A stretch of 64,000 nucleotides of DNA from Escherichia coli (GTDB taxonomy: Bacteria > Pseudomonadota > Gammaproteobacteria > Enterobacterales > Enterobacteriaceae). Below are positions 1 to 64,000 of this stretch, piece after piece (positions within the stretch are counted from its first letter, which is position 1; each line of letters starts with the position of its first letter). The notes beneath the pieces are model-generated. The model did no database searches, was not told the DNA's origin, and worked only from the letters and a program-made list of their open reading frames with translations. The DNA lies in NCBI RefSeq assembly GCF_016026235.1, contig NZ_CP065613.1; one strand, written 5' to 3'. The position numbers were made by a program, and so were the translations under genes.

Positions 1-47
<47 letters not shown>

Positions 48-48
48 C

Positions 49-515
<467 letters not shown>

Positions 516-556
516 TGACCTCTGTACTTATAACAACAACGTAAGGTTATTGCGCT

Positions 557-955
557 ATGCAAACACAAATCAAAGTTCGTGGATATCATCTCGACGTTTA
601 CCAGCACGTCAACAACGCCCGCTACCTTGAATTTCTCGAAGAAGCCCGCTGGGATGGGTTGGAAAATAGCGACAGTTTTCAGTGGATGACGGCCCATAAC
701 ATCGCCTTCGTCGTGGTCAATATCAATATTAACTATCGTCGCCCAGCGGTATTAAGCGACCTGTTAACTATTACCAGTCAGTTGCAGCAATTAAACGGTA
801 AAAGCGGCATCTTAAGCCAGGTCATTACACTGGAGCCGGAAGGGCAGGTGGTAGCGGATGCGCTTATTACGTTTGTTTGTATTGATCTTAAAACGCAGAA
901 AGCATTAGCTCTGGAAGGGGAATTGCGCGAAAAGCTGGAGCAGATGGTTAAGTAA
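557..955 (+). CDS. fadM: long-chain acyl-CoA thioesterase III
   Basis: ORF track 132 aa; hot-dog thioesterase; recognised as E. coli FadM (YbaW). Confidence 0.9.
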   Translation: MQTQIKVRGYHLDVYQHVNNARYLEFLEEARWDGLENSDSFQWMTAHNIAFVVVNININYRRPAVLSDLLTITSQLQQLNGKSGILSQVITLEPEGQVVADALITFVCIDLKTQKALALEGELREKLEQMVK

Positions 956-1006
956 ACGTTTTGTGGTGCCGGATGCTCAAGCCGCATCCGGCGACACCCG
1001 GAATAA

Positions 1007-1702
1007 TTACCTCAACCCGGTTTTCTGCTTCATCGCTGCCATCACCGTCGGTTTATCGGCCAGATAATGATTCAAACCGTTGGCGCGTAAATTACATGCC
1101 GCACAATGACCGCAACCGTCGCCTTTAATGCCGTTATAGCAGGTCAACGTTTCGTTACGGACTAAATCCAGTTTGCCGTAATAATCTGCCAGCGCCCAGG
1201 TTTCCGCTTTATCAATCCACATCAGCGGCGTTTCAAAACGAATATCTTTCGCCATGCCCAAACTGACGGCATGGTTTAGTGCTTTCACAAACTCATCGCG
1301 GCAATCCGGGTAGCCGGAGAAATCCGTTTCACAGACGCCGGTAATTACGGCTTCTGCTTTTACCTGATACGCATATATTGCCGCCAGCGTCAGGAACAAA
1401 ATATTACGCCCTGGGACAAACGTATTCGGGATGCCATCGGCTTCAGGTTCATAATCAGGCACCGGAATGCTGTCACGTGTCAGGCTGCTGACCGCCAGCT
1501 CGTTGAGCAGCGTTACATCAAGAACCTTATGCGCGCGTGCTCCCAGTTTCAGCGCCAGTTCGCGTGCCACGTCGATTTCTGCGCGATGTCGCTGACCGTA
1601 ATCGAACGTCACGCAATGGACTTCATCATATTGTTGTAATGCCTGCACCAGACAGGTGGTGGAATCCTGGCCTCCACTGAACACAACGACAGCACGTTTC
1701 AT
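1007..1702 (-). CDS. queC: 7-cyano-7-deazaguanine synthase (queuosine biosynthesis)
   Basis: ORF track 231 aa; SGGxDS PP-loop motif and C-terminal Cys cluster; recognised as E. coli QueC. Confidence 0.93.
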
Positions 1703-1766
1703 AGATAATCCTGCTTGAACAATAAAAGCGTTATGGTAACGCCTGCGATTAACCCGGACCAGCTAT

Positions 1767-3467
1767 TCATTGCGACGGCGCGGGAAGCCAGGCTTCGGTA
1801 AATTCAAACCAGCCGCGCGGTGTCAGTCGCACACCGTTCACGCCGGGAGGGGCACTAATGCGATAGTGATAGTTGAACAGCGGCGTCAGCGTCGCGTCTG
1901 CCATTAACTGGCTAAAAACCGCTTTCAGGGCATTAAATCGGTTTTCCTCATCAGGCATTACTTGCACCGCGTCCAGTGTCGATTGCAAATGGGCATATGC
2001 TGGAGCGTCGAAAACATGTGGCCACAGTGGATCGCAACGTAGCCATTGCTCCAGAGTATATTCCGGTGCTTCGCCAATTAATCTGTCGCCCATCATGAGG
2101 TCTGCGTGTGCCAGTAGGGTCGTGTCGTCCCAGTTTTTTGCGTTATGAAAAATAATTGTGAGTTCACAGCCTTCCGCTGCCAGTGTCGCCTGTAAGCGTT
2201 CTGCCATGGTATGAAGTTCTATCGGTAGGTGATAAACCAGCGTCAAGGTTTTCGGTAGTTTGACTTCATCCGGTACGTGCCAATGCGGAATAGTCCAGCC
2301 TGGCAGTAATGCATGACTGGCGGTGATCAGGTTTTCTCCGACTTCTAACGTTTGTAATAAACCGGATTGATGAATAATGGAGATCACTTTTCGCGCCTGC
2401 CAGAGGGAGAGTCGGGGACTTTTGCGCAACGTTAAATAGCAAAAACCTAAACTGATGCCACTACTGACCTGGCTGACCCGTTGCAGCTCCTCCGGTTTGC
2501 CGATGGTGATTTGCACGGGATGCCGACAACTGGTTCCCAAATCTTTTTCGAAAAGCGGCGGAGTTATCCAGTACTCAACCGCTTTAAGCAGCGGATGACG
2601 TAAATGGTAATAATCATGGCTTTCCAGGCGCACCAGCTCCGCTGTGAATTGTGTTAAGCGAAAAGGACCCGTGCCGATCAGTGGGAATTGCGGATGCGCC
2701 AGATGGCTGCAATAGCTCGCCAGCCGGTGCGCAAGCCAGTAATCAGGGCGATGTAAAAAGAAGGTCAGACACTGCGGATGGGTGACCTCAATACGCTTCA
2801 CGCTAATAAATAATTGATCCAGTGCTGGCAGTTGTAACAGCATCAATAATCGCTGGTGTAAGTGTGAGGCTTTTACTGCATCGCCGTTATGCCAGTGTAG
2901 GGTTGAACGAAGATAAAAGTCCCAGCGTAACCCGTCAGCAGAGGTTTCCCAGTGATGCGCTAAATCGCCAATCGGGCGCTGGGTATTATTATCGAAGCGG
3001 GTCAGGCCGGAAAATATCTGTCCGGCGAGATGCTGCTCGGCACGGCCGGGCAAAAAGCCCGGTTGTAGCGGTTCGAGCGGGCGATAGTAGGGAATACGCA
3101 ACGTGGGCGTATCGTTTTGCCATTGTCCGCCCATAAACGGCTGTAACAGAGTGCGCAGCTCACCTGGGGCCAGTTGCGCCAGCTCCAGCACATCTTGCTG
3201 CTTTCCGGTTTCCAGTGCCTGTTCCATCATCGCATTGCGTAGCGATTCTGGCGTGACCAGAAAGCGTAATTGTCCGCGCTTTCCGCGTCCTGACTGCGCC
3301 TGCCACTCCAGCCATCCCGCCTCTTGTGCCTGACGCAACAGCGTACGAACATGGCGTTCGCTGCAAAAACAGCGTTCGGCCAGTTCGCTGACGGTGACGG
3401 TTTGCGGCTTTCCGGCGGAAGGTTGCCACAGACGTTGATACTGGTTAAGACGGTTGAGCAGTCGCAT
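1767..3467 (-). CDS. ybaE: uncharacterized solute-binding-like protein YbaE
   Basis: ORF track 571 aa (1767..3482); start moved to the internal Met to give the 566 aa I recall for E. coli YbaE. Confidence 0.85.
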   Translation of the reverse strand: MRLLNRLNQYQRLWQPSAGKPQTVTVSELAERCFCSERHVRTLLRQAQEAGWLEWQAQSGRGKRGQLRFLVTPESLRNAMMEQALETGKQQDVLELAQLAPGELRTLLQPFMGGQWQNDTPTLRIPYYRPLEPLQPGFLPGRAEQHLAGQIFSGLTRFDNNTQRPIGDLAHHWETSADGLRWDFYLRSTLHWHNGDAVKASHLHQRLLMLLQLPALDQLFISVKRIEVTHPQCLTFFLHRPDYWLAHRLASYCSHLAHPQFPLIGTGPFRLTQFTAELVRLESHDYYHLRHPLLKAVEYWITPPLFEKDLGTSCRHPVQITIGKPEELQRVSQVSSGISLGFCYLTLRKSPRLSLWQARKVISIIHQSGLLQTLEVGENLITASHALLPGWTIPHWHVPDEVKLPKTLTLVYHLPIELHTMAERLQATLAAEGCELTIIFHNAKNWDDTTLLAHADLMMGDRLIGEAPEYTLEQWLRCDPLWPHVFDAPAYAHLQSTLDAVQVMPDEENRFNALKAVFSQLMADATLTPLFNYHYRISAPPGVNGVRLTPRGWFEFTEAWLPAPSQ

Positions 3468-3566
3468 ATAAACCCGGAACAATATTATTTAACTATTCAC
3501 TATTACTTCCGTATATATCAGGTGATACTCAATCACCATTAACCGTGTCACAGAGTGGAGAAAGAA

Positions 3567-4385
3567 ATGGCTCGTCTGGCAGCATTTGATATGGATGGCA
3601 CTTTATTGATGCCTGACCATCATTTAGGTGAGAAAACCCTCTCTACTTTGGCGCGACTGCGTGAACGCGACATTACCCTCACTTTTGCCACGGGGCGTCA
3701 TGCGCTGGAGATGCAGCATATTCTCGGGGCGCTATCGCTGGATGCATATTTGATTACCGGCAACGGAACGCGCGTGCATTCTCTGGAAGGTGAACTTTTA
3801 CATCGTGATGATTTACCTGCGGATGTCGCGGAGCTGGTGCTGTATCAGCAATGGGATACCCGAGCCAGCATGCATATCTTCAATGACGATGGTTGGTTTA
3901 CCGGGAAAGAGATCCCTGCGTTGTTGCAGGCATTTGTCTATAGCGGTTTTCGTTATCAGATAATCGATGTCAAAAAAATGCCACTCGGCAGCGTCACCAA
4001 GATCTGCTTCTGTGGCGATCACGACGATCTTACACGCTTGCAGATCCAGCTATACGAAGCATTAGCCGAGCGTGCACATTTGTGTTTTTCCGCCACGGAT
4101 TGCCTCGAAGTGCTGCCGGTGGGCTGCAATAAAGGCGCTGCACTGACGGTGCTGACCCAACATTTAGGTTTATCGTTGCGCGATTGCATGGCCTTTGGTG
4201 ATGCGATGAACGATCGCGAAATGTTAGGCAGCGTCGGTAGCGGATTTATTATGGGCAATGCGATGCCGCAACTGCGCGCGGAGCTCCCGCATTTACCGGT
4301 GATTGGACATTGCCGAAATCAGGCTGTCTCTCACTATTTGACGCACTGGCTGGACTATCCACATCTACCTTATTCCCCCGAATAA
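3567..4385 (+). CDS. cof: HMP-PP phosphatase Cof (HAD superfamily)
   Basis: ORF track 3555..4385; DMDGTLL HAD motif near N-terminus; start at [14 protein letters not shown] by recollection of Cof. Confidence 0.9.
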
Positions 4386-4537
4386 CGAGATCCCTTCCAG
4401 CACCGAGCAATTGCCCGGTTTTTTTTGCGTTGAATTTGTCATTTTGTGCCGTGGTGTTTAAACCGCACAGAATAAATTGTCGTGATTTCACCTTTAAAAT
4501 AAAATTAAAAGAGAAAAAAATTCTCTGTGGAAGGGCT

Positions 4538-4996
4538 ATGTTAGATAAAATTGACCGTAAGCTGCTGGCCTTACTGCAGCAGGATTGCACCCTCTCTTTG
4601 CAGGCACTGGCTGAAGCCGTTAATCTGACAACCACCCCTTGCTGGAAGCGCCTGAAACGGCTGGAGGACGACGGTATCCTTATCGGCAAAGTCGCCCTGC
4701 TGGATCCGGAAAAAATAGGCCTCGGCCTGACCGCCTTTGTGCTGATAAAAACGCAACATCACAGCAGCGAATGGTATTGCCGCTTTGTCACGGTGGTTAC
4801 CGAAATGCCAGAAGTGCTGGGGTTCTGGCGCATGGCTGGTGAATACGATTATCTGATGCGCGTCCAGGTTGCCGACATGAAACGCTACGACGAGTTTTAT
4901 AAGCGTCTGGTAAACAGCGTGCCGGGGCTGTCGGACGTCACTTCCAGCTTCGCGATGGAACAGATTAAATACACCACTTCTTTACCCATCGAATAA
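4538..4996 (+). CDS. decR: Lrp/AsnC-family transcriptional regulator DecR (YbaO)
   Basis: ORF track 4310..4996 contains the 152 aa Lrp/AsnC regulator starting [10 protein letters not shown]; upstream part of the ORF treated as non-coding extension. Confidence 0.88.
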
Positions 4997-5025
4997 ATAT
5001 CCAGAATCAGGTCAGGACACAACGC

Positions 5026-8572
<3,547 letters not shown>

Positions 8573-8684
8573 ATAGCGCAATATTTCATCGTTGGTGCAA
8601 AAATGTAACGCACTGTGCACTGTCATAGTGCGTTTTCATTTTCAATCTTCTTAACTTCCTGCTCTCTTTCTCGTTTTTCATTTC

Positions 8685-8700
8685 TGGCACACCGCTTGCA
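8685..8700 (+). promoter_or_regulatory. sigma54 (RpoN) -24/-12 promoter TGGCAC-N5-TTGCA for glnK-amtB, with NtrC-type palindromes upstream (about 8590-8632)
   Basis: Exact TGGCAC N5 TTGCA at 8685-8700, about 50 nt upstream of glnK ATG; TGCAC-N7-GTGC palindrome at about 8616-8632. Confidence 0.75.
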
Positions 8701-8752
8701 ATACCTTCTTCGTGTAGCAGAACCATTACCGAATTCTGACCGGAGGGGATCT

Positions 8753-9091
8753 ATGAAGCTGGTGACCGTGATAATCAAACCATTCAAGCTGGAAGACGTT
8801 CGTGAAGCGTTATCTTCCATTGGTATTCAGGGCCTGACCGTCACCGAAGTGAAAGGTTTCGGGCGTCAGAAAGGGCATGCCGAGCTGTACCGGGGGGCGG
8901 AATACAGCGTCAACTTCCTGCCAAAAGTAAAAATTGATGTGGCGATTGCTGATGACCAACTCGATGAAGTGATCGATATCGTCAGTAAGGCGGCTTACAC
9001 CGGAAAAATTGGCGACGGCAAAATCTTCGTCGCTGAATTGCAACGCGTCATTCGTATTCGTACCGGCGAAGCCGACGAAGCGGCGCTGTAA
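8753..9091 (+). CDS. glnK: nitrogen regulatory protein PII-2 GlnK
   Basis: 112 aa PII protein MKLVTVIIKPFKLEDVREAL inside ORF 8615..9091. Confidence 0.95.
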   Translation: MKLVTVIIKPFKLEDVREALSSIGIQGLTVTEVKGFGRQKGHAELYRGAEYSVNFLPKVKIDVAIADDQLDEVIDIVSKAAYTGKIGDGKIFVAELQRVIRIRTGEADEAAL

Positions 9092-9274
9092 TCTCTGGCA
9101 CACAGCAACAGGAACGAAAAATGAAGATAGCGACGATAAAAACTGGGCTTGCTTCACTGGCGATGCTGCCGGGACTGGTAATGGCTGCACCTGCGGTGGC
9201 CGATAAAGCCGACAATGCGTTTATGATGATTTGTACTGCGCTGGTGCTGTTTATGACTATTCCGGGGATTGCCC

Positions 9275-10567
9275 CTGAGGGATCCCCAGAAAATTTAGTA
9301 AACCATTATCATATTGGTATACCGTTGCTGTAGAACTTTCAGCCCTGCGTCAAGTGACAGTGTGTTTAGTATGAGTGGAGAATGTCGAATCACATTCTCC
9401 GCCAGTTTTAATAACGAGATGACTCGCCTGTGCTTCACTGTATTTGCCTGATATTTATGATGTATCCCTTTGTTTTCCAGGCTGAAACCGCTTAACCACA
9501 TAATGATACTGGCTAATGTTGCGATCAGACTCAATACCGTGACCCGCCCGGATGAATGACTGGCACCAAACCGTAGTCCAAATCCCCAGCGAGGATTTTT
9601 TCATCCCTGAAATTTTGCTCAATTTGCATTCTACGGCTGTATAATTTCATTACCTGTTTTGGCGAGAACTCAGTACTGTTTGTGAAAATAAACCATGGTG
9701 ATTTCCCGGCAGTACGAGCTTTAGCCGTCACCGATGGTCTGGTTGCTCTTTCCTTCGAGCGTTTAAATCTACGACCTTTAGGCTTACTTTTATAAAGATA
9801 AAAATGCCCTTCATGTTGTGCATTTTTATCTCGACCCAGCAGGCCTTCACCTAAATAAATTGCTGTCGTTGATGCTTTTGTGCCTGAGTCCGACACCTTT
9901 TCCCAGCCATTACCAACATTGTAATAATGATTGCCCAGTACCCGGCAAATATAGGTCCAGCCACGGGAGCGGAGCTGTTGGAACCATCGCCCCTGAAAAC
10001 CGGCATCTGTAATAACAATGACATCAGTCCCGGGGGAAAAGCACTCAGCAAGCGATTCCAGAAAACGCTCATGTACATCTGCATTCGCTGTCTGTGATGA
10101 TGGAACGACACAACTCATCAACGGTAAAGAACGCCCGTCACATGCCAGGCTTGCCCGCAAAAGCTGAAAACGAGAGGCATGATAAGCACTCCAGTCAATG
10201 AGTATCACAACACGAGACATTCCCCGCGTAATCTTTTGGGTAATTCGCTGAAAAATGGTGGAAACCTCATTTTGCAAATGTCGATTCCCCAACAGTCGAT
10301 CCACCCGCTTTATTTTGTTTTTAACTGATGCCGTACCGGTTAAATGACGCCCGATACTGGTAAGTGTGAGGGAAGCGCCATTTATTACAGCATTAGTTGC
10401 GTCAATCAGTGATTTTTGACGGTAAAGATGCAAAGGGGCCAGTATGTTGTTAAGGAAATTTTGGCATAATGAACGTGCAGGCATAGTGGTGATCTCCTTG
10501 AAATTGTTAGCACAATCAATTAGATCACATCTCACTATGCCTGTCTTGTTTTCTGGGGATTCCTCAG
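9275..10567 (-). mobile_element. IS10-like insertion sequence (IS4 family), about 1.29 kb, imperfect terminal inverted repeats CTGAGGGATCCCC / CTGAGGAATCCCC, flanked by direct repeat (G)GGATTGCCC
   Basis: Terminal IRs read directly; flanking duplication at 9265-9274 and 10568-10577; internal transposase with IS4-family Y-R-E-K signature. Confidence 0.88.
9295..10484 (-). CDS. IS4-family (IS10-like) DDE transposase, apparently frameshifted (N-terminal frame 9531..10484, C-terminal frame 9295..about 9579)
   Basis: ORF track 9531..10649 and 9295..9534 both transposase-like, in different frames; YSRRMQIEQNFRDEK signature; AAGGAG SD upstream of ATG at 10484. Confidence 0.8.
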
Positions 10568-11728
10568 GGGATTGCCCTGTTTTACGGTGGGTTGATTCGC
10601 GGCAAAAACGTGCTGTCGATGCTGACGCAGGTGACGGTGACATTTGCACTGGTCTGTATTCTCTGGGTGGTTTACGGTTACTCGCTGGCGTTTGGTGAGG
10701 GCAACAACTTCTTCGGCAACATTAACTGGTTGATGCTGAAAAACATCGAACTGACGGCGGTGATGGGCAGCATTTATCAGTATATCCACGTAGCGTTTCA
10801 GGGATCGTTTGCCTGCATTACCGTAGGCTTGATAGTTGGGGCGCTGGCGGAACGAATCCGCTTCTCAGCTGTGTTGATTTTCGTGGTGGTATGGCTGACG
10901 CTCTCTTACATTCCAATTGCGCATATGGTCTGGGGCGGTGGTTTGCTGGCTTCTCACGGTGCGCTGGATTTCGCGGGTGGCACGGTGGTGCACATTAACG
11001 CCGCAATCGCCGGTCTGGTGGGCGCGTATCTGATAGGAAAACGCGTGGGCTTCGGTAAAGAGGCGTTTAAACCGCACAACCTGCCGATGGTCTTCACCGG
11101 GACTGCCATTCTCTATATCGGTTGGTTTGGCTTTAACGCCGGGTCAGCGGGCACGGCGAATGAAATCGCGGCACTGGCATTTGTGAATACTGTGGTCGCA
11201 ACGGCGGCGGCAATTCTTGGCTGGATCTTCGGTGAATGGGCGCTGCGTGGTAAGCCTTCACTGCTGGGGGCGTGTTCTGGCGCGATTGCCGGTCTGGTCG
11301 GCGTGACGCCAGCCTGTGGCTACATTGGTGTTGGCGGCGCGTTGATTATCGGCGTGGTAGCTGGTCTGGCGGGCTTGTGGGGCGTTACCATGCTCAAACG
11401 CTTGCTGCGGGTGGATGATCCCTGCGATGTCTTCGGTGTGCACGGCGTTTGTGGCATTGTCGGCTGTATCATGACCGGGATTTTTGCCGCCAGCTCGCTG
11501 GGCGGCGTGGGCTTCGCTGAAGGTGTGACGATGGGCCATCAGTTGCTGGTACAGCTGGAAAGCATTGCCATTACGATCGTCTGGTCCGGTGTGGTGGCAT
11601 TTATTGGCTACAAACTGGCGGATCTGACGGTTGGCCTGCGTGTGCCGGAAGAACAAGAGCGAGAAGGGCTGGACGTCAACAGTCACGGCGAGAATGCCTA
11701 TAACGCGTAACAAGCACTGCAAAAAACA

Positions 11729-11760
11729 GCCGGACGGTTTTCACCTCCGGCTATTTTTTT
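11729..11760 (+). terminator. Rho-independent terminator after amtB (hairpin GCCGGA...TCCGGC plus T-tract)
   Basis: GC hairpin followed by 8 T directly after amtB stop; also lies at the tesB 3' end on the opposite strand. Confidence 0.6.
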
Positions 11761-12619
11761 AATTGTGATTACGCATCACCCCTTCCTGAACGGTCGAGGC
11801 AACCAGTACGCCGTCATGGGTATAAAACTCACCGCGCACAAAGCCACGTGCGCTGGACGCCGAGGTGCTCTCCACGCTATACAGCAGCCATTCATTCAAA
11901 TTAAACGGGCGATGGAACCACATGGAATGGTCAATGGTGGCAATCTGAATCCCCGGTTCGAGAAAACCGATGCCGTGCGGCTGTAGAGCTACCGGCAGGA
12001 AGTTAAGATCAGAAGCGTAACCGAGCAGATACTGATGAACGCGCAGGTCATCCGGCACGCTACCATTTGCGCGGATCCACACCTGACGATGTGGTTCTGC
12101 GACGTGACCTTTCAGTGGGTTATGAAACTCCACCGGACGGACTTCCAGCGGACGATCGCAGATGAATTTATCTTTCAGCACTGGCGGCAGCAGGTGCGCC
12201 AGCGACTGGGCGATTTGCGTTTCCGAAGGCAGGCCATCAGGCGCTGGCGCGGACGGCATTGTTTTTTGATGTTCGAAACCCGCTTCTGGTGCCTGGAAAG
12301 AGGCCGTCATATAAAAAATCGGTTTGCCGTTTTGAATAGCAGCAACCCGGCGGGCGCTGAAGCTGTTACCGTCACGCAGCGTTTCGACATCATAAATAAT
12401 CGGTTTCTTACTATCGCCTGGGCGAAGAAAGTAGCTGTGAAACGAATGTACCAGCCGCTCTTCCGGGACGGTCTCTTTTGCAGCATACAAGGCCTGACCC
12501 ACGACCTGGCCGCCAAACACCTGGCGTAAACCTAAATCTTCACTCTGGCCGCGAAAGAGTCCTTCCTCAATTTTTTCCAGATTTAACAATGTCAGTAAAT
12601 TTTTTAGCGCCTGACTCAT
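11759..12619 (-). CDS. tesB: acyl-CoA thioesterase II
   Basis: 286 aa starting [20 protein letters not shown] inside ORF 11759..12703. Confidence 0.93.
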
Positions 12620-12836
12620 ATAACTCTCCAGTAACAAAGCTGCCGCAGCAAGCCAAAGTGAGTTGAGTATAACGCAAATTTGCCACTGGTCCGATGGGTA
12701 CAATAGTCTGAATTACGGGCTAATTACAGGCAGAAATGCGTGATGTGTGCCACACTTGTTGACGTTACTATTTTGTTAACCACTCTTCCGGCGAGGAAAG
12801 TTAGCCCGCTGGTGCATTGATAATAAGGAGAAATGA

Positions 12837-13409
12837 ATGAAACTCGTGCACATGGCCAGTGGTTTAGCGGTTGCGATTGCGTTGGCGGCTTGCGCAGATA
12901 AAAGCGCGGATATTCAGACGCCAGCCCCGGCTGCAAATACGTCTATTTCAGCAACACAACAACCTGCTATCCAGCAACCGAATGTCTCCGGTACCGTCTG
13001 GATCCGTCAGAAAGTCGCACTGCCGCCTGATGCTGTGCTGACCGTGACACTTTCTGACGCGTCGTTAGCCGATGCACCGTCAAAAGTGCTGGCGCAGAAA
13101 GCGGTGCGTACTGAAGGTAAACAGTCACCATTCAGCTTTGTTCTGCCATTTAACCCGGCAGATGTTCAGCCGAACGCGCGTATTCTGTTGAGTGCGGCGA
13201 TTACCGTGAATGACAAACTGGTATTTATCACCGATACCGTTCAGCCGGTGATCAACCAGGGCGGAACTAAAGCCGACCTGACATTGGTGCCGGTACAGCA
13301 AACCGCCGTGCCGGTTCAGGCCAGCGGTGGCGCAACGACTACCGTACCTTCGACTTCACCAACTCAGGTGAATCCGTCTTCGGCAGTTCCAGCTCCTACG
13401 CAATATTAA
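12837..13409 (+). CDS. ybaY: outer-membrane lipoprotein YbaY
   Basis: ORF track 190 aa; lipobox LAAC after signal peptide. Confidence 0.88.
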   Translation: MKLVHMASGLAVAIALAACADKSADIQTPAPAANTSISATQQPAIQQPNVSGTVWIRQKVALPPDAVLTVTLSDASLADAPSKVLAQKAVRTEGKQSPFSFVLPFNPADVQPNARILLSAAITVNDKLVFITDTVQPVINQGGTKADLTLVPVQQTAVPVQASGGATTTVPSTSPTQVNPSSAVPAPTQY

Positions 13410-13439
13410 GCGACGTTAACCCTCTCCGCCCGGAGAGGG

Positions 13440-13829
13440 TTAGTAGTTCCAGCGATAACGCTGCAAGTCGATTTGCCCGCTTCCCGATACCATCACACCT
13501 TCTGCCAGTAATGCCTGTCGCTGACGCTGTAAATCCGGTCCGGTTAGCGAAATTGTGCCGTGGCGATTAACCACCCGGTGCCAGGGTAAGGTGCTGCCTT
13601 CAGGGAGACGCTTTAACACACCGCCCACCTGGCGCGCGGCGCGGGGCGATCCCGCCAGTTTCGCCACATCACCGTAAGTGGTGACATAGCCTTCGGGAAT
13701 AGCGGCGACGATTTGCCAGACGCGTTGGGGAAATGAATCTTCTTTTTCCATCTTTTCTTCCTGAGGTAATTTTTCAGCATAATCTGGAAAAACGCCCGAG
13801 TGAAGTCGCATTGCGCAAGAAACCAGCAT
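13440..13829 (-). CDS. atl: DNA base-flipping alkyltransferase-like protein Atl (YbaZ)
   Basis: 129 aa inside ORF 13440..13904; HRVVN motif of the AGT-like fold without the active-site Cys. Confidence 0.85.
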   Translation of the reverse strand: MLVSCAMRLHSGVFPDYAEKLPQEEKMEKEDSFPQRVWQIVAAIPEGYVTTYGDVAKLAGSPRAARQVGGVLKRLPEGSTLPWHRVVNRHGTISLTGPDLQRQRQALLAEGVMVSGSGQIDLQRYRWNY

Positions 13830-13905
13830 CTGGCACGCAATGGGTTGCAATTCGCCGGGGCAGCAGTGATAATGCGCCTGCGCGTTGGTTTTCAACGCTC
13901 TCAAT

Positions 13906-14019
13906 GGGGGCTCTGTTGGTTCTCCCGCAACGCTACTCTGTTTACCAGGTCAGGTCCGGAAGGAAGCAGCCAAGGCAGATGACGCGTGTGCCGGGATGTA
14001 GCTGGCAGGGCCCCCACCC
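13906..14019 (+). ncRNA. ffs: 4.5S RNA (signal recognition particle RNA)
   Basis: 114 nt GGGGGCUCUGUUGG...GGCAGGGCCCCCACCC read directly; matches the E. coli 4.5S RNA as I recall it. Confidence 0.93.
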
Positions 14020-14129
14020 ATTTCTGCCTCCCACCGTTTCGTCAAAAAATCCCAACATGGCTAAACTTTAACCACAACTGACGTCGCAAGAATTGTCTGG
14101 CTGCGCAGTACGCTTCGGAGGTATGTCTG

Positions 14130-14483
14130 ATGAAGTATGTTGATGGTTTTGTGGTTGCCGTTCCTGCCGATAAAAAGGATGCCTATCGGGAAATGGCCGC
14201 TAAGGCCGCGCCATTGTTTAAAGAGTTTGGCGCGCTTCGTATTGTCGAATGCTGGGCCAGCGATGTACCGGATGGCAAAGTGACCGATTTTCGTATGGCG
14301 GTGAAAGCGGAAGAGAATGAAGAGGTTGTCTTTAGCTGGATTGAATACCCTTCAAAAGAGGTCCGCGACGCAGCTAATCAAAAGATGATGTCGGACCCAC
14401 GGATGAAAGAGTTCGGCGAGTCCATGCCGTTTGACGGCAAGCGAATGATCTATGGCGGATTCGAGTCAATCATCGACGAATAG
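14130..14483 (+). CDS. ybaA: DUF1428 protein YbaA
   Basis: ORF track 117 aa; recognised as E. coli YbaA. Confidence 0.88.
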   Translation: MKYVDGFVVAVPADKKDAYREMAAKAAPLFKEFGALRIVECWASDVPDGKVTDFRMAVKAEENEEVVFSWIEYPSKEVRDAANQKMMSDPRMKEFGESMPFDGKRMIYGGFESIIDE

Positions 14484-14524
14484 GTAGCGTGACGGGCTGT
14501 GCGGCGTGCCGTCAGCCCAAAAAT

Positions 14525-16081
14525 TCACAAATGTTGCTCGGCCCAGCGTAAGAAATCTTCTTTCGGTAATGCCTTGCTGTAGAGCCAGCCCTGACCGTAG
14601 TGCACGCCATGCTGGCGTAGCCACTCTTCTTGTTTACTGGTTTCGATTCCCTCCGCTACCATTTTCAGTTTCAGTGTTTTTGCCATTTCGATGATATGCG
14701 GCGTGACATTTTTATATTCCAGCGCATCAACGAAAGATTTATCGATCTTCAGAATGTCGACATCCAGATCCTGTAAATAACTTAAACTTGAATACCCCGT
14801 ACCAAAATCATCAAGATAAATTTCATGGCCCGCCTCCCGGTAGCGAGAAATTATCGGGGCGCTGGTTTTCGGATCGGCAAACTCGCGTTCAGTGAGTTCA
14901 AGCGCGATCTGTCTGGGATTAACCTGATAGTGATTGATCATTTCACGCAGCAATTGCGGGATTTTTTCCGAGGTGAGCACGGTGGATTCAAGATTGATCG
15001 AAATATGCTGCTGTGGATGCTGACGCAAGCAGTCGCCCATATCTTCAAAGACGCTTCTTATAATCAGTAGCGTCAATGGCTCAGAAAGGCCCGTTTGCTG
15101 TGCCAGCGGAATAAAACTATCTGGTGACAACCAACTACCGTCTGTCTGCGGCCAGCGCGCCAGTGCCTCAGCACCGACAATTTTGCCATTGGCTAAGGAG
15201 ACAATCGGCTGATAGTGCACGCAAATATCACGATTTTCGATAGCATCCTGCAGCCGATGATGCGGTGACTGGATACGGCGCAAAATACGCAGCACAAACA
15301 TCGCTGCCAGCAGGCCAATCACCAACCCGAGCGGTAACCAAATAAAGACTTGCCGATGCCAGCCTTTCTGCAACATTTTCGTTGAAGCCCAGGTGATGAT
15401 CGAAATATTCATCTCCGGGAAGGGCAGGATATCGTAAATGATCCCATTATTTTCGATATGCTCACCGGGTGTTTTTTGTAGCCTGGTAATAATTCCCTGA
15501 GCAATTTCATCGCTGCTGGTTATGACAACGTTATGGGCATTGCCAATAATGGCGGCATCAATTTGCCATGAGCTATAGGGAATGACATCAATAAAGGAAG
15601 CGGGGTCGATCATGACGACATAATGTGCCGTTCCCATGGCGACCATGTAACGGATAATGCCTAAATCGTTATGCGATGTTAACCAGACACGATAACCATC
15701 TTTCGAAATTTTACCTGGCTCGGGAAAGGTATCGGGCGGACTTTCATGCTCCAGAGACGAACACTGGGGAACGTTGTTATCGATATAAACCACTTCCTGA
15801 ATATAGCGATAACTGTAAGATACCCGACGCATTTCCATGAGATGGGCTTCGCTACAGTCAGCGCCTTGCCATCTTTCCAGCTCTTGCAGCGCATCTTTCC
15901 CTTGTGTCGCCACCTTATTGGCCCGAATAGCGACGCGGGAGGAATAGGTATCCAGCTCTTCAATAAACGATGTTTCTACCTGCTGATGGGCCAGCCAGAT
16001 GCTTAAGCCGACAGGCAGCAATACTGAAAGAATCAGTACTCCCGAAATAAGGCCGACCAGATGTCGTGTTCTCACCAGCAT
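14525..16081 (-). CDS. pdeB: c-di-GMP phosphodiesterase PdeB (YlaB), CSS-EAL domain protein
   Basis: ORF track 518 aa; N-terminal TM and periplasmic CSS domain, C-terminal EAL domain (EALARW...). Confidence 0.9.
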   Translation of the reverse strand: MLVRTRHLVGLISGVLILSVLLPVGLSIWLAHQQVETSFIEELDTYSSRVAIRANKVATQGKDALQELERWQGADCSEAHLMEMRRVSYSYRYIQEVVYIDNNVPQCSSLEHESPPDTFPEPGKISKDGYRVWLTSHNDLGIIRYMVAMGTAHYVVMIDPASFIDVIPYSSWQIDAAIIGNAHNVVITSSDEIAQGIITRLQKTPGEHIENNGIIYDILPFPEMNISIITWASTKMLQKGWHRQVFIWLPLGLVIGLLAAMFVLRILRRIQSPHHRLQDAIENRDICVHYQPIVSLANGKIVGAEALARWPQTDGSWLSPDSFIPLAQQTGLSEPLTLLIIRSVFEDMGDCLRQHPQQHISINLESTVLTSEKIPQLLREMINHYQVNPRQIALELTEREFADPKTSAPIISRYREAGHEIYLDDFGTGYSSLSYLQDLDVDILKIDKSFVDALEYKNVTPHIIEMAKTLKLKMVAEGIETSKQEEWLRQHGVHYGQGWLYSKALPKEDFLRWAEQHL

Positions 16082-16238
16082 ATCCTTATTAACACAGTGT
16101 AGGGAAAGTATATCTGATTGTGGAAAAAGGCTGGCAGGAGATAAGGAGGTAGAGCTGGTATTTCATGAAGTGATGGGTGGAAACGATCGTTGTCATTTGA
16201 CCAGGCGCAGAGCTTTACGCCTGGTATGTAATCCTAAC

Positions 16239-16709
16239 TTAAGATGTTGATTCGGCGCGAGCGAGGGTAAAAATATCGTAAAAAGACAGTTCACCTTTAC
16301 GGACGATCATTTTTTGCAGTTGTTCCTTATGAACATCCGCGACACGCGGAGAGTTCAAGATGGCTTCAACCAGCGCGGCAGGTACAAAGCGCGTGTTGTA
16401 CCATTCGCCGTTATAGCAAACGCGGAAATCCAGCACGTCGATATCTTCATAGCGGTAGCGTGGGTAAACATCGAAAAAGAAGAAACCATTAAGCAGGATA
16501 AATAATACAACCAGTAGCCAGACAGAGCCTGAAAGCGTTTCGGATTGCAACATCACCGCCAGGGTGGCAAAAAAAGCGACGTACATACCGATAAACAGCC
16601 CCGGATGTTTACGGATAAAACTGATACTAAAGCGGGGTTTGTTGTCGCGTTTTTCGCGGGTATTCAGAGACTCAATCGTTTCGGTCAGCAGGCGTTGTAT
16701 TTCGGTCAT
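16239..16709 (-). CDS. ylaC: inner membrane protein YlaC
   Basis: 156 aa starting [16 protein letters not shown] inside ORF 16239..16748. Confidence 0.85.
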
Positions 16710-16824
16710 CGTTTGCCTTCGTGGTATCTGCAACTTTCCAGGGAACACCCTATTTTAACGTGGGAATAGTAGAGGGAAAGTAACAGATTTACCACAATTT
16801 TGCATAACAGTTGCGAAAAACCGA

Positions 16825-17376
16825 TTACAATTTTTTGATTATTCTGGCTGGATTACCGCCCACGACAACGTTGTCCGGGACATCTTTTGTGACAACTGCA
16901 CCTGAGGCTACCACGACGTTATCACCAATGGTCACACCAGGGTTAATGACCGCGCGTCCGCCAATCCAGACGTTATTACCGATGGTGACGGGTTTCCCCA
17001 GTTCAGCACCGCTATTACGTGCTACAGGGTCGATGGGATGTGTTGCCGTGTAGATATGAACGCCTGGTGCCAACATACAGTTATCACCGATGCGAATAGG
17101 GCAGACATCAAGCATCACGCAATCGAAGTTGGCGAAAAAATTATTACCGAGAAAAATGTTATAGCCATAGTCACAGCGAAACGTTGGCTCAATATAAGCC
17201 TCTGTCACCTGACCGAATAGATCAGCGAGAATTTGCTGGCGTAATGTGTGCTCTTCCGCCAGGGAATGATTGTATCGGTGAATAAGCTGACGAGCACGCA
17301 GGCGATCGCGAGATAACGTCTCATCTGCCGAGCGATACAACTCACCAGCAATCATCTTTTCTTTTTCTGTGCTCAT
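16825..17376 (-). CDS. maa: maltose O-acetyltransferase (hexapeptide-repeat)
   Basis: ORF track 183 aa; left-handed beta-helix hexapeptide repeats. Confidence 0.92.
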
Positions 17377-17547
17377 TACTGACCTCCGGTTGCTGAAAAT
17401 GCGGCAACACAGTAAGACGAAAAGTCAGTGAAGAGAACGTTCCCATTACATCTGTGTGATAAAGATCACATAGGGTATGTCTTCATGGCGGAAAAGTATA
17501 AAATTCTTAATAAACAGCCAGTTATAGCTCCGAAAGCGAATTATTTA

Positions 17548-17766
17548 TTAGCGAATAAATTTCCATACTGAGGAAGGGATCTTGTCGTACAGTTTATTCA
17601 TGGTCAATTCGGCGAGGCGGTGATCTGCGGCTGAGTAAAATACCGCCAGTTCATTATCTGATAATTCGTATTTATTTTTCTCGATAACACGCTCCAGCGT
17701 GTCAATTGTCTGGCAACGACGTAAACGCATTAAATAATCGGTTTTCGTTAAAGGTTTTTCGGACAT
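17548..17766 (-). CDS. hha: haemolysin expression-modulating protein Hha
   Basis: 72 aa [27 protein letters not shown] inside ORF 17548..18012. Confidence 0.93.
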
Positions 17767-17791
17767 ACTTCTACCCATGGTTGTAATAATT

Positions 17792-18166
17792 CTAACAAGA
17801 TAAACTCGCAGGATTCTCTTTCGTCGCATTGACAAAACAACGGAATAGTCGATTACCTGATTTCCGCCATTTCTGAAGATCCTGCATATTAATACCATAA
17901 CTACTGAACAACATAAAGGTGTCATCCAGATATTCGTCGATCTGCTCAATGAGCTTATTGTCTTCATTATACTTAATTTTGTAATTAAGTGCGAAGGTCG
18001 CAATATGCTCAATCAGTTCATTCAACTGGAGGTTGATCGCCGAGGTTGGGTCGTTAACCCAGCCATGATTGCTTTCTTCAAGGTTTGCAAGGCAGTCATG
18101 ATACAGGGTTTCACAGAGAAACTTAAGCTGTGCGATATCATGTCTTTTGGGTGAGTATTCATCCAT
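17792..18166 (-). CDS. tomB: Hha toxicity modulator TomB (YbaJ)
   Basis: ORF track 124 aa immediately upstream of hha. Confidence 0.9.
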
Positions 18167-18670
18167 AACGCGTCCCCTTCTTAGCGGTTGAACTAACGGA
18201 CACCTTTCGGGATGGAAAAAACTTACTGACCTGGACTTGCCCTCTCGTTTGTTAGCTTAACTATAAGCCACTCTTTGCAGGTTTTCATCGCATTATTACG
18301 AAAAATTACAATTAGGAAGGAATCGGGACAGGACTCACTTTTTCATACTAGCACTAACCCGCAGCAGGTAAAAGCAGTTTGCTCGAACTGTTCATAACAT
18401 TTCAGGATTATCGCCAGATGAAATTGGTGACACTAATACCAGGATTGCTCTGAATATGACGTAATAACCGAGGAATGAATAAAGAATTACCGCAAATAAT
18501 TAAGAATAGCCTCTAAATGATTATGGATTATTAAATCTATTAGCGCTACTTAATATAAATTAACTAACAATCAGTATTTTTTATGAATTTTATCCGTGGT
18601 TAATACTGGTTTTCGTATGAGATCCTGAGTTGGTGGTTCAATTACTCCTTAATGTTCGTAGGTTATGCAT

Positions 18671-18692
18671 AAAAAAGGCCGCTTGCGCGGCC
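18671..18692 (-). terminator. Rho-independent terminator of acrB (GGCCGC-TTGC-GCGGCC with U-tract on minus strand)
   Basis: Perfect GC hairpin preceded on plus strand by AAAAAA, immediately 3' of acrB. Confidence 0.65.
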
Positions 18693-18711
18693 TTAGTGAT
18701 TACACGTTGTA

Positions 18712-21864
<3,153 letters not shown>

Positions 21865-21883
21865 TTAACGGCTCCTGTTTAAG

Positions 21884-23077
21884 TTAAGACTTGGACTGTT
21901 CAGGCTGAGCACCGCTTGCGGCTTGCTGGTTATTATCAGCGGTAACTTCTTGTGCTTTTACCTGGACACCAGGACGCACTTTCTGCAGCCCACTTATTAC
22001 TACGCGATCGCCTGCTTTCAGACCTTCTGTCACCAGCCACTTATCGCCAATAGCCTGGCTTGCAACGATCGGACGGGTTTCCACTTTGTCATCCGCGCCA
22101 ACCACCAGTACGGTGGCATCGCCACGCGGCGTACGGGTTACGCCCTGTTGCGGGACTAAAATAGCGTTTGGATTAAGCCCTTCTTCCAGACGTGCGCGCA
22201 CGAACATACCCGGCAGCAGAGTGTGATCCGGGTTCGGGAAGATAGCGCGTAGGGTGATAGACCCAGTGGTCTGATCAACGGTAACGTCAGAGAATTCCAG
22301 CGTACCGTCCTGCGGGAACTTAATGCCGTCACTGGTGATCAGCGACACTTTGGCTTTGCCGTTCTCTTGTTTCAGCGTGCCATTCGCCAGTTCCTGTTTC
22401 AGGCGCAGGAAGTCGTTGCTGGACTGGGTCACATCAACGTAGATCGGATCAAGTTGCTGCACGGTTGCCAGCGCAGTCGCCTGACCGTTCTGTACCAATG
22501 CGCCTTCCGTCACGTTCGACTTACCAATGCGACCGCTAATCGGAGAGGTGACTTTGGTGTAAGCCAGATTGATCCGCGCAGTTTCAACAGCAGCTTTCGC
22601 CGCAGTTACCGCAGCATTCGCCTGTTGCGCATCAGCCAGAGCCTGATCGTACTCTTGCTTACTGATGTACTGAGTACCGAGCAGTTTCTGATAACGATTC
22701 ACCGTCAATTGCGCGATATTGGCTGCAGCCTGGGCTTTCGCCAGATCACCTTTCGCACTGTCGTATGTCGCCTGATAGGTCGCAGGATCAATCTGATAGA
22801 GAGAGACACCTGCTTCGATGTCGCTACCTTCTTTGAAATTACGCTTCAGGATAATCCCGCTAACTTGAGGACGAACTTCTGCGATCCGGTAGGCACTGGT
22901 GCGACCCGGAAGCTCGGTTGTGATCTGCAGAGGTTCAGTTTTGACTGTTACTACGCCAACGGCGGGCATCTGCTGGCCACCTTGTTGGGCCTGTTTGTCG
23001 TCACATCCTGTTAGGGCTAAGCTGCCTGAGAGCATCAGAACGACCGCCAGAGGCGTAAACCCTCTGTTTTTGTTCAT
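21884..23077 (-). CDS. acrA: RND efflux periplasmic adaptor AcrA
   Basis: 397 aa starting MNKNRGFTPLAVVLMLSGSLALTGC (lipobox) inside ORF 21884..23113. Confidence 0.95.
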   Translation of the reverse strand: MNKNRGFTPLAVVLMLSGSLALTGCDDKQAQQGGQQMPAVGVVTVKTEPLQITTELPGRTSAYRIAEVRPQVSGIILKRNFKEGSDIEAGVSLYQIDPATYQATYDSAKGDLAKAQAAANIAQLTVNRYQKLLGTQYISKQEYDQALADAQQANAAVTAAKAAVETARINLAYTKVTSPISGRIGKSNVTEGALVQNGQATALATVQQLDPIYVDVTQSSNDFLRLKQELANGTLKQENGKAKVSLITSDGIKFPQDGTLEFSDVTVDQTTGSITLRAIFPNPDHTLLPGMFVRARLEEGLNPNAILVPQQGVTRTPRGDATVLVVGADDKVETRPIVASQAIGDKWLVTEGLKAGDRVVISGLQKVRPGVQVKAQEVTADNNQQAASGAQPEQSKS

Positions 23078-23166
23078 ATGTAAACCTCGAGTGTCCGATT
23101 TCAAATTGGTCAATGGTCAAAAGTTAATAAACCCATTGCTGCGTTTATATTATCGTCGTGCTATGG

Positions 23167-23190
23167 TACATACATTCACAAATGTATGTA
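23167..23190. promoter_or_regulatory. AcrR operator, 24 bp inverted repeat TACATACATTCACAAATGTATGTA in the acrR/acrAB divergent promoter region
   Basis: Near-perfect palindrome read directly between acrA and acrR starts. Confidence 0.8.
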
Positions 23191-23218
23191 AATCTAACGC
23201 CTGTAAATTCACGAACAT

Positions 23219-23866
23219 ATGGCACGAAAAACCAAACAAGAAGCGCAAGAAACGCGCCAACACATCCTCGATGTGGCTCTACGTCTTTTCTCACAGCAGG
23301 GGGTATCATCCACCTCGCTGGGCGAGATTGCAAAAGCAGCTGGCGTTACGCGCGGTGCAATCTACTGGCATTTTAAAGACAAGTCGGATTTGTTCAGTGA
23401 GATCTGGGAACTGTCAGAATCCAATATTGGTGAACTAGAGCTTGAGTATCAGGCAAAATTCCCTGGCGATCCACTCTCAGTATTAAGAGAGATATTAATT
23501 CATGTTCTTGAATCCACGGTGACAGAAGAACGGCGTCGATTATTGATAGAGATTATATTCCACAAATGCGAATTTGTCGGAGAAATGGCTGTTGTGCAAC
23601 AGGCACAACGTAATCTCTGTCTGGAAAGTTATGACCGTATAGAACAAACGTTAAAACATTGTATTGAAGCGAAAATGTTGCCTGCGGATTTAATGACGCG
23701 TCGCGCAGCAATTATTATGCGCGGCTATATTTCCGGCCTGATGGAAAACTGGCTCTTTGCCCCGCAATCTTTTGATCTTAAAAAAGAAGCCCGCGATTAC
23801 GTTGCCATCTTACTGGAGATGTATCTCCTGTGCCCCACGCTTCGTAATCCTGCCATTACCGAATAA
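23219..23866 (+). CDS. acrR: TetR-family repressor AcrR
   Basis: ORF track 215 aa; N-terminal TetR HTH. Confidence 0.95.
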
Positions 23867-23993
23867 CCCTGAATCTGACTCCAGGATTTTTCCTGGACAT
23901 TTTCGTCGTTGCTATTCTGGTTCACTGCGCCGTGATATTCTTGCGGTTTGACTTTTTCAGGTCGTTCTTCAGGTTCAGAAACCTTCATTCATC

Positions 23994-26900
23994 ATGACTA
24001 TGTTCCAGTATTACAAACGATCACGGCATTTTGTTTTTTCAGCATTTATTGCTTTTGTTTTTGTCTTGTTATGCCAGAACACGGCGTTTGCGCGGGCGTC
24101 ATCGAATGGTGATTTACCGACAAAAGCGGACCTGCAGGCGCAACTTGACTCACTAAATAAACAAAAAGATCTTTCTGCTCAGGACAAACTGGTGCAGCAG
24201 GATCTGACAGATACATTAGCCACCCTCGATAAAATCGATCGCGTAAAAGAAGAGACCGTTCAGCTACGGCAAAAAGTCGCTGAAGCGCCGGAAAAAATGC
24301 GCCAGGCGACCGCGGCGTTAACAGCACTTAGCGATGTCGATAACGACGAAGAAACGCGCAAAATTCTGAGCACGCTTTCGTTGCGCCAGCTGGAAACTCG
24401 CGTTGCCCAGGCGCTGGACGATTTGCAAAACGCACAAAACGATCTGGCGTCTTATAACAGCCAGCTGGTTTCGTTACAGACGCAGCCCGAACGCGTGCAA
24501 AATGCGATGTATAACGCTTCGCAGCAGCTGCAACAAATTCGCAGTCGTCTGGATGGGACTGATGTCGGCGAGACTGCCTTACGTCCCAGCCAGAAAGTGT
24601 TAATGCAGGCTCAGCAGGCGTTGCTGAATGCGGAGATTGACCAGCAACGTAAAAGCCTGGAAGGGAATACCGTCTTGCAGGATACCTTGCAAAAGCAACG
24701 TGATTACGTGACGGCGAACAGCGCCCGTCTGGAGCACCAGTTGCAGCTGTTGCAAGAAGCGGTAAACAGCAAGCGCCTGACTTTAACCGAAAAAACGGCG
24801 CAGGAAGCCGTCTCCCCGGATGAAGCCGCGCGTATTCAGGCTAATCCGCTGGTGAAGCAGGAACTGGAAATTAACCAGCAGTTGAGTCAGCGTCTGATTA
24901 CCGCGACTGAAAACGGTAATCAGTTGATGCAGCAAAACATTAAAGTCAAAAACTGGCTGGAGCGGGCGCTGCAATCGGAACGCAATATTAAAGAGCAGAT
25001 TGCCGTCTTGAAGGGCAGCCTGCTGTTATCTCGTATCCTTTACCAGCAACAACAAACGCTGCCCTCGGCGGATGAACTGGAAAACATGACCAACCGCATC
25101 GCGGATTTGCGTCTCGAACAGTTTGAAGTTAACCAGCAGCGTGATGCACTCTTCCAGAGCGATGCGTTCGTCAACAAACTGGAAGAAGGTCACACCAACG
25201 AAGTCAACAGCGAAGTTCACGATGCGTTATTGCAAGTGGTTGATATGCGTCGCAAATTGCTGGATCAACTCAACAAACAGTTGGGTAACCAGCTGATGAT
25301 GGCCATTAACCTGCAAATCAACCAGCAGCAGTTAATGAGCGTATCGAAAAACCTGAAATCCATCCTGACTCAGCAAATCTTTTGGGTGAACAGTAACCGT
25401 CCAATGGACTGGGACTGGATCAAAGCGTTCCCGCAAAGCCTGAAAGATGAATTTAAGTCGATGAAAATTACGGTGAACTGGGAAAAAGCCTGGCCCGCCG
25501 TTTTTATCGCTTTCCTCGCCGGTTTGCCGCTGCTGTTGATTGCCGGGCTGATCCACTGGCGTCTGGGCTGGCTGAAAGCGTATCAACAGAAACTGGCTTC
25601 CGCTGTGGGTTCCCTGCGTAACGACAGTCAGCTCAACACACCAAAAGCGATCCTTATCGACCTGATCCGTGCGCTGCCGGTGTGCCTGATTATTCTCGCG
25701 GTTGGCCTGATTCTGTTGACCATGCAGCTCAACATCAGCGAACTGCTATGGTCGTTCAGTAAAAAACTGGCGATTTTCTGGCTGGTGTTTGGCCTGTGCT
25801 GGAAGGTACTGGAGAAAAATGGCGTTGCCGTGCGTCACTTCGGCATGCCGGAGCAGCAGACCAGCCACTGGCGTCGGCAAATTGTCCGCATCAGTCTCGC
25901 GTTGCTGCCTATCCATTTCTGGTCTGTGGTGGCAGAACTTTCCCCGCTGCATCTGATGGATGATGTGCTGGGGCAGGCGATGATTTTCTTCAACCTGCTG
26001 CTGATTGCCTTCCTGGTATGGCCAATGTGCCGCGAAAGCTGGCGTGATAAAGAGTCGCACACCATGCGACTGGTCACCATTACCGTGCTGTCGATTATCC
26101 CGATTGCATTGATGGTGCTGACTGCCACGGGTTATTTCTACACCACGCTGCGCCTCTCCGGGCGTTGGATTGAAACCGTTTATCTGGTGATCATCTGGAA
26201 CTTGCTCTACCAGACGGTATTGCGCGGCTTAAGCGTAGCGGCGCGGCGTATCGCCTGGCGTCGTGCGCTGGCGCGTCGGCAGAATCTGGTGAAAGAGGGC
26301 GCAGAAGGTGCCGAACCGCCGGAAGAACCCACCATTGCACTGGAACAGGTTAACCAGCAGACGCTGCGTATTACCATGTTGCTGATGTTTGCGCTGTTCG
26401 GTGTCATGTTCTGGGCAATTTGGTCCGATTTGATCACCGTGTTCAGCTATCTCGACAGCATTACGCTGTGGCATTACAACGGTACTGAAGCTGGTGCTGC
26501 GGTGGTGAAAAACGTCACCATGGGTAGTCTGTTGTTTGCGATTATCGCCTCAATGGTGGCCTGGGCGTTGATTCGCAACCTGCCTGGTTTGCTGGAAGTG
26601 CTGGTGCTCTCGCGACTGAATATGCGCTAGGGCGCGTCGTATGCCATTACTACCATCCTTAACTACATCATTATTGCTGTTGGTGCGATGACGGTGTTCG
26701 GATCGCTGGGCGTCTCTTGGGATAAACTCCAGTGGCTGGCAGCAGCATTATCCGTAGGTCTTGGTTTTGGTTTACAAGAAATTTTCGGTAACTTCGTCTC
26801 CGGTTTGATCATTCTATTCGAACGTCCGGTGCGTATTGGCGATACGGTAACCATTGGTAGCTTCTCGGGGACGGTAAGTAAGATCCGTATTCGTGCGACA

Positions 26901-27356
26901 ACGATTACCGATTTCGATCGCAAAGAAGTGATCATCCCGAACAAAGCGTTTGTTACCGAGCGTCTGATCAATTGGTCGTTGACTGACACTACTACGCGTC
27001 TGGTGATCCGTCTCGGCGTGGCCTATGGCTCCGATCTGGAAAAAGTGCGTAAAGTGTTACTGAAGGCGGCGACTGAGCACCCAAGGGTGATGCACGAACC
27101 AATGCCGGAAGTCTTCTTTACGGCGTTTGGTGCCAGCACGTTGGATCATGAGCTGCGTCTGTATGTGCGTGAACTGCGTGACCGTAGCCGTACTGTCGAT
27201 GAGCTAAACCGTACTATCGATCAGCTGTGCCGTGAAAACGACATCAACATTGCCTTTAACCAGCTTGAAGTGCATTTGCACAACGAGAAGGGCGATGAAG
27301 TGACGGAAGTCAAACGCGACTACAAAGGCGACGATCCGACGCCAGCGGTAGGGTAA
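23994..27356 (+). pseudogene. mscK: mechanosensitive channel MscK (KefA) with in-frame TAG stop at 26628-26630 (codon 879); C-terminal MscS-like domain continues in the same frame to 27356
   Basis: ORF track 23994..26630 (878 aa) and 26688..27356 (222 aa) are in the same frame, separated only by the TAG; together they give about 1120 aa. Confidence 0.8.
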
Positions 27357-27414
27357 TAACGAAAGGGGGCGACATTTTGTTGCCCCGAGATTGCTAACAA
27401 AGTGCGCGTTGTTC

Positions 27415-27520
27415 ATGCCGGATGCGGCGTGACTGCCTTATCCGGCCTACGAAACCGCAAAAATTCAATATATTGCAGGAGCGGTGTAGGCCTGATAAGC
27501 GTAGCGCATCAGGCAGTTTT
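27415..27520. repeat. REP (palindromic unit) elements downstream of mscK
   Basis: GCCGGATGCGGCGTGA / GCCTGATAAGCGTAGCGCATCAGGC type imperfect palindromes. Confidence 0.7.
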
Positions 27521-27567
27521 GCGTTTGCCCGCAACCTTAGGGGACATTTAGCCACCCCATTTATTTC

Positions 27568-27729
27568 TCACTTTTCCGCCTCATCATCGCGCGTTAATTT
27601 CTTTTCATAATCGCGTTTTACAATATCCAGCGCGCGCAGCACGGTGCGGGCTGGGATCTGATTTTCTTCCAGCAGCACAATTAAATCGACGGCCAGTTTG
27701 ACATCGTCGGGGGCATTTTCCAGTGACAT
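27568..27729 (-). CDS. ybaM: small protein YbaM (DUF2496), 53 aa
   Basis: Hand-translated minus-strand [56 protein letters not shown]; below the 60 aa cutoff of the ORF track. Confidence 0.75.
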
Positions 27730-27742
27730 ACTCTCTCCATTG

Positions 27743-28270
27743 CTAGCGGGTTAAACGCGCTAACCTGTTTTCGATTTTTTCCAGCGCATGGCGACACCGC
27801 GCCAGGCGCGCTTCATAGGCTTCCACTTCACGATGCAGCGTTTGCTGTTCCACGAGATCGGTCACCCGCGCCAGGCGGGCTCTGCGTTCGGCAACCATCT
27901 CACGTAGCCGCCGCTCAAAATCCTGATGCTGAATACGTTTACGCTGCCAGCGGGCAATTTTCGGTGGCGCACTGTCCCACTCGCGCAATGACCAGGCGGA
28001 GGCTTCACGCGCGATGGCTTCCAGTTGTGCCGCCAGATGTTCCGCCAGCCAGGCCACTTGCGGCAGCTGTTGCTGCTCAACTGCATGACGAAGCGCAGCC
28101 AGATTATCGCCCGCCTCGTCGAGACAAGCCTGTAGTGTTGTCGCACGAGTCTGAAAAAGATGCCTGTCGAAACGAGCACTTAGCGTGGCGAACTGTGACA
28201 CCGGGGCACAACGCTGACGCAGCGTAGCGAGCTGTCCTTCCAGTTTTTCCAGCAGCAGGGCGGTTTTCAC
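27743..28270 (-). CDS. priC: primosomal replication protein N'' PriC
   Basis: ORF track 175 aa; recognised as E. coli PriC. Confidence 0.9.
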
Positions 28271-28339
28271 GATAAGACCTCAATGAAAATGATAATTGTT
28301 ATGCTAAAGTAGCCACTCTGTAAGCTGACAACACTCAAT

Positions 28340-28717
28340 ATGCAACGAATCATTTTAATCATCATTGGCTGGCTGGCGGTAGTGCTGGGCACGCTGGGCG
28401 TGGTATTACCGGTATTACCGACGACGCCGTTTATCCTGCTGGCGGCCTGGTGCTTTGCCCGTTCTTCCCCGCGCTTTCACGCCTGGTTGCTGTACCGCTC
28501 ATGGTTTGGCAGCTATCTACGTTTCTGGCAGAAACATCATGCGATGCCGCGCGGCGTCAAACCGCGGGCGATTTTGCTTATTTTGCTCACGTTTGCCATT
28601 TCTCTGTGGTTCGTCCAGATGCCATGGGTGCGCATCATGTTGCTGGTAATTCTCGCCTGTTTGCTTTTCTATATGTGGCGAATTCCGGTGATTGATGAAA
28701 AGCAAGAAAAGCACTGA
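28340..28717 (+). CDS. ybaN: inner membrane protein YbaN (DUF454)
   Basis: ORF track 125 aa, hydrophobic. Confidence 0.88.
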
Positions 28718-28869
28718 AGCACAACAATCGCAGTTGCAATTATTGCGTACAGCCAGTACATTCTGGCGTTTTCGAGCACAGGCGCAGGCGGTCAAAGGTT
28801 AAACAACTGTTACTTTTGATACGTTTAAAACGCGCCGTGAGTACCACCGTAACAAGCAGGCATACACTT

Positions 28870-29421
28870 ATGACCGCGACTGCACAGCAGCTTGAGTATC
28901 TCAAAAATAGCATCAAAAGCATTCAGGACTACCCAAAACCCGGCATTCTTTTCCGCGATGTCACCAGCTTACTGGAAGACCCGAAAGCTTACGCTCTCAG
29001 CATCGACTTGCTGGTTGAGCGTTACAAAAATGCGGGCATTACCAAAGTTGTCGGCACCGAAGCGCGTGGCTTCTTGTTTGGCGCTCCGGTAGCTCTGGGT
29101 CTGGGCGTTGGCTTTGTACCGGTCCGTAAACCGGGCAAACTGCCGCGTGAAACCATCAGTGAAACTTACGACCTGGAATACGGCACCGATCAGCTGGAGA
29201 TCCACGTTGATGCCATCAAACCGGGCGACAAAGTTCTGGTGGTGGACGATCTGCTGGCAACCGGCGGCACTATCGAAGCGACCGTTAAACTGATCCGTCG
29301 TCTGGGTGGTGAAGTGGCTGACGCTGCGTTCATTATCAACCTGTTCGATCTCGGCGGCGAACAGCGTCTCGAAAAACAGGGCATTACCAGCTACAGCCTT
29401 GTCCCGTTCCCGGGCCATTAA
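28870..29421 (+). CDS. apt: adenine phosphoribosyltransferase
   Basis: 183 aa starting [30 protein letters not shown] inside ORF 28816..29421; PRPP-binding motif [13 protein letters not shown]. Confidence 0.95.
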
Positions 29422-29549
29422 TTATCGCCAGTCTTGTGCTGCCCACGCTACGGACAGCACAAGATGTGCATTCAGCCTCGCCGTTCTGACGGGGCTGTGT
29501 TAGCATTACCCCTTCGTGAATCCACCTTCCAGCGTTTCAGAGCCTGCCA

Positions 29550-31481
29550 ATGAGTTATCAGGTCTTAGCCCGAAAATGGCGCCCACAAACCTTTGCTGAC
29601 GTCGTCGGCCAGGAACATGTGCTGACCGCACTGGCGAACGGCTTGTCGTTAGGGCGTATTCATCATGCTTATCTTTTTTCCGGCACCCGTGGCGTCGGAA
29701 AAACCTCTATCGCCCGACTGCTGGCGAAGGGGCTAAACTGCGAAACCGGCATTACCGCGACGCCGTGCGGCGTGTGCGATAACTGTCGTGAAATCGAGCA
29801 GGGGCGCTTTGTCGATCTGATTGAAATCGACGCCGCCTCGCGCACCAAAGTTGAAGACACTCGCGACCTGCTGGATAACGTCCAGTACGCTCCGGCGCGT
29901 GGTCGTTTCAAAGTTTATCTGATCGACGAAGTGCATATGCTGTCGCGCCACAGCTTTAACGCATTGTTAAAAACCCTTGAAGAGCCGCCGGAGCACGTTA
30001 AGTTTCTGCTGGCGACGACCGATCCACAGAAATTGCCGGTGACGATTTTGTCACGCTGTCTGCAATTTCATCTCAAGGCGCTGGATGTCGAGCAAATTCG
30101 CCATCAGCTTGAGCACATCCTCAACGAAGAACATATCGCTCACGAGCCGCGGGCGTTGCAATTGCTGGCGCGCGCCGCTGAAGGCAGCCTGCGAGATGCC
30201 TTAAGTCTGACCGACCAGGCGATTGCCAGCGGTGACGGCCAGGTTTCAACCCAGGCGGTCAGTGCGATGCTGGGTACGCTTGACGACGATCAGGCGCTGT
30301 CGCTGGTTGAAGCGATGGTCGAGGCCAACGGCGAGCGCGTAATGGCGCTGATTAATGAAGCCGCTGCCCGTGGTATCGAGTGGGAAGCGTTGCTGGTGGA
30401 AATGCTCGGCCTGTTGCATCGTATTGCGATGGTACAACTTTCGCCTGCTGCACTTGGCAACGACATGGCCGCCATTGAGCTGCGGATGCGTGAACTGGCG
30501 CGCACCATACCGCCGACGGATATTCAGCTTTACTATCAGACGCTGTTGATTGGTCGCAAAGAATTACCGTATGCGCCGGACCGCCGCATGGGCGTTGAGA
30601 TGACGCTGCTGCGCGCGCTGGCGTTCCATCCACGTATGCCTCTGCCTGAGCCAGAAGTGCCACGCCAGTCCTTTGCGCCCGTCGCGCCAACGGCAGTAAT
30701 GACGCCAACCCAGGTGCCGCCGCAACCGCAATCAGCGCCGCAGCAGGCACCGACTGTACCGCTCCCGGAAACCACCAGCCAGGTGCTGGCGGCGCGCCAG
30801 CAGTTGCAGCGCGTGCAGGGAGCAACCAAAGCAAAAAAGAGTGAACCGGCAGCCGCTACCCGCGCGCGGCCGGTGAATAACGCTGCGCTGGAAAGACTGG
30901 CTTCGGTCACCGATCGCGTTCAGGCGCGTCCGGTGCCATCGGCGCTGGAAAAAGCGCCAGCCAAAAAAGAAGCGTATCGCTGGAAGGCTACCACTCCAGT
31001 GATGCAGCAAAAAGAAGTGGTCGCCACGCCGAAGGCGCTGAAAAAAGCGCTGGAACATGAAAAAACGCCGGAACTGGCGGCGAAGCTGGCGGCAGAAGCC
31101 ATTGAGCGCGACGCGTGGGCGGCACAGGTGAGTCAACTTTCGCTACCAAAACTGGTCGAACAGGTGGCCTTAAATGCCTGGAAAGAGGAGAGCGACAACG
31201 CAGTATGTCTGCATTTGCGCTCCTCTCAGCGGCATTTGAACAACCGCGGTGCACAGCAAAAACTGGCTGAAGCGTTGAGCATGTTAAAAGGTTCAACGGT
31301 TGAACTGACTATCGTTGAAGATGATAATCCCGCGGTGCGTACGCCGCTGGAGTGGCGTCAGGCGATATACGAAGAAAAACTTGCGCAGGCGCGCGAGTCC
31401 ATTATTGCGGATAATAATATTCAGACCCTGCGTCGGTTCTTCGATGCGGAGCTGGATGAAGAAAGTATCCGCCCCATTTGA
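29550..31481 (+). CDS. dnaX: DNA polymerase III subunits tau and gamma
   Basis: ORF track 643 aa; Walker A GTRGVGKTS. Confidence 0.97.
   Translation: MSYQVLARKWRPQTFADVVGQEHVLTALANGLSLGRIHHAYLFSGTRGVGKTSIARLLAKGLNCETGITATPCGVCDNCREIEQGRFVDLIEIDAASRTKVEDTRDLLDNVQYAPARGRFKVYLIDEVHMLSRHSFNALLKTLEEPPEHVKFLLATTDPQKLPVTILSRCLQFHLKALDVEQIRHQLEHILNEEHIAHEPRALQLLARAAEGSLRDALSLTDQAIASGDGQVSTQAVSAMLGTLDDDQALSLVEAMVEANGERVMALINEAAARGIEWEALLVEMLGLLHRIAMVQLSPAALGNDMAAIELRMRELARTIPPTDIQLYYQTLLIGRKELPYAPDRRMGVEMTLLRALAFHPRMPLPEPEVPRQSFAPVAPTAVMTPTQVPPQPQSAPQQAPTVPLPETTSQVLAARQQLQRVQGATKAKKSEPAAATRARPVNNAALERLASVTDRVQARPVPSALEKAPAKKEAYRWKATTPVMQQKEVVATPKALKKALEHEKTPELAAKLAAEAIERDAWAAQVSQLSLPKLVEQVALNAWKEESDNAVCLHLRSSQRHLNNRGAQQKLAEALSMLKGSTVELTIVEDDNPAVRTPLEWRQAIYEEKLAQARESIIADNNIQTLRRFFDAELDEESIRPI
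30833..30839 (+). other. dnaX: dnaX programmed -1 ribosomal frameshift heptamer A AAA AAG (yields gamma; -1 frame stops at TGA 30842-30844), followed by GC-rich stem-loop
   Basis: Slippery heptamer and downstream hairpin CCGGCAGCCGCTACCCGCGCGCGGCCGG read directly; mechanism is established for E. coli dnaX. Confidence 0.85.
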
Positions 31482-31518
31482 TCGTAAGCACAGCTTACGT
31501 TCGTCATCCTTAACGTGA

Positions 31519-31862
<344 letters not shown>

Positions 31863-31863
<1 letters not shown>

Positions 31864-32468
31864 TGCAAACCAGCCTGCTGTTAACACAGCTTATGGAAGC
31901 ACTGCGCTGTCTGCCGGGCGTTGGCCCGAAGTCGGCGCAGCGTATGGCGTTCACGCTGCTTCAGCGCGATCGTAGCGGCGGGATGCGTCTGGCGCAGGCG
32001 CTCACCCGGGCGATGTCGGAAATCGGCCACTGCGCCGATTGCCGCACTTTCACCGAACAGGAAGTCTGTAACATCTGTTCGAATCCGCGTCGTCAGGAAA
32101 ACGGTCAAATCTGTGTGGTGGAGAGTCCGGCGGACATCTACGCCATTGAGCAGACGGGGCAGTTTTCAGGCCGTTATTTTGTGTTGATGGGGCACCTGTC
32201 ACCGCTGGACGGCATCGGTCCGGATGATATCGGCCTTGATCGTCTGGAACAGCGTCTGGCAGAGGAAAAAATCACTGAAGTGATCCTCGCCACCAATCCC
32301 ACGGTTGAAGGTGAAGCTACCGCTAACTACATTGCCGAGCTTTGCGCGCAATATGACGTGGAAGCCAGCCGAATCGCTCATGGCGTACCGGTTGGCGGCG
32401 AACTGGAAATGGTCGATGGCACCACGCTGTCACACTCCCTTGCTGGGCGTCATAAGATTCGTTTTTAA
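31863..32468 (+). CDS. recR: recombination protein RecR
   Basis: ORF track 201 aa; C4 zinc finger and Toprim motifs. Confidence 0.96.
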
Positions 32469-32497
32469 GCAAACGAGAGCAGGATCACCTGCTCTCG

Positions 32498-32526
32498 CTT
32501 GAAATTATTCTCCCTTGTCCCCATCT
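32498..32526 (+). promoter_or_regulatory. sigma32 heat-shock promoter of htpG (CTTGAAA -35, 14 nt spacer, CCCCATCT -10)
   Basis: Both sigma32 consensus elements read directly about 50 nt upstream of htpG ATG. Confidence 0.75.
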
Positions 32527-32577
32527 CTCCCTCATCCTGTTTTTAACCTTAAAATGGCATTATTGAGGTAGACCTAC

Positions 32578-34452
32578 ATGAAAGGACAAGAAACTCGTGG
32601 TTTTCAGTCAGAAGTGAAACAGCTTCTGCACCTGATGATCCATTCTCTCTATTCCAATAAAGAAATCTTCCTGCGTGAGCTTATCTCTAACGCCTCCGAT
32701 GCGGCGGACAAGCTGCGTTTCCGTGCGCTATCTAACCCGGACCTGTACGAAGGTGATGGCGAACTGCGCGTTCGTGTCTCTTGCGATAAAGACAAGCGCA
32801 CGCTGACCATCTCCGATAACGGCGTGGGGATGACCCGCGACGAAGTGATTGACCATCTGGGGACTATCGCTAAATCCGGTACCAAATCATTCCTCGAATC
32901 CCTGGGTTCTGACCAGGCGAAAGACAGCCAGCTGATCGGTCAGTTTGGTGTTGGTTTCTACTCTGCGTTTATCGTGGCCGACAAAGTGACCGTGCGTACT
33001 CGCGCGGCAGGCGAAAAACCAGAAAACGGCGTCTTCTGGGAATCGGCTGGCGAAGGTGAATATACCGTTGCCGACATCACCAAAGAAGATCGTGGTACTG
33101 AAATCACCCTGCATCTGCGTGAAGGCGAAGACGAGTTCCTCGATGACTGGCGCGTGCGTTCCATCATCAGCAAATACTCCGACCATATCGCGCTGCCGGT
33201 AGAGATCGAAAAACGCGAAGAGAAAGACGGCGAAACCGTTATCTCCTGGGAGAAAATCAACAAAGCGCAGGCGCTGTGGACTCGTAACAAGTCGGAAATC
33301 ACCGATGAAGAGTACAAAGAGTTCTACAAACACATCGCCCACGACTTTAATGATCCGCTGACCTGGAGCCACAACCGCGTTGAAGGTAAGCAGGAGTACA
33401 CCAGCCTGCTGTACATCCCGTCCCAGGCTCCGTGGGATATGTGGAACCGTGATCATAAACACGGCCTGAAACTGTACGTCCAGCGTGTGTTCATCATGGA
33501 CGACGCAGAACAGTTCATGCCGAACTATCTGCGCTTCGTGCGTGGTCTGATTGACTCCAGCGATCTGCCGCTGAACGTTTCCCGTGAAATCCTCCAGGAC
33601 AGCACGGTAACGCGTAACCTGCGCAATGCGCTGACCAAGCGTGTGCTGCAAATGCTGGAAAAACTGGCGAAAGACGACGCGGAAAAATACCAGACCTTCT
33701 GGCAACAGTTTGGCCTGGTACTGAAAGAAGGTCCGGCGGAAGATTTCGCTAACCAGGAAGCGATCGCCAAACTGCTGCGTTTTGCTTCTACTTATACCGA
33801 TTCTTCTGCGCAGACCGTGTCTCTGGAAGACTACGTTTCCCGCATGAAAGAAGGGCAGGAGAAAATCTACTACATCACTGCAGACAGCTATGCGGCAGCG
33901 AAGAGCAGCCCGCACCTGGAACTGCTGCGTAAGAAAGGCATCGAAGTTCTGCTGCTTTCCGACCGCATCGATGAGTGGATGATGAACTATCTGACTGAGT
34001 TCGACGGTAAACCGTTCCAGTCGGTGTCTAAAGTTGACGAGTCGCTTGAAAAACTGGCTGACGAAGTTGATGAGAGCGCGAAAGAAGCGGAGAAAGCACT
34101 GACTCCGTTCATCGACCGTGTGAAAGCCCTGCTCGGCGAGCGCGTGAAAGATGTCCGTCTGACTCACCGTCTGACCGATACGCCAGCGATCGTTTCGACC
34201 GACGCGGACGAAATGAGCACTCAGATGGCGAAACTGTTCGCTGCGGCGGGCCAGAAAGTGCCAGAAGTGAAATACATCTTCGAACTGAACCCGGATCACG
34301 TACTGGTGAAACGTGCGGCAGATACTGAAGATGAAGCGAAGTTCAGCGAGTGGGTAGAACTGCTGCTGGATCAGGCGCTGCTGGCAGAACGCGGCACGCT
34401 GGAAGATCCGAACCTGTTTATTCGTCGTATGAACCAGCTGCTGGTTTCCTGA
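32578..34452 (+). CDS. htpG: chaperone HtpG (Hsp90)
   Basis: ORF track 624 aa; GHKL ATPase N-terminus. Confidence 0.97.
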
Positions 34453-34456
34453 TGTC

Positions 34457-34495
34457 ATGCCGGATGACCTTTGTGTCATCCGGCATTTTTCTTTT
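34457..34495 (+). terminator. Rho-independent terminator after htpG
   Basis: Inverted repeat ATGCCGGATGAC / GTCATCCGGCAT followed by TTTTTCTTTTC. Confidence 0.7.
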
Positions 34496-34560
34496 CATCA
34501 TCTGCACTTTCCGCAAATTATCTCGCCATTAACCGTTTCAGCCTCAGGTGCCTTTCTTGA

Positions 34561-35277
<717 letters not shown>

Positions 35278-35512
35278 TTCGAAAGCGCGCACGGACAGTC
35301 CCCTCGCCCCCTCGGGGAGAGGGTTAGGGTGAGGGGAACAGGCCCGCACAAGCAAACTTATCAGCAATCTCAGGCCGGATATTCATTCGGCCTTTTACAA
35401 AAACCTCAATCTGCGCTATTCCTTTTTCTGATTTGACCTCTCACAGCAATTAGTTCTTCTTCCTCACTTTTCCGCTACAATTATCAACAAGTTGAATCGA
35501 TAAGAGGCGGTA

Positions 35513-36475
35513 ATGCGTCAGACTAAAACCGGTATCCTGCTGGCAAACCTGGGTACGCCCGATGCCCCCACACCTGAAGCGGTAAAACGCTATCTGAAAC
35601 AATTTTTAAGCGACAGACGCGTGGTTGATACCCCACGGTTGTTATGGTGGCCGTTGCTGCGCGGCGTGATTTTGCCGCTGCGCTCGCCGCGTGTGGCGAA
35701 GCTGTACGCCTCGGTCTGGATGGAAGACGGCTCGCCGCTGATGGTTTACAGCCGCCAGCAACAGCAGGCGTTGGCACAACGTTTACCGGATACGCCCGTA
35801 GCGCTGGGCATGAGCTACGGCTCGCCATCACTGGAAAGCGCCGTCGATGAACTCCTGGCAGAGCATGTAGATCATATTGTGGTGCTGCCGCTTTATCCGC
35901 AATTCTCCTGTTCTACGGTCGGTGCGGTATGGGATGAACTGGCACGCATTCTGGCGCGCAAACGTAGCATTCCGGGGATATCGTTTATTCGTGATTACGC
36001 CGATAACCACGATTACATTAATGCACTGGCGAACAGCGTACGCGCTTCTTTTGCCAAACATGGCGAACCGGATCTGCTGCTGCTCTCTTATCATGGCATT
36101 CCCCAGCGTTATGCAGATGAAGGCGATGATTACCCGCAACGTTGCCGCACAACGACTCGTGAACTGGCTTCCGCATTGGGGATGGCACCGGAAAAAGTGA
36201 TGATGACCTTTCAGTCGCGCTTTGGTCGGGAACCCTGGCTGATGCCTTATACCGACGAAACGCTGAAAATGCTCGGAGAAAAAGGCGTAGGTCATATTCA
36301 GGTGATGTGCCCGGGCTTTGCTGCGGATTGTCTGGAGACGCTGGAAGAGATTGCCGAGCAAAACCGTGAGGTCTTCCTCGGTGCCGGCGGGAAAAAATAT
36401 GAATATATTCCGGCGCTTAATGCCACGCCGGAACATATCGAAATGATGGCTAATCTTGTTGCCGCGTATCGCTAA
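35513..36475 (+). CDS. hemH: ferrochelatase
   Basis: ORF track 320 aa. Confidence 0.95.
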
Positions 36476-37431
36476 AGCTGAGCGGTAAAGAACTGAGCGC
36501 CGTCGCGAAGAGCCTCGTCGGCGGTTTTCATCATCCGTGAATAATGCAAAAAGGCGTGCAGCGTGCCTGGGTAGAGTTTGAACTCACAGGGCTGCTGATG
36601 CGCCGCTAACGTCTGGTAAAGCAGACGGCTGTCATCCAGCAGCGGATCGAACTCCGCCCCGGCAATAAAACAGGGCGGAACTTCGCGAGTGAGATCATTA
36701 TTAAACAGACAGTAATACGGCGACTCGCGGTCCGCGTCGTTGCTTAAATACGCCTCTTCATACATCTGCAAATCCTGTTGCGTTAAGCCATCCCAGACAC
36801 CGCCCAACAGACGACGAGTCACGGAATCCCGTAATCCGTAAAGCCCATACCACAGCAAAACACCCGCAATTTTACCGCAATCGATCTGTTTATCACGCAA
36901 CCACAACGCACTGGCGAGCGCCAGCATGGCACCTGCGGAATCACCGGCAAAGCCAATGCGGGACATATTGATTTGATAATCCTCCGCCTGTTGGTGGAAA
37001 TGACAACAAGCAGCCACAATTTCCTCTATCGCTTGCGGAAAACGTGCTTCAGGTGAAAGGGTGTAATCAATACCAATCACCGTACATTGGCTGTAGCTTG
37101 CCAGCAGGCGCATGATGCGATCGTGGGTATCGAGATTGCCGAGAATAAAACCGCCTCCATGCAAATAAAATAGCGTCGCTGGGCTATCTGGCTGCGGACA
37201 AAAGAGACGTGTTTCCACCTGCCCATATTTTGTTGGAACCATGTAAGCTCTGGTTGCCATTTCTGGAGCGCCCGCATTCCAGAATCGGCGCTCAAGCGTG
37301 TAATACTGTCGTTGCTCAGCAATCGTTCCCGTTGCGGGCCAGGGCGGTAAATCAGGCTGAAGAGTATTCACAACGGTCTTCATTTCAGCAGAAATAAGGT
37401 CCAGAACAGGTAATTTGTTTTCCGGCTTCAT
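36472..37431 (-). CDS. aes: acetyl esterase Aes (alpha/beta hydrolase, HGGG motif)
   Basis: ORF track 319 aa; HGGGF and GDSAG motifs. Confidence 0.95.
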
Positions 37432-37582
37432 ACAAAAACTCCTTTCAAATTACGTCATTGTAAGGAACCACTGCCATGAAAATGCGATCCCGCCTGCTGA
37501 TATTGAAACTGGCTGCGTCTCGCGCGCTCCCGTCAGATTGTGTTAACATTCGCCGCTCAGTTAACCACCCGTAAAAACAACC

Positions 37583-38887
37583 ATGAAATTTCCCGGTAAA
37601 CGTAAATCCAAACATTACTTCCCCGTAAATGCACGCGATCCGCTGCTTCAGCAATTCCAGCCAGAAAACGAAACCAGCGCCGCCTGGGTCGTAGGTATTG
37701 ACCAGACGCTGGTCGATATTGAAGCGAAAGTGGATGATGAATTCATTGAGCGTTATGGATTAAGCGCCGGGCATTCACTGGTGATTGAGGATGACGTAGC
37801 CGAAGCGCTTTATCAGGAACTAAAACAGAAAAACCTGATTACCCATCAGTTTGCGGGTGGCACTATTGGTAACACCATGCACAACTACTCGGTGCTCGCG
37901 GACGACCGTTCGGTGCTGCTGGGCGTCATGTGCAGCAATATTGAAATTGGCAGCTATGCCTATCGTTACCTGTGTAACACCTCCAGCCGTACCGATCTTA
38001 ACTATCTACAAGGCGTGGATGGCCCGATTGGTCGTTGCTTTACGCTGATTGGCGAGTCCGGGGAACGTACCTTTGCTATCAGCCCTGGCCACATGAACCA
38101 GCTGCGGGCTGAAAGTATTCCGGAAGATGTGATTGCCGGAGCCTCGGCTCTGGTTCTCACCTCTTATCTGGTGCGTTGCAAGCCGGGTGAACCCATGCCG
38201 GAAGCAACCATGAAAGCCATTGAGTACGCGAAGAAATATAACGTACCGGTGGTGCTGACGCTGGGAACTAAGTTTGTCATTGCCGAGAATCCGCAGTGGT
38301 GGCAGCAATTCCTCAAAGACCACGTCTCTATCCTTGCGATGAACGAAGATGAAGCCGAAGCGTTGACCGGAGAAAGCGATCCGTTGTTAGCATCTGACAA
38401 GGCACTGGACTGGGTTGATCTGGTGCTGTGCACCGCAGGGCCAATCGGCTTGTATATGGCGGGCTTTACCGAAGACGAAGCGAAACGTAAAACCCAGCAT
38501 CCGCTGCTGCCGGGCGCTATAGCCGAATTCAACCAGTATGAGTTTAGCCGCGCCATGCGCCACAAGGATTGCCAGAATCCGCTGCGTGTCTATTCGCACA
38601 TTGCGCCGTACATGGGCGGGCCGGAAAAAATCATGAACACCAACGGAGCAGGGGATGGCGCACTGGCAGCGTTGCTGCATGACATTACCGCCAACAGCTA
38701 CCACCGTAGCAACGTACCAAACTCCAGCAAACATAAATTCACCTGGTTAACTTATTCATCGTTAGCCCAGGTATGTAAATATGCTAACCGTGTGAGCTAT
38801 CAGGTACTGAACCAGCATTCACCTCGTTTAACGCGCGGCTTGCCGGAGCGTGAAGACAGCCTGGAAGAGTCTTACTGGGATCGTTAA
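37583..38887 (+). CDS. gsk: inosine-guanosine kinase
   Basis: ORF track 434 aa. Confidence 0.95.
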   Translation: MKFPGKRKSKHYFPVNARDPLLQQFQPENETSAAWVVGIDQTLVDIEAKVDDEFIERYGLSAGHSLVIEDDVAEALYQELKQKNLITHQFAGGTIGNTMHNYSVLADDRSVLLGVMCSNIEIGSYAYRYLCNTSSRTDLNYLQGVDGPIGRCFTLIGESGERTFAISPGHMNQLRAESIPEDVIAGASALVLTSYLVRCKPGEPMPEATMKAIEYAKKYNVPVVLTLGTKFVIAENPQWWQQFLKDHVSILAMNEDEAEALTGESDPLLASDKALDWVDLVLCTAGPIGLYMAGFTEDEAKRKTQHPLLPGAIAEFNQYEFSRAMRHKDCQNPLRVYSHIAPYMGGPEKIMNTNGAGDGALAALLHDITANSYHRSNVPNSSKHKFTWLTYSSLAQVCKYANRVSYQVLNQHSPRLTRGLPEREDSLEESYWDR

Positions 38888-38900
38888 GTTATCGTCGGTT

Positions 38901-38985
38901 CGTAGGCCAGCTAAGGCGTTCACGCCGCATCTGGCATTTTGCTCTCAATGCCTGATGCGACGCTGGCGCGTCTTATCAGGCCTAC
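38901..38985. repeat. REP elements downstream of gsk
   Basis: GCCTGATGCGACGCTGGCGCGTCTTATCAGGCCTAC type palindromic units. Confidence 0.7.
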
Positions 38986-39016
38986 ATATCCGCGCCTATT
39001 ATCCGGCAACCACCGT

Positions 39017-40693
39017 TTACCCCGTCACCACTTCACCCGCCGGTGGCGTTTCCAGCAGTTCCAGCATAGTACGGGCAATTTCACGCTCGCCCATCACTAC
39101 CTGATTCGCACCACGTTCGGTGATATACGCCACTTCATCGTCATAATGGGCGCGGGCAATAATCTCAATATCCGGATTTTTCGCGCGGGCAGATGCCACA
39201 ATCTCACCCGCTTCATAACCGTTGGGGATCGTCAGGATCAGCCATTTTGCACATTCCAGATGCGCCAGTTGCATAATTTCTTCGTTCGCTGCATTGCCCA
39301 ATACTGCGCGGACCCCGCGCTCTCGCAGCTCATCAACACGGGTTCGTGACGTCTCAATCACCACCAGCGGAATATCAGAGGCGAGCAATTTCTCCCCCAG
39401 CAGGCTGCCTACACGACCGTAACCCACCAATAGCGCATGGTTGCAAATATCCACTGGGATCTGCTTCTCTTCTTCGATTGCCTCTTCCAGCGTCTGCTCT
39501 TCCAGCGTTTCGGTCTTCGCCAGATATTTCTCCAGCAGCGCAAACAGGACCGGATTGAGCATAATCGACAAAATCGCACCTGCCAGTACCAGGTTCTGCC
39601 CGGCTTGCGGCAACAGATCCAGCGCCATGCCCAGTCCCGCCAGGATAAACGCGAACTCACCAATTTGCGCCAGGCTGGCGGCGATAGTTAATGCCGTACG
39701 TTGGGAGTGACCAAACAGTCGCACCAGGAAAAATGCGGCTAACGACTTACCAAACAGAATAATCGCCAGCGTCGCCAGCACTGCCAGCGGTTGCTGAATC
39801 AGAATTAACGGATCAAACAACATCCCGACGGAGACAAAAAACAGCACCGCAAACGCGTCGCGCAATGGCAGCGTATCGTGGGCGGCACGGTGACTCAGTT
39901 CAGACTCGTTCAGTACCATCCCGGCAAAGAACGCACCGAGTGCAAAGGAGACATCAAACAGCTCTACCGCACCAAAGGCAATCCCTAACGCCAGCGCCAG
40001 CACCGACAGGGTAAACAGCTCGCGAGAACCGGTTGCCGCGCTGCGTGCCATAATCCACGGCACCAGACGGCGACCTACCAGCATCATAATGGCGATAAAC
40101 GCGATCACTTTGCCGATGGTGATCCCCATATCGACTGCAAGAGTGGCAAAGCCCACATCGCCCTGTTCCATCATTCCTGCCACTGCGGGCAGCAACACCA
40201 GCGTCAGAACCATTACCAGGTCTTCCACAATCAACCAACCGATGGCGATTTGCCCACGCTGACTGTCAATTAATTGCCGTTCTTCAAGTGCGCGCAGTAA
40301 CACCACGGTACTGGCGGTGGAAAGACATAAACCGAACACGATACCGGTCATTAACGACCAGCCCAGCACGGCAGAGAGCGCCATACCCAGCAGCGTCGCC
40401 ACGGCTATCTGGGCGATCGCACCGGGAATGGCGATGGCCTTTACCGCCATCAAATCCTTCAGCGAAAAGTGCAGACCCACGCCAAACATCAACAGAATGA
40501 CGCCCAGTTCAGCCAGTTCCGGCGCAAGCTTGGTATCGGCAACAAAGCCCGGAGTGAATGGTCCTGCCAGCACACCCGCTAACAGATATCCCACCAGAGG
40601 AGAAATACGTAGTTTATTGGCCAGCATGCCGAGGATAAAGGCGAGCACAAGGCCGCCAACAATGGTGGTGATAAGCGGGGTGGCGTGATGCAT
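39017..40693 (-). CDS. ybaL: CPA2-family cation:proton antiporter YbaL (KefB-like, with TrkA-N domain)
   Basis: ORF track 558 aa; polytopic membrane domain plus C-terminal Rossmann GYGRVG. Confidence 0.92.
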   Translation of the reverse strand: MHHATPLITTIVGGLVLAFILGMLANKLRISPLVGYLLAGVLAGPFTPGFVADTKLAPELAELGVILLMFGVGLHFSLKDLMAVKAIAIPGAIAQIAVATLLGMALSAVLGWSLMTGIVFGLCLSTASTVVLLRALEERQLIDSQRGQIAIGWLIVEDLVMVLTLVLLPAVAGMMEQGDVGFATLAVDMGITIGKVIAFIAIMMLVGRRLVPWIMARSAATGSRELFTLSVLALALGIAFGAVELFDVSFALGAFFAGMVLNESELSHRAAHDTLPLRDAFAVLFFVSVGMLFDPLILIQQPLAVLATLAIILFGKSLAAFFLVRLFGHSQRTALTIAASLAQIGEFAFILAGLGMALDLLPQAGQNLVLAGAILSIMLNPVLFALLEKYLAKTETLEEQTLEEAIEEEKQIPVDICNHALLVGYGRVGSLLGEKLLASDIPLVVIETSRTRVDELRERGVRAVLGNAANEEIMQLAHLECAKWLILTIPNGYEAGEIVASARAKNPDIEIIARAHYDDEVAYITERGANQVVMGEREIARTMLELLETPPAGEVVTG

Positions 40694-40931
40694 TCCGTCT
40701 CCTTTTCCTGGTGGTTATTGTCCATTTTTGGCCGGGGAAACCAAAATTACAGGTAATAGTTTATGACAATTTCATTGATGATGTTCATGAATAATTATTG
40801 AATTTTGCAGAAAAATGGAATTAGCTGCAAAAAAAAGCACGGATCGGAAAACAGAAGGCGGTTTAACAGAGGAAAGGCTTATGGCGACTGTAAAACGATG
40901 CAGCCAAAGTTTGCCTTTGGCTGCAATGAAA

Positions 40932-42152
40932 TCAGTCTTTATGCCGGTTATCAGGCAGGAATATGGTCAACATCCCCAATAGTGGCAGGAAAGCACAGAT
41001 TTTATAGACTAACTCGATGCTGGTGTGATCGGCGATAAGCCCCAGAACTGCCGCTCCCAGACCTCCCATGCCAAAAGCAAAACCGAAAAAGAGTCCAGAA
41101 ACCATACCGATACGTCCTGGAAGCAGCTCCTGAGCGTAGACTAGAATGGCAGAGAATGCCGAAGCGAGGATAAATCCAATAATCACCGTTAAAACCCCCG
41201 TCCAGTGCAGGCTGGCGTAGGGTAAAATCAGCGTAAACGGCGCAACGCCGAGGATAGAGCCCCAAATCACATATTTCCGCCCAATTTTATCCCCTACAGG
41301 CCCGCCGATCACCGTACCTGCCGCAACGGCAAACAGGAAGGCAAACAGATGAAGCTGAGCATTCTGGATAGATAATCCGAATTTTTGCATCAGATAAAAG
41401 GTGTAATAGCTGCTGATGCTCGCCATATAGAAATATTTCGAGAAAATGAGGATTAACAGAATGCTGACCGCCAGTACAACTTTATTGCGCGGCAGTGGAT
41501 TGATAATCGTCGCTTTGGGTTTTCCTTTATTCATTCGGTGCTGTGCCGAGTACCAACGGCTGATTTGCGCCAACACCACGATCGCCAGCAGTGCCGCAAG
41601 CACAAACCAGGCAACGTTGCCTTTGCCATAAGGCGCGATAATCACCGCCGCCAGCAAGGGTCCCAGGGAACTGCCAAAGTTGCCGCCGACCTGAAAGATT
41701 GATTGCGCCAGGCCATGCCGCCCGCCGGACGCCATACGGGCCACGCGAGAAGATTCCGGATGAAAGACCGATGAACCGGTACCGACCAGCGCCGCCGCCA
41801 GCAGAACTGCGCCAAAACTGCCTGCCAGCGCAAGCAGCACCAGACCACTTAAGGTAAAGCACATGCCAATTGGCAACGACCACGGCATCGGATATTTATC
41901 GGTCCAGTAGCCGACCACTGGTTGCAGTAGCGAAGAGGCGAGCTGGAAGGTGAGGGTTATCATGCCAATCTGCATAAATGTCAGAGAAAATTCTGACTGA
42001 AGCAGCGGATAAATCGCCAGAATCAGCGATTGGATCATATCGTTCAGCAGATGTGAGAGGCTGATAGCACCTAAAATACCAAACGATGTTCGGGCCTTGG
42101 TCGTTGACGCAGCCGCGCCCGCCACAGGCTGGGTTTGTTCACTCATTGCCAT
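40932..42152 (-). CDS. fsr: fosmidomycin resistance MFS transporter Fsr
   Basis: ORF track 406 aa. Confidence 0.9.
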   Translation of the reverse strand: MAMSEQTQPVAGAAASTTKARTSFGILGAISLSHLLNDMIQSLILAIYPLLQSEFSLTFMQIGMITLTFQLASSLLQPVVGYWTDKYPMPWSLPIGMCFTLSGLVLLALAGSFGAVLLAAALVGTGSSVFHPESSRVARMASGGRHGLAQSIFQVGGNFGSSLGPLLAAVIIAPYGKGNVAWFVLAALLAIVVLAQISRWYSAQHRMNKGKPKATIINPLPRNKVVLAVSILLILIFSKYFYMASISSYYTFYLMQKFGLSIQNAQLHLFAFLFAVAAGTVIGGPVGDKIGRKYVIWGSILGVAPFTLILPYASLHWTGVLTVIIGFILASAFSAILVYAQELLPGRIGMVSGLFFGFAFGMGGLGAAVLGLIADHTSIELVYKICAFLPLLGMLTIFLPDNRHKD

Positions 42153-42369
42153 AGGAAAGTCACTTTTTCAGGGTTGCGATGTAAAGAATGATCTTATTTG
42201 TGATTATTACCCGACTAACATACCTGTATGCGCCGCCTGAAGGAAGTCTCAACGCTGAATACAGAATTTCTAATCTGGATGCAGATTTATCTTCACCGGA
42301 CGCAGACTTGTCTATGATGTCGCGTCATACTATTTTTCAACACGTTGAAATCAGGTCAGGGAGAGAAGT

Positions 42370-44022
42370 ATGAAATTATTGCAGCGGGGCGTGGCGTTAG
42401 CACTGTTAACCACATTTACACTGGCGAGTGAAGCTGCTCTGGCGTATGAGCAGGATAAAACCTACAAAATTACAGTTCTGCATACCAATGATCATCATGG
42501 GCATTTTTGGCGCAATGAATATGGCGAATATGGTCTGGCGGCGCAAAAAACGCTGGTGGATGGTATCCGCAAAGAGGTTGCGGCTGAAGGCGGTAGCGTG
42601 CTGCTACTTTCCGGTGGCGACATTAACACTGGCGTGCCCGAGTCTGACTTACAGGATGCCGAACCTGATTTTCGCGGTATGAATCTGGTGGGCTATGACG
42701 CGATGGCGATCGGTAATCATGAATTTGATAATCCGCTCACCGTATTACGCCAGCAGGAAAAGTGGGCCAAGTTCCCGTTGCTTTCCGCGAATATCTACCA
42801 GAAAAGTACTGGCGAGCGCCTGTTTAAACCGTGGGCGCTGTTTAAGCGTCAGGATCTGAAAATTGCCGTTATTGGTCTGACGACGGATGACACAGCGAAG
42901 TTAGGCAATCCAGAAAACTTCACCGATATTGAGTTCCGTAAGCCCGCCGATGAAGCGAAGCTGGTGATTCAGGAGCTGCAACAGACAGAAAAGCCAGACA
43001 TTATTATCGCGGCGACACATATGGGGCATTACGATAACGGCGATCACGGTTCTAACGCACCGGGCGATGTGGAGATGGCACGCGCGTTGCCTGCCGGATC
43101 GCTGGCGATGATTGTCGGCGGTCACTCGCAAGATCCAGTCTGTATGGCAGCGGAAAATAAAAAGCAGGTAGATTACGTTCCGGGTACGCCATGCAAACCG
43201 GATCAACAAAACGGCATCTGGATTGTACAGGCGCATGAGTGGGGCAAGTACGTTGGTCGGGCCGACTTTGAGTTTCGCAACGGCGAAATGAAAATGGTTA
43301 ACTACCAGCTGATTCCGGTGAACCTGAAGAAGAAAGTGACCTGGGAAGACGGGAAAAGCGAGCGCGTGCTGTACACCCCGGAAATCGCTGAAAACCAGCA
43401 AATGATCTCGCTGTTATCACCGTTCCAGAACAAAGGCAAAGCGCAGCTGGAAGTGAAAATAGGCGAAACCAATGGTCGTCTGGAAGGCGATCGTGACAAA
43501 GTGCGTTTTGTACAGACCAATATGGGGCGGTTGATTCTGGCAGCACAAATGGATCGCACTGGTGCCGACTTTGCGGTGATGAGCGGAGGAGGAATTCGTG
43601 ATTCTATCGAAGCTGGCGATATCAGCTATAAAAACGTGCTGAAAGTGCAGCCATTCGGCAATGTGGTGGTGTATGCCGACATGACCGGTAAAGAGGTGAT
43701 TGATTACCTGACAGCCGTCGCACAAATGAAGCCAGATTCAGGTGCCTACCCGCAATTTGCCAACGTTAGCTTTGTGGCGAAAGACGGCAAACTGAACGAC
43801 CTGAAAATCAAAGGCGAACCGGTCGATCCGGCGAAAACTTACCGTATGGCGACATTAAATTTCAATGCCACCGGCGGTGATGGCTATCCGCGCCTTGATA
43901 ACAAACCGGGCTATGTGAATACCGGCTTTATTGATGCCGAAGTGCTGAAAGCGTATATCCAGAAAAGCTCGCCGCTGGATGTGAGTATTTATGAACCGAA
44001 AGGTGAGGTGAGCTGGCAGTAA
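42370..44022 (+). CDS. ushA: periplasmic UDP-sugar hydrolase / 5'-nucleotidase UshA
   Basis: ORF track 550 aa with signal peptide. Confidence 0.96.
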   Translation: MKLLQRGVALALLTTFTLASEAALAYEQDKTYKITVLHTNDHHGHFWRNEYGEYGLAAQKTLVDGIRKEVAAEGGSVLLLSGGDINTGVPESDLQDAEPDFRGMNLVGYDAMAIGNHEFDNPLTVLRQQEKWAKFPLLSANIYQKSTGERLFKPWALFKRQDLKIAVIGLTTDDTAKLGNPENFTDIEFRKPADEAKLVIQELQQTEKPDIIIAATHMGHYDNGDHGSNAPGDVEMARALPAGSLAMIVGGHSQDPVCMAAENKKQVDYVPGTPCKPDQQNGIWIVQAHEWGKYVGRADFEFRNGEMKMVNYQLIPVNLKKKVTWEDGKSERVLYTPEIAENQQMISLLSPFQNKGKAQLEVKIGETNGRLEGDRDKVRFVQTNMGRLILAAQMDRTGADFAVMSGGGIRDSIEAGDISYKNVLKVQPFGNVVVYADMTGKEVIDYLTAVAQMKPDSGAYPQFANVSFVAKDGKLNDLKIKGEPVDPAKTYRMATLNFNATGGDGYPRLDNKPGYVNTGFIDAEVLKAYIQKSSPLDVSIYEPKGEVSWQ

Positions 44023-44058
44023 TCCGAAAGTGCCGGATATTTGCATCCGGCACAATGC

Positions 44059-44553
<495 letters not shown>

Positions 44554-44659
44554 TTAAACAAAAAAACGAAGCAAGCATACGCCTGATGGCGGTCCAAAAA
44601 AAAGAGTCATCTTGCCTAAGAGTATTGGCAGGATGGTGAGATTGAGCGACAATCGAGTT

Positions 44660-44743
44660 ACACCGTCGCTTAAAGTGACGGCATAATAATAAAAAAATGA
44701 AATTCCTCTTTGACGGGCCAATAGCGATATTGGCCATTTTTTT
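44660..44743 (+). ncRNA. chiX: ChiX (MicM/SroB) small RNA
   Basis: About 84 nt ACACCGUCGCUUAAAGUGACGGCAUAAUAAUAAAAAAAUGAAAUUCCUCUUUGACGGGCCAAUAGCGAUAUUGGCCAUUUUUUU in the ybaK-ybaP intergenic region, ending in a terminator hairpin plus U-tract; recognised from memory. Confidence 0.88.
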
Positions 44744-45536
44744 AGCGCAACATTTGCGGTAAATTCCCTTCTCCATACAGGTGTAGTGCACCGACCGCGA
44801 CCACATATCGCCCCGGCGGCATGGCGCGTAATTTATCCCGCCAGGTGAGATTTCGCTGATGCATCAGCACATCGTACAGCGACTGACTGAACGTATTGGG
44901 CAGCGTTATTTCATTATTTTGCGGCGGCGCATTCAGCCACCAGCTCATCATTTGTTGCAGCAACCGTGCGTTGGTATGCCAGTGGGTCAGCGTATCGTCC
45001 AGCAGCGCCAGTCCTTTGTCAGGGAGCTGGAGCAACATGGCAATCTGGTTTTCAGCCCCTTCCAGTTCAATCACGGGTTTATGTTGTTGCTTCGCCGCCT
45101 GCAATAGCTGGTAATCGATACCGTATTCTGCCCGCAGCCCCAGTTTTTGCGCCTGCGTCGCCTGAAGAACCATCGCGATTTGCCACAGCGGTTGGGTAGA
45201 AAAGAGTGAGGGAGAAATGCCCATCTCCTGGCTAATGTGCTGCAGATTTTGGAGTTGCTCCTCGCTAATGCGCTCTTCCAGCGCCTCGCAGGCAGGCAAA
45301 TTAGCAAAAGGCGTATCGCTGGTGGAAACATCCGCCTCGACGATCAGCGCATCGGCGTTTTTGAGCTTTTTGAGCAAACGGGTGGGCAGGGGAGCCATAT
45401 CGTGGCTACCCATATGAATACTGCCAATCAGATGAAAATGGCGATTGCCGGGAAGGGTGATATCGATGGCAGGCCAGGTGTAATGATTACCGCGCAGCGC
45501 GGCCCAAAGCGTTTTTACCCGGTACAACAGATCCAT
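44742..45536 (-). CDS. ybaP: TraB-family protein YbaP
   Basis: ORF track 264 aa. Confidence 0.9.
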   Translation of the reverse strand: MDLLYRVKTLWAALRGNHYTWPAIDITLPGNRHFHLIGSIHMGSHDMAPLPTRLLKKLKNADALIVEADVSTSDTPFANLPACEALEERISEEQLQNLQHISQEMGISPSLFSTQPLWQIAMVLQATQAQKLGLRAEYGIDYQLLQAAKQQHKPVIELEGAENQIAMLLQLPDKGLALLDDTLTHWHTNARLLQQMMSWWLNAPPQNNEITLPNTFSQSLYDVLMHQRNLTWRDKLRAMPPGRYVVAVGALHLYGEGNLPQMLR

Positions 45537-45673
45537 ACGACCTCCCTTTGTGAAATATCATGCTAGCGCGCGGTGAGGGATGGCGCAAATGGAGTTGGGG
45601 ACTTGTTTAATGTGTTTGTATGATTCAGTATGTTCTTGTATCGCTATTCACAGGGAAGCAACAGTTAAAAACT

Positions 45674-46015
45674 ATGAAACAGGCAACAAGAAAACCGACG
45701 ACACCCGGAGATATTCTTCTCTATGAATATCTGGAACCGCTCGCTTTGAAAATCAATGAGTTAGCAGAGTTGCTGCATGTTCATCGTAATAGCGTCAGTA
45801 CACTGATCAATAATAATCGTAAACTCACCACTGAAATGGCATTCCGTCTGGCGAAAGTTTTTGATACCACAGTCGATTTTTGGCTAAACCTTCAGGCGGC
45901 AGTTGATCTTTGGGAAGTTGAAAACAACATGCGCACCCAGGAAGAATTGGGACGGATTGAAACAGTGGCTGAATATTTGGCACGCCGTGAAGAGCGTGCA
46001 AAAAAGGTCGCGTAA
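45674..46015 (+). CDS. ybaQ: XRE-family HTH protein YbaQ (HigA-like)
   Basis: 113 aa starting MKQATRKPTTPGDILLYEYLEPL inside ORF 45620..46015. Confidence 0.88.
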   Translation: MKQATRKPTTPGDILLYEYLEPLALKINELAELLHVHRNSVSTLINNNRKLTTEMAFRLAKVFDTTVDFWLNLQAAVDLWEVENNMRTQEELGRIETVAEYLARREERAKKVA

Positions 46016-46037
46016 GGCCAAAACATCGCTTCATCTC

Positions 46038-46275
<238 letters not shown>

Positions 46276-46330
46276 TCATGCGTCGATGCCAAATGCGCCA
46301 CCCTAAAGCAGCGCATCCGCAATGACATAC

Positions 46331-48835
46331 TTATTCCTTCGGTTTAAACCGCAGCAACCGGTTGGCGTTACTCACTACGGTAATCGACGAGAGCGCCATT
46401 GCCGCTCCGGCAACTACCGGGTTAAGCAGTGTTCCAGTAAACGGCCACAAAATACCGGCGGCGACCGGAATACCGATACTGTTGTAGATAAACGCGCCGA
46501 GCAGGTTCTGCTTCATGTTGCGCAGCGTTGCGCGGGAAATAGCGAGCGCATCCGCAACGCCCATCAGGCTATGGCGCATCAGGGTAATCGCCGCGGTTTC
46601 AATAGCAACATCACTGCCGCCACCCATCGCAATGCCGACATCCGCCTGAGCCAGCGCTGGCGCGTCGTTAATGCCGTCGCCCACCATTGCCACCTGACGT
46701 CCTTCACTTTGCAGGCGTTTAATCGCTTCGGCTTTACCGTCCGGCAGCACCCCGGCTATCACCTCATCAATCCCTGCTTCTTTGGCGATTGCATTGGCGG
46801 TGGTTGGGTTATCCCCGGTCAACATCACCAGACGATATCCCGCTTTATGCAGGCGTTGCAGCGCCGCCACGCTATCACTACGCAATGGATCGCGTACAGC
46901 CAGCAGGGCTACCGCTTTCCCGTCAACCGCCAGCAGCACAGGCGTTGCCCCTTGCGATGCCTGAGCAGTAATCTCCGCTTCGATAGCTTTGGTATCAACC
47001 TGTTGCTCATTTAACAACGCCTGATTACCCAGCAATAACGCATGACCTTCTGCTTCACCGCTCACGCCCAGCCCGCGCAATGTGCGGAAATCGTTGACCT
47101 GCGGCAGCTGCATATCGCCTGCTTTATCGAGGATCGCTCGTGCCAGCGGATGGCTGGAACCTTGCTCCAGCGCCGCCGCCAGACGCAATGCTTGCGCTTC
47201 ATCAACATCAGCAAATGTTTTTACTGCGACAACCTGCGGCTTCCCTTCGGTCAGCGTCCCGGTTTTATCGAACACTACGGTATCGAGTGTACTGGCGCGT
47301 TGCAGCGCGTCGGCGTCCCGCACCAGCACGCCAAACTCAGCCGCCCGCCCGACGCCGGAAATAATCGACATTGGCGTCGCCAGCCCCAGCGCACACGGAC
47401 AGGCAATAATCAGCACCGTGGTGGCTATCACCAGGGTATAGACAATCTGCGGTGCCGGACCAAAGAAATACCAGATTGCTGCACTGATCAGCGCAATCAC
47501 CACTACTACCGGCACAAATACGGCTGAGATTTTATCCGCCAGCTGACCGATTTCTGGCTTGCTGCTCTGGGCCTGGCGCACCATGCGAATGATCCGTGAC
47601 AGCGTGGTATGGCTGCCAACCGCACTGGCACGAAACAGCACACTGCCGTCCTGTACCACTGTCCCGGCATGGACGCTATCGCCTTCGCCTTTTTGCTGCG
47701 GGATTGGTTCGCCCGTCAGCATCGCTTCATCCAGCCATGCTTCGCCCTGGGTAATCTCACCATCTACCGGCACGCGATCGCCGGTCGTCAGGCGCAGTAA
47801 CATCCCAGGCTGAACTTCCGCCAGCGGCACGCTTTTTTCACCCTCTGCGGTGACCACTCGCGCCGTCGGTGGGGTTAAATCGAGTAATTTCTCCAGCGCC
47901 TTAGAAGAACGCTGACGCGCGCGCGCTTCCAGCATATGGCCGAGATTAATCAGACCGATAATCATCGCACTGGCTTCATAGTAAAGATGCCGCGCTTCCA
48001 TCGGGAACCACTGCGGCCACAGGTTGACGCTCATCGAATAGAGCCACGCCACACCCGTACCCAGCGCCACCAGCGTATCCATCGTCGCCGCACCGTTCAG
48101 CAGGCTTTTCCACGCGCTGCGGTAAAAATGGCCGCCGGCGAAAACCATTACCGCCAGGGTTATCAGGCCGATAACTAACCACAAGCTGCGGTTGTCAGCG
48201 GTGACCATCATGTTATCGCCGATCATCCCCCAGACCATTACCGGGATACCCACAGCCAGTGCAACAATTGCCTGCCAGCGGAAGCGCTTCATCGTAGCTA
48301 CGGCGGTTTCTTGCTGGCGCTCGCGGCGTTTAGCGTCATCTTCAATCGCTTCCGCACCGTAGCCCGCTTTTTCCACCGCCTGCACTAAATCTTGTGGGGA
48401 GGCACTGCCCATCACCAGCGCAGTACGCTCCGCCAGGTTTACCCGTGCCTGAGTGACGCCCGGTACGCTTTGCAGCGCATTTTGTACGCGGGTGACACAG
48501 CTGGCGCAGCTCATGCCGCTCAGCAGCAACTGCTGGCTGTCATCGTCATCGGCGGTCGCTGCCGGAAGCGCCTCAGAAACCGCTGTCAGTGCTTCCGACG
48601 GGATTGATGACTCCGCCAGCGGTTTAGCCTTTGGGTGGCTTACAGATGCGTCATAACCCGCTTGTTTGATGGTTTCGATCAGCTGTTCTGCACTGGCAGT
48701 CCCGGTAACGTGCGCTTCAGTGATAGACACATCCGCTTGTTCCACATCCGGGCGCTGTTCGAGACTTTCTTTCACGCGTTTAACGCAGTGACCGCAGGAC
48801 AGGCCGTCCAGGGTCAGGTCGATAGTTTGTGACAT
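46331..48835 (-). CDS. copA: Cu(I)-exporting P-type ATPase CopA
   Basis: ORF track 834 aa; two N-terminal GxxCxxC metal-binding domains, CPC motif, DKTGT phosphorylation site. Confidence 0.97.
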
Positions 48836-48882
48836 AAAACACTCCTTTAAGACAGTTTTGACTGGCTGTGATAAAGGTTAAA

Positions 48883-48901
48883 CCTTCCAGCAAGGGGAAG
48901 G
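48883..48901 (-). promoter_or_regulatory. CueR operator in the copA promoter (CCTTCC-N7-GGAAGG dyad between -35 TTGACC and -10 TAACCT, 19 bp spacer)
   Basis: Dyad and MerR-type long-spacer promoter read directly upstream of copA. Confidence 0.8.
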
Positions 48902-49096
48902 TCAAGAAATTAATAAACCAGGCGAGTAAAAGTCCGTAAAGATTAAAAAATTGGCTCAATTTGCATCAGGATTAGACATTTATCTCTTTGTTTTCCTGTA
49001 GTTAAGTTGCGGGTGCTAAGTTAAATCAGGATGCCTGAAAATCGGCACCGGGGTGAGGAATTACCTCCCGCATCTATAAAAAGGAGTTAACAAAAG

Positions 49097-50029
49097 ATGT
49101 TAGATGCAAACAAATTACAGCAGGCAGTGGATCAGGCTCACACCCAATTTCACTCACTTAACGGCGGACAAAATGCCGATTACATTCCCTTTCTGGCGAA
49201 TGTGCCTGGTCAACTGGCAGCAGTGGCTATCGTGACCAGCGATGGCAACGTCTATAGTGCGGGTGACAGTGATTACCGCTTTGCGCTGGAATCCATCTCG
49301 AAAGTCTGTACGTTAGCCCTTGCGTTAGAAGATGTCGGCCCGCAGGCGGTACAGGACAAAATTGGCGCTGACCCGACCGGATTGCCCTTTAACTCAGTTA
49401 TCGCCTTAGAGTTGCATGGCGGCAAACCGCTGTCGCCACTGGTAAATGCTGGCGCTATTGCCACCACCAGCCTGATTAACGCTGAAAATGCCGAACAACG
49501 CTGGCAGCGAATTTTACATATCCAACAGCAACTGGCTGGTGAGCTGGTAGCGCTCTCTGACGAAGTCAACCAGTCGGAACAAACAACCAACTTCCATAAC
49601 CGGGCCATTGCCTGGCTGCTGTACTCCGCCGGATATCTCTATTGTGATGCAATGGAAGCCTGTGACGTGTACACCCGTCAGTGCTCCACGCTCATCAATA
49701 CTGTTGAACTGGCAACGCTTGGCGCGACGCTGGCGGCGGGTGGTGTGAATCCGTTGACGCATAAACGCGTTCTTCAGGCCGACAACGTGCCGTACATTCT
49801 GGCCGAAATGATGATGGAAGGGCTGTATGGTCGCTCCGGTGACTGGGCGTATCGTGTTGGTTTACCGGGCAAAAGCGGTGTAGGTGGCGGTATTCTGGCG
49901 GTCGTCCCTGGAGTGATGGGAATTGCCGCGTTCTCACCACCGCTGGACGAAGAAGGCAACAGTGTTCGCGGTCAAAAAATGGTGGCATCGGTCGCTAAGC
50001 AACTCGGCTATAACGTGTTTAAGGGCTGA
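49097..50029 (+). CDS. glsA: glutaminase 1
   Basis: ORF track 310 aa. Confidence 0.93.
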   Translation: MLDANKLQQAVDQAHTQFHSLNGGQNADYIPFLANVPGQLAAVAIVTSDGNVYSAGDSDYRFALESISKVCTLALALEDVGPQAVQDKIGADPTGLPFNSVIALELHGGKPLSPLVNAGAIATTSLINAENAEQRWQRILHIQQQLAGELVALSDEVNQSEQTTNFHNRAIAWLLYSAGYLYCDAMEACDVYTRQCSTLINTVELATLGATLAAGGVNPLTHKRVLQADNVPYILAEMMMEGLYGRSGDWAYRVGLPGKSGVGGGILAVVPGVMGIAAFSPPLDEEGNSVRGQKMVASVAKQLGYNVFKG

Positions 50030-50031
50030 TC

Positions 50032-51324
50032 ATGATGAACACGGAAGGTAATAACGGTAACAAACCCCTCGGTCTATGGAATGTCGTTTCCATCGGTATT
50101 GGGGCAATGGTGGGGGCGGGGATCTTCGCGCTGCTGGGGCAGGCTGCGTTGCTAATGGAAGCCTCGACCTGGGTCGCCTTTGCTTTTGGCGGTATTGTGG
50201 CGATGTTTTCCGGTTATGCCTATGCGCGTCTGGGGGCGAGCTATCCCAGCAATGGCGGCATTATCGACTTCTTTCGTCGCGGATTAGGCAACGGCGTCTT
50301 TTCGCTGGCGCTCTCGTTACTGTACCTGTTGACGCTGGCGGTGAGCATCGCCATGGTCGCCCGTGCTTTTGGCGCTTATGCCGTGCAGTTTTTGCATGAA
50401 GGCAGCCAGGAGGAGCACCTTATTTTGCTCTACGCGTTGGGGATCATTGCGGTGATGACGCTTTTCAACTCCTTAAGCAACCATGCGGTAGGGCGGCTGG
50501 AAGTGATCCTCGTCGGCATTAAAATGATGATCCTGTTATTGCTGATTATTGCCGGTGTCTGGTCGCTGCAACCGGCGCATATTTCCGTCTCTGCGCCCCC
50601 CAGCTCCGGTGCGTTCTTCTCCTGTATCGGGATAACCTTCCTTGCCTATGCGGGCTTTGGCATGATGGCGAACGCGGCGGATAAAGTGAAAGATCCGCAG
50701 GTCATTATGCCACGGGCGTTTCTGGTGGCGATTGGCGTTACCACGTTGCTTTACATCTCGCTGGCGCTGGTTTTGCTTAGCGATGTATCGGCATTAGAGT
50801 TAGAAAAATATGCCGATACCGCCGTAGCGCAGGCAGCTTCTCCGCTGCTCGGGCATGTGGGTTATGTGATCGTCGTCATCGGCGCTTTACTGGCGACGGC
50901 TTCAGCCATCAACGCGAACCTGTTCGCCGTGTTTAACATCATGGACAACATGGGCAGCGAACGCGAACTGCCGAAGCTAATGAATAAATCCCTGTGGCGG
51001 CAGAGTACCTGGGGCAACATCATTGTCGTGGTGTTGATTATGCTGATGACGGCGGCATTAAATTTAGGCTCACTCGCCAGCGTTGCCAGCGCCACCTTTT
51101 TGATTTGCTATCTGGCGGTGTTTGTGGTGGCGATCCGCCTGCGTCATGATATTCACGCCTCGTTGCCGATTCTTATCGTAGGTACGTTGGTGATGTTGTT
51201 GGTGATCGTTGGCTTTATCTACAGCCTGTGGTCCCAGGGCAGCCGTGCGTTGATATGGATTATTGGCGCAATCTTACTCAGCCTTATTGTGGCAATGGTC
51301 ATGAAGCGCAATAAAACCGTATAA
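50032..51324 (+). CDS. ybaT: APC-family amino acid transporter YbaT
   Basis: ORF track 430 aa, polytopic. Confidence 0.9.
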   Translation: MMNTEGNNGNKPLGLWNVVSIGIGAMVGAGIFALLGQAALLMEASTWVAFAFGGIVAMFSGYAYARLGASYPSNGGIIDFFRRGLGNGVFSLALSLLYLLTLAVSIAMVARAFGAYAVQFLHEGSQEEHLILLYALGIIAVMTLFNSLSNHAVGRLEVILVGIKMMILLLLIIAGVWSLQPAHISVSAPPSSGAFFSCIGITFLAYAGFGMMANAADKVKDPQVIMPRAFLVAIGVTTLLYISLALVLLSDVSALELEKYADTAVAQAASPLLGHVGYVIVVIGALLATASAINANLFAVFNIMDNMGSERELPKLMNKSLWRQSTWGNIIVVVLIMLMTAALNLGSLASVASATFLICYLAVFVVAIRLRHDIHASLPILIVGTLVMLLVIVGFIYSLWSQGSRALIWIIGAILLSLIVAMVMKRNKTV

Positions 51325-51448
51325 CATCTCTCTGTGCGCAGTACTTCCTGTATTATTGTGGTGGCGGTCGATATTCGCACTGGCAAAAAAACGTGCTTGA
51401 ATATCTGTTGAAACCCTTTAACAAAGCACAGGAGGCGTTGCGCGAACG

Positions 51449-51856
51449 ATGAACATCAGCGATGTAGCAAAAATTACCGGCCTGACCAGCAAAGCCATTC
51501 GCTTCTATGAAGAGAAGGGGCTGGTGACGCCGCCGATGCGCAGCGAAAACGGTTATCGCACCTACACGCAGCAGCATCTCAACGAACTGACCTTACTGCG
51601 CCAGGCACGGCAGGTGGGCTTTAACCTGGAAGAGAGCGGCGAGCTGGTGAATCTGTTTAACGACCCGCAGCGGCACAGCGCCGACGTCAAACGGCGCACG
51701 CTGGAGAAGGTGGCGGAGATCGAACGACACATTGAGGAGCTGCAATCCATGCGCGACCAGCTGCTGGCACTGGCGAATGCCTGCCCTGGCGATGACAGCG
51801 CCGACTGCCCGATTATCGAAAATCTCTCCGGCTGCTGTCATCATCGGGCAGGGTGA
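51449..51856 (+). CDS. cueR: MerR-family copper-responsive regulator CueR
   Basis: ORF track 135 aa; C-terminal CPGDDSADC metal-binding loop. Confidence 0.95.
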
Positions 51857-52315
51857 TTAAGACGAGACGGCTCGGATATGTAGGGTTATCCCTTCTATCG
51901 CAATGACTTCAACATGCGTACCTGCACCGAGATCCTCGCTGGCGCTGACAGGCCATGAACTGTCACCGACGCGCATATGACCGCGCCCGTTGACCAGCGG
52001 AGATTCCAGCACAAAACGTCGGCCAATCAGCTGCTGCCCGCGCTGGTTTAAATGACTGTCGCTGTGCTTTTGTTCGCGCACCCGCCGCGACAACCATTTC
52101 CACCACAGCCAGGCGGCGAGCAGCGTCAGGACGGCAAACATCACCCCTTGCCACTCCCAACCCAGCGGCACCAGCCAGACCACCAGGCCGGTAATCACCG
52201 CTGCCACGCCACTCCACAACAAATAACCATTTCCGCCCAGCATCTCGGCTGCCAGCAGCAAACCGCCGAGACTGAGCCAGAAAATATGTGGATGAACGAC
52301 CATTAACTCCATCAT
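51857..52315 (-). CDS. ybbJ: NfeD-like inner membrane protein YbbJ
   Basis: ORF track 152 aa; overlaps the start of qmcA, operon-like. Confidence 0.88.
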
Positions 52316-53229
52316 GGCTGAGTCCGTTTGTTGGCGCTGTCTTTCACCAGCTCAGCAATCCCGGCAATCGACCCCATCAGGCTGCTGGCCTCTAATGGCA
52401 TCATCACCACTTTGCTGTTACTGGACGAACCGATCTGCTGTAACGCTTCGGTGTATTTCTGCGCTACGAAGTAGTTCACCGCCTGAATATCACCGGAGGC
52501 GATGGCTTCAGACACCATTTTGGTGGCGCGGGCTTCTGCTTCAGCGGAACGTTCACGCGCTTCAGCCTGTAAAAACGCCGACTGACGTTCGCCTTCCGCT
52601 TTCAGGATTTGCGACTGTTTTTCACCTTCGGCTTTGAGGATTTCCGCCTGACGGATCCCTTCCGCTTCAAGAATGTAAGCGCGTTTGGTACGTTCCGCTT
52701 TCATCTGCGCGTTCATTGAAGAGATAAGCTCTGCCGGTGGGCGCACGTCGCGAATTTCAATACGGGTGACTTTAATCCCCCACGGGTTAGTGGCTTCATC
52801 GACAATACGCAGCAGGCGTGAGTTGATGCTGTCGCGCTGAGAGAGCATTTCGTCAAGTTCCATTGAACCCAGCACGGTACGGATGTTAGTCATGGTCAGG
52901 TTGATGATCGCCAGCTCCAGATTGCTGACTTCATAAGCCGCGCGCGGCGCATCAATCACCTGAATAAAGCACACGGCGTCGATGGTAACGTTGGCGTTAT
53001 CTTTCGAGATAACTTCCTGGGAAGGGATATCGAGCACTTGCTCCATCATATTGATCTTGCGACCAATGCGATCCATAAACGGCACCACCAGACTGAGCCC
53101 CGGCTGTAACGTTTTGGTATAGCGACCAAAACGTTCTACCGTCCATTGATAGCCCTGCGGCACGATTTTGACGCCCGCGCCGACAATGACCAGCGCGACA
53201 AAAATGAGAATCGGGATAAAGATAAGCAT
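52312..53229 (-). CDS. qmcA: SPFH/stomatin-family protein QmcA (YbbK)
   Basis: ORF track 305 aa. Confidence 0.92.
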
Positions 53230-53374
53230 CGGAAAAACCTCCTGTTGTACCGTCCATAATCAGCAAAATTGCTGCTTGATTAAACAAATTATACCTGATT
53301 ACTGAAAGAGAGTTCCCCCTTATTCCTGCGAAGGATAAACTGTTTTTAGTAAAAATCAGAAAAAGGGAACAGCG

Positions 53375-54052
53375 ATGCAGGAAAATAGTCCTTTGCTTCA
53401 GCTACAAAACGTAGGATATCTGGCGGGTGATGCGAAGATTCTTAATAACATCAATTTTTCGCTGCGTGCTGGCGAATTTAAGTTAATTACCGGTCCTTCT
53501 GGTTGTGGCAAAAGTACGTTGCTAAAAATAGTTGCTTCATTGATCAGCCCAACCAGCGGAACGTTACTGTTTGAAGGTGAGGATGTCAGCACACTAAAGC
53601 CAGAAATCTACCGCCAGCAAGTTTCTTACTGCGCCCAGACGCCGACGCTGTTTGGCGATACGGTATACGATAACCTGATTTTTCCCTGGCAGATCCGTAA
53701 CCAGCAGCCTGACCCGGCCATTTTTCTCGATTTTCTCGAACGCTTCGCTTTGCCGGACAGCGTTTTGACGAAGAATATCGCCGAGCTATCTGGTGGTGAA
53801 AAACAACGCATCTCATTGATTCGTAACCTGCAATTTATGCCGAAGGTTTTATTGCTGGATGAAATAACCAGTGCGCTGGATGAAAGTAATAAACATAACG
53901 TCAATGAGATGATCCATCGTTATGTGCGCGAGCAAAATATTGCCGTGCTGTGGGTGACACACGATAAAGACGAAATTAATCATGCGGATAAAGTGATTAC
54001 ACTGCAACCGCATGCCGGAGAAATGCAGGAAGCACGCTATGAACTCGCATAA
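53375..54052 (+). CDS. fetA: ABC transporter ATP-binding protein FetA (YbbL)
   Basis: ORF track 225 aa; Walker A GPSGCGKST, signature LSGGEKQR. Confidence 0.92.
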   Translation: MQENSPLLQLQNVGYLAGDAKILNNINFSLRAGEFKLITGPSGCGKSTLLKIVASLISPTSGTLLFEGEDVSTLKPEIYRQQVSYCAQTPTLFGDTVYDNLIFPWQIRNQQPDPAIFLDFLERFALPDSVLTKNIAELSGGEKQRISLIRNLQFMPKVLLLDEITSALDESNKHNVNEMIHRYVREQNIAVLWVTHDKDEINHADKVITLQPHAGEMQEARYELA

Positions 54053-54818
54053 TATTACTAACGAATCATTAGCACTGGCATTAATGCTGGTGGTGGTGGC
54101 AATCTTAATTAGCCATAAAGAAAAACTGGCGCTGGAGAAAGATATTCTCTGGAGCGTCGGGCGAGCGATAATTCAGCTGATTATTGTCGGCTATGTGCTG
54201 AAGTATATTTTCAGCGTGGATGATGCCTGCCTGACATTATTGATGGTGTTATTTATCTGCTTTAATGCGGCGTGGAACGCGCAAAAACGCAGTAAATATA
54301 TTGCTAAAGCTTTTATCTCATCGTTTATTGCCATTACGGTCGGGGCGGGAATTACCCTGGCGGTGCTGATTCTCTCTGGGTCGATTGAATTTATCCCGAT
54401 GCAGGTGATCCCTATCGCCGGGATGATTGCCGGTAACGCCATGGTAGCGGTGGGGTTGTGTTACAACAATTTAGGGCAACGGGTCATTAGCGAACAGCAA
54501 CAGATTCAGGAGAAACTGAGTCTTGGTGCGACGCCGAAGCAGGCTTCAGCGATATTGATTCGCGACAGTATTCGCGCGGCTTTAATTCCGACGGTCGATT
54601 CAGCAAAAACGGTTGGCTTAGTGAGTTTACCTGGAATGATGTCCGGGCTGATATTTGCCGGGATTGATCCGGTGAAGGCGATTAAATATCAGATTATGGT
54701 GACCTTTATGCTGCTCTCAACCGCCAGCTTGTCGACCATTATTGCCTGCTATTTAACCTATCGTAAGTTTTATAATTCGCGCCACCAGTTGGTGGTGACG
54801 CAATTGAAGAAGAAATGA
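54039..54818 (+). CDS. fetB: ABC transporter permease FetB (YbbM)
   Basis: 259 aa starting MNSHNITNESLALALMLVVVAIL inside ORF 54012..54818; overlaps fetA stop. Confidence 0.9.
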   Translation: MNSHNITNESLALALMLVVVAILISHKEKLALEKDILWSVGRAIIQLIIVGYVLKYIFSVDDACLTLLMVLFICFNAAWNAQKRSKYIAKAFISSFIAITVGAGITLAVLILSGSIEFIPMQVIPIAGMIAGNAMVAVGLCYNNLGQRVISEQQQIQEKLSLGATPKQASAILIRDSIRAALIPTVDSAKTVGLVSLPGMMSGLIFAGIDPVKAIKYQIMVTFMLLSTASLSTIIACYLTYRKFYNSRHQLVVTQLKKK

Positions 54819-54880
54819 TGCGATGCCGGATGCGCAGCATCGCATCCGGCGTTGTGGTTCATGTGCCGATCAACGGAATA

Positions 54881-55777
<897 letters not shown>

Positions 55778-55795
55778 TTAAGCGCGCGCTTCAAC

Positions 55796-56605
55796 TCACC
55801 CCTGCAATATTTTGTCCATCACGCGCCCCGGCAGCAGGCGCTTAAGCACCATTACCGCCCAGGTCACCAGCGTCACCGGATAGCGCATCTTCGGCTTCTC
55901 GCTAATAAAAGCATGGCGTACTTTGTCCACCACCGCTTCCGGTCCCAACGTAAAGCGGGCGGCGATGCCGGGATTTTCGACTGGTTTATCACTTTGCGTC
56001 TGGTTGACGTTGTCGGTGAAGCGAGTACGAATGGGACCGGGTTCGATCAGGCTGACTTTAATTCCGCTGTGGCGCAGCTCCATGCGCAGTGCGTCTGACC
56101 ACGCCTCCAGCGCATATTTACTGGCCGCGTAAGCGCCACGACCCGGCGTGGAGATTAATCCCATCACCGATGATGTCATCACAATACGCCCTTCACCGTG
56201 CGGTAACATCGCGGGTAACAGGCGCATGGTGAGCTGGTGTGCGCCGAAAAAGTTGGCGGAAAACTGCTGTTCCATCTGCGCACGGCTGATGGTGGAAAGG
56301 GGGCCATACATGCCGAATCCGGCATTGTTAAAGATCCCATACAGACAATTATCGGTCAGGGCGATCACCTCGTCGGCTGCGCGATCAACACTTTCTGGTG
56401 AATCCAGATCGATCAACACGCCGGTAAATCCCATGCTGTTCATGCGCTCAACATCATCCGGTTTCCGGCAACCTGCCAGCACATGAAAACCCTGGCGTTT
56501 TAATTCGAGCGCGCTTTCCAGGCCAATTCCACTGGAACATCCGGTAATTAAGACCGATTTTTGCATAACTTTACCTGTCAGGATCTCCGTTGCTTTATGA
56601 GTCAT
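55796..56605 (-). CDS. ybbO: short-chain dehydrogenase/reductase YbbO
   Basis: ORF track 269 aa; TGCSSGIG Rossmann motif, YxxxK active site. Confidence 0.9.
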   Translation of the reverse strand: MTHKATEILTGKVMQKSVLITGCSSGIGLESALELKRQGFHVLAGCRKPDDVERMNSMGFTGVLIDLDSPESVDRAADEVIALTDNCLYGIFNNAGFGMYGPLSTISRAQMEQQFSANFFGAHQLTMRLLPAMLPHGEGRIVMTSSVMGLISTPGRGAYAASKYALEAWSDALRMELRHSGIKVSLIEPGPIRTRFTDNVNQTQSDKPVENPGIAARFTLGPEAVVDKVRHAFISEKPKMRYPVTLVTWAVMVLKRLLPGRVMDKILQG

Positions 56606-57221
56606 GATTTACTAAAGGCTGCAACTGCTTCGCCATCCAGTCGGCAATAAACGGCTGGGCGTCGTGGTTGGGATGAATACCGTCATCCTGCATCCATTGT
56701 GGCTTGAGGTAGACCTCTTCCATAAAAAAGGGCAGCAGCGGAACATCAAACTCTTTGGCGAGTTTGGGGTAAATGGCGCTAAAGGCTTCATTATAACGGC
56801 GACCATAGTTTGCAGGCAGACGTATTTGCATTAACAATGGTTCAGCGTTGGCGGCTTTGACATCCTGCAAAATCTGGCGCAGCGTTTGCTCGGTTTGCTG
56901 TGGCTGAAAACCACGCAAACCGTCATTGCCGCCCAGTTCAACCAGCACCCAGCGCGGCTGATGCTGTTTCAGCAGAGCCGGAAGGCGCGCCAGCCCTTGT
57001 TGCGAAGTGTCGCCGCTGATGCTGGCATTAACTACCGACGTTTTACTCTGCCACTTATCATTCAACAAGGCAGGCCAGGCCGCGCTGGCAGACATTCGAT
57101 ACCCAGCGCTCAGGCTATCACCCAGAATCAATAACGTGTCCGCTGCGGCGGCACGGAAGGTTAACAGGACCAGGAACAGGAAGGGCAAATGCCAGCGGAA
57201 AACATTGTTGAAGTTCATCAT
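56595..57221 (-). CDS. tesA: multifunctional acyl-CoA thioesterase I / protease I / lysophospholipase L1 TesA
   Basis: 208 aa starting MMNFNNVFRWHLPFLFL inside ORF 56595..57251; GDSLS SGNH-hydrolase motif. Confidence 0.93.
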   Translation of the reverse strand: MMNFNNVFRWHLPFLFLVLLTFRAAAADTLLILGDSLSAGYRMSASAAWPALLNDKWQSKTSVVNASISGDTSQQGLARLPALLKQHQPRWVLVELGGNDGLRGFQPQQTEQTLRQILQDVKAANAEPLLMQIRLPANYGRRYNEAFSAIYPKLAKEFDVPLLPFFMEEVYLKPQWMQDDGIHPNHDAQPFIADWMAKQLQPLVNHDS

Positions 57222-57875
57222 CTTAAGAAGTCCGTCGGTCAGGGGGAGCATGAACTCTCCATCCTCACCGGAGTTGAGCTGGTTGTCAAACGTGGCGAGA
57301 CCATCGCACTGGTGGGCGAGTCGGGATCGGGTAAGTCAACCTTGCTGGCGATCCTCGCCGGGCTGGATGACGGCAGCAGTGGCGAAGTGAGTCTGGTGGG
57401 ACAACCGCTACATAATATGGACGAAGAAGCGCGGGCAAAGTTGCGCGCGAAGCACGTAGGCTTTGTTTTTCAGTCATTTATGTTAATTCCTACCCTTAAC
57501 GCGCTGGAAAACGTCGAGCTTCCGGCGCTGCTGCGCGGTGAGAGTAGCGCGGAAAGTCGTAACGGAGCGAAAGCGTTGCTCGAACAGTTAGGTCTGGGTA
57601 AACGTCTGGATCATCTTCCGGCACAGCTTTCCGGCGGTGAACAGCAACGAGTGGCGCTGGCACGAGCCTTTAACGGTCGACCTGATGTGCTGTTTGCCGA
57701 CGAACCCACCGGCAACCTTGACCGCCATACCGGCGATAAAATTGCCGACCTGCTGTTTTCCCTCAACCGTGAGCATGGCACCACGTTGATTATGGTGACC
57801 CACGACCTGCAACTGGCGGCACGCTGCGACCGCTGCTTACGGCTGGTGAACGGGCAGTTGCAGGAGGAAGCATGA
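57189..57875 (+). CDS. ybbA: ABC transporter ATP-binding protein YbbA
   Basis: ORF track 228 aa; Walker A GESGSGKST. Confidence 0.92.
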   Translation: MPAENIVEVHHLKKSVGQGEHELSILTGVELVVKRGETIALVGESGSGKSTLLAILAGLDDGSSGEVSLVGQPLHNMDEEARAKLRAKHVGFVFQSFMLIPTLNALENVELPALLRGESSAESRNGAKALLEQLGLGKRLDHLPAQLSGGEQQRVALARAFNGRPDVLFADEPTGNLDRHTGDKIADLLFSLNREHGTTLIMVTHDLQLAARCDRCLRLVNGQLQEEA

Positions 57876-60286
57876 TTGCACGTTGGTTCTGGCGCGAATG
57901 GCGTTCGCCGTCGCTATTAATTGTCTGGCTGGCGCTAAGCCTGGCGGTGGCCTGCGTGCTGGCGCTGGGCAATATCAGCGATCGCATGGAGAAGGGCTTA
58001 AGCCAGCAAAGCCGTGAGTTTATGGCGGGCGATCGGGCGCTGCGCAGTTCGCGCGAAGTGCCGCAAGCGTGGCTGGAGGAAGCGCAAAAGCGCGGCCTGA
58101 AAGTCGGCAAGCAGCTGACTTTCGCCACCATGACATTTGCAGGCGACACACCGCAGCTGGCGAACGTTAAAGCGGTGGATGATATCTACCCGATGTATGG
58201 CGATCTGCAAACCAATCCCCCTGGCCTGAAACCGCAGGCGGGCAGCGTATTGCTGGCCCCACGCCTGATGGCACTGCTTAACCTGAAAACGGGCGACACC
58301 ATTGACGTGGGCGATGCCACCTTGCGGATTGCCGGAGAAGTGATTCAGGAACCGGATTCCGGTTTTAACCCCTTCCAGATGGCTCCGCGTCTGATGATGA
58401 ATCTGGCGGATGTCGATAAAACCGGAGCCGTGCAGCCGGGGAGTCGGGTCACCTGGCGCTATAAATTCGGCGGCAGCGAGAACCAGCTCGACAGCTATGA
58501 GAAATGGTTGTTACCTCAGCTTAAACCCGAACAACGCTGGTACGGTCTGGAACAGGACGAAGGCGCGCTGGGGCGATCGATGGAACGCTCGCAACAGTTC
58601 CTGCTGCTTTCGGCGCTTCTGACCTTGCTGCTGGCAGTGGCAGCGGTGGCGGTAGCGATGAATCATTACTGTCGCAGTCGCTACGATCTGGTGGCGATCC
58701 TCAAAACACTGGGGGCAGGGCGAGCGCAACTGCGTAAGCTAATCGTCGGTCAGTGGTTGATGGTGCTGACGCTTTCAGCCGTTACCGGTGGGGCGATAGG
58801 CCTGTTGTTCGAAAACGTGTTGATGGTGCTGCTCAAGCCCGTTCTGCCTGCTGCACTACCGCCAGCCAGCCTCTGGCCGTGGCTGTGGGCGCTTGGCACC
58901 ATGACGGTCATCTCGCTGCTGGTGGGGCTACGACCATACCGCTTGTTGCTGGCAACGCAGCCTTTACGCGTATTACGTAATGATGTGGTAGCGAACGTCT
59001 GGCCGCTGAAGTTTTATCTGCCGATTGTCAGTGTGGTGGTTGTGCTGCTGCTCGCCGGATTAATGGGTGGCAGCATGCTGCTTTGGGCGGTGCTGGCGGG
59101 CGCGGTAGTACTGGCTTTGCTGTGCGGTGTGCTGGGCTGGATGCAGCTGAATGTACTTCGCCGCATGACGCTGAAATCGCTACCTCTGCGCCTGGCGGTT
59201 AGCCGCCTGTTACGTCAGCCGTGGTCAACGTTAAGCCAGCTTTCGGCATTTTCGCTCTCCTTTATGCTGCTGGCGCTGTTGCTGGTATTGCGTGGCGATC
59301 TGCTCGACCGCTGGCAGCAGCAGCTACCGCCAGAAAGCCCGAACTACTTTTTAATTAACATCGCCACAGAACAGGTAGCACCGCTAAAAGCGTTCCTCGC
59401 GGAACATCATATAGTCCCGGAATCGTTTTATCCGGTGGTGCGGGCGAGACTGACGGCGATTAACGGCAAGCCGACAGAAGGCAATGAAGATGAGGCGCTC
59501 AATCGCGAACTCAATCTTACCTGGCAAAATACGCGGCCCGATCATAATCCGATTGTCGCCGGTAACTGGCCGCCAAAAGCCGATGAAGTATCGATGGAAG
59601 AGGGGCTGGCGAAACGCTTAAACGTTGCCCTCGGTGATACCGTGACTTTTATGGGCGATACCCAGGAGTTCCGCGCTAAAGTGACCAGCCTGCGCAAAGT
59701 GGACTGGGAAAGTCTGCGGCCTAATTTCTATTTTATTTTCCCTGAAGGGGCATTAGACGGGCAACCGCAGAGCTGGCTTACCAGTTTCCGCTGGGAGAAT
59801 GGCAACGGCATGTTGACGCAACTCAACCGCCAGTTCCCGACCATTAGCCTGTTAGACATTGGCGCGATTTTAAAACAGGTCGGCCAGGTGCTGGAGCAGG
59901 TAAGTCGGGCGCTGGAGGTGATGGTGGTGCTGGTCACCGCCTGCGGTATGTTGCTGTTGCTGGCACAGGTGCAGGTGGGAATGCGTCAGCGTCATCAGGA
60001 GCTGGTGGTGTGGCGCACACTCGGTGCGGGGAAAAAACTGCTGCGTACCACGTTGTGGTGTGAGTTCGCCATGCTTGGGTTTGTTTCTGGCCTGGTGGCC
60101 GCAATTGGTGCGGAAACGGCACTGGCAGTGTTGCAGGCGAAAGTGTTTGATTTTCCGTGGGAGCCAGACTGGCGATTGTGGATTGTTCTGCCGTGCAGCG
60201 GTGCGCTGCTGCTGTCGCTTTTCGGCGGCTGGCTGGGCGCGAGACTGGTTAAGGGTAAGGCGCTGTTCAGGCAGTTTGCGGGGTGA
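57872..60286 (+). CDS. ybbP: ABC transporter permease YbbP (FtsX-like, duplicated)
   Basis: ORF track 804 aa; overlaps ybbA stop. Confidence 0.92.
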   Translation: MIARWFWREWRSPSLLIVWLALSLAVACVLALGNISDRMEKGLSQQSREFMAGDRALRSSREVPQAWLEEAQKRGLKVGKQLTFATMTFAGDTPQLANVKAVDDIYPMYGDLQTNPPGLKPQAGSVLLAPRLMALLNLKTGDTIDVGDATLRIAGEVIQEPDSGFNPFQMAPRLMMNLADVDKTGAVQPGSRVTWRYKFGGSENQLDSYEKWLLPQLKPEQRWYGLEQDEGALGRSMERSQQFLLLSALLTLLLAVAAVAVAMNHYCRSRYDLVAILKTLGAGRAQLRKLIVGQWLMVLTLSAVTGGAIGLLFENVLMVLLKPVLPAALPPASLWPWLWALGTMTVISLLVGLRPYRLLLATQPLRVLRNDVVANVWPLKFYLPIVSVVVVLLLAGLMGGSMLLWAVLAGAVVLALLCGVLGWMQLNVLRRMTLKSLPLRLAVSRLLRQPWSTLSQLSAFSLSFMLLALLLVLRGDLLDRWQQQLPPESPNYFLINIATEQVAPLKAFLAEHHIVPESFYPVVRARLTAINGKPTEGNEDEALNRELNLTWQNTRPDHNPIVAGNWPPKADEVSMEEGLAKRLNVALGDTVTFMGDTQEFRAKVTSLRKVDWESLRPNFYFIFPEGALDGQPQSWLTSFRWENGNGMLTQLNRQFPTISLLDIGAILKQVGQVLEQVSRALEVMVVLVTACGMLLLLAQVQVGMRQRHQELVVWRTLGAGKKLLRTTLWCEFAMLGFVSGLVAAIGAETALAVLQAKVFDFPWEPDWRLWIVLPCSGALLLSLFGGWLGARLVKGKALFRQFAG

Positions 60287-60302
60287 TGACTGGTGTTAGA
60301 TT

Positions 60303-60602
<300 letters not shown>

Positions 60603-60703
60603 TGAACAGTGTGCATTTTGGCAATAAATCTGAAACCAACTGTCATGTCGGTTTTTTAAAGGCCGAAGGTGGTAAACCTTCGGCCTTAGCTACGTTTCCT
60701 CAG

Positions 60704-60787
60704 TTATTCAATAAACTGACGGATCAGTTCCAGCAGCGCGATTAGCGCCTTAAGCACGATGAGAACTTTATCGAGAAAAGTTTTCAT
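60704..60787 (-). CDS. candidate type I toxin: 27 aa hydrophobic/amphipathic peptide MKTFLDKVLIVLKALIALLELIRQFIE (DinQ/TisB-like)
   Basis: Hand-translated ORF with strong SD AAGGGAG 6 nt upstream of ATG, SD embedded in perfect palindrome CTCCCTTAAGGGAG; central ALIALLELIR segment resembles DinQ as I recall it; not in the ORF track (under 60 aa). Confidence 0.45.
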   Translation of the reverse strand: MKTFLDKVLIVLKALIALLELIRQFIE

Positions 60788-61046
60788 CCGTTGCTCCCTT
60801 AAGGGAGAAAGACAATCACAGCTTACCCTTACGTTGCCTGTAACTATGATTTTCTTCATGTGCTAGATGAGGACTGCCTCTCTCCAAATTAGAGCACCAG
60901 AATCAGCACCACCTGTATCCTGACCAGGACTTAAAAGTACTTTTCCGCACTGCGGTAATCCCTTGAGGCAGTATCACTACTAGCGTCGGGATTGTATCGC
61001 CAACATAGCTGTTTGAATATGTAGGCATCCTGACTTATAATTCACT

Positions 61047-61137
61047 TGCTAGATGAGGACTGTTTCATTTCTGCCCGGAACCACCAAGTCTTGGGCGGAA
61101 AAAATAAAAAAACCGACTGTCATGTCGGTTTTTTTAT
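61047..61137 (+). ncRNA. candidate antitoxin sRNA (about 90 nt), divergent from the toxin ORF; its 5' end carries a 16 nt box identical to 60861-60876 and hence complementary to the minus-strand toxin leader
   Basis: Near-consensus sigma70 promoter TTGAAT (61013-18), 17 nt spacer, TATAAT (61036-41); transcript would start about 61044-61048 and end at hairpin AACCGAC-TGTCAT-GTCGGTT plus 7 T (61111-61137). Confidence 0.45.
61111..61137. terminator. bidirectional Rho-independent terminator (A-tract, hairpin, T-tract) shared by selU (minus) and the candidate sRNA (plus)
   Basis: AAAAAAACCGAC TGTCAT GTCGGTTTTTTT read directly. Confidence 0.75.
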
Positions 61138-61198
61138 ATCTGTATTCTGGTGCAACCATTCTGTTCTCACGACAATCGCCGTTTCAGAATACCGCCCA

Positions 61199-62308
<1,110 letters not shown>

Positions 62309-62361
62309 TCAAATCAGCTTGCGCGCTATTTTACGCGCCAACGCGCAAGGAAACTTGATTT

Positions 62362-63288
62362 TTAACTGCGTGGGTTGCCGAAAATTTCTAAAAATCCGCT
62401 GATTTCCGGCCTGCGCTGGGTAAACAAGGTCACAATATCTTCTACCGCTTTGCCGCTGCCAAATTTGCGCCATGCCAGACTCAATGGCGAAGGAGGGCGC
62501 ATCGTTGGGATTACCCGGCTGACCAGTTGTTGATTATCGATCATTGACTGGCAAAGCGATTTTGGCAAAAAACCAATGCCAACGCCCGCCAGATGGGCGG
62601 CGATTTTCGTTTCCATATCGGGAACAATAATCTCTTTTTGACCCGGCAATCGCCAGGCGACGCGTTTGGTTAAGGTGCGGGCGCTGTCTTCAATATTGAC
62701 CGCCGGAAAGCGCCGCAACTGCGCTTCTGTTAACGGCTCTTCAACGTTCGCCAGCGGATGATCCGCCGCCATGACAAATCGCCATTGCACCGATCCTAAG
62801 GGATCAAGACTAAAGGTATTTGCCAGCGCCTCAGTTCCCGTGACGCCGATAGCCAGCGAAAAACCTTCGTACAATAGCGAGTCCCAGACTCCCATATAGA
62901 TTTGTCGAGAGATGTGAAACTGGGTAAAGGGGTAACGTTCATTCAGCCACGCCAGCAACTGGGCGACGGCCTGGGGGTTGTAGAGCAGGTTGTTGATGAC
63001 AATATTCACCTGGCGTTCCACGCCATCATTCACCTGTTGCAGCTCGCTTGGCATACTTTCCAGCCAGCTCAGCCAGTCTCTGGCCTGGGAAAGTAGATGC
63101 TCGCCAGCCGCTGTCAACGTCACGCTACGAGTCGTGCGGAAAAACAGCGCTACTCCGGTATTCTCTTCCAGAAGTTTAATGCGATAACTGATCGTCGCCG
63201 TGGTTTTACATAATCGTTCTGCCGCTTTTGAAAAACTTCCTGTTTCAGCAACCGCAATGAAAGTCCGCAAGGTTTCTGGATCGAACAT
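62362..63288 (-). CDS. allS: LysR-family activator AllS of the allantoin regulon
   Basis: ORF track 308 aa; N-terminal LysR HTH. Confidence 0.92.
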
Positions 63289-63517
63289 CTTCAGGTATCC
63301 CCTTTTAAATCCGCAAGTTGCGTGATTTTCTTATCCTCTGATTTATCAGTATTTTTACATGATAACCCTGTTCAATTTGTGGACTAAATCTAGTTTTGGA
63401 AAAATATTCCAACTTTTGTATTGATGTTGTTCTCTTAAGGTTTTAGATTGCCTGTTATTGAAACCAAGCTGACCGGTCGGCGGTGGTTGAACGGAATTAT
63501 GTTACAAGGACAAAAAG

Positions 63518-64000
63518 ATGAAACTTCAGGTATTACCGTTAAGTCAGGAAGCCTTTAGTGCTTATGGCGACGTAATCGAAACGCAGCAACGGGATTTTTT
63601 CCATATTAACAATGGCCTGGTGGAGCGTTACCACGATTTGGCGCTGGTTGAGATTCTTGAGCAAGACCGTACGCTTATCAGCATTAACCGCGCGCAACCG
63701 GCGAATCTGCCGCTGACCATTCACGAACTCGAACGTCATCCGCTGGGTACTCAGGCCTTTATCCCGATGAAAGGTGAGGTGTTTGTGGTGGTCGTGGCGT
63801 TAGGTGACGACAAACCAGACCTGTCAACCCTGCGGGCGTTTATTACCAACGGCGAACAGGGAGTGAATTACCATCGTAACGTCTGGCATCACCCACTTTT
63901 CGCCTGGCAGCGTGTCACCGATTTTCTGACCATCGATCGCGGCGGCAGTGACAACTGTGATGTTGAAAGTATTCCTGAACAGGAACTCTGTTTTGCGTGA
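63518..64000 (+). CDS. allA: ureidoglycolate lyase AllA
   Basis: ORF track 160 aa ending with TGA at the window edge. Confidence 0.92.

What the first reader, a model, noticed from the sequence alone, without database searches (positions are those of the whole stretch)
8590..8700. Canonical sigma54 promoter with NtrC-type palindromes upstream of glnK
TGGCAC-N5-TTGCA at 8685-8700 and TGCAC-N7-GTGC palindromes at about 8608-8632, consistent with NtrC-activated expression of glnK-amtB under nitrogen limitation.
Basis: partly seen in the sequence, partly recalled or inferred. Interest (0 to 1): 0.2.

Follow-up and report, generated by a model that had tools for sequence, protein, structure and literature searches.

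The report
Known glnK nitrogen-starvation promoter
This is the well-studied E. coli glnK promoter, switched on by the regulator NtrC and sigma-54 when nitrogen runs out; it is ordinary, except that in this genome an insertion sequence has broken the second gene it drives, amtB.

Summary
TGGCACACCGCTTGCA lies at 8685-8700 on the + strand, 53 nt before the glnK start codon (8753). The TGCAC-N7-GTGC dyad lies at 8616-8631. A second, degenerate dyad sits at 8596-8612.

The mdlB-glnK spacer differs from E. coli K-12 MG1655 by one base, in the non-conserved spacer. Published K-12 work therefore applies directly:
- sigma-54 ChIP-seq on this exact 17-mer;
- NtrC ChIP-seq and gSELEX peaks at this spacer;
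- loss of glnK mRNA in a glnG deletion strain.

Comparison with 14 other Enterobacterales shows two conserved islands, the double dyad and the -24/-12 element. The spacer between them is unconserved and varies in length in steps of about one helical turn.

Additions:
1. In Enterobacteriaceae the dyad region also forms a strong hairpin followed by a U-run, so it probably also terminates mdlB transcription.
2. A CCUUCU stretch just upstream of the predicted start site can pair with the glnK ribosome-binding site only in read-through RNA. This is the published glnKp insulator.
3. amtB is split after codon 51 by an ISEc60 insertion found in none of 5,426 complete E. coli genomes. The promoter here drives glnK plus a broken amtB.

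Interest is low.

The parts
6791..8572 (+). mdlB (upstream, co-directional ABC transporter gene); stop codon TGA at 8570-8572
   Evidence: Collinear with annotated mdlB of E. coli FDAARGOS_943. mdlB-glnK-amtB synteny is kept in 14 Enterobacterales loci.
8596..8612 (.). Distal NtrC-type dyad (site 1), TGCAAAAATGTAACGCA. Degenerate; its centre is 20 bp from the centre of site 2.
   Evidence: TGGTGCA...ACGCA is conserved in Enterobacteriaceae. A TGCAC-N7-NCGCG dyad sits in the same register (-20) in Yersinia, Rahnella and Acerihabitans. Assignment to NtrC is by consensus and conservation. No footprint data could be read.
8616..8632 (.). Proximal NtrC-type dyad (site 2), TGCACTGTCATAGTGCG. It matches 10 of 14 specified positions of TGCACCA-N3-TGGTGCA.
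   Evidence: GCAC-N5-T-N-GTGCG is invariant in all 14 aligned Enterobacterales (A4).
8607..8642 (+). Terminator-like RNA hairpin (11-pair stem 8607-8617/8624-8634, loop 8618-8623) followed by UUUUCAUUUU. It overlaps the NtrC dyads and is the probable intrinsic terminator of mdlB.
   Evidence: Found by the terminator scan. The 78-nt fold gives -23 kcal/mol, z = -3.87. The hairpin core is -12 to -18 kcal/mol and is followed by a U-run in all 9 Enterobacteriaceae. 93% of cells are paired, with one compensatory pair. Termination itself was not shown.
8633..8684 (+). Pyrimidine-rich (44 of 52 C/T), unconserved looping spacer between enhancer and promoter
   Evidence: Its length varies between genera. 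No IHF consensus within one mismatch.
8685..8700 (+). Sigma-54 promoter core of glnKp: -24 element TGGCAC, -12 element TTGCA
   Evidence: TGGCA-N6-TTGC is invariant in 9 Enterobacteriaceae. It is identical to the sigma-54 ChIP-seq motif in K-12.
8704..8710 (+). CT-rich anti-Shine-Dalgarno segment (CCTTCTT), centred about -4 from the predicted start
   Evidence: Levy et al. mapped insulation by glnKp to a 7-nt CT-rich region centred at -4. In folds of read-through RNA, 8705-8710 pairs with the SD at 8743-8748. The sigma-54 transcript lacks this segment.
8711..8711 (+). Predicted transcription start (12 nt after the C of the -12 GC). The 5' UTR would be 42 nt.
   Evidence: Inferred from promoter geometry. 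It agrees with the 'distance 42' listed for glnK in PMC4591121. Not measured here.
8743..8750 (+). glnK Shine-Dalgarno sequence, GGAGGGGA
   Evidence: Read from the sequence. GGAG.G is conserved in the alignment.
8753..9091 (+). glnK, a PII-family nitrogen regulator of 112 aa, intact
   Evidence: NCBIfam NF007946, 236.8 bits, full length. 100% identical to E. albertii GlnK.
9121..9274 (+). amtB 5' fragment (codons 1-51), cut off by the insertion
   Evidence: matches positions 1-51 of the 428-position AmtB model.
9275..10567 (-). ISEc60 (IS4-like) insertion of 1293 bp. Inverted ends CTGAGGGATCCCCAG / CTGAGGAATCCCCAG. Target duplication GGGATTGCCC (9265-9274 and 10568-10577). The transposase is frameshifted by a 1-nt deletion near 9595.
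10568..11710 (+). amtB 3' fragment, the remainder of the gene
   Evidence: model positions 57-428 matched for the listed ORF.

Best explanation
This is glnKp, the sigma-54-dependent, NtrC-activated promoter of the E. coli glnK-amtB operon.

Shown in K-12 on near-identical DNA: RNA polymerase with sigma-54 binds the -24/-12 element (8685-8700), NtrC binds the mdlB-glnK spacer, and glnK mRNA depends on NtrC and on nitrogen starvation.

Inferred here: the holoenzyme sits as a closed complex until NtrC acts. Phosphorylated NtrC, formed when glutamine is low, binds the two adjacent dyads at 8596-8612 and 8616-8632, 75 to 95 bp upstream of the -12 GC. It oligomerises there, reaches the polymerase by looping the short pyrimidine-rich spacer, and opens the promoter using ATP. 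Transcription starts near 8711. The assignment of the two dyads, the start site and the looping geometry are all inferences.

The same region probably also shields glnK from mdlAB read-through in two ways. A hairpin with a U-run overlaps the dyads. An anti-SD stretch lies just upstream of the start site.

In this genome the transcript runs into an ISEc60-disrupted amtB.
For: - Exact motif at the stated coordinates, unique in the window, 0.08 expected.
- It lies in the intergenic spacer, co-oriented with glnK and 53 nt before the ATG. No sigma-70-like site was found in the spacer.
- The spacer differs from MG1655 by 1 nt. It is present at 95% identity or more in 5,423 of 5,426 complete E. coli genomes.
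- Literature on the same DNA: sigma-54 ChIP-seq motif CTGGCACACCGCTTGCA; NtrC ChIP-seq peak and loss of glnK mRNA in a glnG deletion strain; gSELEX for RpoN and NtrC; 400-fold higher NtrC activity at glnKp under starvation.
- The Salmonella glnK-amtB promoter fusion gives 1.1 Miller units in replete medium and 1778 under nitrogen limitation, and is sigma-54-dependent.
- In 14 Enterobacterales every locus has a -24/-12 element 45-90 nt before the glnK ATG and a (T/C/A)GCAC-N7-GTGCG dyad upstream of it. The two are the conserved islands of the spacer.
- The distance from dyad to promoter takes the values 75, 85, 106, 118-119 and 128-130 bp. These share one helical phase (R = 0.9 at 10.8-11 bp; p about 0.001, or 0.011 after collapsing near-equal values). 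This is expected for a short looping enhancer.
Against: - Nothing contradicts the assignment.
- The TGCAC-N7-GTGC pattern alone is not rarer than chance.
- Site 1 is degenerate and is absent in Photorhabdus.
- The published NtrC ChIP-seq interval (471741-471821 in the older K-12 numbering) maps to about 8672-8752. That is the promoter and 5' UTR, roughly 90 bp downstream of the dyads. It agrees only at ChIP resolution.
- I could not read a DNase footprint or primer-extension paper for glnKp. The exact NtrC contacts and the start site are therefore inferred.
Confidence: 0.95

Rival explanations
1. The dyad region at 8607-8642 is only the intrinsic terminator of mdlB. Its resemblance to NtrC sites is incidental, and the real enhancer lies elsewhere.
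For: There is a strong hairpin followed by a U-run directly after the mdlB stop codon. It is kept in all 9 Enterobacteriaceae, with one compensatory pair.
Against: GCAC-N5-T-N-GTGCG stays invariant in Yersinia, Rahnella, Acerihabitans and Photorhabdus, where no U-run follows and the extended stem is gone. The dyad keeps helical phase with the promoter across length changes. NtrC binds this spacer in vivo and in vitro, and no better NtrC-like site exists in it. A dual role, enhancer on DNA and terminator on RNA, fits all the data better than terminator alone.
Confidence: 0.04
2. The sigma-54 site is a silent binding site, or is activated by an enhancer-binding protein other than NtrC.
For: Many sigma-54 ChIP sites in E. 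coli are intragenic and were not linked to detectable transcription (PMC4591121). E. coli has several enhancer-binding proteins.
Against: The site is intergenic, correctly oriented and conserved together with an NtrC-type dyad. glnK mRNA is not readily detected in a glnG deletion strain and is restored by complementation. The Salmonella orthologue is induced more than 1000-fold by nitrogen limitation.
Confidence: 0.01

Closest known systems
E. coli K-12 glnKp (glnK-amtB promoter; sigma-54 and NtrC dependent)
   Same: The 180-bp spacer is identical except for one base at 8646. The promoter core, both dyads, the CT-rich segment, the SD and the glnK gene are the same.
   Different: Downstream, amtB is interrupted by ISEc60 after codon 51. 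No complete E. coli genome in the collection carries this junction.
glnAp2 of E. coli (the model NtrC enhancer and sigma-54 promoter)
   Same: It has a -24/-12 promoter with two NtrC dyads upstream on the same face of the helix, and is activated by looping (PMC1865078, gives sites at -108 and -140).
   Different: In glnKp the dyads are closer together (20 bp between centres, against 32) and closer to the promoter (about -87 and -107 from the predicted start). There is no overlapping sigma-70 promoter. One dyad is degenerate. From my own recollection of Atkinson et al. 2002, which I could not read here, glnKp has a weaker enhancer that needs more phosphorylated NtrC.
Insulating sigma-54 promoters with CT-rich anti-SD motifs (Levy et al. 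2017, bioRxiv 10.1101/086108)
   Same: The CCTTCTT segment centred at -4 is present. In folds of the native sequence it pairs with the glnK SD only in read-through RNA.
   Different: The published work used synthetic reporter constructs. Here the pairing is only predicted, for the natural glnK SD.

Membership tests
Sigma-54 (RpoN) dependent promoter | -24 GG and -12 GC elements with fixed spacing (TGGCAC-N5-TTGCW) | tested here: met
   TGGCACACCGCTTGCA at 8685-8700, an exact consensus match.
Sigma-54 (RpoN) dependent promoter | Placed upstream of a gene and co-oriented with it, and conserved in orthologous loci | tested here: met
   The -12 GC lies 54 nt (counted C-to-A, 8699 to 8753) before the glnK ATG. 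A -24/-12 element sits 45-90 nt before glnK in all 14 Enterobacterales loci. TGGCA-N6-TTGC is invariant in 9 Enterobacteriaceae.
Sigma-54 (RpoN) dependent promoter | Bound by sigma-54 holoenzyme | not testable with these tools
   Literature only: ChIP-seq peak OS03 on the identical 17-mer in K-12 and a gSELEX peak.
Sigma-54 (RpoN) dependent promoter | Transcription abolished without rpoN | not testable with these tools
   Literature only: sigma-54-dependent activity of the Salmonella glnK promoter fusion.
NtrC-activated enhancer (UAS) | One or more 17-bp dyads resembling TGCACCA-N3-TGGTGCA, about 70-150 bp upstream of the promoter | tested here: met
   Site 2 at 8616-8632 matches 10 of 14 positions. 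Site 1 at 8596-8612 is weaker. Their centres lie 75 and 95 bp from the -12 GC.
NtrC-activated enhancer (UAS) | Dyad conserved as a protein-binding site, independent of neighbouring features | tested here: met
   GCAC-N5-T-N-GTGCG is invariant in 14 taxa, including those without the U-run. Spacing to the promoter is helically phased.
NtrC-activated enhancer (UAS) | NtrC occupancy and NtrC-dependent expression | not testable with these tools
   Literature only: NtrC ChIP-seq peak 1 and loss of glnK mRNA in a glnG deletion strain; gSELEX with NtrC. The resolution of those data does not pin down the dyads.
Rho-independent (intrinsic) terminator, as a second role of the dyad region | Stable GC-containing hairpin immediately followed by a U-run, downstream of a stop codon | tested here: met
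   An 11-pair stem, 6-nt loop and UUUUCAUUUU begin 35 nt after the mdlB stop.
Rho-independent (intrinsic) terminator, as a second role of the dyad region | Structure maintained by compensatory change | tested here: inconclusive
   93% of cells are paired, but only one pair changes on both sides (U-A to C-G), probably from a single event.
Rho-independent (intrinsic) terminator, as a second role of the dyad region | RNA 3' ends at the U-run | not testable with these tools
   No 3'-end mapping data were available. A literature search for mdlB, glnK and terminator found nothing relevant.

The most novel reading that the evidence does not exclude
In Enterobacteriaceae the same 40 bp (8596-8642) may act in two ways. 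On DNA it would be the NtrC enhancer of glnK. On RNA it would be the intrinsic terminator of the upstream mdlAB operon. With the anti-SD segment at -4, this would give glnK two layers of protection from read-through, so that it is expressed only on NtrC's command. In this strain the ISEc60 break in amtB would also leave GlnK without its membrane partner.
Probability: 0.5. Interest if true: 0.25.

Novelty: already known. Interest (0 to 1): 0.08.

Why it matters
As a promoter call it adds nothing new. glnKp is a standard reporter of NtrC activity in E. coli.

The surrounding details are of modest interest:
- The enhancer overlaps a likely terminator.
- The enhancer-promoter distance changes between genera in whole helical turns.
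- The operon's transporter gene is knocked out by a rare insertion sequence. That could alter ammonium uptake and GlnK signalling in this strain.

Tried and rejected
- Looked for a second sigma-54 site. The only one-mismatch hit (43076) lies inside a 550-aa ORF and has a spoiled -12 element, so it was rejected as chance.
- Looked for a sigma-70 promoter in the spacer. None was found.
- Looked for an IHF consensus (WATCAANNNNTTR, up to 1 mismatch) between enhancer and promoter. None was found.
- An Rfam scan of the whole window found nothing in 8500-9300.
- Tried to read Atkinson et al. 2002 (PMC135341) and Reitzer & Schneider 2001 (PMC99035) for footprint and start-site data. Neither is held.
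- Considered the dyad as a terminator only. Rejected because the dyad is conserved where the U-run is not.
- Considered a third NtrC site ending in TGGTGCA at 8583-8599. Its left half is not conserved, and it shares TGCA with site 1, so it is not listed as a part.

Full report
**Location and context**

The window around the finding is the E. coli mdlA-mdlB-glnK-amtB-tesB locus. Bases 4400-9274 and 10564-13500 are 99.9% identical to E. coli FDAARGOS_943, where these genes are annotated. mdlB ends at 8572 and glnK runs from 8753 to 9091. Its product matches the GlnK equivalog NF007946 over its full length, at 236.8 bits against a cut-off of 181.

**Checking the observation**

TGGCAC-ACCGC-TTGCA lies at 8685-8700 on the + strand, exactly as stated. 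It is the only exact match in the window on either strand. Shuffles give 0.08 expected matches. With one mismatch allowed, one more hit appears, at 43076. It lies inside a 550-aa ORF and has TTGCC at -12, so I treat it as chance.

TGCAC-N7-GTGC occurs once, at 8616-8631. That pattern alone is expected about once per window, so the match by itself carries no weight. The second 'palindrome' is a degenerate dyad, TGCAAAAATGTAACGCA, at 8596-8612.

**Identity with the studied promoter**

The 201 bases around the spacer differ from K-12 MG1655 at one position, 8646 (T here, A in K-12). That position is in the unconserved part. The spacer is present at 95% identity or more in 5,423 of 5,426 complete E. 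coli genomes. Published K-12 results therefore apply:
- sigma-54 ChIP-seq peak OS03 has the motif CTGGCACACCGCTTGCA upstream of glnK, centred where window position 8692 maps;
- NtrC ChIP-seq peak 1 is glnK-amtB;
- glnK mRNA is not readily detected in a glnG deletion strain and is restored by complementation;
- gSELEX finds both RpoN holoenzyme and NtrC in the mdlB/glnK spacer;
- NtrC-specific activity at glnKp is about 400-fold higher under ammonium starvation.

The Salmonella orthologue behaves the same way. Its fusion gives 1.1 Miller units in replete medium against 1778 under nitrogen limitation.

One small mismatch remains. The NtrC ChIP interval maps to about 8672-8752, roughly 90 bp downstream of the dyads. 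I attribute this to ChIP resolution.

**Comparative evidence gathered here**

A search with GlnK returned 14 Enterobacterales loci, all with mdlB-glnK-amtB synteny. Each has a -24/-12 element 45-90 nt before the ATG and a (T/C/A)GCAC-N7-GTGCG dyad further upstream.

In an alignment of 9 Enterobacteriaceae, the invariant columns fall into three groups: the dyad block, TGGCA-N6-TTGC, and the SD and start region. The spacer between dyads and promoter is unalignable and varies in length. Across all 14 taxa, GCAC-N5-T-N-GTGCG is invariant. Site 1 keeps the same register, 20 bp upstream, in Yersinia, Rahnella and Acerihabitans. It is lost in Photorhabdus.

The distance from the centre of site 2 to the -12 GC takes these values:
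- 75 bp in Escherichia;
- 85 bp in Citrobacter;
- 106 bp in Superficieibacter;
- 118-119 bp in a Klebsiella sp. and Photorhabdus;
- 128-130 bp in the Enterobacter spp., Yersinia, Acerihabitans and Rahnella.

These values share one phase for a period of 10.8-11 bp (R = 0.9). The p-value is about 0.001 after correcting for the period scan, and 0.011 when near-equal values are collapsed. This is what a short looping enhancer that must face the polymerase would show. No IHF consensus and no sigma-70-like site lie in the spacer.

**Mechanism**

Binding of sigma-54 holoenzyme and NtrC, and dependence of glnK mRNA on NtrC, are shown in the literature on near-identical DNA. The following points are inferred: which bases NtrC contacts (the two dyads), the start site (8711, 12 nt after the -12 C, consistent with the 'distance 42'), and looping across the 52-bp pyrimidine-rich spacer.

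**A second layer: insulation from mdlAB**

The terminator scan flagged 8607-8634 followed by TTTTCATTTT. As RNA, bases 8573-8650 fold at -23 kcal/mol, with z = -3.87. All 9 Enterobacteriaceae have an equivalent hairpin of -12 to -18 kcal/mol followed by a U-run. The more distant genera keep the dyad but have neither the extended stem nor the U-run. Pair counting gives 93% pairing and one U-A to C-G compensatory pair. That is weak evidence, and probably a single event.

I conclude that the dyad is primarily a protein-binding site. In Enterobacteriaceae it probably also forms the mdlB terminator.

Separately, Levy et al. showed that glnKp silences read-through translation through a CT-rich segment centred at -4. 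In my folds of the native sequence, CCUUCU (8705-8710) pairs with the glnK SD (8743-8748) in read-through RNA. A transcript starting at 8711 lacks this segment. Mean unpaired probability of the SD is 0.24 in read-through RNA and 0.45 in the native transcript.

**The broken amtB**

amtB starts at 9121 and stops matching the reference at 9274. It resumes at 10568. The 1293 bp between are ISEc60, an IS4-like element. It has inverted ends and a GGGATTGCCC target duplication, and its transposase is on the - strand.

Compared with a reference copy, this copy lacks one T in a homopolymer near 9595, which frameshifts the transposase. That could be a real mutation or a sequencing error.

No complete E. 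coli genome in the collection has this amtB junction. Full-length ISEc60 occurs in only 14 of 5,426 genomes. So in this genome glnKp drives glnK and a truncated amtB.

**Verdict**

The feature is already known in detail. Interest is low.

Noticed in passing
window 9121-11710 (insertion at 9275-10567): amtB, the second gene of the operon, is split after codon 51 by a 1293-bp ISEc60 (IS4-like) element with a GGGATTGCCC target duplication. None of 5,426 complete E. coli genomes carries this junction. Full-length ISEc60 is found in only 14 of them.
   Followed up: yes
window ~9595 (inside ISEc60): This ISEc60 copy lacks one T of a T-run present in a reference copy. The deletion frameshifts the 396-aa transposase into two ORFs. 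It may be a real inactivation or a homopolymer sequencing error.
   Followed up: partly
window 8607-8642: The NtrC dyad region also forms an 11-pair hairpin followed by a U-run, 35 nt after the mdlB stop. This looks like an intrinsic terminator overlapping the enhancer. Hairpin and U-run are kept in 9 Enterobacteriaceae but not in Yersinia, Rahnella, Acerihabitans or Photorhabdus, which keep only the dyad.
   Followed up: partly
window 8624-8699, and loci L002-L018 upstream of glnK: The distance from the proximal NtrC dyad to the -12 element differs between genera (75, 85, 106, 118-119, 128-130 bp). All values share one helical phase (period 10.8-11 bp; p about 0.01 or lower).
   Followed up: partly
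window 8705-8710 with 8743-8748: CCUUCU just upstream of the predicted start is predicted to pair with the glnK Shine-Dalgarno sequence only in read-through RNA. This matches the published glnKp insulator, here in the native context.
   Followed up: partly
window 43076-43091: A one-mismatch sigma-54-like motif (TGGCACGCGCGTTGCC) lies inside a 550-aa ORF on the + strand. The -12 element is spoiled, and I judged it a chance match.
   Followed up: partly
window 30814-30878, 13914-14010, 44660-44743, 38905-38982, 46041-46219, 60370-60548, 61049-61137: Rfam gathering-level hits elsewhere in the window: the DnaX frameshift element, small SRP RNA (ffs), sroB, several naRNA4 repeat copies, and AgrB. 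These are ordinary E. coli features.
   Followed up: no

Follow-up and report, generated by a model that had tools for sequence, protein, structure and literature searches.

A natural insertion of ISEc60 in amtB downstream of an intact glnK in Escherichia coli

The glnK-amtB operon and its interruption

The window analyzed here is a stretch of 64,000 nucleotides of E. coli contig NZ_CP065613.1 that includes the glnK-amtB operon (Table 1). A PII-family glnK gene lies immediately upstream of amtB. Its product scored 236.8 bits against the NCBIfam GlnK equivalog model (cutoff, 181) and is identical to E. coli GlnK (PDB 1gnk/2nuu) at 112 of 112 residues. The amtB gene starts 30 nt past the glnK stop codon and, with the insertion included, spans positions 9121 to 11710 of the plus strand. 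The operon matches that of K-12 in its genes, in the 30-nt spacing, and in the sequence of its sigma-54/NtrC promoter.

Table 1. Features of the glnK-amtB region (positions are those of the window)
Feature	Position	Strand	Remarks
Two adjacent NtrC-type dyads, TGCAAaaatgtaACGCA and TGCACtgtcataGTGCG	8596-8612 and 8616-8632	+	Read from sequence
Predicted sigma-54 (-24/-12) promoter of glnK-amtB, TGGCACaccgcTTGCA	8685-8700	+	Exact motif match
glnK	8753-9091	+	Intact, 112 aa; Pfam PF00543 (P-II), NCBIfam NF007946
amtB 5′ fragment	9121-9274	+	Codons 1-51 plus one nt; signal peptide and most of TM1
Target-site duplication, left copy, GGGATTGCCC	9265-9274		10 bp
ISEc60 (IS4 family, IS10-like subgroup)	9275-10567	-	1,293 bp; splits amtB
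Terminal inverted repeats of ISEc60, CTGAGGGATCCCCAGAAAA and CTGAGGAATCCCCAGAAAA	9275-9293 and 10549-10567		19 nt, 1 mismatch
Frameshifted transposase ORF	9531-10484	-	297 native aa followed by 21 aa out of frame
T6 homopolymer run	9596-9601		T7 in every other copy aligned
Candidate pOUT-like extended -10, TGgCATAAT	10462-10470	+	Read from sequence; predicted start at ~10477
Long hairpin	10478-10543		Encloses transposase Shine-Dalgarno sequence and ATG (10484-10482)
Target-site duplication, right copy, GGGATTGCCC	10568-10577		10 bp
amtB 3′ fragment	10577-11710	+	Codons 52-428 plus stop; sequence undamaged
Bidirectional intrinsic terminator of amtB and convergent tesB	11720-11763		Hairpin, T-runs on both strands

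The predicted promoter carries the -24 GG and -12 GC elements in the motif TGGCAC-N5-TTGCA, located 53 nt 5′ of the glnK ATG, and is the sole exact match to the sigma-54 motif in the 64 kb. With up to one mismatch allowed, 2.45 matches are expected by chance over this length, and a single motif is statistically unremarkable by itself. The mdlB-glnK intergenic region is that of K-12 MG1655 except for one base, at position 8646, which identifies the promoter as the native glnK promoter. Two NtrC-type dyads, identical to those of MG1655, lie ~80 to 110 nt upstream of the predicted transcription start and are the putative NtrC enhancer of glnKp. A hairpin overlaps these dyads and may double as the mdlB terminator. 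The preliminary description of this region, which reported an intact glnK with its sigma-54 promoter, is thus borne out by the protein identity, the exact motif, and the K-12-like upstream region, and the elements that it named were all found where it had placed them.

No complete Amt/AmtB open reading frame (ORF) is present, as the gene is split by a 1,293-bp insertion sequence (IS). The insertional inactivation of amtB, also proposed in the preliminary description, can be seen directly in the sequence. The break was, however, misplaced there at 30 bp into amtB; the IS sits after nt 154, in codon 51/52 within the first transmembrane helix, and 30 nt is the length of the spacer between glnK and amtB. 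The reading frame of the 5′ fragment continues into the IS as far as a stop codon at positions 9331 to 9333, giving a chimeric ORF of 70 aa that is present at NCBI as STL98532.1, labeled E. coli. The 3′ fragment matches Pfam Ammonium_transp (E = 1e-124) and positions 57 to 428 of the NCBIfam AmtB equivalog; its earliest in-frame starts are TTG at 10592, GTG at 10610, and ATG at 10619. When the IS and one copy of the flanking repeat were excised in silico, the resulting AmtB was identical to PDB 9cs5_A at 428 of 428 residues. GlnK and the reconstructed AmtB are thus both 100% identical to the E. coli proteins. Since excision restores E. coli AmtB exactly, the insertion is the only lesion in the gene and is recent. 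Weak Rfam hits to "Thr_leader" and to small RNAs (sRNAs), obtained in a scan of positions 8400 to 11900, are explained by the bidirectional terminator shared by amtB and tesB.

ISEc60, its relation to IS10, and outward transcription

The transposase encoded by the element matches Pfam DDE_Tnp_1 (PF01609; E = 2e-19), and the intact reference transposase scored 360.5 bits against NF033591 (IS4 family; cutoff, 152). Over its full length of 1,293 bp, the element shares 99.5 to 99.9% nucleotide identity with ISEc60 copies of E. coli genomes and of plasmids, among them those in enteroinvasive E. coli (EIEC) CFSAN029787, in FDAARGOS_943, and in plasmids of Shigella dysenteriae and Escherichia albertii. 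It has the same inverted repeats as the annotated copies and the same 10-bp flanking repeat of the GGGA...CYC type. The IS4-family DDE transposase, the near identity, the inverted repeats, and the duplication together identify the element as ISEc60, a name that rests on copies annotated as ISEc60 family by PGAP. The target-site duplication is a perfect 10-bp direct repeat, with the boundary between IS and duplication ambiguous by ±1 nt, and FDAARGOS_943 has one copy of it at its empty site. A search of the whole window for further ISEc60 ends found none, leaving a single copy here.

The window copy differs from the annotated copies at one homopolymer run, which is T6 rather than T7. Loss of 1 nt from the T7 run shifts the transposase frame, so that the protein is truncated after residue 297 of 396 (the intact ISEc60 transposase, WP_001111632.1, has 396 aa); the remainder of the gene lies in another frame, down to position 9295. 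The window copy therefore lacks an intact autonomous transposase gene. The frameshift is either a true mutation or a homopolymer sequencing error. The run is T7 in the amtB::ISEc60 loci of two other assemblies, GCA_900449985.1 and GCA_002467135.1, which makes an error possible. If the frameshift is real, this ISEc60 would depend for its movement on other copies as a source of transposase in trans. Restoration of the frame by slippage on the A6 run was considered and judged unlikely, as the run is too short.

The element had been assigned to the IS10 family. The assignment holds at the level of family and subgroup but not for IS10 itself: the transposase is 36% identical in amino acid sequence to that of ISVsa5/IS10A over 93% of its length, and high identity to IS10, in transposase or ends, was not found, so the element is an IS10 relative and not IS10. 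Compared with IS10/Tn10 (ISVsa5, IS10A), ISEc60 has a related terminal sequence (CTGAnGAATCCCC), is 1,293 bp rather than 1,329 bp long, and makes a duplication of apparently 10 bp rather than 9 bp. In ISEc60 and in its IS10 relatives alike, the transposase start codon lies ~85 to 110 nt from the end of the element, within a long hairpin and on its 3′ arm. In ISEc60 this stem-loop over the translation start is stable, with a minimum free energy of -31.6 kcal/mol (z = -5.35) on the plus strand and -37.9 kcal/mol (z = -6.46) on the minus strand, and is followed by a U-rich tract, TCTTGTTTTCT. The two relatives ISSfl1 and IS10A keep this architecture, and ISSfl1 shows two compensatory pairs. The hairpin corresponds to the IS10 RNA-IN/RNA-OUT stem; in IS10, that end region yields the 69-nt RNA-OUT (PMC5006887).

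The amtB 3′ fragment adjoins the 5′ end of the transposase gene, the site of pOUT in IS10, and an outward promoter at this place would consequently read in the amtB sense. The candidate extended -10 listed in Table 1 has a poor -35 and was not called by a consensus promoter scan; its CATAAT is conserved in relatives, yet lies inside coding sequence. With respect to the transposase start codon the candidate is placed as in IS10, and its predicted start lies 5 nt beyond the ATG, the IS10 offset. The IS10 parallel for this candidate also draws on published work (PMC5006887). The consensus sigma-70 scan detected no outward-directed promoter at the right end of the IS, and the sites that it did report were no more numerous than in shuffled sequences. 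In the Rfam scan of positions 8400 to 11900 (E ≤ 10), there was no match to the curated RNA-OUT family or to any other meaningful family. An outward-reading promoter, as envisaged in the preliminary description, would fit the orientation, the conserved hairpin, and the candidate -10; neither scan detected a canonical promoter or an Rfam RNA-OUT. Outward transcription into the 3′ fragment is plausible. A functional product from that fragment is unlikely; without a signal peptide, TM1, or a convincing ribosome-binding site (RBS) in the fragment, such a transcript would probably be functionally irrelevant.

Distribution of the allele

The closest complete genome, FDAARGOS_943 (99.9% identical), has an empty site and an intact amtB and is otherwise colinear with the window over 64 kb, with ~0.05% single-nucleotide polymorphisms (SNPs). 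ISEc60 is present in at least 36 places in this genome. The insertion shows that ISEc60 was active after the lineage of the window split from its closest sequenced relative. In the one third of the sister strain's plasmid that was inspected, IS elements of the Shigella type were seen together with an ipaH-like NEL E3-ligase pseudogene.

The amtB::ISEc60 junction (GGGGATTGCCCCTGAGGGATCCCCAG) occurs in at least three other E. coli assemblies, GCA_900449985.1, GCA_002467135.1, and GCA_001907385.1, which match the window over 3.4 to 6.2 kb except for the T-run. The left-junction ORF was found on 10 contigs of other NCBI assemblies, and in an independent assembly both junctions lie within one 4.56-Mb contig. 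Because the junction is common to at least three other assemblies, it marks a lineage and is no artifact. A literature search found nothing on the amtB::ISEc60 allele.

Among 5,423 complete E. coli genomes carrying amtB, the gene is free of large insertions in 5,422. The single exception, 23CRST001 (NZ_AP045758.1), carries amtB::ISVsa5 (IS10R-like), an independent natural insertion of an IS10-group element after about nt 99 of amtB, with glnK intact upstream. It differs from the window allele in the element, the site, and the orientation (its transposase is on the amtB strand), and the strains are unrelated.

Origin of the allele and expected physiology

The allele is very probably a recent, simple amtB null that arose by transposition of ISEc60 into codon 51/52. 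Gene structures, junctions, the empty site, and the spread of the allele among lineages are observed directly; the transcription pattern, polarity, and phenotype that we infer for an amtB::ISEc60 strain are as follows. Under nitrogen limitation the native NtrC/sigma-54 promoter would still drive the operon, and GlnK should for that reason be made normally. Translation of amtB would end 19 codons into the IS, giving a 70-aa peptide in which a 19-aa tail from the IS follows the signal peptide and most of TM1. The operon transcript would then run antisense through ~1.3 kb of untranslated IS sequence and would likely terminate inside it, either through Rho-dependent polarity or because of a weak hairpin (positions 9375 to 9402). 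The AmtB trimer would be absent from the cell. By analogy with ΔamtB laboratory strains, growth would be slower solely at external NH4+ concentrations below ~20 µM or at acidic pH, methylammonium uptake would be absent, and after an ammonium upshift GlnK would not be sequestered at the membrane, so that all de-uridylylated GlnK would be free for NtrB and other cytoplasmic targets.

This physiology is already known from engineered ΔamtB strains. As described in one report (PMC3472687), ΔamtB E. coli grows more slowly only below ~20 µM NH4+, and under ammonium-replete conditions GlnK binds and inhibits AmtB; that report cites Coutts 2002, Blauwkamp and Ninfa 2003, and Javelle 2004. The window allele differs from the laboratory deletions in being natural and IS made and in retaining the 70-aa N-terminal peptide and an undamaged 3′ fragment with no evident promoter or RBS. 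The insertion would most simply represent neutral or near-neutral decay of a gene unneeded in ammonium-rich, host-associated habitats. The integrity of amtB in nearly all of the complete genomes suggests that purifying selection normally maintains it, and neutral loss is not guaranteed.

Other readings of the locus were weighed against a simple null allele. One, which is unlikely, is that glnK is impaired as well, such that loss of its native 3′ end and terminator, antisense RNA from the IS, or polarity destabilizes the message and leaves the cell low in GlnK and null for AmtB. The operon transcript does now end at an undefined point within the IS, and read-through from the transposase gene or initiation at a weak minus-strand site (9334 to 9305) could give rise to antisense RNA covering amtB′ and glnK. 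Against this, the insertion is downstream and leaves the glnK promoter, RBS, and coding sequence intact, polarity works downstream and not upstream, the minus-strand site is a chance-level 9/12 match (5 such sites were found versus 3.6 expected), and the transposase promoters of the group to which ISEc60 belongs are weak. Partial rescue, in which a pOUT-like promoter in the right end of ISEc60 directs synthesis of an N-truncated AmtB still capable of transport or of GlnK docking, is very unlikely. The orientation, the hairpin conserved across the subgroup, the candidate -10, and the integrity of all residues past codon 52 are in its favor. However, neither a canonical promoter nor RNA-OUT was detected, and in IS10 the 69-nt RNA made from pOUT stops inside the element (PMC5006887); given the hairpin and U-rich tract, most outward transcripts should stop before the junction here too. 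No credible Shine-Dalgarno sequence precedes any of the three in-frame starts. Further, AmtB is an 11-TM, N-out protein with a cleaved signal peptide (PMC10433425), and a fragment lacking the signal peptide and TM1 would be unlikely to insert correctly and form trimers.

Misplacement of a multicopy IS inside amtB by the assembler is extremely improbable. ISEc60 is indeed multicopy in the lineage, and two short-read contigs break within the IS, but the perfect duplication matches the single-copy empty site, and the long contig with both junctions and the recurrence of the left junction on 10 contigs also argue against an error. Quite unlikely, too, is that inactivation of amtB was positively selected in an IS-rich, maybe invasive or host-restricted lineage, with avoidance of futile ammonium cycling or altered GlnK/Ntr signaling as possible benefits. 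Consistent with such selection, the allele recurs in several assemblies of the lineage; the one further large interruption of amtB in the 5,423 genomes, that of 23CRST001, likewise stems from an IS10-type element, inserted within the first ~100 nt; and the Shigella-type IS elements and ipaH-like pseudogene of the sister strain's plasmid fit a lifestyle of reductive evolution. Clonal inheritance alone accounts for the shared allele, however, and two such events across more than 5,400 genomes indicate rarity rather than convergence. The closest relative retains an intact amtB, neither secondary decay nor other nitrogen-gene lesions were seen within the window, and random hits are expected from an element as active as ISEc60 is in this lineage. 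A selected loss in an emerging, IS-rich, Shigella/EIEC-like lineage with GlnK permanently off the membrane, paralleled by 23CRST001, seems similarly improbable.

The interrupted gene is an ordinary, recent, insertion-made pseudogene, and amtB::ISEc60 marks a natural amtB-null, glnK-intact E. coli lineage of limited importance. The chief added value is negative: with amtB interrupted in one of 5,423 complete genomes, the allele is rare, and its mechanism is ordinary. The lineage could serve as a natural control in work on AmtB-GlnK signaling, and the insertion could serve as a clonal marker. A cluster of 3 SNPs in 1.1 kb between the amtB 3′ fragment and FDAARGOS_943 (Poisson P of ~0.02, uncorrected) was considered as a sign of relaxed selection. 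This reading was rejected, as the protein encoded by the window allele is that of K-12 and it is FDAARGOS_943, with its intact amtB, that carries the lone missense change (T187S).

Disruption of amtB downstream of an intact glnK

By the ORF listing and direct reading, the gene order mdlA-mdlB-glnK-amtB, with tesB convergent, is the E. coli standard. The glnK product matched Pfam P-II as well as the GlnK equivalog of NCBIfam. TGGCACaccgcTTGCA, upstream of glnK, was the sole exact sigma-54 motif match in the window, a hit that by itself is statistically unremarkable (2.45 matches with up to one mismatch expected by chance). Since the mdlB-glnK intergenic region differs over its whole length from that of K-12 MG1655 at a single base (8646), the site is evidently the native glnK promoter, and the preliminary description was right in calling glnK and its promoter intact. 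A second sigma-54-like motif, TGGCACgcgcgTTGCC (43076-43091, one mismatch), lies inside ushA by coordinate mapping to FDAARGOS_943, the closest complete genome, and is consistent with a chance match at that expectation.

The amtB sequence tracks K-12 from its start (9121) to 9274. A 1,293-bp element follows, opening with CTGAGGGATCCCCAGAAAA and closing with an inverted copy of it, and the 10-nt repeat GGGATTGCCC lies on either side. The gene is broken after nt 154 (codon 51/52), within the first transmembrane helix, and not "30 bp into" amtB as had been described; 30 nt is what separates the glnK stop from the start of amtB. In silico excision of 9275-10577 yielded an ORF of 1,287 nt, and its product matches E. 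coli AmtB (PDB 9cs5_A) at 428/428 residues. Judged from this restored frame, amtB therefore carries no lesion besides the insertion and shows no secondary decay, and the proposed insertional inactivation is borne out.

Features of the glnK-amtB::ISEc60 locus
Feature	Position	Details
NtrC-type dyads (two)	8596-8632	mdlB-glnK intergenic; identical to K-12 MG1655
Sigma-54 motif	8685-8700	exact match; 53 nt upstream of glnK ATG
glnK	8753-9091	112 aa; 112/112 identity to E. coli GlnK (PDB 1gnk/2nuu)
Chimeric ORF	9121-9333	70 aa; amtB 5' fragment running on into the IS
Direct repeat, 10 nt	9265-9274 and 10568-10577	either side of the element
ISEc60	9275-10567	
Candidate extended -10 element, TGgCATAAT	10462-10470	putative start ~10477, at the base of the hairpin
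Long hairpin	10478-10543	right end of the IS; MFE and z-score on both strands
Transposase gene, ATG	10484-10482	minus strand; 5' end toward the amtB 3' fragment

Distribution and age of the insertion

FDAARGOS_943 matches both flanks at 99.9%. The flanks are contiguous there and overlap by exactly the 10-bp repeat; the site is empty, and amtB is annotated as an intact gene. Across the whole 64 kb the two sequences are colinear. Besides ISEc60, they are distinguished by 33 SNPs (counted outside a REP-repeat array), two homopolymer indels, and an additional REP-type unit. The REP/BIME-type tandem array (GCCGGATAAGGCGTT[CT]ACGCCGCATCCGGC..., 46037-46274) has one ~101-bp unit more than in FDAARGOS_943. 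Three SNPs (10982, 11264, and 11615; 0.6 expected) fall in the amtB 3' fragment; at each the window allele encodes K-12 AmtB, while FDAARGOS_943, with its gene intact, has T187S and two synonymous changes.

By exact look-up, 10 contigs carry the 70-aa chimeric ORF, and the protein is in NCBI as STL98532.1, labelled E. coli. Three of the 10, from GCA_900449985.1, GCA_002467135.1, and GCA_001907385.1, were identical to the window over 3.4 to 6.2 kb apart from a T-run in the transposase gene; in the first, both junctions lie inside one 4.56-Mb contig. The insertion is real and recent, and its presence in near-identical loci of other assemblies makes it a clonal marker for a lineage. Most of amtB was covered by three queries (nt 1-372, 373-827, and 828-1287) searched against 5,426 complete E. 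coli genomes; by this test, which sees large insertions and not point mutations, amtB was free of them in 5,422 of 5,423 carriers of the gene. The single exception, 23CRST001 (NZ_AP045758.1, locus 1073-3697), has ISVsa5 (IS10R-like) after ~nt 99 of amtB, with glnK intact. It too is an IS10-group element, but in the opposite orientation.

ISEc60 and its right end

The element is 99.5 to 99.9% identical to sequences with the annotation "IS4-like element ISEc60", which come from chromosomes and plasmids of E. coli and from plasmids of S. dysenteriae and E. albertii. The intact ISEc60 transposase, 396 aa long, hits the IS4-family model NF033591 and is 52% identical to that of ISSfl1 and 36% identical to that of IS10/ISVsa5. 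The earlier label "IS10-family" is therefore right only loosely, for family and subgroup. Four independent insertions (the window and three other loci) are flanked by 10-bp repeats, GGGATTGCCC, GGGATCGCCC, GGGACTGCTC, and GGGATATCCC. The target is near-palindromic (GGGAY..CYC) and similar to the terminus of ISEc60 itself, GGGATCCCC. The duplicated stretch is apparently 10 bp long, with +/-1 nt of ambiguity at the boundary, against 9 bp in IS10.

In the window copy, a T6 run (9596-9601) frameshifts the transposase after residue 297, just beyond the ...YSRRMQIEQNFRDEK motif, with loss of the C-terminal 99 aa. The run is T7 in every other copy examined, among them the three other aligned copies and the two of the three matching amtB::ISEc60 loci that cover it, where the transposase is intact. 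The frameshift would be either private to this sequence or a homopolymer sequencing error; a homopolymer also holds the sole further indel relative to FDAARGOS_943 over 63 kb. That run, in the fsr-ybaL intergenic region, is A8 (~40822-40829) in the window and A7 in FDAARGOS_943.

The right-end hairpin folds at -31.6 kcal/mol (z = -5.35) on the plus strand and -37.9 kcal/mol (z = -6.46) on the transposase strand, and both the ATG and the Shine-Dalgarno sequence of the transposase gene lie in its 3' arm. The architecture recurs in two ISEc60 relatives (85% and 82% nucleotide identity), ISSfl1, and IS10A. In ISSfl1 it shows two compensatory pairs. Two sense A.C mismatches there turn into antisense G.U pairs, which gives the antisense RNA the better fold (-29.6 versus -25.3 kcal/mol for the sense RNA), the pattern to expect of selection for an RNA-OUT-like antisense product. 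The candidate start lies 5 nt past the transposase ATG, the same offset as the outward start of IS10. The hairpin that ISEc60 (10462-10554), its relatives, and ISSfl1 share with IS10, together with the better antisense fold in ISSfl1, suggests an uncharacterised RNA-OUT-like antisense RNA of ~70 nt, missed by the Rfam RNA-OUT model, which had no match at the ISEc60 right end. The RNA-OUT of IS10, an antisense RNA of 69 nt, is complementary to the region of translation initiation and has its end at nt 47, within the element (PMC5006887).

An outward promoter transcribing the 3' part of amtB had also been proposed. The facing transposase 5' end and the candidate -10 element are in its favor, but a consensus promoter scan did not call that element and the Rfam model did not match. 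Since TCTTGTTTTCT follows the hairpin, the likeliest product would be ~70 nt long and end before the IS boundary, with only read-through entering amtB. The fragment's in-frame starts (TTG 10592, GTG 10610, and ATG 10619) have no convincing ribosome-binding site. AmtB is an 11-TM, N-out transporter with a signal peptide (PMC10433425), and a transcript reaching amtB would encode a protein lacking that peptide and TM1; a functional product is very improbable.

Expected consequences of amtB loss

According to PMC3472687, ΔamtB E. coli grows like the wild type down to ~20 uM NH4+ and more slowly below, NH3 diffusion is its only ammonium route, and GlnK tightly binds and inhibits AmtB in ammonium-replete cells (citing Coutts 2002, Blauwkamp & Ninfa 2003, and Javelle 2004). 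With AmtB absent, established work implies that GlnK would lack its membrane partner and remain available to cytoplasmic targets. We infer that the consequences drawn in the preliminary description, a permanently cytoplasmic GlnK and lost high-affinity transport, would hold. Effects would probably be small in ammonium-rich, host-associated habitats, and ISEc60 is very active in the lineage (at least 36 places in FDAARGOS_943); the disruption therefore fits neutral or near-neutral loss. The locus is an ordinary pseudogene created by an IS. Its components and its expected phenotype are all known already, and public databases already contain its chimeric ORF. A small residual novelty lies in the possibility that amtB loss was selected and in the uncharacterised IS10-like antisense module.

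The 155-kb IncFII plasmid of FDAARGOS_943 (NZ_CP065616.1, 1-50000 inspected) is a mosaic of IS elements (IS3, IS21, IS66/ISSfl3, ISSso6, IS1, and IS629), Shigella-type ones among them, and also carries a truncated NEL-type (ipaH-like) E3-ligase pseudogene, phoC, and an F4/K88-like fimbrial operon. This content hints at Shigella/EIEC-related ancestry of the lineage. In the FDAARGOS_943 allantoin cluster (2310731-2316649, just past the window end), IS1A copies break allB and sit between hyi and gcl, further IS-mediated decay of nitrogen-source genes in the lineage, outside the window.

What the first reader, a model, noticed from the sequence alone, without database searches (positions are those of the whole stretch)
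9265..10577. IS10-like element inserted in amtB with a 9-10 bp target duplication
amtB is split after codon 51 by a 1293 bp element with IS10-type termini (CTGAGGGATCCCC...GGGGATTCCTCAG) and a direct repeat GGGATTGCCC on both flanks. Excising element plus one repeat restores a 428 aa AmtB. This is a simple, recent insertion, not an ancient rearrangement. The element is oriented opposite to amtB.
Basis: seen in the sequence. Interest (0 to 1): 0.7.

Follow-up and report, generated by a model that had tools for sequence, protein, structure and literature searches.

The report
ISEc60 insertion disrupting ammonium transporter amtB
A catalogued 1.3-kb jumping gene (ISEc60, a distant relative of IS10) has landed in the ammonium-transporter gene amtB of an Escherichia coli-type chromosome and split it; this is an ordinary, well-understood gene knockout.

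Summary
Window 9275-10567 is a 1293-bp insertion sequence. Its 19-bp terminal inverted repeats match at 18 of 19 positions. It is flanked by an exact 10-bp direct repeat, GGGATTGCCC. Removing the element and one repeat restores a 428-aa AmtB.

The element is not IS10. It is ISEc60 (IS4 family), 99.9% identical to annotated copies; its transposase is 36% identical to the IS10 transposase.

The insertion is real and fairly recent:
- The nearest complete genome, FDAARGOS_943 (99.93-99.95% identical), has an intact amtB.
- At least 10 other NCBI contigs carry the same junction, so this is a clone marker and not an assembly artefact.
- A target-site model built from 10 other ISEc60 insertions (consensus GGGG-N4-CCCC) ranks the amtB site 2nd of 62,678 positions.

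This copy lacks one base in an A7 run, which truncates the transposase from 396 to 317 aa. Whether that is a mutation or a sequencing error is unresolved.

Nothing here is novel in kind, and interest is low.

The parts
8753..9091 (+). glnK (PII protein), the intact upstream gene of the glnK-amtB operon
   Evidence: ORF and sequence. Annotated glnK at the same place in FDAARGOS_943. PF00543 on the same gene in L022.
9121..9274 (+). amtB 5' fragment: codons 1-51 plus 1 nt. It reads on into the IS as a 70-aa hybrid ORF, 9121-9333.
   Evidence: NCBIfam AmtB equivalog NF007947 matches residues 1-51. Codon bookkeeping.
9265..9274 (.). Left copy of the 10-bp target-site duplication, GGGATTGCCC
   Evidence: The empty site in FDAARGOS_943 carries one copy.
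9275..10567 (-). ISEc60 insertion sequence (IS4 family, IS10-like subgroup), 1293 bp; the canonical element is 1294 bp
   Evidence: 99.9% identity over its full length to elements annotated 'IS4-like element ISEc60'. The only difference from the L002 copy is one missing base.
9275..9293 (+). Terminal inverted repeat at the transposase-distal ('inside-like') end, CTGAGGGATCCCCAGAAAA; contains a GATC site
   Evidence: Compare the IS10 inside end, CTGAGAGATCCCC.
9295..10484 (-). Transposase gene, frameshifted. Residues 1-296 are native, then 21 aberrant residues and a stop at 9531-9533. The remainder of the gene is out of frame.
   Evidence: Translations. NCBIfam NF033591 IS4 transposase. Pfam DDE_Tnp_1 on the intact homologue.
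9596..9601 (.). T6 run (A6 on the transposase strand) where all other full-length copies examined have 7 bases; this is the site of the -1 frameshift, directly after K296 of the Y-R-E-K motif
10477..10545 (.). Long hairpin covering the transposase ribosome-binding site and start codon. It resembles the IS10 fold-back / RNA-OUT stem-loop. Its function is inferred.
   Evidence: Fold of -43.8 kcal/mol, z = -4.8. The stem is kept in ISEc60 variants, ISSfl1 and a Salmonella relative, with 2 compensatory pairs. No Rfam hit.
10549..10567 (-). Terminal inverted repeat at the transposase-proximal ('outside-like') end, CTGAGGAATCCCCAGAAAA
   Evidence: Compare the IS10 outside end, CTGATGAATCCCC.
10568..10577 (.). 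Right copy of the 10-bp target-site duplication, GGGATTGCCC
10568..11710 (+). amtB 3' fragment: from the duplicated bases through codon 428 and the stop. It lacks a promoter, a start codon and the signal peptide.
   Evidence: PF00909 Ammonium_transp on the equivalent fragment in L022.

Best explanation
An ISEc60 element transposed into a preferred target inside amtB. ISEc60 is a DDE-transposase insertion sequence of the IS4 family, in the IS10-like subgroup.

The transposase joined the two IS ends to target strands cut 10 bp apart. Repair of the gaps produced the GGGATTGCCC duplication. The insertion separates the first 51 codons (signal peptide and the start of helix 1) from the remaining 377 codons. 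AmtB is therefore inactivated, while the upstream glnK stays intact.

The event happened in the ancestor of a small clone, after it split from the FDAARGOS_943 lineage.

The copy in this assembly also lacks one A in an A7 run. That truncates the transposase just after its catalytic Y-R-E-K motif and removes the C-terminal 100 residues. If the deletion is real, this copy cannot move by itself, although its ends are intact.

Shown: element identity, boundaries, duplication, empty site in a close relative, shared junction in other assemblies, target-site fit, and the frameshift in the sequence. Inferred: the cut-and-paste chemistry (by homology with IS10 and IS50), loss of AmtB function, and loss of transposase activity.
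For: Identity of the element:
- 1293/1294 identity to annotated ISEc60 copies.
- The transposase matches NCBIfam IS4 model NF033591 at 360 bits against a cut-off of 152, and Pfam DDE_Tnp_1.
- D97, D160, E289 and Y282-R285-E289-K296 align with IS10 D97, D161, E292 and its Y-R-E-K motif.

Insertion anatomy:
- Exact 10-bp duplication and an 18/19 inverted repeat.
- Excision restores a 428-aa AmtB that differs by 1 aa from the annotated protein.

Real, and not an artefact:
- FDAARGOS_943 is 99.93-99.95% identical over 50 kb and has an intact amtB with a single copy of the target.
- The junction ORF is found on at least 10 NCBI contigs.
- One of them (UGFA01000002.1) matches window 6121-12332 with 0 mismatches and 1 gap.

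Target choice:
- 12 of 17 other copies have exact 10-bp duplications.
- A weight matrix from 10 independent sites, excluding amtB, ranks the amtB site 2nd of 62,678 positions.

Simple insertion:
- There is no second copy of the ends anywhere in the 64-kb window.
Against: No sequencing reads were available, so neither the junctions nor the 1-bp deletion could be verified at read level in this particular assembly.

The same locus in two other assemblies (L022 and L023) has the intact A7 run. Multicopy repeats are where homopolymer errors tend to persist, so the frameshift may be technical.

Loss of AmtB function is inferred from the gene structure and was not measured.
Confidence: 0.93

Rival explanations
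1. The junctions are an assembly artefact: an IS copy was wrongly placed in amtB when repeats were resolved.
For: IS elements are multicopy. A close relative carries about 38 ISEc60 places. No reads could be inspected.
Against: A misassembly would not create an exact 10-bp duplication of the length and consensus typical of this IS. At least 10 contigs from other NCBI assemblies carry the same junction ORF. These include short-read drafts that break inside the IS, and a 4.56-Mb contig that spans it.
Confidence: 0.02
2. The element is IS10 itself (or a Tn10 remnant) rather than a distinct IS.
For: The first 13 bp of each end are nearly those of IS10: CTGAGGAATCCCC against CTGATGAATCCCC, and CTGAGGGATCCCC against CTGAGAGATCCCC. 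The gene layout is the same.
Against: The transposase is only 36% identical to the IS10/ISVsa5 transposase. The length is 1294 bp, not 1329 bp (the IS10 length is from my own knowledge). The duplication is 10 bp against 9 bp in the IS10 copy examined. Rfam RNA-OUT is not detected. NCBI annotation names identical copies ISEc60.
Confidence: 0.01
3. The 1-bp deletion in the transposase is a real mutation, and this A6 allele is a non-autonomous derivative that other copies mobilise in trans.
For: An element identical over all 1293 bp, including the A6 run, sits at a different locus in GCA_900449095.1 and has its own perfect 10-bp duplication, AGGATCGCCC. Outside the IS, the window differs from FDAARGOS_943 by only one indel in 50 kb, so the assembly is not riddled with indel errors.
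Against: The same amtB insertion in L022 and L023 has A7. At this locus the deletion therefore arose after insertion, or is an error. No A6 copy exists among 98 places in 29 records (20 genomes) of complete E. coli genomes. The run is the longest homopolymer in the element, so it is the likeliest site both for recurrent slippage and for recurrent sequencing error. IS10-type transposases act preferentially in cis (established knowledge).
Confidence: 0.2
4. The 1-bp deletion is a sequencing or polishing error, and the copy in amtB is an intact, active ISEc60.
For: Two other assemblies of the same insertion have A7 and are otherwise identical to the window. The site is the longest homopolymer in a multicopy repeat.
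Against: The window shows only one other homopolymer-length difference in 50 kb against its nearest relative. All other genes examined in the window keep their expected lengths.
Confidence: 0.45

Closest known systems
ISEc60 (IS4 family), as annotated by NCBI in EIEC O96:H19 strain CFSAN029787, in FDAARGOS_943, and on E. albertii and S. dysenteriae plasmids
   Same: 1293 of 1294 positions are identical. The inverted repeats, gene layout and 10-bp duplication are the same, and so is the target consensus.
   Different: One base is missing from the A7 run, so the 396-aa transposase (WP_001111632.1) is truncated to 317 aa. The amtB location is not seen in any complete RefSeq E. coli genome.
IS10 / ISVsa5 (the IS of Tn10), the prototype of the IS10 subgroup of the IS4 family
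   Same: - Terminal sequence CTGA..(G/A)ATCCCC. The GATC-containing version is at the transposase-distal end and the GAATCCCC version at the proximal end.
- A single DDE transposase with the Y-R-E-K motif.
- A GATC overlapping a TGnTC(T/A)AAT -10-like motif upstream of the transposase gene.
- An inverted repeat that can sequester the start codon.
- A symmetric target preference.
   Different: - 36% amino-acid identity.
- 1294 bp against 1329 bp (the IS10 length is from my own knowledge).
- 10-bp duplication against 9 bp.
- Target consensus GGGG-N4-CCCC against IS10's NGCTNAGCN (the latter from established knowledge).
- No match to Rfam RNA-OUT.
ISSfl1 (Shigella flexneri virulence plasmid)
   Same: It is the closest separately named relative found, with 51.6% transposase identity. 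It shares the CTGAGGAATCCCCAG end and the conserved leader hairpin.
   Different: It is a different element at the DNA level. Its duplication length and target were not examined here.

Membership tests
ISEc60 | Near-identity of the DNA over the full length to the named element | tested here: met
   100% coverage and 99.9% identity to many copies annotated 'IS4-like element ISEc60 family transposase'. A single 1-bp gap against L002.
ISEc60 | Intact 396-aa transposase | tested here: not met
   A -1 frameshift after K296 gives a 317-aa product. The copy is therefore a defective or mis-sequenced member.
IS4 family | DDE transposase with the DDE_Tnp_1 domain and the Y-(2)-R-(3)-E-(6)-K motif | tested here: met
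   NF033591 at 360.5 bits against a cut-off of 152. PF01609 with E = 2.8e-20. D97, D160, E289 and Y282, R285, E289, K296 align with the IS10 residues.
IS4 family | Short terminal inverted repeats and a target-site duplication | tested here: met
   18/19 inverted repeat and a 10-bp direct repeat.
IS10 (as the same element) | High sequence identity to the IS10 transposase and DNA | tested here: not met
   36% amino-acid identity over 375 residues. No IS10 record appears among the megablast hits.
IS10 (as the same element) | 9-bp target duplication | tested here: not met
   10 bp here and in 12 of 17 other copies. L025, whose duplication starts with A, fixes the boundary. The IS10/ISVsa5 copy examined has 9 bp.
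IS10-like subgroup | Termini of the form CTGA..ATCCCC | tested here: met
   Direct comparison with ISVsa5/IS10 and an IS10A-family element taken from database records.
IS10-like subgroup | Antisense RNA-OUT control of transposase translation | tested here: inconclusive
   No Rfam match at E <= 1. A strong hairpin does cover the ribosome-binding site and ATG (z = -4.8), with 2 compensatory pairs among 5 relatives. I read an extended -10-like TGgCATAAT at 10462-10470 from the sequence; the consensus promoter scan did not call it. No expression data.
IS10-like subgroup | Dam (GATC) sites in the distal end and at the transposase promoter | tested here: met
   GATC at 9281 lies inside the distal repeat. 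GATC at 10523 lies in the conserved TGATCTAAT motif upstream of the transposase gene. Only the sequence feature was tested; methylation control cannot be tested with these tools.
AmtB ammonium transporter (the interrupted gene) | Full-length match to E. coli AmtB after removal of the element and one repeat | tested here: met
   428 aa with 1 substitution against WP_197940074.1, which is annotated AmtB. The N-terminal fragment hits NF007947 at positions 1-51.

The most novel reading that the evidence does not exclude
ISEc60 has an unusually strict, palindromic target preference, about 5'-G|GGGAT.ATCCC|C-3' with a 10-bp stagger. This target resembles the GGGGAT motif in the element's own terminal repeats.

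Two things would follow. Each insertion regenerates a good target next to itself, which would explain the tandem copies separated by exactly 10 bp. Insertion sites in a genome would also be predictable.

In addition, the A6 frameshift allele may be a non-autonomous derivative that spreads in trans. As far as the searchable literature shows, neither property has been described for this element; only two papers mention it. ISfinder could not be consulted and may already record the duplication length and target.
Probability: 0.3. Interest if true: 0.3.

Novelty: already known. Interest (0 to 1): 0.13.

Why it matters
It matters mainly for annotation. amtB should be called a pseudogene split by ISEc60, the element should not be labelled IS10, and the transposase should be flagged as frameshifted.

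Biologically, the strain should have lost high-affinity ammonium uptake and the membrane docking site for GlnK, while keeping GlnK itself. This is an inference. Together with the mscK nonsense mutation nearby, it fits gene decay in a clone whose closest complete-genome relative carries about 38 ISEc60 places.

The shared junction is a convenient clone marker. The target-site rule is a small, testable by-product.

Tried and rejected
- Rfam scan of 8500-11900 at E <= 1. There was no RNA-OUT or other IS-related RNA. The only hits are weak chance matches to the amtB/tesB terminator.
- Consensus promoter scan of the IS. It gave nothing convincing at the expected pIN/pOUT positions. The extended -10-like motifs I cite were read by eye and are leads only.
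- Exact search for the left junction in one genome per species (GTDB representatives): 0 hits.
- Junction searches in 5,426 complete E. coli genomes: 0 hits. The junction was found only through an exact-protein look-up of the hybrid ORF.
- Literature. 'ISEc60' appears in 2 papers, in passing. Nothing useful came up for amtB + Shigella + pseudogene. The assembly accessions gave nothing, so the organism names of the assemblies sharing the junction remain unknown to me.
- Composite transposon or larger mobile unit: rejected, because there is no second copy of the ends in the window.
- A 9-bp duplication with an asymmetric IS end (CTCAGG): rejected. L025's duplication starts with A, and variant last bases (T, A) are duplicated in other copies.
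- A 6-bp duplication with longer IS ends: rejected for the same reasons.

Full report
**1. The observation**

The window reads ...ATTCCGGGGATTGCCC|CTGAGGGATCCCCAGAAAA... at 9274/9275 and ...TTTTCTGGGGATTCCTCAG|GGGATTGCCCTGTTT... at 10567/10568.

- The two ends form an 18/19 inverted repeat. The 19-mer pattern occurs only at these two places in 64 kb, against 0 expected.
- The flanking decamer GGGATTGCCC is repeated exactly.
- Joining 9121-9274 to 10578-11710 gives a 428-codon frame.
- The break lies one nucleotide into codon 52.
- The element's long ORF is on the minus strand.

**2. What the element is**

Megablast against 5,426 complete E. coli genomes gives full-length hits at 99.9% identity. 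All are annotated 'IS4-like element ISEc60 family transposase' and all are 1294 bp long. The same holds on plasmids of E. coli, E. albertii and Shigella dysenteriae.

The intact transposase (WP_001111632.1, 396 aa):
- matches NCBIfam IS4 model NF033591 at 360 bits against a cut-off of 152;
- matches Pfam DDE_Tnp_1;
- is 51.6% identical to the ISSfl1 transposase and 36% identical to the IS10/ISVsa5 transposase.

I took a real ISVsa5/IS10 copy from a plasmid record for comparison. Its ends are CTGATGAATCCCC (transposase-proximal) and CTGAGAGATCCCC (distal), and it has a 9-bp duplication. ISEc60 has CTGAGGAATCCCC (proximal) and CTGAGGGATCCCC (distal). 'IS10-type termini' is therefore accurate, but the element is a distinct IS.

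In the alignment with IS10, ISEc60 D97, D160 and E289, and the Y282-R285-E289-K296 motif, fall on the IS10 catalytic residues.

**3. The duplication and the target**

I retrieved 16 further copies with their flanks and aligned both junctions.

| Duplication | Copies (of 17, including the window) |
|---|---|
| Exact 10 bp | 12 |
| 11 bp | 2 (same plasmid site; one is in an assembly with obvious indel errors) |
| None | 3 (one differs by a single base, one has different flanks, one is a tandem pair) |

The first two duplicated bases are G in all of these copies, so the right-hand boundary is formally ambiguous. A further copy, L025, resolves it: its duplication is AGGATCGCCC, with the A present on both sides. 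The element therefore ends exactly at CTCAG and the stagger is 10 bp.

The reconstructed empty sites give a symmetric consensus, nnnnGGGGnnnnCCCCnnnn. The mscL site, GGGATATCCC, is a perfect palindrome.

A log-odds matrix trained on 10 independent sites, excluding amtB, scores the amtB site 13.7 bits. That ranks it 2nd of 62,678 positions in the window with the IS removed. This is independent support that a genuine ISEc60 transposition event chose this site.

**4. Is it real, and how old?**

- Nearest complete genome. FDAARGOS_943 is 99.93-99.95% identical over 50 kb: 32 substitutions, one 1-bp indel and one 101-bp repeat-unit difference. It has an intact, annotated amtB with a single copy of the decamer.
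- Complete E. coli genomes. None carries either junction.
- Other assemblies. An exact look-up of the 70-aa hybrid ORF (AmtB residues 1-51 plus 19 IS-encoded residues) finds it on at least 10 NCBI contigs.
  - One is a 4.56-Mb contig (GCA_900449985.1) that matches window 6121-12332 with no mismatch and a single gap.
  - The short-read drafts break inside the IS, as expected for a repeat.

The insertion is thus a shared marker of a small clone. It is younger than the split from FDAARGOS_943, and it is not an artefact of one assembly. 'Recent' is right on an evolutionary scale. 'Private to this isolate' would be wrong.

**5. The frameshift**

The only difference from the canonical element is the loss of one base in the run at 9596-9601, T6 on the + strand where other copies have T7. 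The transposase reads normally to K296, the last residue of the Y-R-E-K motif. It then shifts frame and stops after 21 more residues. The C-terminal 100 residues are lost. By analogy with the IS10 and Tn5 transposases, this should abolish activity; that is an inference.

Whether the deletion is biological is open.

For a technical error:
- The same insertion in L022 and L023 has the intact run.
- This is the longest homopolymer in a multicopy repeat.
- None of 98 places in complete E. coli genomes has the short run.

For a real allele:
- The window otherwise shows one indel in 50 kb against its relative.
- An element identical over all 1293 bp, short run included, sits at another locus in GCA_900449095.1 with its own perfect duplication.

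I put a real deletion at this locus at roughly even odds.

**6. How it works**

By homology with IS10 and IS50, the transposase excises the element by hairpin-mediated double-strand cleavage and joins the 3' ends to target strands. Here the cuts are 10 bp apart. Gap repair then gives the duplication. This is inferred from family membership and from the observed duplication.

Consequences:
- amtB is split. The 5' piece encodes the signal peptide, part of helix 1 and a 19-residue tail.
- The 3' piece has no promoter or start codon of its own. Any outward transcription from the IS would at best yield a protein lacking helix 1.
- glnK upstream is untouched, and tesB is convergent, so no polar effect is expected beyond amtB.

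Within the IS, the leader upstream of the transposase gene can form a long hairpin at 10477-10545 that buries the ribosome-binding site and the ATG (z = -4.8). The stem is kept in two diverged ISEc60 variants, in ISSfl1 and in a Salmonella relative, with two compensatory pairs next to the start codon. IS10 has an analogous inverted repeat around its own ATG.

The motif TGATCTAAT, which contains a Dam site, is conserved upstream of the gene; IS10 has TGATCAAAT there. On the opposite strand a TGgCATAAT lies just before the hairpin (read). These features suggest IS10-style control by fold-back inhibition, antisense RNA and Dam methylation. However, Rfam's RNA-OUT model does not match and the consensus promoter scan did not call these sites. 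I mark this part as inferred.

**7. Comparison, novelty and verdict**

The element is a catalogued IS. The mechanism is textbook, and the gene hit is a well-known one. The particular insertion is present in public assemblies, though I found no paper that mentions it. I rate it 'already known' in kind, with low interest.

The only mildly new by-products are the 10-bp stagger, the GGGG-N4-CCCC target rule for ISEc60, and the tandem copies. ISfinder may already record these.

Noticed in passing
window 23994-27356 (stop at 26628-26630): mscK (the K+-dependent mechanosensitive channel) carries a nonsense mutation, CAG to TAG at codon 879. This splits the 1120-codon gene into ORFs of 878 and 222 aa. 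FDAARGOS_943 has the intact gene. The truncated 878-aa product is found on at least 13 draft contigs, so this is a second clone-specific pseudogene.
   Followed up: partly
L005 (NZ_CP011417.1 65518-67011) and L013 (NZ_CM177021.1 1365840-1368801): ISEc60 occurs as head-to-tail tandem pairs separated by exactly 10 bp (GGTAAATCCC), on an EIEC pINV-type plasmid and in a chromosome. This is what a second insertion into the target copy regenerated by the first would produce. In L013 the outer flank differs, which suggests that the pair moved or recombined.
   Followed up: partly
L006, L007, L008, L010 and L005 (plasmid site ...GGCAGGAAAAAGGCGGGGATTTTCCCCGCC...): The same near-palindromic plasmid site is occupied by ISEc60 in both orientations, and by two sequence variants of the IS, in different plasmids. 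The duplications there are 10 or 11 bp. It looks like an insertion hot spot.
   Followed up: partly
window 9260-9274 compared with L002 1601-1615 (tssG of CFSAN029787): The amtB and tssG insertion sites share 14 of 15 flanking bases (TTCCGGGGATTGCCC against TTCCGGGGATCGCCC). This is why BLAST matches of other copies run past the IS end into the flank.
   Followed up: yes
window 46037-46274: An array of 101-bp REP/BIME-type units has one more unit than in FDAARGOS_943. Related units lie at 38901, 60366 and 60466, and an inverted one at 27416.
   Followed up: no
window 40829-40836: An intergenic A8 run between ybaL and fsr is one base longer than in FDAARGOS_943. It is the only indel outside the IS in 50 kb of comparison.
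   Followed up: no
window 60287-61198: Only about 0.9 kb of repeat-rich DNA lies between ybbP and the 364-aa ORF that I take to be selU. From memory, K-12 has the rhsD cluster there. A 25-nt sequence recurs 477 bp apart, at 60633 and 61110. The gene names beyond 51 kb rest on ORF sizes and my knowledge of K-12 gene order; they were not tested.
   Followed up: no
window 11720-11806 (minus strand): A sub-threshold Rfam hit to 'Thr_leader' (28.8 bits against a gathering score of 55). It is simply the GC-rich hairpin and T-run terminator between the convergent genes amtB and tesB, so it is a chance match.
   Followed up: yes
L019 / NZ_CP065615.1 (FDAARGOS_943): The nearest complete genome carries about 38 ISEc60 places, against a median of 1 among genomes that have any. 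This points to an expansion of this IS in the lineage to which the window belongs.
   Followed up: no

Follow-up and report, generated by a model that had tools for sequence, protein, structure and literature searches.

The AT-rich tomB-hha operon downstream of acrAB in Escherichia coli: a core locus, most probably inherited vertically

The closest described systems to the locus analysed here are the tomB (ybaJ)-hha operon of E. coli K-12 and the ymoB-ymoA pair of Yersinia. Published work describes Hha as a partner of H-NS which, on binding it, enhances the silencing of AT-rich genes. In E. coli, ybaJ and hha are separated by 25 bp and are co-transcribed; the overproduction of Hha is toxic, and this toxicity is attenuated by TomB (PMC2408971). 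The mechanism put forward for the neutralisation is a transient contact of TomB/YmoB with Hha, promoting the oxygen-dependent oxidation of Hha Cys18, with the consequent destabilisation of Hha (PMC5155140). Unlike this transient-interaction model, the Salmonella pair has been assigned type II-like properties, with a stable complex and promoter binding by TomB (PMC5133643), while in Yersinia YmoA was found not to be toxic and YmoB to be no antitoxin (PMC11825884). A further group of relatives is found on plasmids, where the hha homologues (R27 hha, R100 rmoA and their relatives) fall within the Pfam family of chromosomal Hha and are 55-68% identical to it. These plasmid copies lack a tomB partner, TomB being present in 14 records only, mostly chromosome-sized.

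The window, that is, the whole stretch of 64,000 nucleotides of E. coli DNA which was analysed, is best matched by the genome of FDAARGOS_943 (99.9%) and represents a non-K-12 strain, whose tomB differs at one base. Transfer of the annotation from NZ_CP065615.1, the genome closest to the window (99.9%), gave the following gene map:

16825-17376, minus strand: maa
17548-17766, minus strand: hha, 72 aa, the pair's 'toxin' and a co-repressor acting with H-NS, with Cys18 and Asp48 present
17767..17791, minus strand: tomB-hha junction of the bicistron, 25 nt
17792-18166, minus strand: tomB (ybaJ), 124 aa, first gene of the operon, modulator of Hha or 'antitoxin'
18712-21861, minus strand: acrB
21884-23077, minus strand: acrA

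Profile and structure comparisons agreed with the preliminary description of hha and tomB at 17548-18166, in which both the coordinates and the gene calls were exact. The hha product matched PF05321 (E=8e-40, 135 bits, cut-off 25) and NCBIfam PRK10945 (169 bits, cut-off 90), while the tomB product matched PF10757 (E=1e-65, 220 bits, cut-off 25) and the NCBIfam equivalog for TomB, NF007948 (234 bits, cut-off 108). As regards Asp48 of Hha, we take this residue to have a role in binding the N-terminal domain of H-NS and in stronger silencing. Over its full length, Hha matched PDB 1JW2 / 2MW2 (E=1e-44), being nearly identical to 1JW2; structures of the protein together with H-NS are available as 2MW2 and, for Salmonella, 4ICG. 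TomB aligned with the YmoB structure 2MN2 (E=2e-50). In YmoB, roles have been assigned to a buried Cys18 and to the pocket residues K15, E19, F108 and F111 (PMC5155140); in an alignment of relatives Cys18 of TomB was invariant and K15 and E19 nearly invariant, and the protein encoded in the window has both F108 and F111. An open reading frame of 154 aa (17548-18012) was rejected as a gene, being the hha frame extended 5' across tomB.

The four genes are transcribed in the order acrA, acrB, tomB, hha, all from the minus strand, and the pair lies 3' of acrAB, flanked by spacers which end at the maa start (17377-17547) and at the acrB stop (18167-18711). It had been located 'upstream of acrAB', a position to be corrected, since in terms of transcription it is found downstream, beyond the acrB terminator (18694-18675). 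The genes, their order, the 25-nt spacing and the place after acrAB are those of the K-12 operon and of ymoBA; the published promoter hexamers are shared as well, a CpxR-type box lies upstream as in ymoBA, and no substantive difference was found. It is practically certain, then, that this is the ordinary chromosomal tomB-hha operon of E. coli, and all of its main features correspond to known biology which has already been described.

The comparison with type II modules such as relBE and mazEF reveals likenesses in the small bicistron, the 'antitoxin' gene in first place, the short spacing, the negative autoregulation and the toxicity of overproduced Hha. In fact, two small adjacent genes on the same strand, encoding 124 aa and 72 aa and separated by 25 nt, represent the layout of a toxin-antitoxin module. 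Nevertheless, the 'toxin' of tomB-hha is a nucleoid co-repressor and not an enzyme hitting translation or replication, and its neutralisation reportedly proceeds by transient contact and Cys18 oxidation rather than through a tight complex (PMC5155140). Moreover, the patchy, multi-copy or mobile distribution of such modules was not observed, tomB-hha being core, single-copy and syntenic (5424/5426 genomes), with TomB off genuine plasmids, and the Yersinia pair does not behave as a toxin-antitoxin system (PMC11825884). From the literature, tomB-hha can be described as an atypical toxin-antitoxin-like module, although this is contested: the term, which the preliminary description had also used, has backing for E. 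coli and Salmonella (PMC2408971, PMC5155140, PMC5133643) and is disputed for the Yersinia orthologues (PMC11825884).

The 545-bp spacer between acrB and tomB was aligned across 21 genera, and three conserved elements (terminator, promoter and an 18-mer) emerged within an indel-rich, poorly conserved, AT-rich stretch. From acrB towards tomB, the features are:

18675..18694, minus strand: acrB intrinsic terminator, AAGGCCGCGCAAGCGGCCTT plus a T run, conserved in each of the 21 aligned genera, separating acrAB from tomB-hha
18312..18674, minus strand: AT-rich upstream spacer, poorly conserved in sequence, with length and base composition conserved across genera
18294..18311, minus strand: conserved 18-mer TTGTAATTTTTCGTAATA, just upstream of the -35, in 75/80 loci
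18309..18295, minus strand: GTAAT-N5-GTAAT direct repeat, a candidate CpxR-type box, centred about 49 nt upstream of the presumed start
18260..18288, minus strand: predicted sigma-70 promoter of tomB-hha, with -35 ATGAAA (18288..18283), a 17-nt spacer and -10 TATAGT (18265..18260), 9/12 match
18167..18253, minus strand: putative 5' leader of about 87 nt, delimited from the -10 position and the 21-genus alignment, with the conserved blocks CCATCCC and the ribosome-binding site AAGGGGA

The hexamer TATAGT and its surrounding bases were invariant in the 21-genus alignment, and transcription would start at about 18253, as placed from the position of the -10. The same hexamers were identified by genomic SELEX with RNA polymerase and listed as the constitutive promoter for tomB-hha (PMC3946193). 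In addition, the predicted promoter falls inside the -198 to -1 fragment upstream of ybaJ, described as an active promoter repressed by Hha (PMC2408971). A promoter-like site within tomB (17995..17966, 10/12) is not claimed as an internal hha promoter, its -10 being kept in only 21/81 loci. Small open reading frames of 40 and 44 aa in the 545-bp spacer were likewise dismissed, as these segments are full of intergeneric indels.

The consensus recognised by CpxR is GTAAA-N5-GTAAA, and the direct repeat matches it at 8/10 positions. Even the loose pattern GTAAN-N5-GTAAN occurs at only 2 sites in the whole window, considering both strands, and Erwinia keeps GTAATTTTTAGTAAG at -147 from the tomB start, as against -143 in E. 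coli. RegulonDB names both genes of the pair among the targets of CpxR, and the CpxR iModulon includes tomB, which is absent from the ChIP-exo list of direct CpxR targets (PMC7657598). In Yersinia, CpxR~P binds a conserved motif of the ymoBA promoter, raising its activity (PMC13353760). The candidate box, as read from the sequence, would fit this published CpxR control of tomB-hha.

On the other side of the pair lies the shorter spacer:

17377..17547, minus strand: hha-maa spacer, 171 bp, 39.2% GC, most simply the maa promoter region

It holds, at 17455-17470, a perfect CRP core TGTGA-N6-TCACA, TGTGATAAAGATCACA, of which the window has no other example; in 39/71 related loci this spacer likewise contains a perfect core. 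No terminator-like site was found after hha on the minus strand, and an Rfam scan of 16000-24000 at E<=1 gave no RNA family in either spacer. To judge from its sequence, the 171-bp spacer would most simply serve as the promoter region of maa.

With respect to base composition, the block 17377-18711 contains 39.1% GC, compared with 52.2% for the window, the lowest value of any 1.3-kb stretch. Throughout the whole window, only 0.19% of the 1335-bp windows are as low in GC as the block, every one of them overlapping it. The claim of an AT-rich block therefore stands, its composition being clearly different from that of the flanking core genes. Among the 55 genes of the window (mean 52.1%, sd 4.5), tomB is the lowest in GC (40.3%) and hha the third-lowest (40.6%), both about -2.6 sd from the mean. 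The same tendency is seen at third codon positions, with a GC3 of 45.6% for tomB and 45.2% for hha as against a gene mean of 57.1% in the window. In turn, GC2 is very low (28.8% for tomB and 32.9% for hha), which reflects residue composition. The preliminary description had also mentioned long AT-rich flanking spacers, and this holds only in part: no spacer of the window is longer than the 545-bp one, but the 171-bp spacer is of ordinary length (median 141 bp), and neither is a GC outlier, with 38.0% and 39.2% occupying the 7th and 11th lowest ranks, respectively, among 43 spacers (mean 46.3%, sd 8.0). An unusual point of the locus is that its coding sequences are as AT-rich as its spacers.

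Low GC, reported H-NS binding (in the spacer) and Hha-dependent repression are traits which the locus shares with H-NS-silenced islands such as Salmonella SPI-1, the LEE and the bgl region of E. coli. Nevertheless, the tomB-hha block differs from these in covering only 1.3 kb, with no mobility genes alongside, in being near-universal at the same position across families and in its maintained composition.

This maintenance becomes apparent when the relatives are considered. Throughout 68 loci, the acrB-tomB spacer measures 435-660 bp (mean 508) and contains 37.7% GC irrespective of the GC of the flanks. GC is 42.0% for tomB and 40.5% for hha, compared with 54.7% for acrB and 53.7% for the flanks, GC3 is 41.9% for hha and 66.0% for acrB, and both genes lie at least 8 points under flank GC in 66/68 loci. 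In Erwinia, tomB-hha show 40.7% and 40.6% GC versus 54.5%, and even in Proteus, where the flank has 40% GC, the pair still dips to 35-36% and the spacer to 26%. Fourfold-degenerate sites were also pooled from 16 genera and compared with E. coli, the species not being independent and the two short genes contributing only small numbers of pooled sites, 428 and 536. Identity to E. coli at these sites is 0.36 for hha, with a GC of 0.47, and 0.48 for tomB, with a GC of 0.57, whereas the neighbours give 0.34 and 0.69 (maa) and 0.57 and 0.68 (acrB). The synonymous sites of hha and tomB have thus diverged about as much as those of maa and yet are AT-biased, and therefore the composition would be maintained and is not a residue of import. 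A passive foreign relic would be expected to drift to the composition of the host, so that the persistence of the AT bias is the opposite of what unameliorated DNA predicts. We infer that either selection or a lasting local bias keeps the locus AT-rich, the fourfold data being support for this and not proof. Causes other than selection for H-NS binding, for instance a local bias in mutation or weak GC-biased gene conversion, could account for it, and we give about even chances to selection for H-NS/Hha binding as the reason.

The involvement of H-NS itself, proposed in the preliminary description, finds support in published work. An in vitro H-NS genomic-SELEX site has been flagged, as a table entry, for the spacer between tomB and acrB (PMC3946193), Hha acts as a repressor of its own operon at the tomB-hha promoter (PMC2408971), and in a Yersinia ymoA mutant ymoB is up 81-fold (PMC8369931). 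In the sequence, a search for the high-affinity H-NS 10-mer TCGATAAATT with up to 2 mismatches gave one 2-mismatch hit in the block, with no local enrichment.

This last result, together with the GC2 values and the modest ranks of the two spacers, favours an explanation in which the AT-richness has no regulatory meaning and results from the residue composition of the two proteins, both small and helical, together with weak codon bias and the high AT content that promoter-bearing spacers normally have. However, GC at fourfold sites is independent of amino-acid choice, and it lies 11-21 points under both neighbours, including maa at 0.69; the spacer has conserved its length and composition but not its sequence; and Hha-dependent autorepression and an H-NS SELEX site have been published (PMC2408971, PMC8369931, PMC3946193). 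Such an explanation is consequently regarded as improbable.

The distribution of the locus bears on its origin. The segment 17300-18800 was found at >=95% identity in 5424/5426 complete E. coli genomes, with a median of one copy and with maa, hha, tomB and acrB annotated. A scan with one genome per species revealed TomB relatives in 344 species, and the loci of the best 80 of these 344 species, all Enterobacteriaceae from about 25 genera, were examined, the families beyond Enterobacteriaceae being represented by four loci found by other routes. Among the best 80 of 344, in every Enterobacteriaceae locus with sufficient flank acrB is followed by some 0.5 kb of spacer and then by tomB and hha, usually with maa next. 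For instance, the order in Klebsiella is acrA-acrB-tomB-hha-maa-ylaC. In Proteus mirabilis, an acrB homologue and a 660-bp spacer precede tomB, hha, tesB and amtB; in Providencia the order is tomB-hha-ybaY-tesB-mdlBA; and in Erwinia amylovora acrAB is followed by a 4-kb insertion and then by tomB-hha-MGMT-ybaY-tesB-amtB-glnK-mdlBA. In the window, the genes which neighbour the pair in Erwinia, Proteus and Providencia are those lying left of hha. The pair thus keeps its chromosomal neighbourhood across three families (Enterobacteriaceae, Erwiniaceae and Morganellaceae). An apparent divergent hha in an odd context in Enterobacter sp. EA-1 was rejected, as it comes from a frameshift-ridden assembly with the normal order acrB-tomB-hha-maa-ylaC.

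With regard to mobility, no integrase or tRNA gene adjoining tomB-hha is annotated and no mobility signature such as an integrase, a tRNA gene, an IS or direct repeats was found between maa and acrB; the nearest IS is in amtB, about 7 kb from the pair. Hha homologues with 55-68% identity appear in >5000 plasmid records, mostly conjugative, while the plasmid collection has just 14 entries with TomB, the majority of which are chromosome-sized and had been classed as plasmids. Hence the Hha family is mobile and the tomB-hha pair is not. We are highly confident that tomB-hha is a core, vertically inherited locus and not the product of recent horizontal transfer.

The view that the block is horizontally acquired DNA, as in the preliminary description, silenced by H-NS as foreign and AT-rich as a leftover from its donor, can point to the block being richer in AT than any other 1.3 kb of the window, to the abundance of Hha homologues on plasmids and to the fact that the named TomB homologues among the matches listed are all from Enterobacterales, which makes it possible that the block was acquired when the order arose, but it is very unlikely and, for any recent event, largely refuted by the core, single-copy status in E. 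coli, the synteny across three families, the lack of TomB on genuine plasmids and of mobility or tRNA genes beside the pair, and the synonymous sites, diverged about like those of maa and still AT-biased, although in a passive relic they would be expected to have approached the base composition of the host.

Taken as a whole, then, the locus is probably a core tomB-hha operon, transmitted by vertical inheritance in Enterobacterales, with a maintained AT-richness and with a proposed H-NS/Hha feedback and CpxR input. In such an operon, acrAB transcription would stop at its own terminator (18694-18675) and, about 390 nt past it, the sigma-70 promoter (18288-18260) would direct the synthesis of the leader of about 87 nt, tomB, the 25-nt spacer and hha. 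The AT-rich spacer and coding region might act as the substrate for H-NS/Hha filaments, and the silencing of its own operon by H-NS/Hha would establish a negative feedback controlling how much co-repressor is made, and CpxR may supply a positive input under envelope stress.

In a further step, the AT-richness could be thought of as selected across Enterobacterales, with the operon acting as a gauge of silencing capacity: the titration of H-NS/Hha, e.g. by incoming AT-rich DNA, would lead to de-repression and, in turn, to more Hha. This proposal is tentative and we consider it rather doubtful. If true, its new part would be the composition maintained under sequence turnover and the use of the operon as a titration sensor, autorepression having already been published.

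What is mildly new in the present analysis is the AT bias kept family-wide at heavily diverged synonymous sites, which is a lead for modest follow-up and not a discovery. These results underline a general caution: low GC and H-NS binding alone are no proof of horizontal acquisition, since a highly conserved small enteric operon can look 'foreign'. Moreover, the diverged, AT-biased synonymous sites and a spacer which has conserved length and composition without sequence provide a small testable lead, namely that the level of an H-NS co-repressor may be tied to the silencing load of the cell.

Beside the tomB-hha operon of Escherichia coli, the spacer between hha and maa contains the sole perfect CRP core within the window, TGTGA-N6-TCACA at 17455-17470. 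Of 71 related loci, 39 retain a perfect core in this spacer, and CRP probably acts here on the maa promoter. Inside tomB, a strong promoter-like match (TTCGCA-18-TATAAT, 10/12) lies at 17966-17995 (-), about 200 nt upstream of hha, and an RNA polymerase SELEX peak is tabulated for the hha-tomB interval, without its sequence (PMC3946193). Since its -10 element is retained in only 21 of 81 loci, this site may be lineage-specific or due to chance. As regards the CpxR-type box of the tomB-hha promoter, the only other occurrence of GTAAN-N5-GTAAN in the window is GTAAAAGTCCGTAAA at 48926-48940 (+), in the divergent copA-glsA spacer, which agrees perfectly with the CpxR consensus, GTAAA-N5-GTAAA.

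In E. coli and E. albertii, the spacer between acrB and tomB contains, directly after the acrB terminator, an additional stretch of some 60 nt (18597-18655); this stretch is missing from most other genera. In Erwinia amylovora (locus L087, 3950-8000), acrB and tomB are separated by an insert of about 4 kb, which encodes L31 and L36 ribosomal protein paralogues as well as a ZnuA-type ABC transporter; the tomB promoter box is present, and its distance from tomB is unchanged. Klebsiella has its type B L31 and L36 genes, as annotated, on the opposite side of the locus, after ylaC.

Elsewhere in the window, amtB is interrupted by a mobile element:

9121-11710, amtB, split at about 9275-10566 by an IS4-like element of the ISEc60 family, transposase on the minus strand

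The 1.3-kb element has 22-nt inverted repeats (9272-9293 and 10549-10570) and is bordered by a target duplication around GGGGATTGCCC, with copies at 9264-9274 and 10567-10577. This insertion in amtB is present in none of the 5426 complete E. coli genomes. A query spanning the interrupted gene, which consists mostly of the element, matched 36 places in the closest genome, NZ_CP065615.1.

Two further genes of toxin-antitoxin type are annotated:

45674-46015 (+), ybaQ, HigA-family antitoxin by annotation
60704-60787 (-), DinQ-type type I toxin gene of 27 codons, from the annotation of the closest genome

The GC content of ybaQ (44.2%) is the fourth-lowest among the window's genes, and no toxin gene is annotated beside it in the closest genome. 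The DinQ-type gene is placed between ybbP and mnmH, flanked by unusually long spacers (60287-60703, 417 bp; 60788-61198, 411 bp). In K-12, rhsD is tabulated after ybbP (PMC3946193), and the ybbP junction therefore differs between strains.

Follow-up and report, generated by a model that had tools for sequence, protein, structure and literature searches.

FliW of Bacillus and Campylobacter and CesT of EPEC have been proposed to modulate CsrA by direct contact and not via decoy sRNAs. Both proteins are larger than RsmS and antagonize CsrA. RsmS was first characterized in Pectobacterium atrosepticum, as ECA1172 (Monson et al. 2019, PMC6418279). In Pectobacterium, an rsmB mutant is partly suppressed by insertions in rsmS. 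When rsmS is the only mutated gene, the bacteria are hypervirulent and produce more exoenzymes and more of the quorum signal OHHL, and overexpression of rsmS has an effect in the same direction as its mutation (PMC6418279). As overexpression and mutation shift the phenotype alike, the dose of RsmS matters. Mutation of rsmS in Serratia increases the expression of cas genes; there, rsmA is epistatic to rsmS, whose action depends neither on rsmB nor on pigX/csrD (PMC8450108). Together, these genetic results point to RsmS as a dose-sensitive support of RsmA/CsrA activity that does not require the RsmB sRNA. The gene belongs to a priC-rsmS operon: in Pectobacterium, insertions in priC have polar effects, and only rsmS complements them (PMC6418279). 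E. coli YbaM was named as the orthologue of RsmS by Monson et al. themselves (PMC6418279), and papers on E. coli treat priC-ybaM as an operon (PMC5778457, PMC539235).

We analysed a 64,000-nt stretch of Escherichia coli DNA, hereafter the window, which is ~99.9% identical to its closest genome, E. coli FDAARGOS_943. Reverse complemented and translated, positions 27568..27729 give a minus-strand frame with an ATG start, 53 codons and a TGA stop. A minus-strand ORF of 53 codons, lying between mscK and priC and equated with ybaM, was what the first-pass annotation had described. It was right on each point: the translation is identical to the protein string that it quoted, the frame is flanked by mscK (23994..27356, plus strand) and priC, and both the HMM matches and the K-12 and RefSeq annotations identify it as ybaM, whose current name is rsmS. 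The features of the locus are as follows.

27568..27729, minus strand: rsmS (ybaM) coding sequence, 53 aa plus TGA (RefSeq, Pfam, NCBIfam, dN/dS, AlphaFold2)
27735..27738, minus strand: Shine-Dalgarno core GGAG, 5 nt before the rsmS ATG, read from the sequence
27743..28270, minus strand: priC (primosomal replication protein N''), GTG start; PF07445, E = 2.7e-51; NF007500, 335 bits
28271..28339, minus strand: divergent priC-ybaN intergenic region, 69 bp, in which the priC-rsmS promoter would have to lie
27538..27559, minus strand: small hairpin (GGGGUGGC...GUCCCC) starting 9 nt past the rsmS stop, from the RNA fold of 27395..27575 (minus strand)
27417..27514, no strand assigned: inverted REP pair (BIME) with inverted repeats I1 and I2, in the rsmS 3' UTR

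Along all 43 positions of the profile (1-43), the encoded protein aligns with Pfam DUF2496 (PF10689; 84.7 bits, cut-off 25, E = 3.5e-24). A second match is to the NCBIfam equivalog NF008266, "pleiotropic regulatory protein RsmS", with 94 bits against a cut-off of 76 (positions 1-45 of 46). At the homologous position of K-12 MG1655, ybaM is annotated as b0466/NP_414999.1, and in FDAARGOS_943 a 100% identical sequence is annotated as rsmS (WP_000051146.1). Of 5426 complete E. coli genomes, 5424 contain the 162-nt sequence, each in single copy; the 25 matches listed from these genomes are all named rsmS. In HMM scores, size, conserved residues, fold class, synteny and selection, that is in every testable respect, the frame behaves as a member of the RsmS/YbaM family. 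We are virtually certain that it represents rsmS (ybaM), a protein-coding gene that comes second in the priC-rsmS operon. This gene has been described and annotated before; its product is a small protein, predicted to form two helices, that is connected with the CsrA/RsmA pathway.

The start of rsmS lies 13 nt past the priC stop, and its 3' end faces that of the convergent mscK. The rsmS Shine-Dalgarno sequence is located in this 13-nt gap, which follows the priC stop TAG (27743..27745). The gap measures 12-22 nt in the Citrobacter, Klebsiella, Salmonella and Arsenophonus orthologues, all of which have a purine-rich GGAG, GAGG or AGGTGA at the equivalent site. RNA folding over the rsmS ribosome-binding site, where a CsrA-type GGA hairpin was sought, revealed no structure beyond that of shuffled sequences (z = +1.15). 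We observed no promoter-like site between priC and rsmS, and a consensus scan with a spacer of 16-18 nt returned no minus-strand promoter upstream of either gene. The best candidate found by eye in the 69-bp spacer is a putative promoter of the form TTGTCA-19 nt-TAGCAT.

Likewise, a terminator scan found no canonical terminator after rsmS; in its place, the 3' end bears REP hairpins. The BIME is contained in the 211 bp that separate rsmS from the convergent mscK, and the region 27395..27575 (minus strand) folds better than its shuffles (z = -3.15). With a 1001-bp query that includes the BIME, the median number of matching places in an E. coli genome was 19. Two alleles of the rsmS 3' end (27568..27591 in the window) are distinguishable. 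In the window and in K-12, a protein of 53 aa with the tail TRDDEAEK is followed by the 211-bp REP/BIME spacer (27357..27567). In O157 and CUWW06, the protein has 54 aa and the tail QSDEASQSE; the BIME is absent from these alleles, and the spacer is 38 bp long, with one GC hairpin shared with mscK. As it resembles the tails of Citrobacter and Salmonella, QSDEASQSE looks like the ancestral form. The hairpin at 27538..27559 is probably what is left of the terminator hairpin that occurs in strains without the REP insert. The BIME-containing form was covered by 4059 of 5425 complete E. coli genomes, roughly three quarters. The existence in E. coli of two alternative rsmS 3' ends, associated with the presence or absence of the REP/BIME, is a mildly new observation.

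The window has other features of its own. The mscK gene carries an in-frame amber codon at 26628 (codon 879, CAG to TAG relative to FDAARGOS_943), so that the channel of 1120 aa is broken up into two ORFs (878 and 222 aa), and an E421K change at 25254 relative to the same genome. The 201 bp around the amber codon have no 100% match in 5426 complete E. coli genomes (best match 99.5%), so it is either a mutation private to this strain or a sequencing error. At ~9275..10563, a 1.29-kb IS4-like ISEc60 interrupts amtB after its first 154 nt; amtB is intact in FDAARGOS_943. Since ~38 places in FDAARGOS_943 match ISEc60, one of them within mscL, this IS seems to be active in the lineage. A single-base indel relative to FDAARGOS_943 is located at ~40836, between ybaL (39017..40693) and fsr (40932..42152), and affects no annotated CDS. 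Five Rfam naRNA4 (CssrE) matches, in part arranged in tandem with a spacing of ~100 bp, were found at 38905..38982, 46041..46219 and 60370..60548; together with an ES036 match at 60324..60366, they represent REP-like repeats of intergenic regions. Three further Rfam matches are the expected ones.

44660..44743: sroB/ChiX
13914..14010: 4.5S RNA
30814..30878: dnaX frameshift element

On the basis of the work on Pectobacterium and Serratia, a mechanism can be proposed for the E. coli protein. The priC-rsmS unit is probably transcribed from a promoter upstream of priC, and rsmS translated from its own Shine-Dalgarno site. RsmS would then bind directly to the CsrA (RsmA) dimer, in a stoichiometric complex, and assist it in repressing its mRNA targets by a route that does not involve the decoy sRNAs CsrB/RsmB. 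Without RsmS, CsrA-dependent repression would become weaker, and too much RsmS would likewise disturb this balance. We lean slightly towards such a role of RsmS as a stoichiometric helper of CsrA/RsmA that improves mRNA repression. Taken as a whole, the explanation that combines an operon gene rsmS with a CsrA helper is reasonably probable.

Several observations in E. coli bear on this proposal. As reported by Monson et al. (PMC6418279), YbaM and CsrA matched in a yeast two-hybrid screen (Rajagopala et al. 2014). The match "has not been validated" according to the same authors (PMC6418279); it is worded as shown by Campa et al. (PMC8450108). Because these two papers differ on its status, the direct binding of RsmS to CsrA is still something that we infer, as is the assumption that E. 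coli RsmS acts like its orthologues. Monson et al. (PMC6418279) also relay from Esquerre et al. (2016) that the half-life of ybaM mRNA is shorter in a csrA51 mutant and that priC/ybaM mRNA is halved in a csrD mutant, and cite an envelope-stress fitness defect of an E. coli ybaM mutant. In addition, ybaM appears in a gene table from a Congo-red (curli) screen of the Keio collection (PMC5745457). The clear rsmS phenotypes all come from Pectobacterium and Serratia, not from E. coli. One consideration goes against a helper: an acidic protein binding the basic RNA-binding face of CsrA would be expected to antagonize it, and the loss-of-function phenotype is the opposite. The question of direct RsmS-CsrA contact has already been posed in the literature, and the window does not advance it.

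RsmS might also influence repression by altering the amount of CsrA, through protein stability, proteolysis or translation of csrA mRNA, and not the efficiency of its RNA binding; we consider this unlikely. Equally doubtful is a function of RsmS outside the Csr pathway, as a partner of PriC or of the replication-restart machinery or by acting on another regulator, with the Rsm phenotypes being indirect. The gene order bears on this second possibility; we compared it in nine loci retrieved by exact protein match. The order apt-(ybaN)-priC-rsmS-mscK is kept in Citrobacter, Klebsiella, Salmonella and Arsenophonus, ybaN being missing in the latter, and all the Enterobacterales genomes that we compared have the DUF2496 gene next to priC. 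In Pseudoalteromonas, a metagenome contig and Moritella, the DUF2496 gene follows priC in the same orientation, at a distance of less than 2 kb. These three Alteromonadales-type loci all have a DinG-like helicase gene upstream, and that of Moritella a UvrD-like helicase gene downstream. In two of them, a gene of the ComFB family (PF10719) directly precedes the DUF2496 gene, with a 4-nt overlap in Pseudoalteromonas. Conversely, Marinomonas and one further locus (L016) possess DUF2496 with no priC in the 4 kb fetched on each side. As the linkage is looser in Alteromonadales and priC is missing from these last two loci, the location of rsmS immediately downstream of priC is a rule of the Enterobacterales only. 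The pairing of priC with rsmS is itself ancient, being shared by at least Enterobacterales and Alteromonadales.

Gene linkage across orders often reflects a shared function, and in this respect the adjacency to priC in Enterobacterales and the proximity to DinG-like or UvrD-like helicase genes in the Alteromonadales-type loci favor a role outside the Csr pathway. Monson et al. kept open "an undiscovered pathway" and reported that rsmS mutation also bypasses a relA/spoT defect (PMC6418279). Against such a role, the functions of the two genes are genetically separable: priC alone complements the synthetic lethality of priC and dnaA (PMC539235), and rsmS alone, not priC, complements the Rsm suppression (PMC6418279). 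The epistasis of rsmA in Serratia (PMC8450108) and the DUF2496 genes of Marinomonas and L016 without a neighboring priC argue in the same sense. A bolder variant would have the pairing mean more than co-transcription, RsmS reporting the status of replication restart or DNA damage to the CsrA post-transcriptional network. We regard it as quite improbable; if true, RsmS would connect the maintenance of the chromosome with the global control of mRNAs.

The protein-coding nature of rsmS is documented by its conservation. A search of 1.84 billion cluster representatives identified 181 rsmS-family clusters (50% identity) at E <= 1e-3. Named DUF2496 members were found in the Enterobacterales Citrobacter, Klebsiella, Salmonella, Brenneria, Proteus and Arsenophonus and, beyond this order, in Pseudoalteromonas, Moritella, Rheinheimera and Marinomonas. 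The outcome that the first-pass annotation had named as refuting, a lack both of homologues and of a translation signal, does not hold: homologues number in the hundreds, and the Shine-Dalgarno sequence is kept across genera. Across 61 aligned representatives, I17 never varies, and L3, A6, L12, A13, D15, L16, L20, E21, A33, L34, D40 and K44 are conserved in at least 90% of the sequences. The protein of the window carries all 13 of these residues. They all fall within the two helices, and the last ~8 residues vary freely. Comparisons with Citrobacter, Klebsiella, Salmonella and Arsenophonus by the Nei-Gojobori method gave dN/dS values of 0.05-0.26 for pairs with estimable dS, a range like that of priC. 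These values indicate that rsmS evolves as a protein under purifying selection. Neither stops or frameshifts in most related genomes nor a dN/dS near 1 was observed.

The length of the frame is a different matter. The window holds 373 ORFs of 30-59 aa, 73 of them of 50-59 aa, and rsmS is the only annotated gene among these 73. Given this number, ORF length by itself is no evidence for rsmS, which is lifted above chance by homology, purifying selection, a conserved Shine-Dalgarno sequence and conserved gene order. That the frame is untranslated, either a chance ORF in the priC 3' UTR or a sequence with an RNA-level function, has next to no probability and is effectively refuted already: the 73 ORFs of its size class speak for it, but the intergeneric substitutions are mostly synonymous, the 181 clusters share conserved amphipathic helices, the Shine-Dalgarno sequence is conserved, the AlphaFold2 fold is confident, and Rfam has no family match at the rsmS region.

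The absence of rsmS from the ORF track appears to be explained by a 60-aa minimum. The first-pass annotation had remarked that the track misses genes below 60 aa as a class; the remark is fair, but its practical extent is small, as only two intact RefSeq CDSs of the 64-kb window are shorter than 60 aa. One is rsmS; the other, at 60704..60787 (minus strand), encodes a DinQ-like type I toxin of 27 aa. In the homologous 49 kb of K-12, ybaM is the only annotated CDS below 60 aa. The second CDS, annotated in RefSeq as "damage-inducible type I toxin DinQ" (MKTFLDKVLIVLKALIALLELIRQFIE), lies between ybbP and mnmH; near it, an Rfam match to the AgrB antisense RNA was detected at 61049..61137 (plus strand; 53.6 bits against a gathering score of 40). 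This DinQ-like CDS is probably the "candidate toxin" to which the first-pass annotation alluded. The case has a value for calibration: a 60-aa floor conceals real genes, here a conserved regulator, and length alone cannot rescue them.

RsmS has a mass of 6.1 kDa, a pI of 4.6 and a GRAVY of -0.46, and is thus acidic and soluble. AlphaFold2, run on the 61-member alignment, predicted with confidence a helix-turn-helix hairpin with helices at residues 8-22 and 27-52 (mean pLDDT 92.3, pTM 0.63). According to this model, RsmS would consist of two antiparallel helices, and its variable C-terminal tail is probably disordered. A PDB sequence search with RsmS gave no match at E <= 1, Foldseek of the model against the PDB no match either, and the Pfam search nothing besides DUF2496. 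We considered and rejected the possibility that rsmS encodes a type I toxin or a small membrane peptide: its product has 13 acidic and 9 basic residues and amphipathic helices, in addition to its low pI and negative GRAVY. In contrast, the DinQ-like peptide at 60704..60787 is a real type I toxin-like case.

Among the known modulators of CsrA, RsmS resembles FliW and CesT in its proposed direct contact with CsrA without decoy sRNAs. The searches showed no relationship to either in sequence or fold: DUF2496 was the only Pfam match of RsmS, and the PDB searches returned no similar fold. RsmS also differs from both in its small size (53 aa, forming a predicted helical hairpin) and in that CsrA-type repression falls when it is lost, which makes it helper-like. 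Other systems close to it are small stand-alone helical-hairpin adaptors or regulators such as NblA (1ojh), the PKA D/D domain and Sda. With the Pectobacterium RsmS (ECA1172) family, for which, as for Serratia RsmS, the Rsm phenotypes were shown in the respective genera and not in E. coli, the protein of the window shares a full-length HMM match, its size and the location of its gene directly after priC.

What the first reader, a model, noticed from the sequence alone, without database searches (positions are those of the whole stretch)
30833..30876. dnaX programmed -1 frameshift signal conserved
Slippery heptamer A AAA AAG followed by stem-loop CCGGCAGCCGCTACCCGCGCGCGGCCGG; the -1 frame terminates immediately (GAG TGA), producing the gamma subunit. 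This shows the dnaX recoding site is intact.
Basis: partly seen in the sequence, partly recalled or inferred. Interest (0 to 1): 0.3.

Follow-up and report, generated by a model that had tools for sequence, protein, structure and literature searches.

The report
E. coli dnaX frameshift site, intact
This is the textbook E. coli dnaX ribosomal frameshift site, which lets one gene make both the long (tau) and short (gamma) subunits of the replicative DNA polymerase clamp loader; it is intact here, identical to E. coli K-12, and entirely ordinary.

Summary
Window 29550-31481(+) is E. coli dnaX (643 aa). A_AAA_AAG lies at 30833-30839 in the X_XXY_YYZ phase (AAG = codon 430). The -1 frame reads GAG TGA, giving a 431-aa gamma. 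An 11-bp bulged hairpin follows at 30845-30874.

Rfam RF00382 (DnaX frameshifting element) matches 30814-30878 end to end at 96.8 bits (gathering score 35). RefSeq annotates the same 65 nt as 'DnaX frameshifting element'. The 65-mer is 100% identical in 5372 of 5423 E. coli genomes, including MG1655.

In 42 distinct Enterobacterales versions the hairpin is always kept: 88% of cells are paired, and the closing pair covaries (A-U 29, G-C 10). Synonymous sites in the stem are more conserved than in the flanks (0.79 against 0.56-0.57).

Hairpin stability alone is unremarkable for such GC-rich sequence (z = -1.9). The heptamer alone occurs at the chance rate. The significance lies in the combination and its conservation.

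Verdict: already known, with low interest. Seen in passing: the same window also holds the other known E. coli -1 frameshift site, in copA.

The parts
29550..31481 (+). dnaX zero-frame ORF encoding tau (643 aa, 71.1 kDa calculated)
   Evidence: ORF list. NCBIfam NF005942 DnaX equivalog, 981.5 bits, cutoff 613. Pfam domains include tau domain IV (aa 417-498) and domain V (aa 500-640). 100% identical to annotated dnaX of E. coli FDAARGOS_943.
29550..30844 (+). Coding range of gamma: zero frame to codon 430 (AAG, 30837-30839), a -1 shift, then GAG (30839-30841) and the stop TGA (30842-30844); 431 aa, 47.5 kDa calculated, C-terminus ...ATKAKKE
   Evidence: Frame arithmetic and translation. [quoted passage not shown]
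30814..30878 (+). Full extent of the DnaX ribosomal frameshifting element as modelled by Rfam RF00382
   Evidence: cmscan: 96.8 bits, gathering score 35, model positions 1-65 of 65, E = 3.6e-21 and 5.8e-20 over the whole window. The same 65 nt are annotated in RefSeq.
30817..30822 (+). Internal Shine-Dalgarno-like 5' stimulator AGGGAG, followed by a 10-nt spacer (30823-30832, CAACCAAAGC)
   Evidence: Sequence. The literature names AGGGAG as the SD stimulator; mutating it lowered frameshifting from 84% to 50% in vitro (PMC5389563).
30833..30839 (+). Slippery heptamer A_AAA_AAG (Lys429-Lys430 in the zero frame)
   Evidence: In the X_XXY_YYZ phase. Named as the dnaX shift site in PMC5009743 and PMC5389563.
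30842..30844 (+). TGA stop codon in the -1 frame that ends gamma
   Evidence: First -1 frame stop after the heptamer.
30845..30874 (+). 3' stimulatory hairpin with 11 bp. Lower stem 30845-30850 pairs with 30869-30874; A30851 lies opposite G30868; upper stem 30852-30856 pairs with 30862-30864 and 30866-30867, with C30865 bulged; loop UACCC at 30857-30861. It begins 5 nt after the heptamer if the A-U pair is counted, or 6 nt counting from the first C-G pair.
   Evidence: RNAfold MFE -19.7 kcal/mol, and the same pairs as the Rfam consensus structure. Across 42 Enterobacterales sequences 88.3% of cells are paired, against 28-52% for slid controls, with 4 pairs showing double changes. All 42 fold to 9-11 bp hairpins. 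Codon-position-3 identity is 0.79 against 0.56-0.57 in the flanks. The literature describes an 11-bp stem with a bulged C and an A:G apposition (PMC5009743).

Best explanation
This is the programmed -1 ribosomal frameshift cassette of Escherichia coli dnaX.

How it works:
1. A ribosome translating dnaX reaches codons 429-430 (AAA AAG) with the two tRNA-Lys on A_AAA_AAG.
2. At that point the 11-bp GC-rich hairpin 5-6 nt downstream sits at the mRNA entry channel and slows EF-G-driven translocation.
3. At the same time the internal AGGGAG, 10 nt upstream, pairs with the anti-Shine-Dalgarno tail of 16S rRNA.
4. [quoted passage not shown]
5. The ribosome then reads GAG (Glu) and stops at TGA.

The shifted ribosomes, about half of the total in vivo according to the literature, make gamma (431 aa). 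Gamma lacks nearly all of tau's DnaB-binding domain IV and all of the Pol III alpha-binding domain V. The remaining ribosomes make full-length tau (643 aa).

Shown here: every sequence element, its phase and spacing, identity with the K-12 cassette, family membership, and conservation and covariation of the hairpin. Taken from the literature, or inferred from sequence identity: that the shift occurs, its efficiency, and its kinetic route.
For: - Host gene: the ORF is dnaX.
- Recoding signals: the heptamer is in phase, the -1 stop is one codon away, and gamma is 431 aa.
- 5' stimulator: AGGGAG with a 10-nt spacer.
- Hairpin: folds as in the Rfam model.
- Family match: RF00382 at 96.8 bits against 35, full length.
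- Annotation: RefSeq feature 'DnaX frameshifting element' on the identical sequence.
- Within species: 100% identity of the 65-mer in 5372/5423 E. coli genomes including MG1655.
- Across Enterobacterales the hairpin was not constrained by the search pattern. 88.3% of cells are paired, 0 of 500 shuffles reach that, and slid controls give 28-52%. The closing pair is A-U 29, G-C 10, G-U 1. There are G-C to A-U double changes at two further pairs. All 42 sequences fold to 9-11 bp hairpins of -16.6 to -22.1 kcal/mol, although the upper stem is built in three registers.
- Synonymous-site conservation is higher in the stem (0.79) than in the flanks (0.56 and 0.57).
- The shift point (codon 430) falls just inside Pfam tau domain IV (aa 417-498) and ahead of domain V (aa 500-640).
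- Literature: three signals, namely slippery sequence, SD and hairpin. In vitro efficiency is 84%, falling to 50% without the SD, 20% without the hairpin and 2% with G AAG AAG (PMC5389563). About 50% of ribosomes shift and terminate one codon later, and the stem has 11 bp with a bulged C and an A:G apposition (PMC5009743). The slip is translocation-coupled and involves two tRNAs (PMC6771820).
Against: Nothing in the sequence argues against it.

Limits:
- No expression data for this strain were examined, so frameshifting is inferred from 100% identity with the studied cassette.
- Hairpin stability on its own is only marginally better than shuffled GC-rich sequence (z = -1.93).
- The cross-species set was selected by a pattern that fixed the SD, the heptamer and GAGTGA. 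Their conservation in that set is therefore by construction, and lineages with diverged signals were not sampled.
- The kinetic details of the slip are still debated in the literature (PMC5009743).
Confidence: 0.97

Rival explanations
1. Gamma is produced by transcriptional slippage of RNA polymerase on the A-run, as in Thermus thermophilus dnaX. A subset of mRNAs would then carry an extra or a missing A, and ordinary translation would reach the nearby out-of-frame stops.
For: The site contains a homopolymeric A-run. Both non-zero frames close quickly: the -1 stop is at 30842 and the +1 stop at 30874. That layout is the one exploited in T. thermophilus (PMC5009743).
Against: The run is only 6 A, whereas efficient bacterial transcriptional slippage is described for runs of about 9 A or T (PMC5009743). 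The conserved, covarying hairpin and the fixed 10-nt SD spacing are features of a ribosomal mechanism. In vitro translation of defined dnaX mRNA gives 84% frameshifting that depends on the SD, hairpin and heptamer (PMC5389563).
Confidence: 0.01
2. The shift is ribosomal, but the main route is slippage of the P-site tRNA-Lys alone while the A site is empty ('hungry' one-tRNA route), not two-tRNA slippage during translocation.
For: This second route has been demonstrated on dnaX mRNA when aminoacyl-tRNA is limiting (PMC6771820). One single-molecule study proposed that the incoming tRNA can pair directly in the -1 frame (PMC5009743).
Against: The review states that tRNA-Lys is abundant, that the one-tRNA route is slow, and that it is 'only elicited by starvation' (PMC6771820). 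Nothing in the sequence distinguishes the two routes, and both give the same gamma protein.
Confidence: 0.05
3. The combination of heptamer, stop codon and GC-rich palindrome is a chance co-occurrence within a proline/alanine-rich, GC-rich linker and has no recoding function.
For: The heptamer occurs at the chance rate in the window, 16 against 13.7 expected. Hairpin stability is only z = -1.93, with 7 of 200 shuffles folding as well.
Against: RF00382 full-length match with E about 1e-20. The site ranks first of 50 in-phase heptamers and is the only one with all features together. The 65-mer is identical in 5372/5423 E. coli genomes. There are compensatory changes in the stem and raised synonymous-site conservation across genera. 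There is also decades of direct experiment.
Confidence: 0.005
4. Gamma arises by proteolytic cleavage of tau, as in Caulobacter crescentus, and the RNA signals are incidental.
For: A proteolytic origin of gamma is documented in C. crescentus (PMC5009743).
Against: The same review assigns E. coli gamma to -1 frameshifting, with termination one codon after the shift. The conserved RNA cassette would be unexplained. The gamma C-terminal Glu is encoded only in the -1 frame.
Confidence: 0.005

Closest known systems
E. coli K-12 dnaX -1 programmed ribosomal frameshift element (Rfam RF00382)
   Same: Everything. The 65-nt element is 100% identical to that of K-12 MG1655 (hit H14) and matches the model end to end. 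SD-like AGGGAG, 10-nt spacer, A_AAA_AAG, GAG-TGA and the 11-bp bulged hairpin are the same.
   Different: Nothing within the element. Elsewhere in dnaX the window is 95-99% identical to about half of E. coli genomes and at least 99% identical to the other half.
dnaX frameshift elements of other Enterobacterales (Citrobacter, Enterobacter, Kluyvera, Pantoea, Erwinia, Mixta, Serratia, Cedecea and others)
   Same: Same SD-like motif, same 10-nt spacer, same heptamer and GAG-TGA (all required by the search pattern, except the spacer length). Same position of a 9-11 bp GC-rich hairpin with the invariant core CCGG...CCGG.
   Different: The top of the stem and the loop are rebuilt. 21 of 42 sequences use a GCGC:GCGC upper stem with a 5- or 8-nt loop, and 2 move the bulge. 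The closing pair is G-C instead of A-U in 10. Candidatus Pantoea persica (L016) has a different downstream sequence.
E. coli copA -1 frameshift producing CopA(Z)
   Same: A chromosomal -1 PRF that ends in a stop one codon after the shift and yields a functional truncated protein (PMC6771820; PMC10861913). It lies in the same window, at 48635-48629(-).
   Different: The heptamer is C_CCA_AAG. The stimulator is a pseudoknot, not a simple hairpin (PMC6182138). My scan found no SD-like motif in the 20 nt upstream. The shift comes early, at codon 69 of 834.
Thermus thermophilus dnaX (transcriptional slippage) and Caulobacter crescentus dnaX (proteolysis)
   Same: The same gene yields tau and a shorter gamma in about a 1:1 ratio (PMC5009743).
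   Different: Different mechanisms: RNA polymerase slippage on a longer A-run, or post-translational cleavage. Neither is a ribosomal -1 shift.
IS3-family (e.g. IS911) transposase -1 frameshifting, and prfB +1 frameshifting
   Same: Use of an internal Shine-Dalgarno sequence as a 5' stimulator acting through the 16S rRNA of the elongating ribosome (PMC5009743). That IS3-family elements often use A_AAA_AAG is from my own knowledge.
   Different: IS elements produce a fusion protein, with the -1 frame staying open, and often use more elaborate 3' structures. prfB shifts +1, with much shorter SD spacing, and is autoregulatory.

Membership tests
DnaX ribosomal frameshifting element (Rfam RF00382) | Covariance-model score at or above the curated gathering score | tested here: met
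   96.8 bits against 35, model positions 1-65 of 65, not truncated.
DnaX ribosomal frameshifting element (Rfam RF00382) | Located inside dnaX, at the boundary between the gamma-common part and the tau-specific domains | tested here: met
   Host ORF matches NCBIfam NF005942 at 981.5 bits, cutoff 613. The shift at codon 430 falls within Pfam tau domain IV (aa 417-498) and before domain V (aa 500-640).
DnaX ribosomal frameshifting element (Rfam RF00382) | Slippery heptamer A_AAA_AAG in the X_XXY_YYZ phase of the zero frame | tested here: met
   30833-30839, with 30833 at codon position 3.
DnaX ribosomal frameshifting element (Rfam RF00382) | -1 frame stop directly after the shift, giving a C-terminally truncated product | tested here: met
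   GAG TGA; stop at 30842-30844; gamma is 431 aa.
DnaX ribosomal frameshifting element (Rfam RF00382) | Stable stem-loop 5-6 nt 3' of the heptamer | tested here: met
   11-bp hairpin at 30845-30874, -19.7 kcal/mol, with the same pairs as the model. Supported by covariation and by conservation of pairing across 42 sequences. Stability alone is only z = -1.93.
DnaX ribosomal frameshifting element (Rfam RF00382) | Internal Shine-Dalgarno-like sequence about 10 nt 5' of the heptamer | tested here: met
   AGGGAG at 30817-30822 with a 10-nt spacer. The spacer is 10 nt in all 51 homologous loci, although 9-11 was allowed. Pairing with this strain's 16S rRNA tail was not tested, because the window holds no rRNA gene.
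DnaX ribosomal frameshifting element (Rfam RF00382) | Roughly half of ribosomes actually shift, producing gamma and tau together | not testable with these tools
   Taken from the literature for the identical K-12 sequence (PMC5009743; PMC5389563).

The most novel reading that the evidence does not exclude
Nothing about the window's own element is novel, since it is base-for-base the K-12 cassette. The most novel reading the data leave open is comparative. Across Enterobacterales the top of the hairpin has been rebuilt in at least three base-pairing registers. Even so, the stem stays at 9-11 bp and within a narrow predicted stability band (-16.6 to -22.1 kcal/mol), at a fixed distance from the heptamer. 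This would fit selection for a stability set-point that holds the tau:gamma ratio, rather than selection for a particular sequence. The idea may already be implicit in published mutagenesis, where two substitutions raise frameshifting to 176% of wild type (PMC5009743). My sample was also pre-selected by pattern.
Probability: 0.3. Interest if true: 0.12.

Novelty: already known. Interest (0 to 1): 0.04.

Why it matters
As a discovery it does not matter. dnaX -1 frameshifting has been one of the model systems of translational recoding since 1990, it has a curated Rfam family, and genome pipelines annotate it automatically. The practical value is for annotation quality. In this window dnaX encodes two products, tau (643 aa) and gamma (431 aa), and the site is intact, so the strain should make both clamp-loader subunits. 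The check also shows that the first-stage reader can recognise a genuine recoding signal from raw sequence, although it missed the upstream Shine-Dalgarno stimulator.

Tried and rejected
1. Second in-phase A_AAA_AAG at 6292(-), with a -17.7 kcal/mol downstream fold. It lies in a 160-aa antisense ORF (5875-6357, -) inside the 590-aa plus-strand ORF 5026-6798, which is the size of mdlA. There is no SD-like motif. Rejected as a spurious ORF.

2. Two more AAAAAAG in dnaX, at 30963 and 31041. Both start at codon position 1 (AAA_AAA_G), so they are not in the X_XXY_YYZ phase. Rejected as shift sites.

3. About 40 Collinsella loci that match the scan pattern exactly. There the AGGGAG is a real ribosome-binding site, followed by GTG CCA AAA AAG AGT GAG. 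Only 11 in-frame codons lie upstream and about 446 downstream, and there is no hairpin (-7.4 kcal/mol). This is the start of an unrelated gene, and its high count reflects the many Collinsella species in the collection. The other scattered hits (Prevotella, Bacillus, archaea and others) have short ORF context and no hairpin, so I treat them as chance matches.

4. Weak Rfam hit STnc460 at 31332-31421 (25.3 bits against a gathering score of 70, E = 0.12). Treated as chance.

5. Mapping window coordinates onto NZ_CP065615.1 by simple offset failed. An ungapped comparison of window 1-32000 gave 7860 mismatches, and copA is displaced by 100 nt. The window therefore has indels relative to that assembly even though dnaX itself is 100% identical. 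I used the window's own ORFs instead. Locus L003 never appeared in the script file area.

6. I did not determine which bases differ in the 51 E. coli genomes whose 65-mer is less than 99% identical, because the tool lists too few rows to reach them.
Full report
**What is at the coordinates.** Window 30833-30839 reads AAAAAAG. The only long ORF over it is 29550-31481 on the plus strand, 643 aa. Position 30833 is the third base of a codon of that ORF, so the zero frame reads GCA AAA AAG AGT GAA. This is A_AAA_AAG in the classical X_XXY_YYZ phase, with AAG as codon 430. After a one-base backward slip the frame reads AAA AAA GAG TGA, with the stop at 30842-30844. The shifted product is 431 aa ending ...ATKAKKE (47.5 kDa calculated), against 643 aa (71.1 kDa) for the unshifted one.

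There is one detail to correct.

**The hairpin.** RNAfold of 30840-30880 gives a single dominant structure of -19.7 kcal/mol. Its pairs are the same as in the Rfam consensus:
- lower stem: 30845-30850 with 30869-30874, closed by an A-U pair;
- A30851 opposite G30868;
- upper stem: 30852-30856 with 30862-30864 and 30866-30867, with C30865 bulged;
- loop: UACCC at 30857-30861.

This matches the published description of an 11-bp stem with a bulged C and an A:G apposition (PMC5009743). The stem starts 5 nt after the heptamer if the A-U pair is counted, or 6 nt if not.

AGGGAG lies at 30817-30822, separated from the heptamer by exactly 10 nt. This is the internal Shine-Dalgarno-like 5' stimulator, the third of the three known dnaX signals (PMC5389563; PMC5009743).

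**Is it more than chance?** Taken singly, the parts are not remarkable. AAAAAAG occurs 16 times in the window against 13.7 expected. The hairpin is only marginally more stable than dinucleotide shuffles of the same GC-rich sequence: z = -1.93, and 7 of 200 shuffles fold as well.

The combination is what stands out. I scanned every stop-to-stop ORF of at least 150 codons on both strands and found 50 in-phase X_XXY_YYZ heptamers. The dnaX site ranks first for downstream folding energy. It is the only one that combines that fold with an SD-like motif upstream and a -1 stop one codon away. The covariance model RF00382 matches 30814-30878 end to end at 96.8 bits (gathering score 35), with E = 5.8e-20 over the whole window.

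**Identity of the locus.**
- The ORF is 100% identical to dnaX of E. coli FDAARGOS_943, and 5424 of 5426 complete E. coli genomes hold a match covering at least 80% of it.
- Its neighbours in that record are apt upstream and ybaB, recR and htpG downstream. RefSeq places a feature 'DnaX frameshifting element' on the homologous 65 nt.
- The protein passes the NCBIfam DnaX equivalog NF005942 at 981.5 bits against a cutoff of 613.
- Pfam places tau domain IV (DnaB-binding) at aa 417-498 and domain V (alpha-binding) at aa 500-640. A stop after residue 431 therefore removes nearly all of domain IV and all of domain V. This is the known difference between gamma and tau.

**Conservation within the species.** The 65-nt element is 100% identical in 5372 of 5423 E. 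coli genomes, including K-12 MG1655 and BW25113. The other 51 are 95-99% identical. I could not list which bases vary in those 51.

**Conservation between genera.** I ran one scan of the species-representative genome collection with AGGGAG-N(9-11)-AAAAAAGAGTGA, which leaves the hairpin unconstrained.
- Fifty-one loci are dnaX-type. They are all from Enterobacterales (Escherichia, Citrobacter, Enterobacter, Kluyvera, Kosakonia, Pluralibacter, Pantoea, Erwinia, Mixta, Serratia, Cedecea, Buttiauxella and others). Where the locus is long enough, about 430-510 in-frame codons lie upstream and about 215 downstream.
- All 51 have a spacer of exactly 10 nt, although 9-11 was allowed.

I aligned forty-two distinct 65-mers, the window's among them, as alignment A1.
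- Under the Rfam structure 88.3% of cells form a standard pair. No shuffle out of 500 reaches this, and sliding the 3' partners by 1-3 columns gives 28-52%.
- The closing pair covaries: A-U 29, G-C 10, G-U 1, unpaired 2.
- The pair at columns 36-57 is G-C in 41 sequences and A-U in one (Mixta). The pair at columns 42-50 is A-U in one sequence.
- The upper stem is built in three registers: the E. coli form in 19 sequences, a GCGC:GCGC form in 21, and a form with the bulge moved in 2. Every one of the 42 sequences still folds to a 9-11 bp hairpin of -16.6 to -22.1 kcal/mol.
- RNAalifold, with no structure supplied, recovers the eight pairs common to all.

In a 367-nt alignment of 47 loci, identity at third codon positions is 0.79 inside the stem-loop, against 0.56 in the upstream flank and 0.57 in the downstream flank. 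That is the expected signature of selection on RNA structure on top of selection on the protein.

One caveat applies. Conservation of the SD, the heptamer and GAGTGA in this set is by construction, and lineages with diverged signals were not sampled.

**Mechanism.** The steps below are taken from the literature and apply here through sequence identity.
1. With the two tRNA-Lys on the heptamer, the hairpin at the mRNA entrance acts as a roadblock to EF-G-catalysed translocation.
2. The SD:anti-SD duplex behind the ribosome adds to the stall, and together with the hairpin it causes repeated futile EF-G binding.
3. The slippery sequence offers alternative pairing one base back (PMC5389563).
4. 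The prevalent route is two-tRNA slippage during translocation. A slow one-tRNA route appears only under aminoacyl-tRNA starvation (PMC6771820).

In vitro the cassette gives 84% frameshifting. This falls to 50% without the SD, 20% without the hairpin and 2% with G AAG AAG. In vivo about half of ribosomes shift and terminate one codon later (PMC5009743). Nothing in this window was measured, so occurrence and efficiency are inferred.

**Rivals.**
- Transcriptional slippage, as in Thermus thermophilus dnaX, is unlikely. The run is six A, and such slippage is described for runs of about nine. It would also leave the conserved hairpin and the fixed SD spacing unexplained.
- Proteolytic production of gamma, as in Caulobacter, cannot produce the -1-encoded Glu431.
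- Chance co-occurrence is excluded by the model score and by the comparative data.

**False leads.**
- An in-phase A_AAA_AAG at 6292(-) lies in an antisense ORF inside a 590-aa plus-strand gene.
- The two other AAAAAAG in dnaX (30963 and 31041) are out of phase.
- About 40 Collinsella hits to the scan pattern are an ordinary translation start, SD then GTG CCA AAA AAG..., with no hairpin.

**Comparison with what is known, and verdict.** The element is not merely similar to the E. coli K-12 dnaX frameshift cassette; it is that cassette, base for base. Every defining feature that can be read from sequence is met. The only untestable one is the frameshifting itself. It is already known, curated in Rfam and annotated automatically in RefSeq.

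Its interest score of 0.3 is too high; I give 0.04.

The one mildly interesting by-product is comparative. The upper stem has been rebuilt in three registers across Enterobacterales while length, stability and position are held. This would fit selection for a stability set-point that fixes the tau:gamma ratio.

**Seen in passing.** The same window contains the other known E. coli chromosomal -1 frameshift site. copA is 48835-46331 on the minus strand, 834 aa. An in-phase C_CCA_AAG at 48635-48629 is followed in the -1 frame by GGC TAA, which predicts a 70-aa product. This fits the published CopA(Z) copper chaperone made by -1 PRF (PMC6771820; PMC9548414; PMC10861913). That the published heptamer is this exact one is from my memory of Meydan et al. 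2017 and was not verified in a held text.

Noticed in passing
window 48635-48629 (- strand), inside copA 48835-46331 (-): In-phase C_CCA_AAG (CCA = codon 68, AAG = codon 69). The -1 frame reads CCC AAA GGC TAA, predicting a 70-aa truncated product. This fits the published copA -1 frameshift that makes the CopA(Z) copper chaperone with a downstream pseudoknot stimulator (PMC6771820, PMC9548414, PMC6182138, PMC10861913). The window therefore holds both known E. coli chromosomal -1 PRF sites. No Rfam family reached its gathering score there. I did not model the pseudoknot, and the identity of the published heptamer is from memory.
   Followed up: partly
alignment A1 of loci L008-L123, columns 39-54 (equivalent to window 30852-30867): Across Enterobacterales the upper part of the dnaX hairpin exists in three base-pairing registers: the E. 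coli type in 19 sequences, a GCGC:GCGC type in 21, and a shifted-bulge type in 2. Total stem length (9-11 bp) and predicted stability (-16.6 to -22.1 kcal/mol) are kept. Candidatus Pantoea persica (L016) has a different downstream sequence that I left out of the alignment.
   Followed up: partly
loci L004, L005, L017-L019, L023 and about 35 more (Collinsella spp.): An exact match to AGGGAG-N10-AAAAAAGAGTGA is conserved across many Collinsella species. It is a ribosome-binding site plus the start of a roughly 446-codon ORF (GTG CCA AAA AAG AGT GAG AGC ACG...), with no downstream hairpin. It is unrelated to dnaX. I did not identify the gene.
   Followed up: partly
window 30842-30844 and 30874-30876 (+): Both non-zero frames close right around the hairpin: a -1 frame TGA before it and a +1 frame TGA immediately after it. 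The +1 frame TGA is not conserved outside the E. coli-type sequences (alignment A1), so it is probably incidental.
   Followed up: partly
window 38905-38982, 46041-46118, 46142-46219, 60370-60447, 60470-60548: Five copies of Rfam naRNA4 (RF02564, 75-87 bits) lie in intergenic positions, two of them as tandem pairs. Two copies also score on the opposite strand. This is what I would expect of REP/BIME-type palindromic repeats (my reading, not tested).
   Followed up: no
window 61049-61137 (+) and 60324-60366 (-): Rfam AgrB (53.6 bits) and ES036 (40.4 bits) both match here. In the related genome record a dinQ type I toxin gene is annotated in the corresponding region, between mnmH and ybbP.
   Followed up: no
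window 13914-14010 (+) and 44660-44743 (+): ffs (4.5S / small SRP RNA, 68.1 bits) and the sRNA sroB (82.1 bits) are present and full length. No tRNA genes occur anywhere in the 64 kb.
   Followed up: no
whole window compared with NZ_CP065615.1: dnaX is 100% identical to E. coli FDAARGOS_943, but the window is not colinear with that genome. An ungapped comparison of window 1-32000 gives 7860 mismatches, starting at the first bases, and copA is offset by 100 nt. There are therefore indels on both sides of dnaX, and the window comes from another E. coli strain. I did not locate the indels.
   Followed up: no
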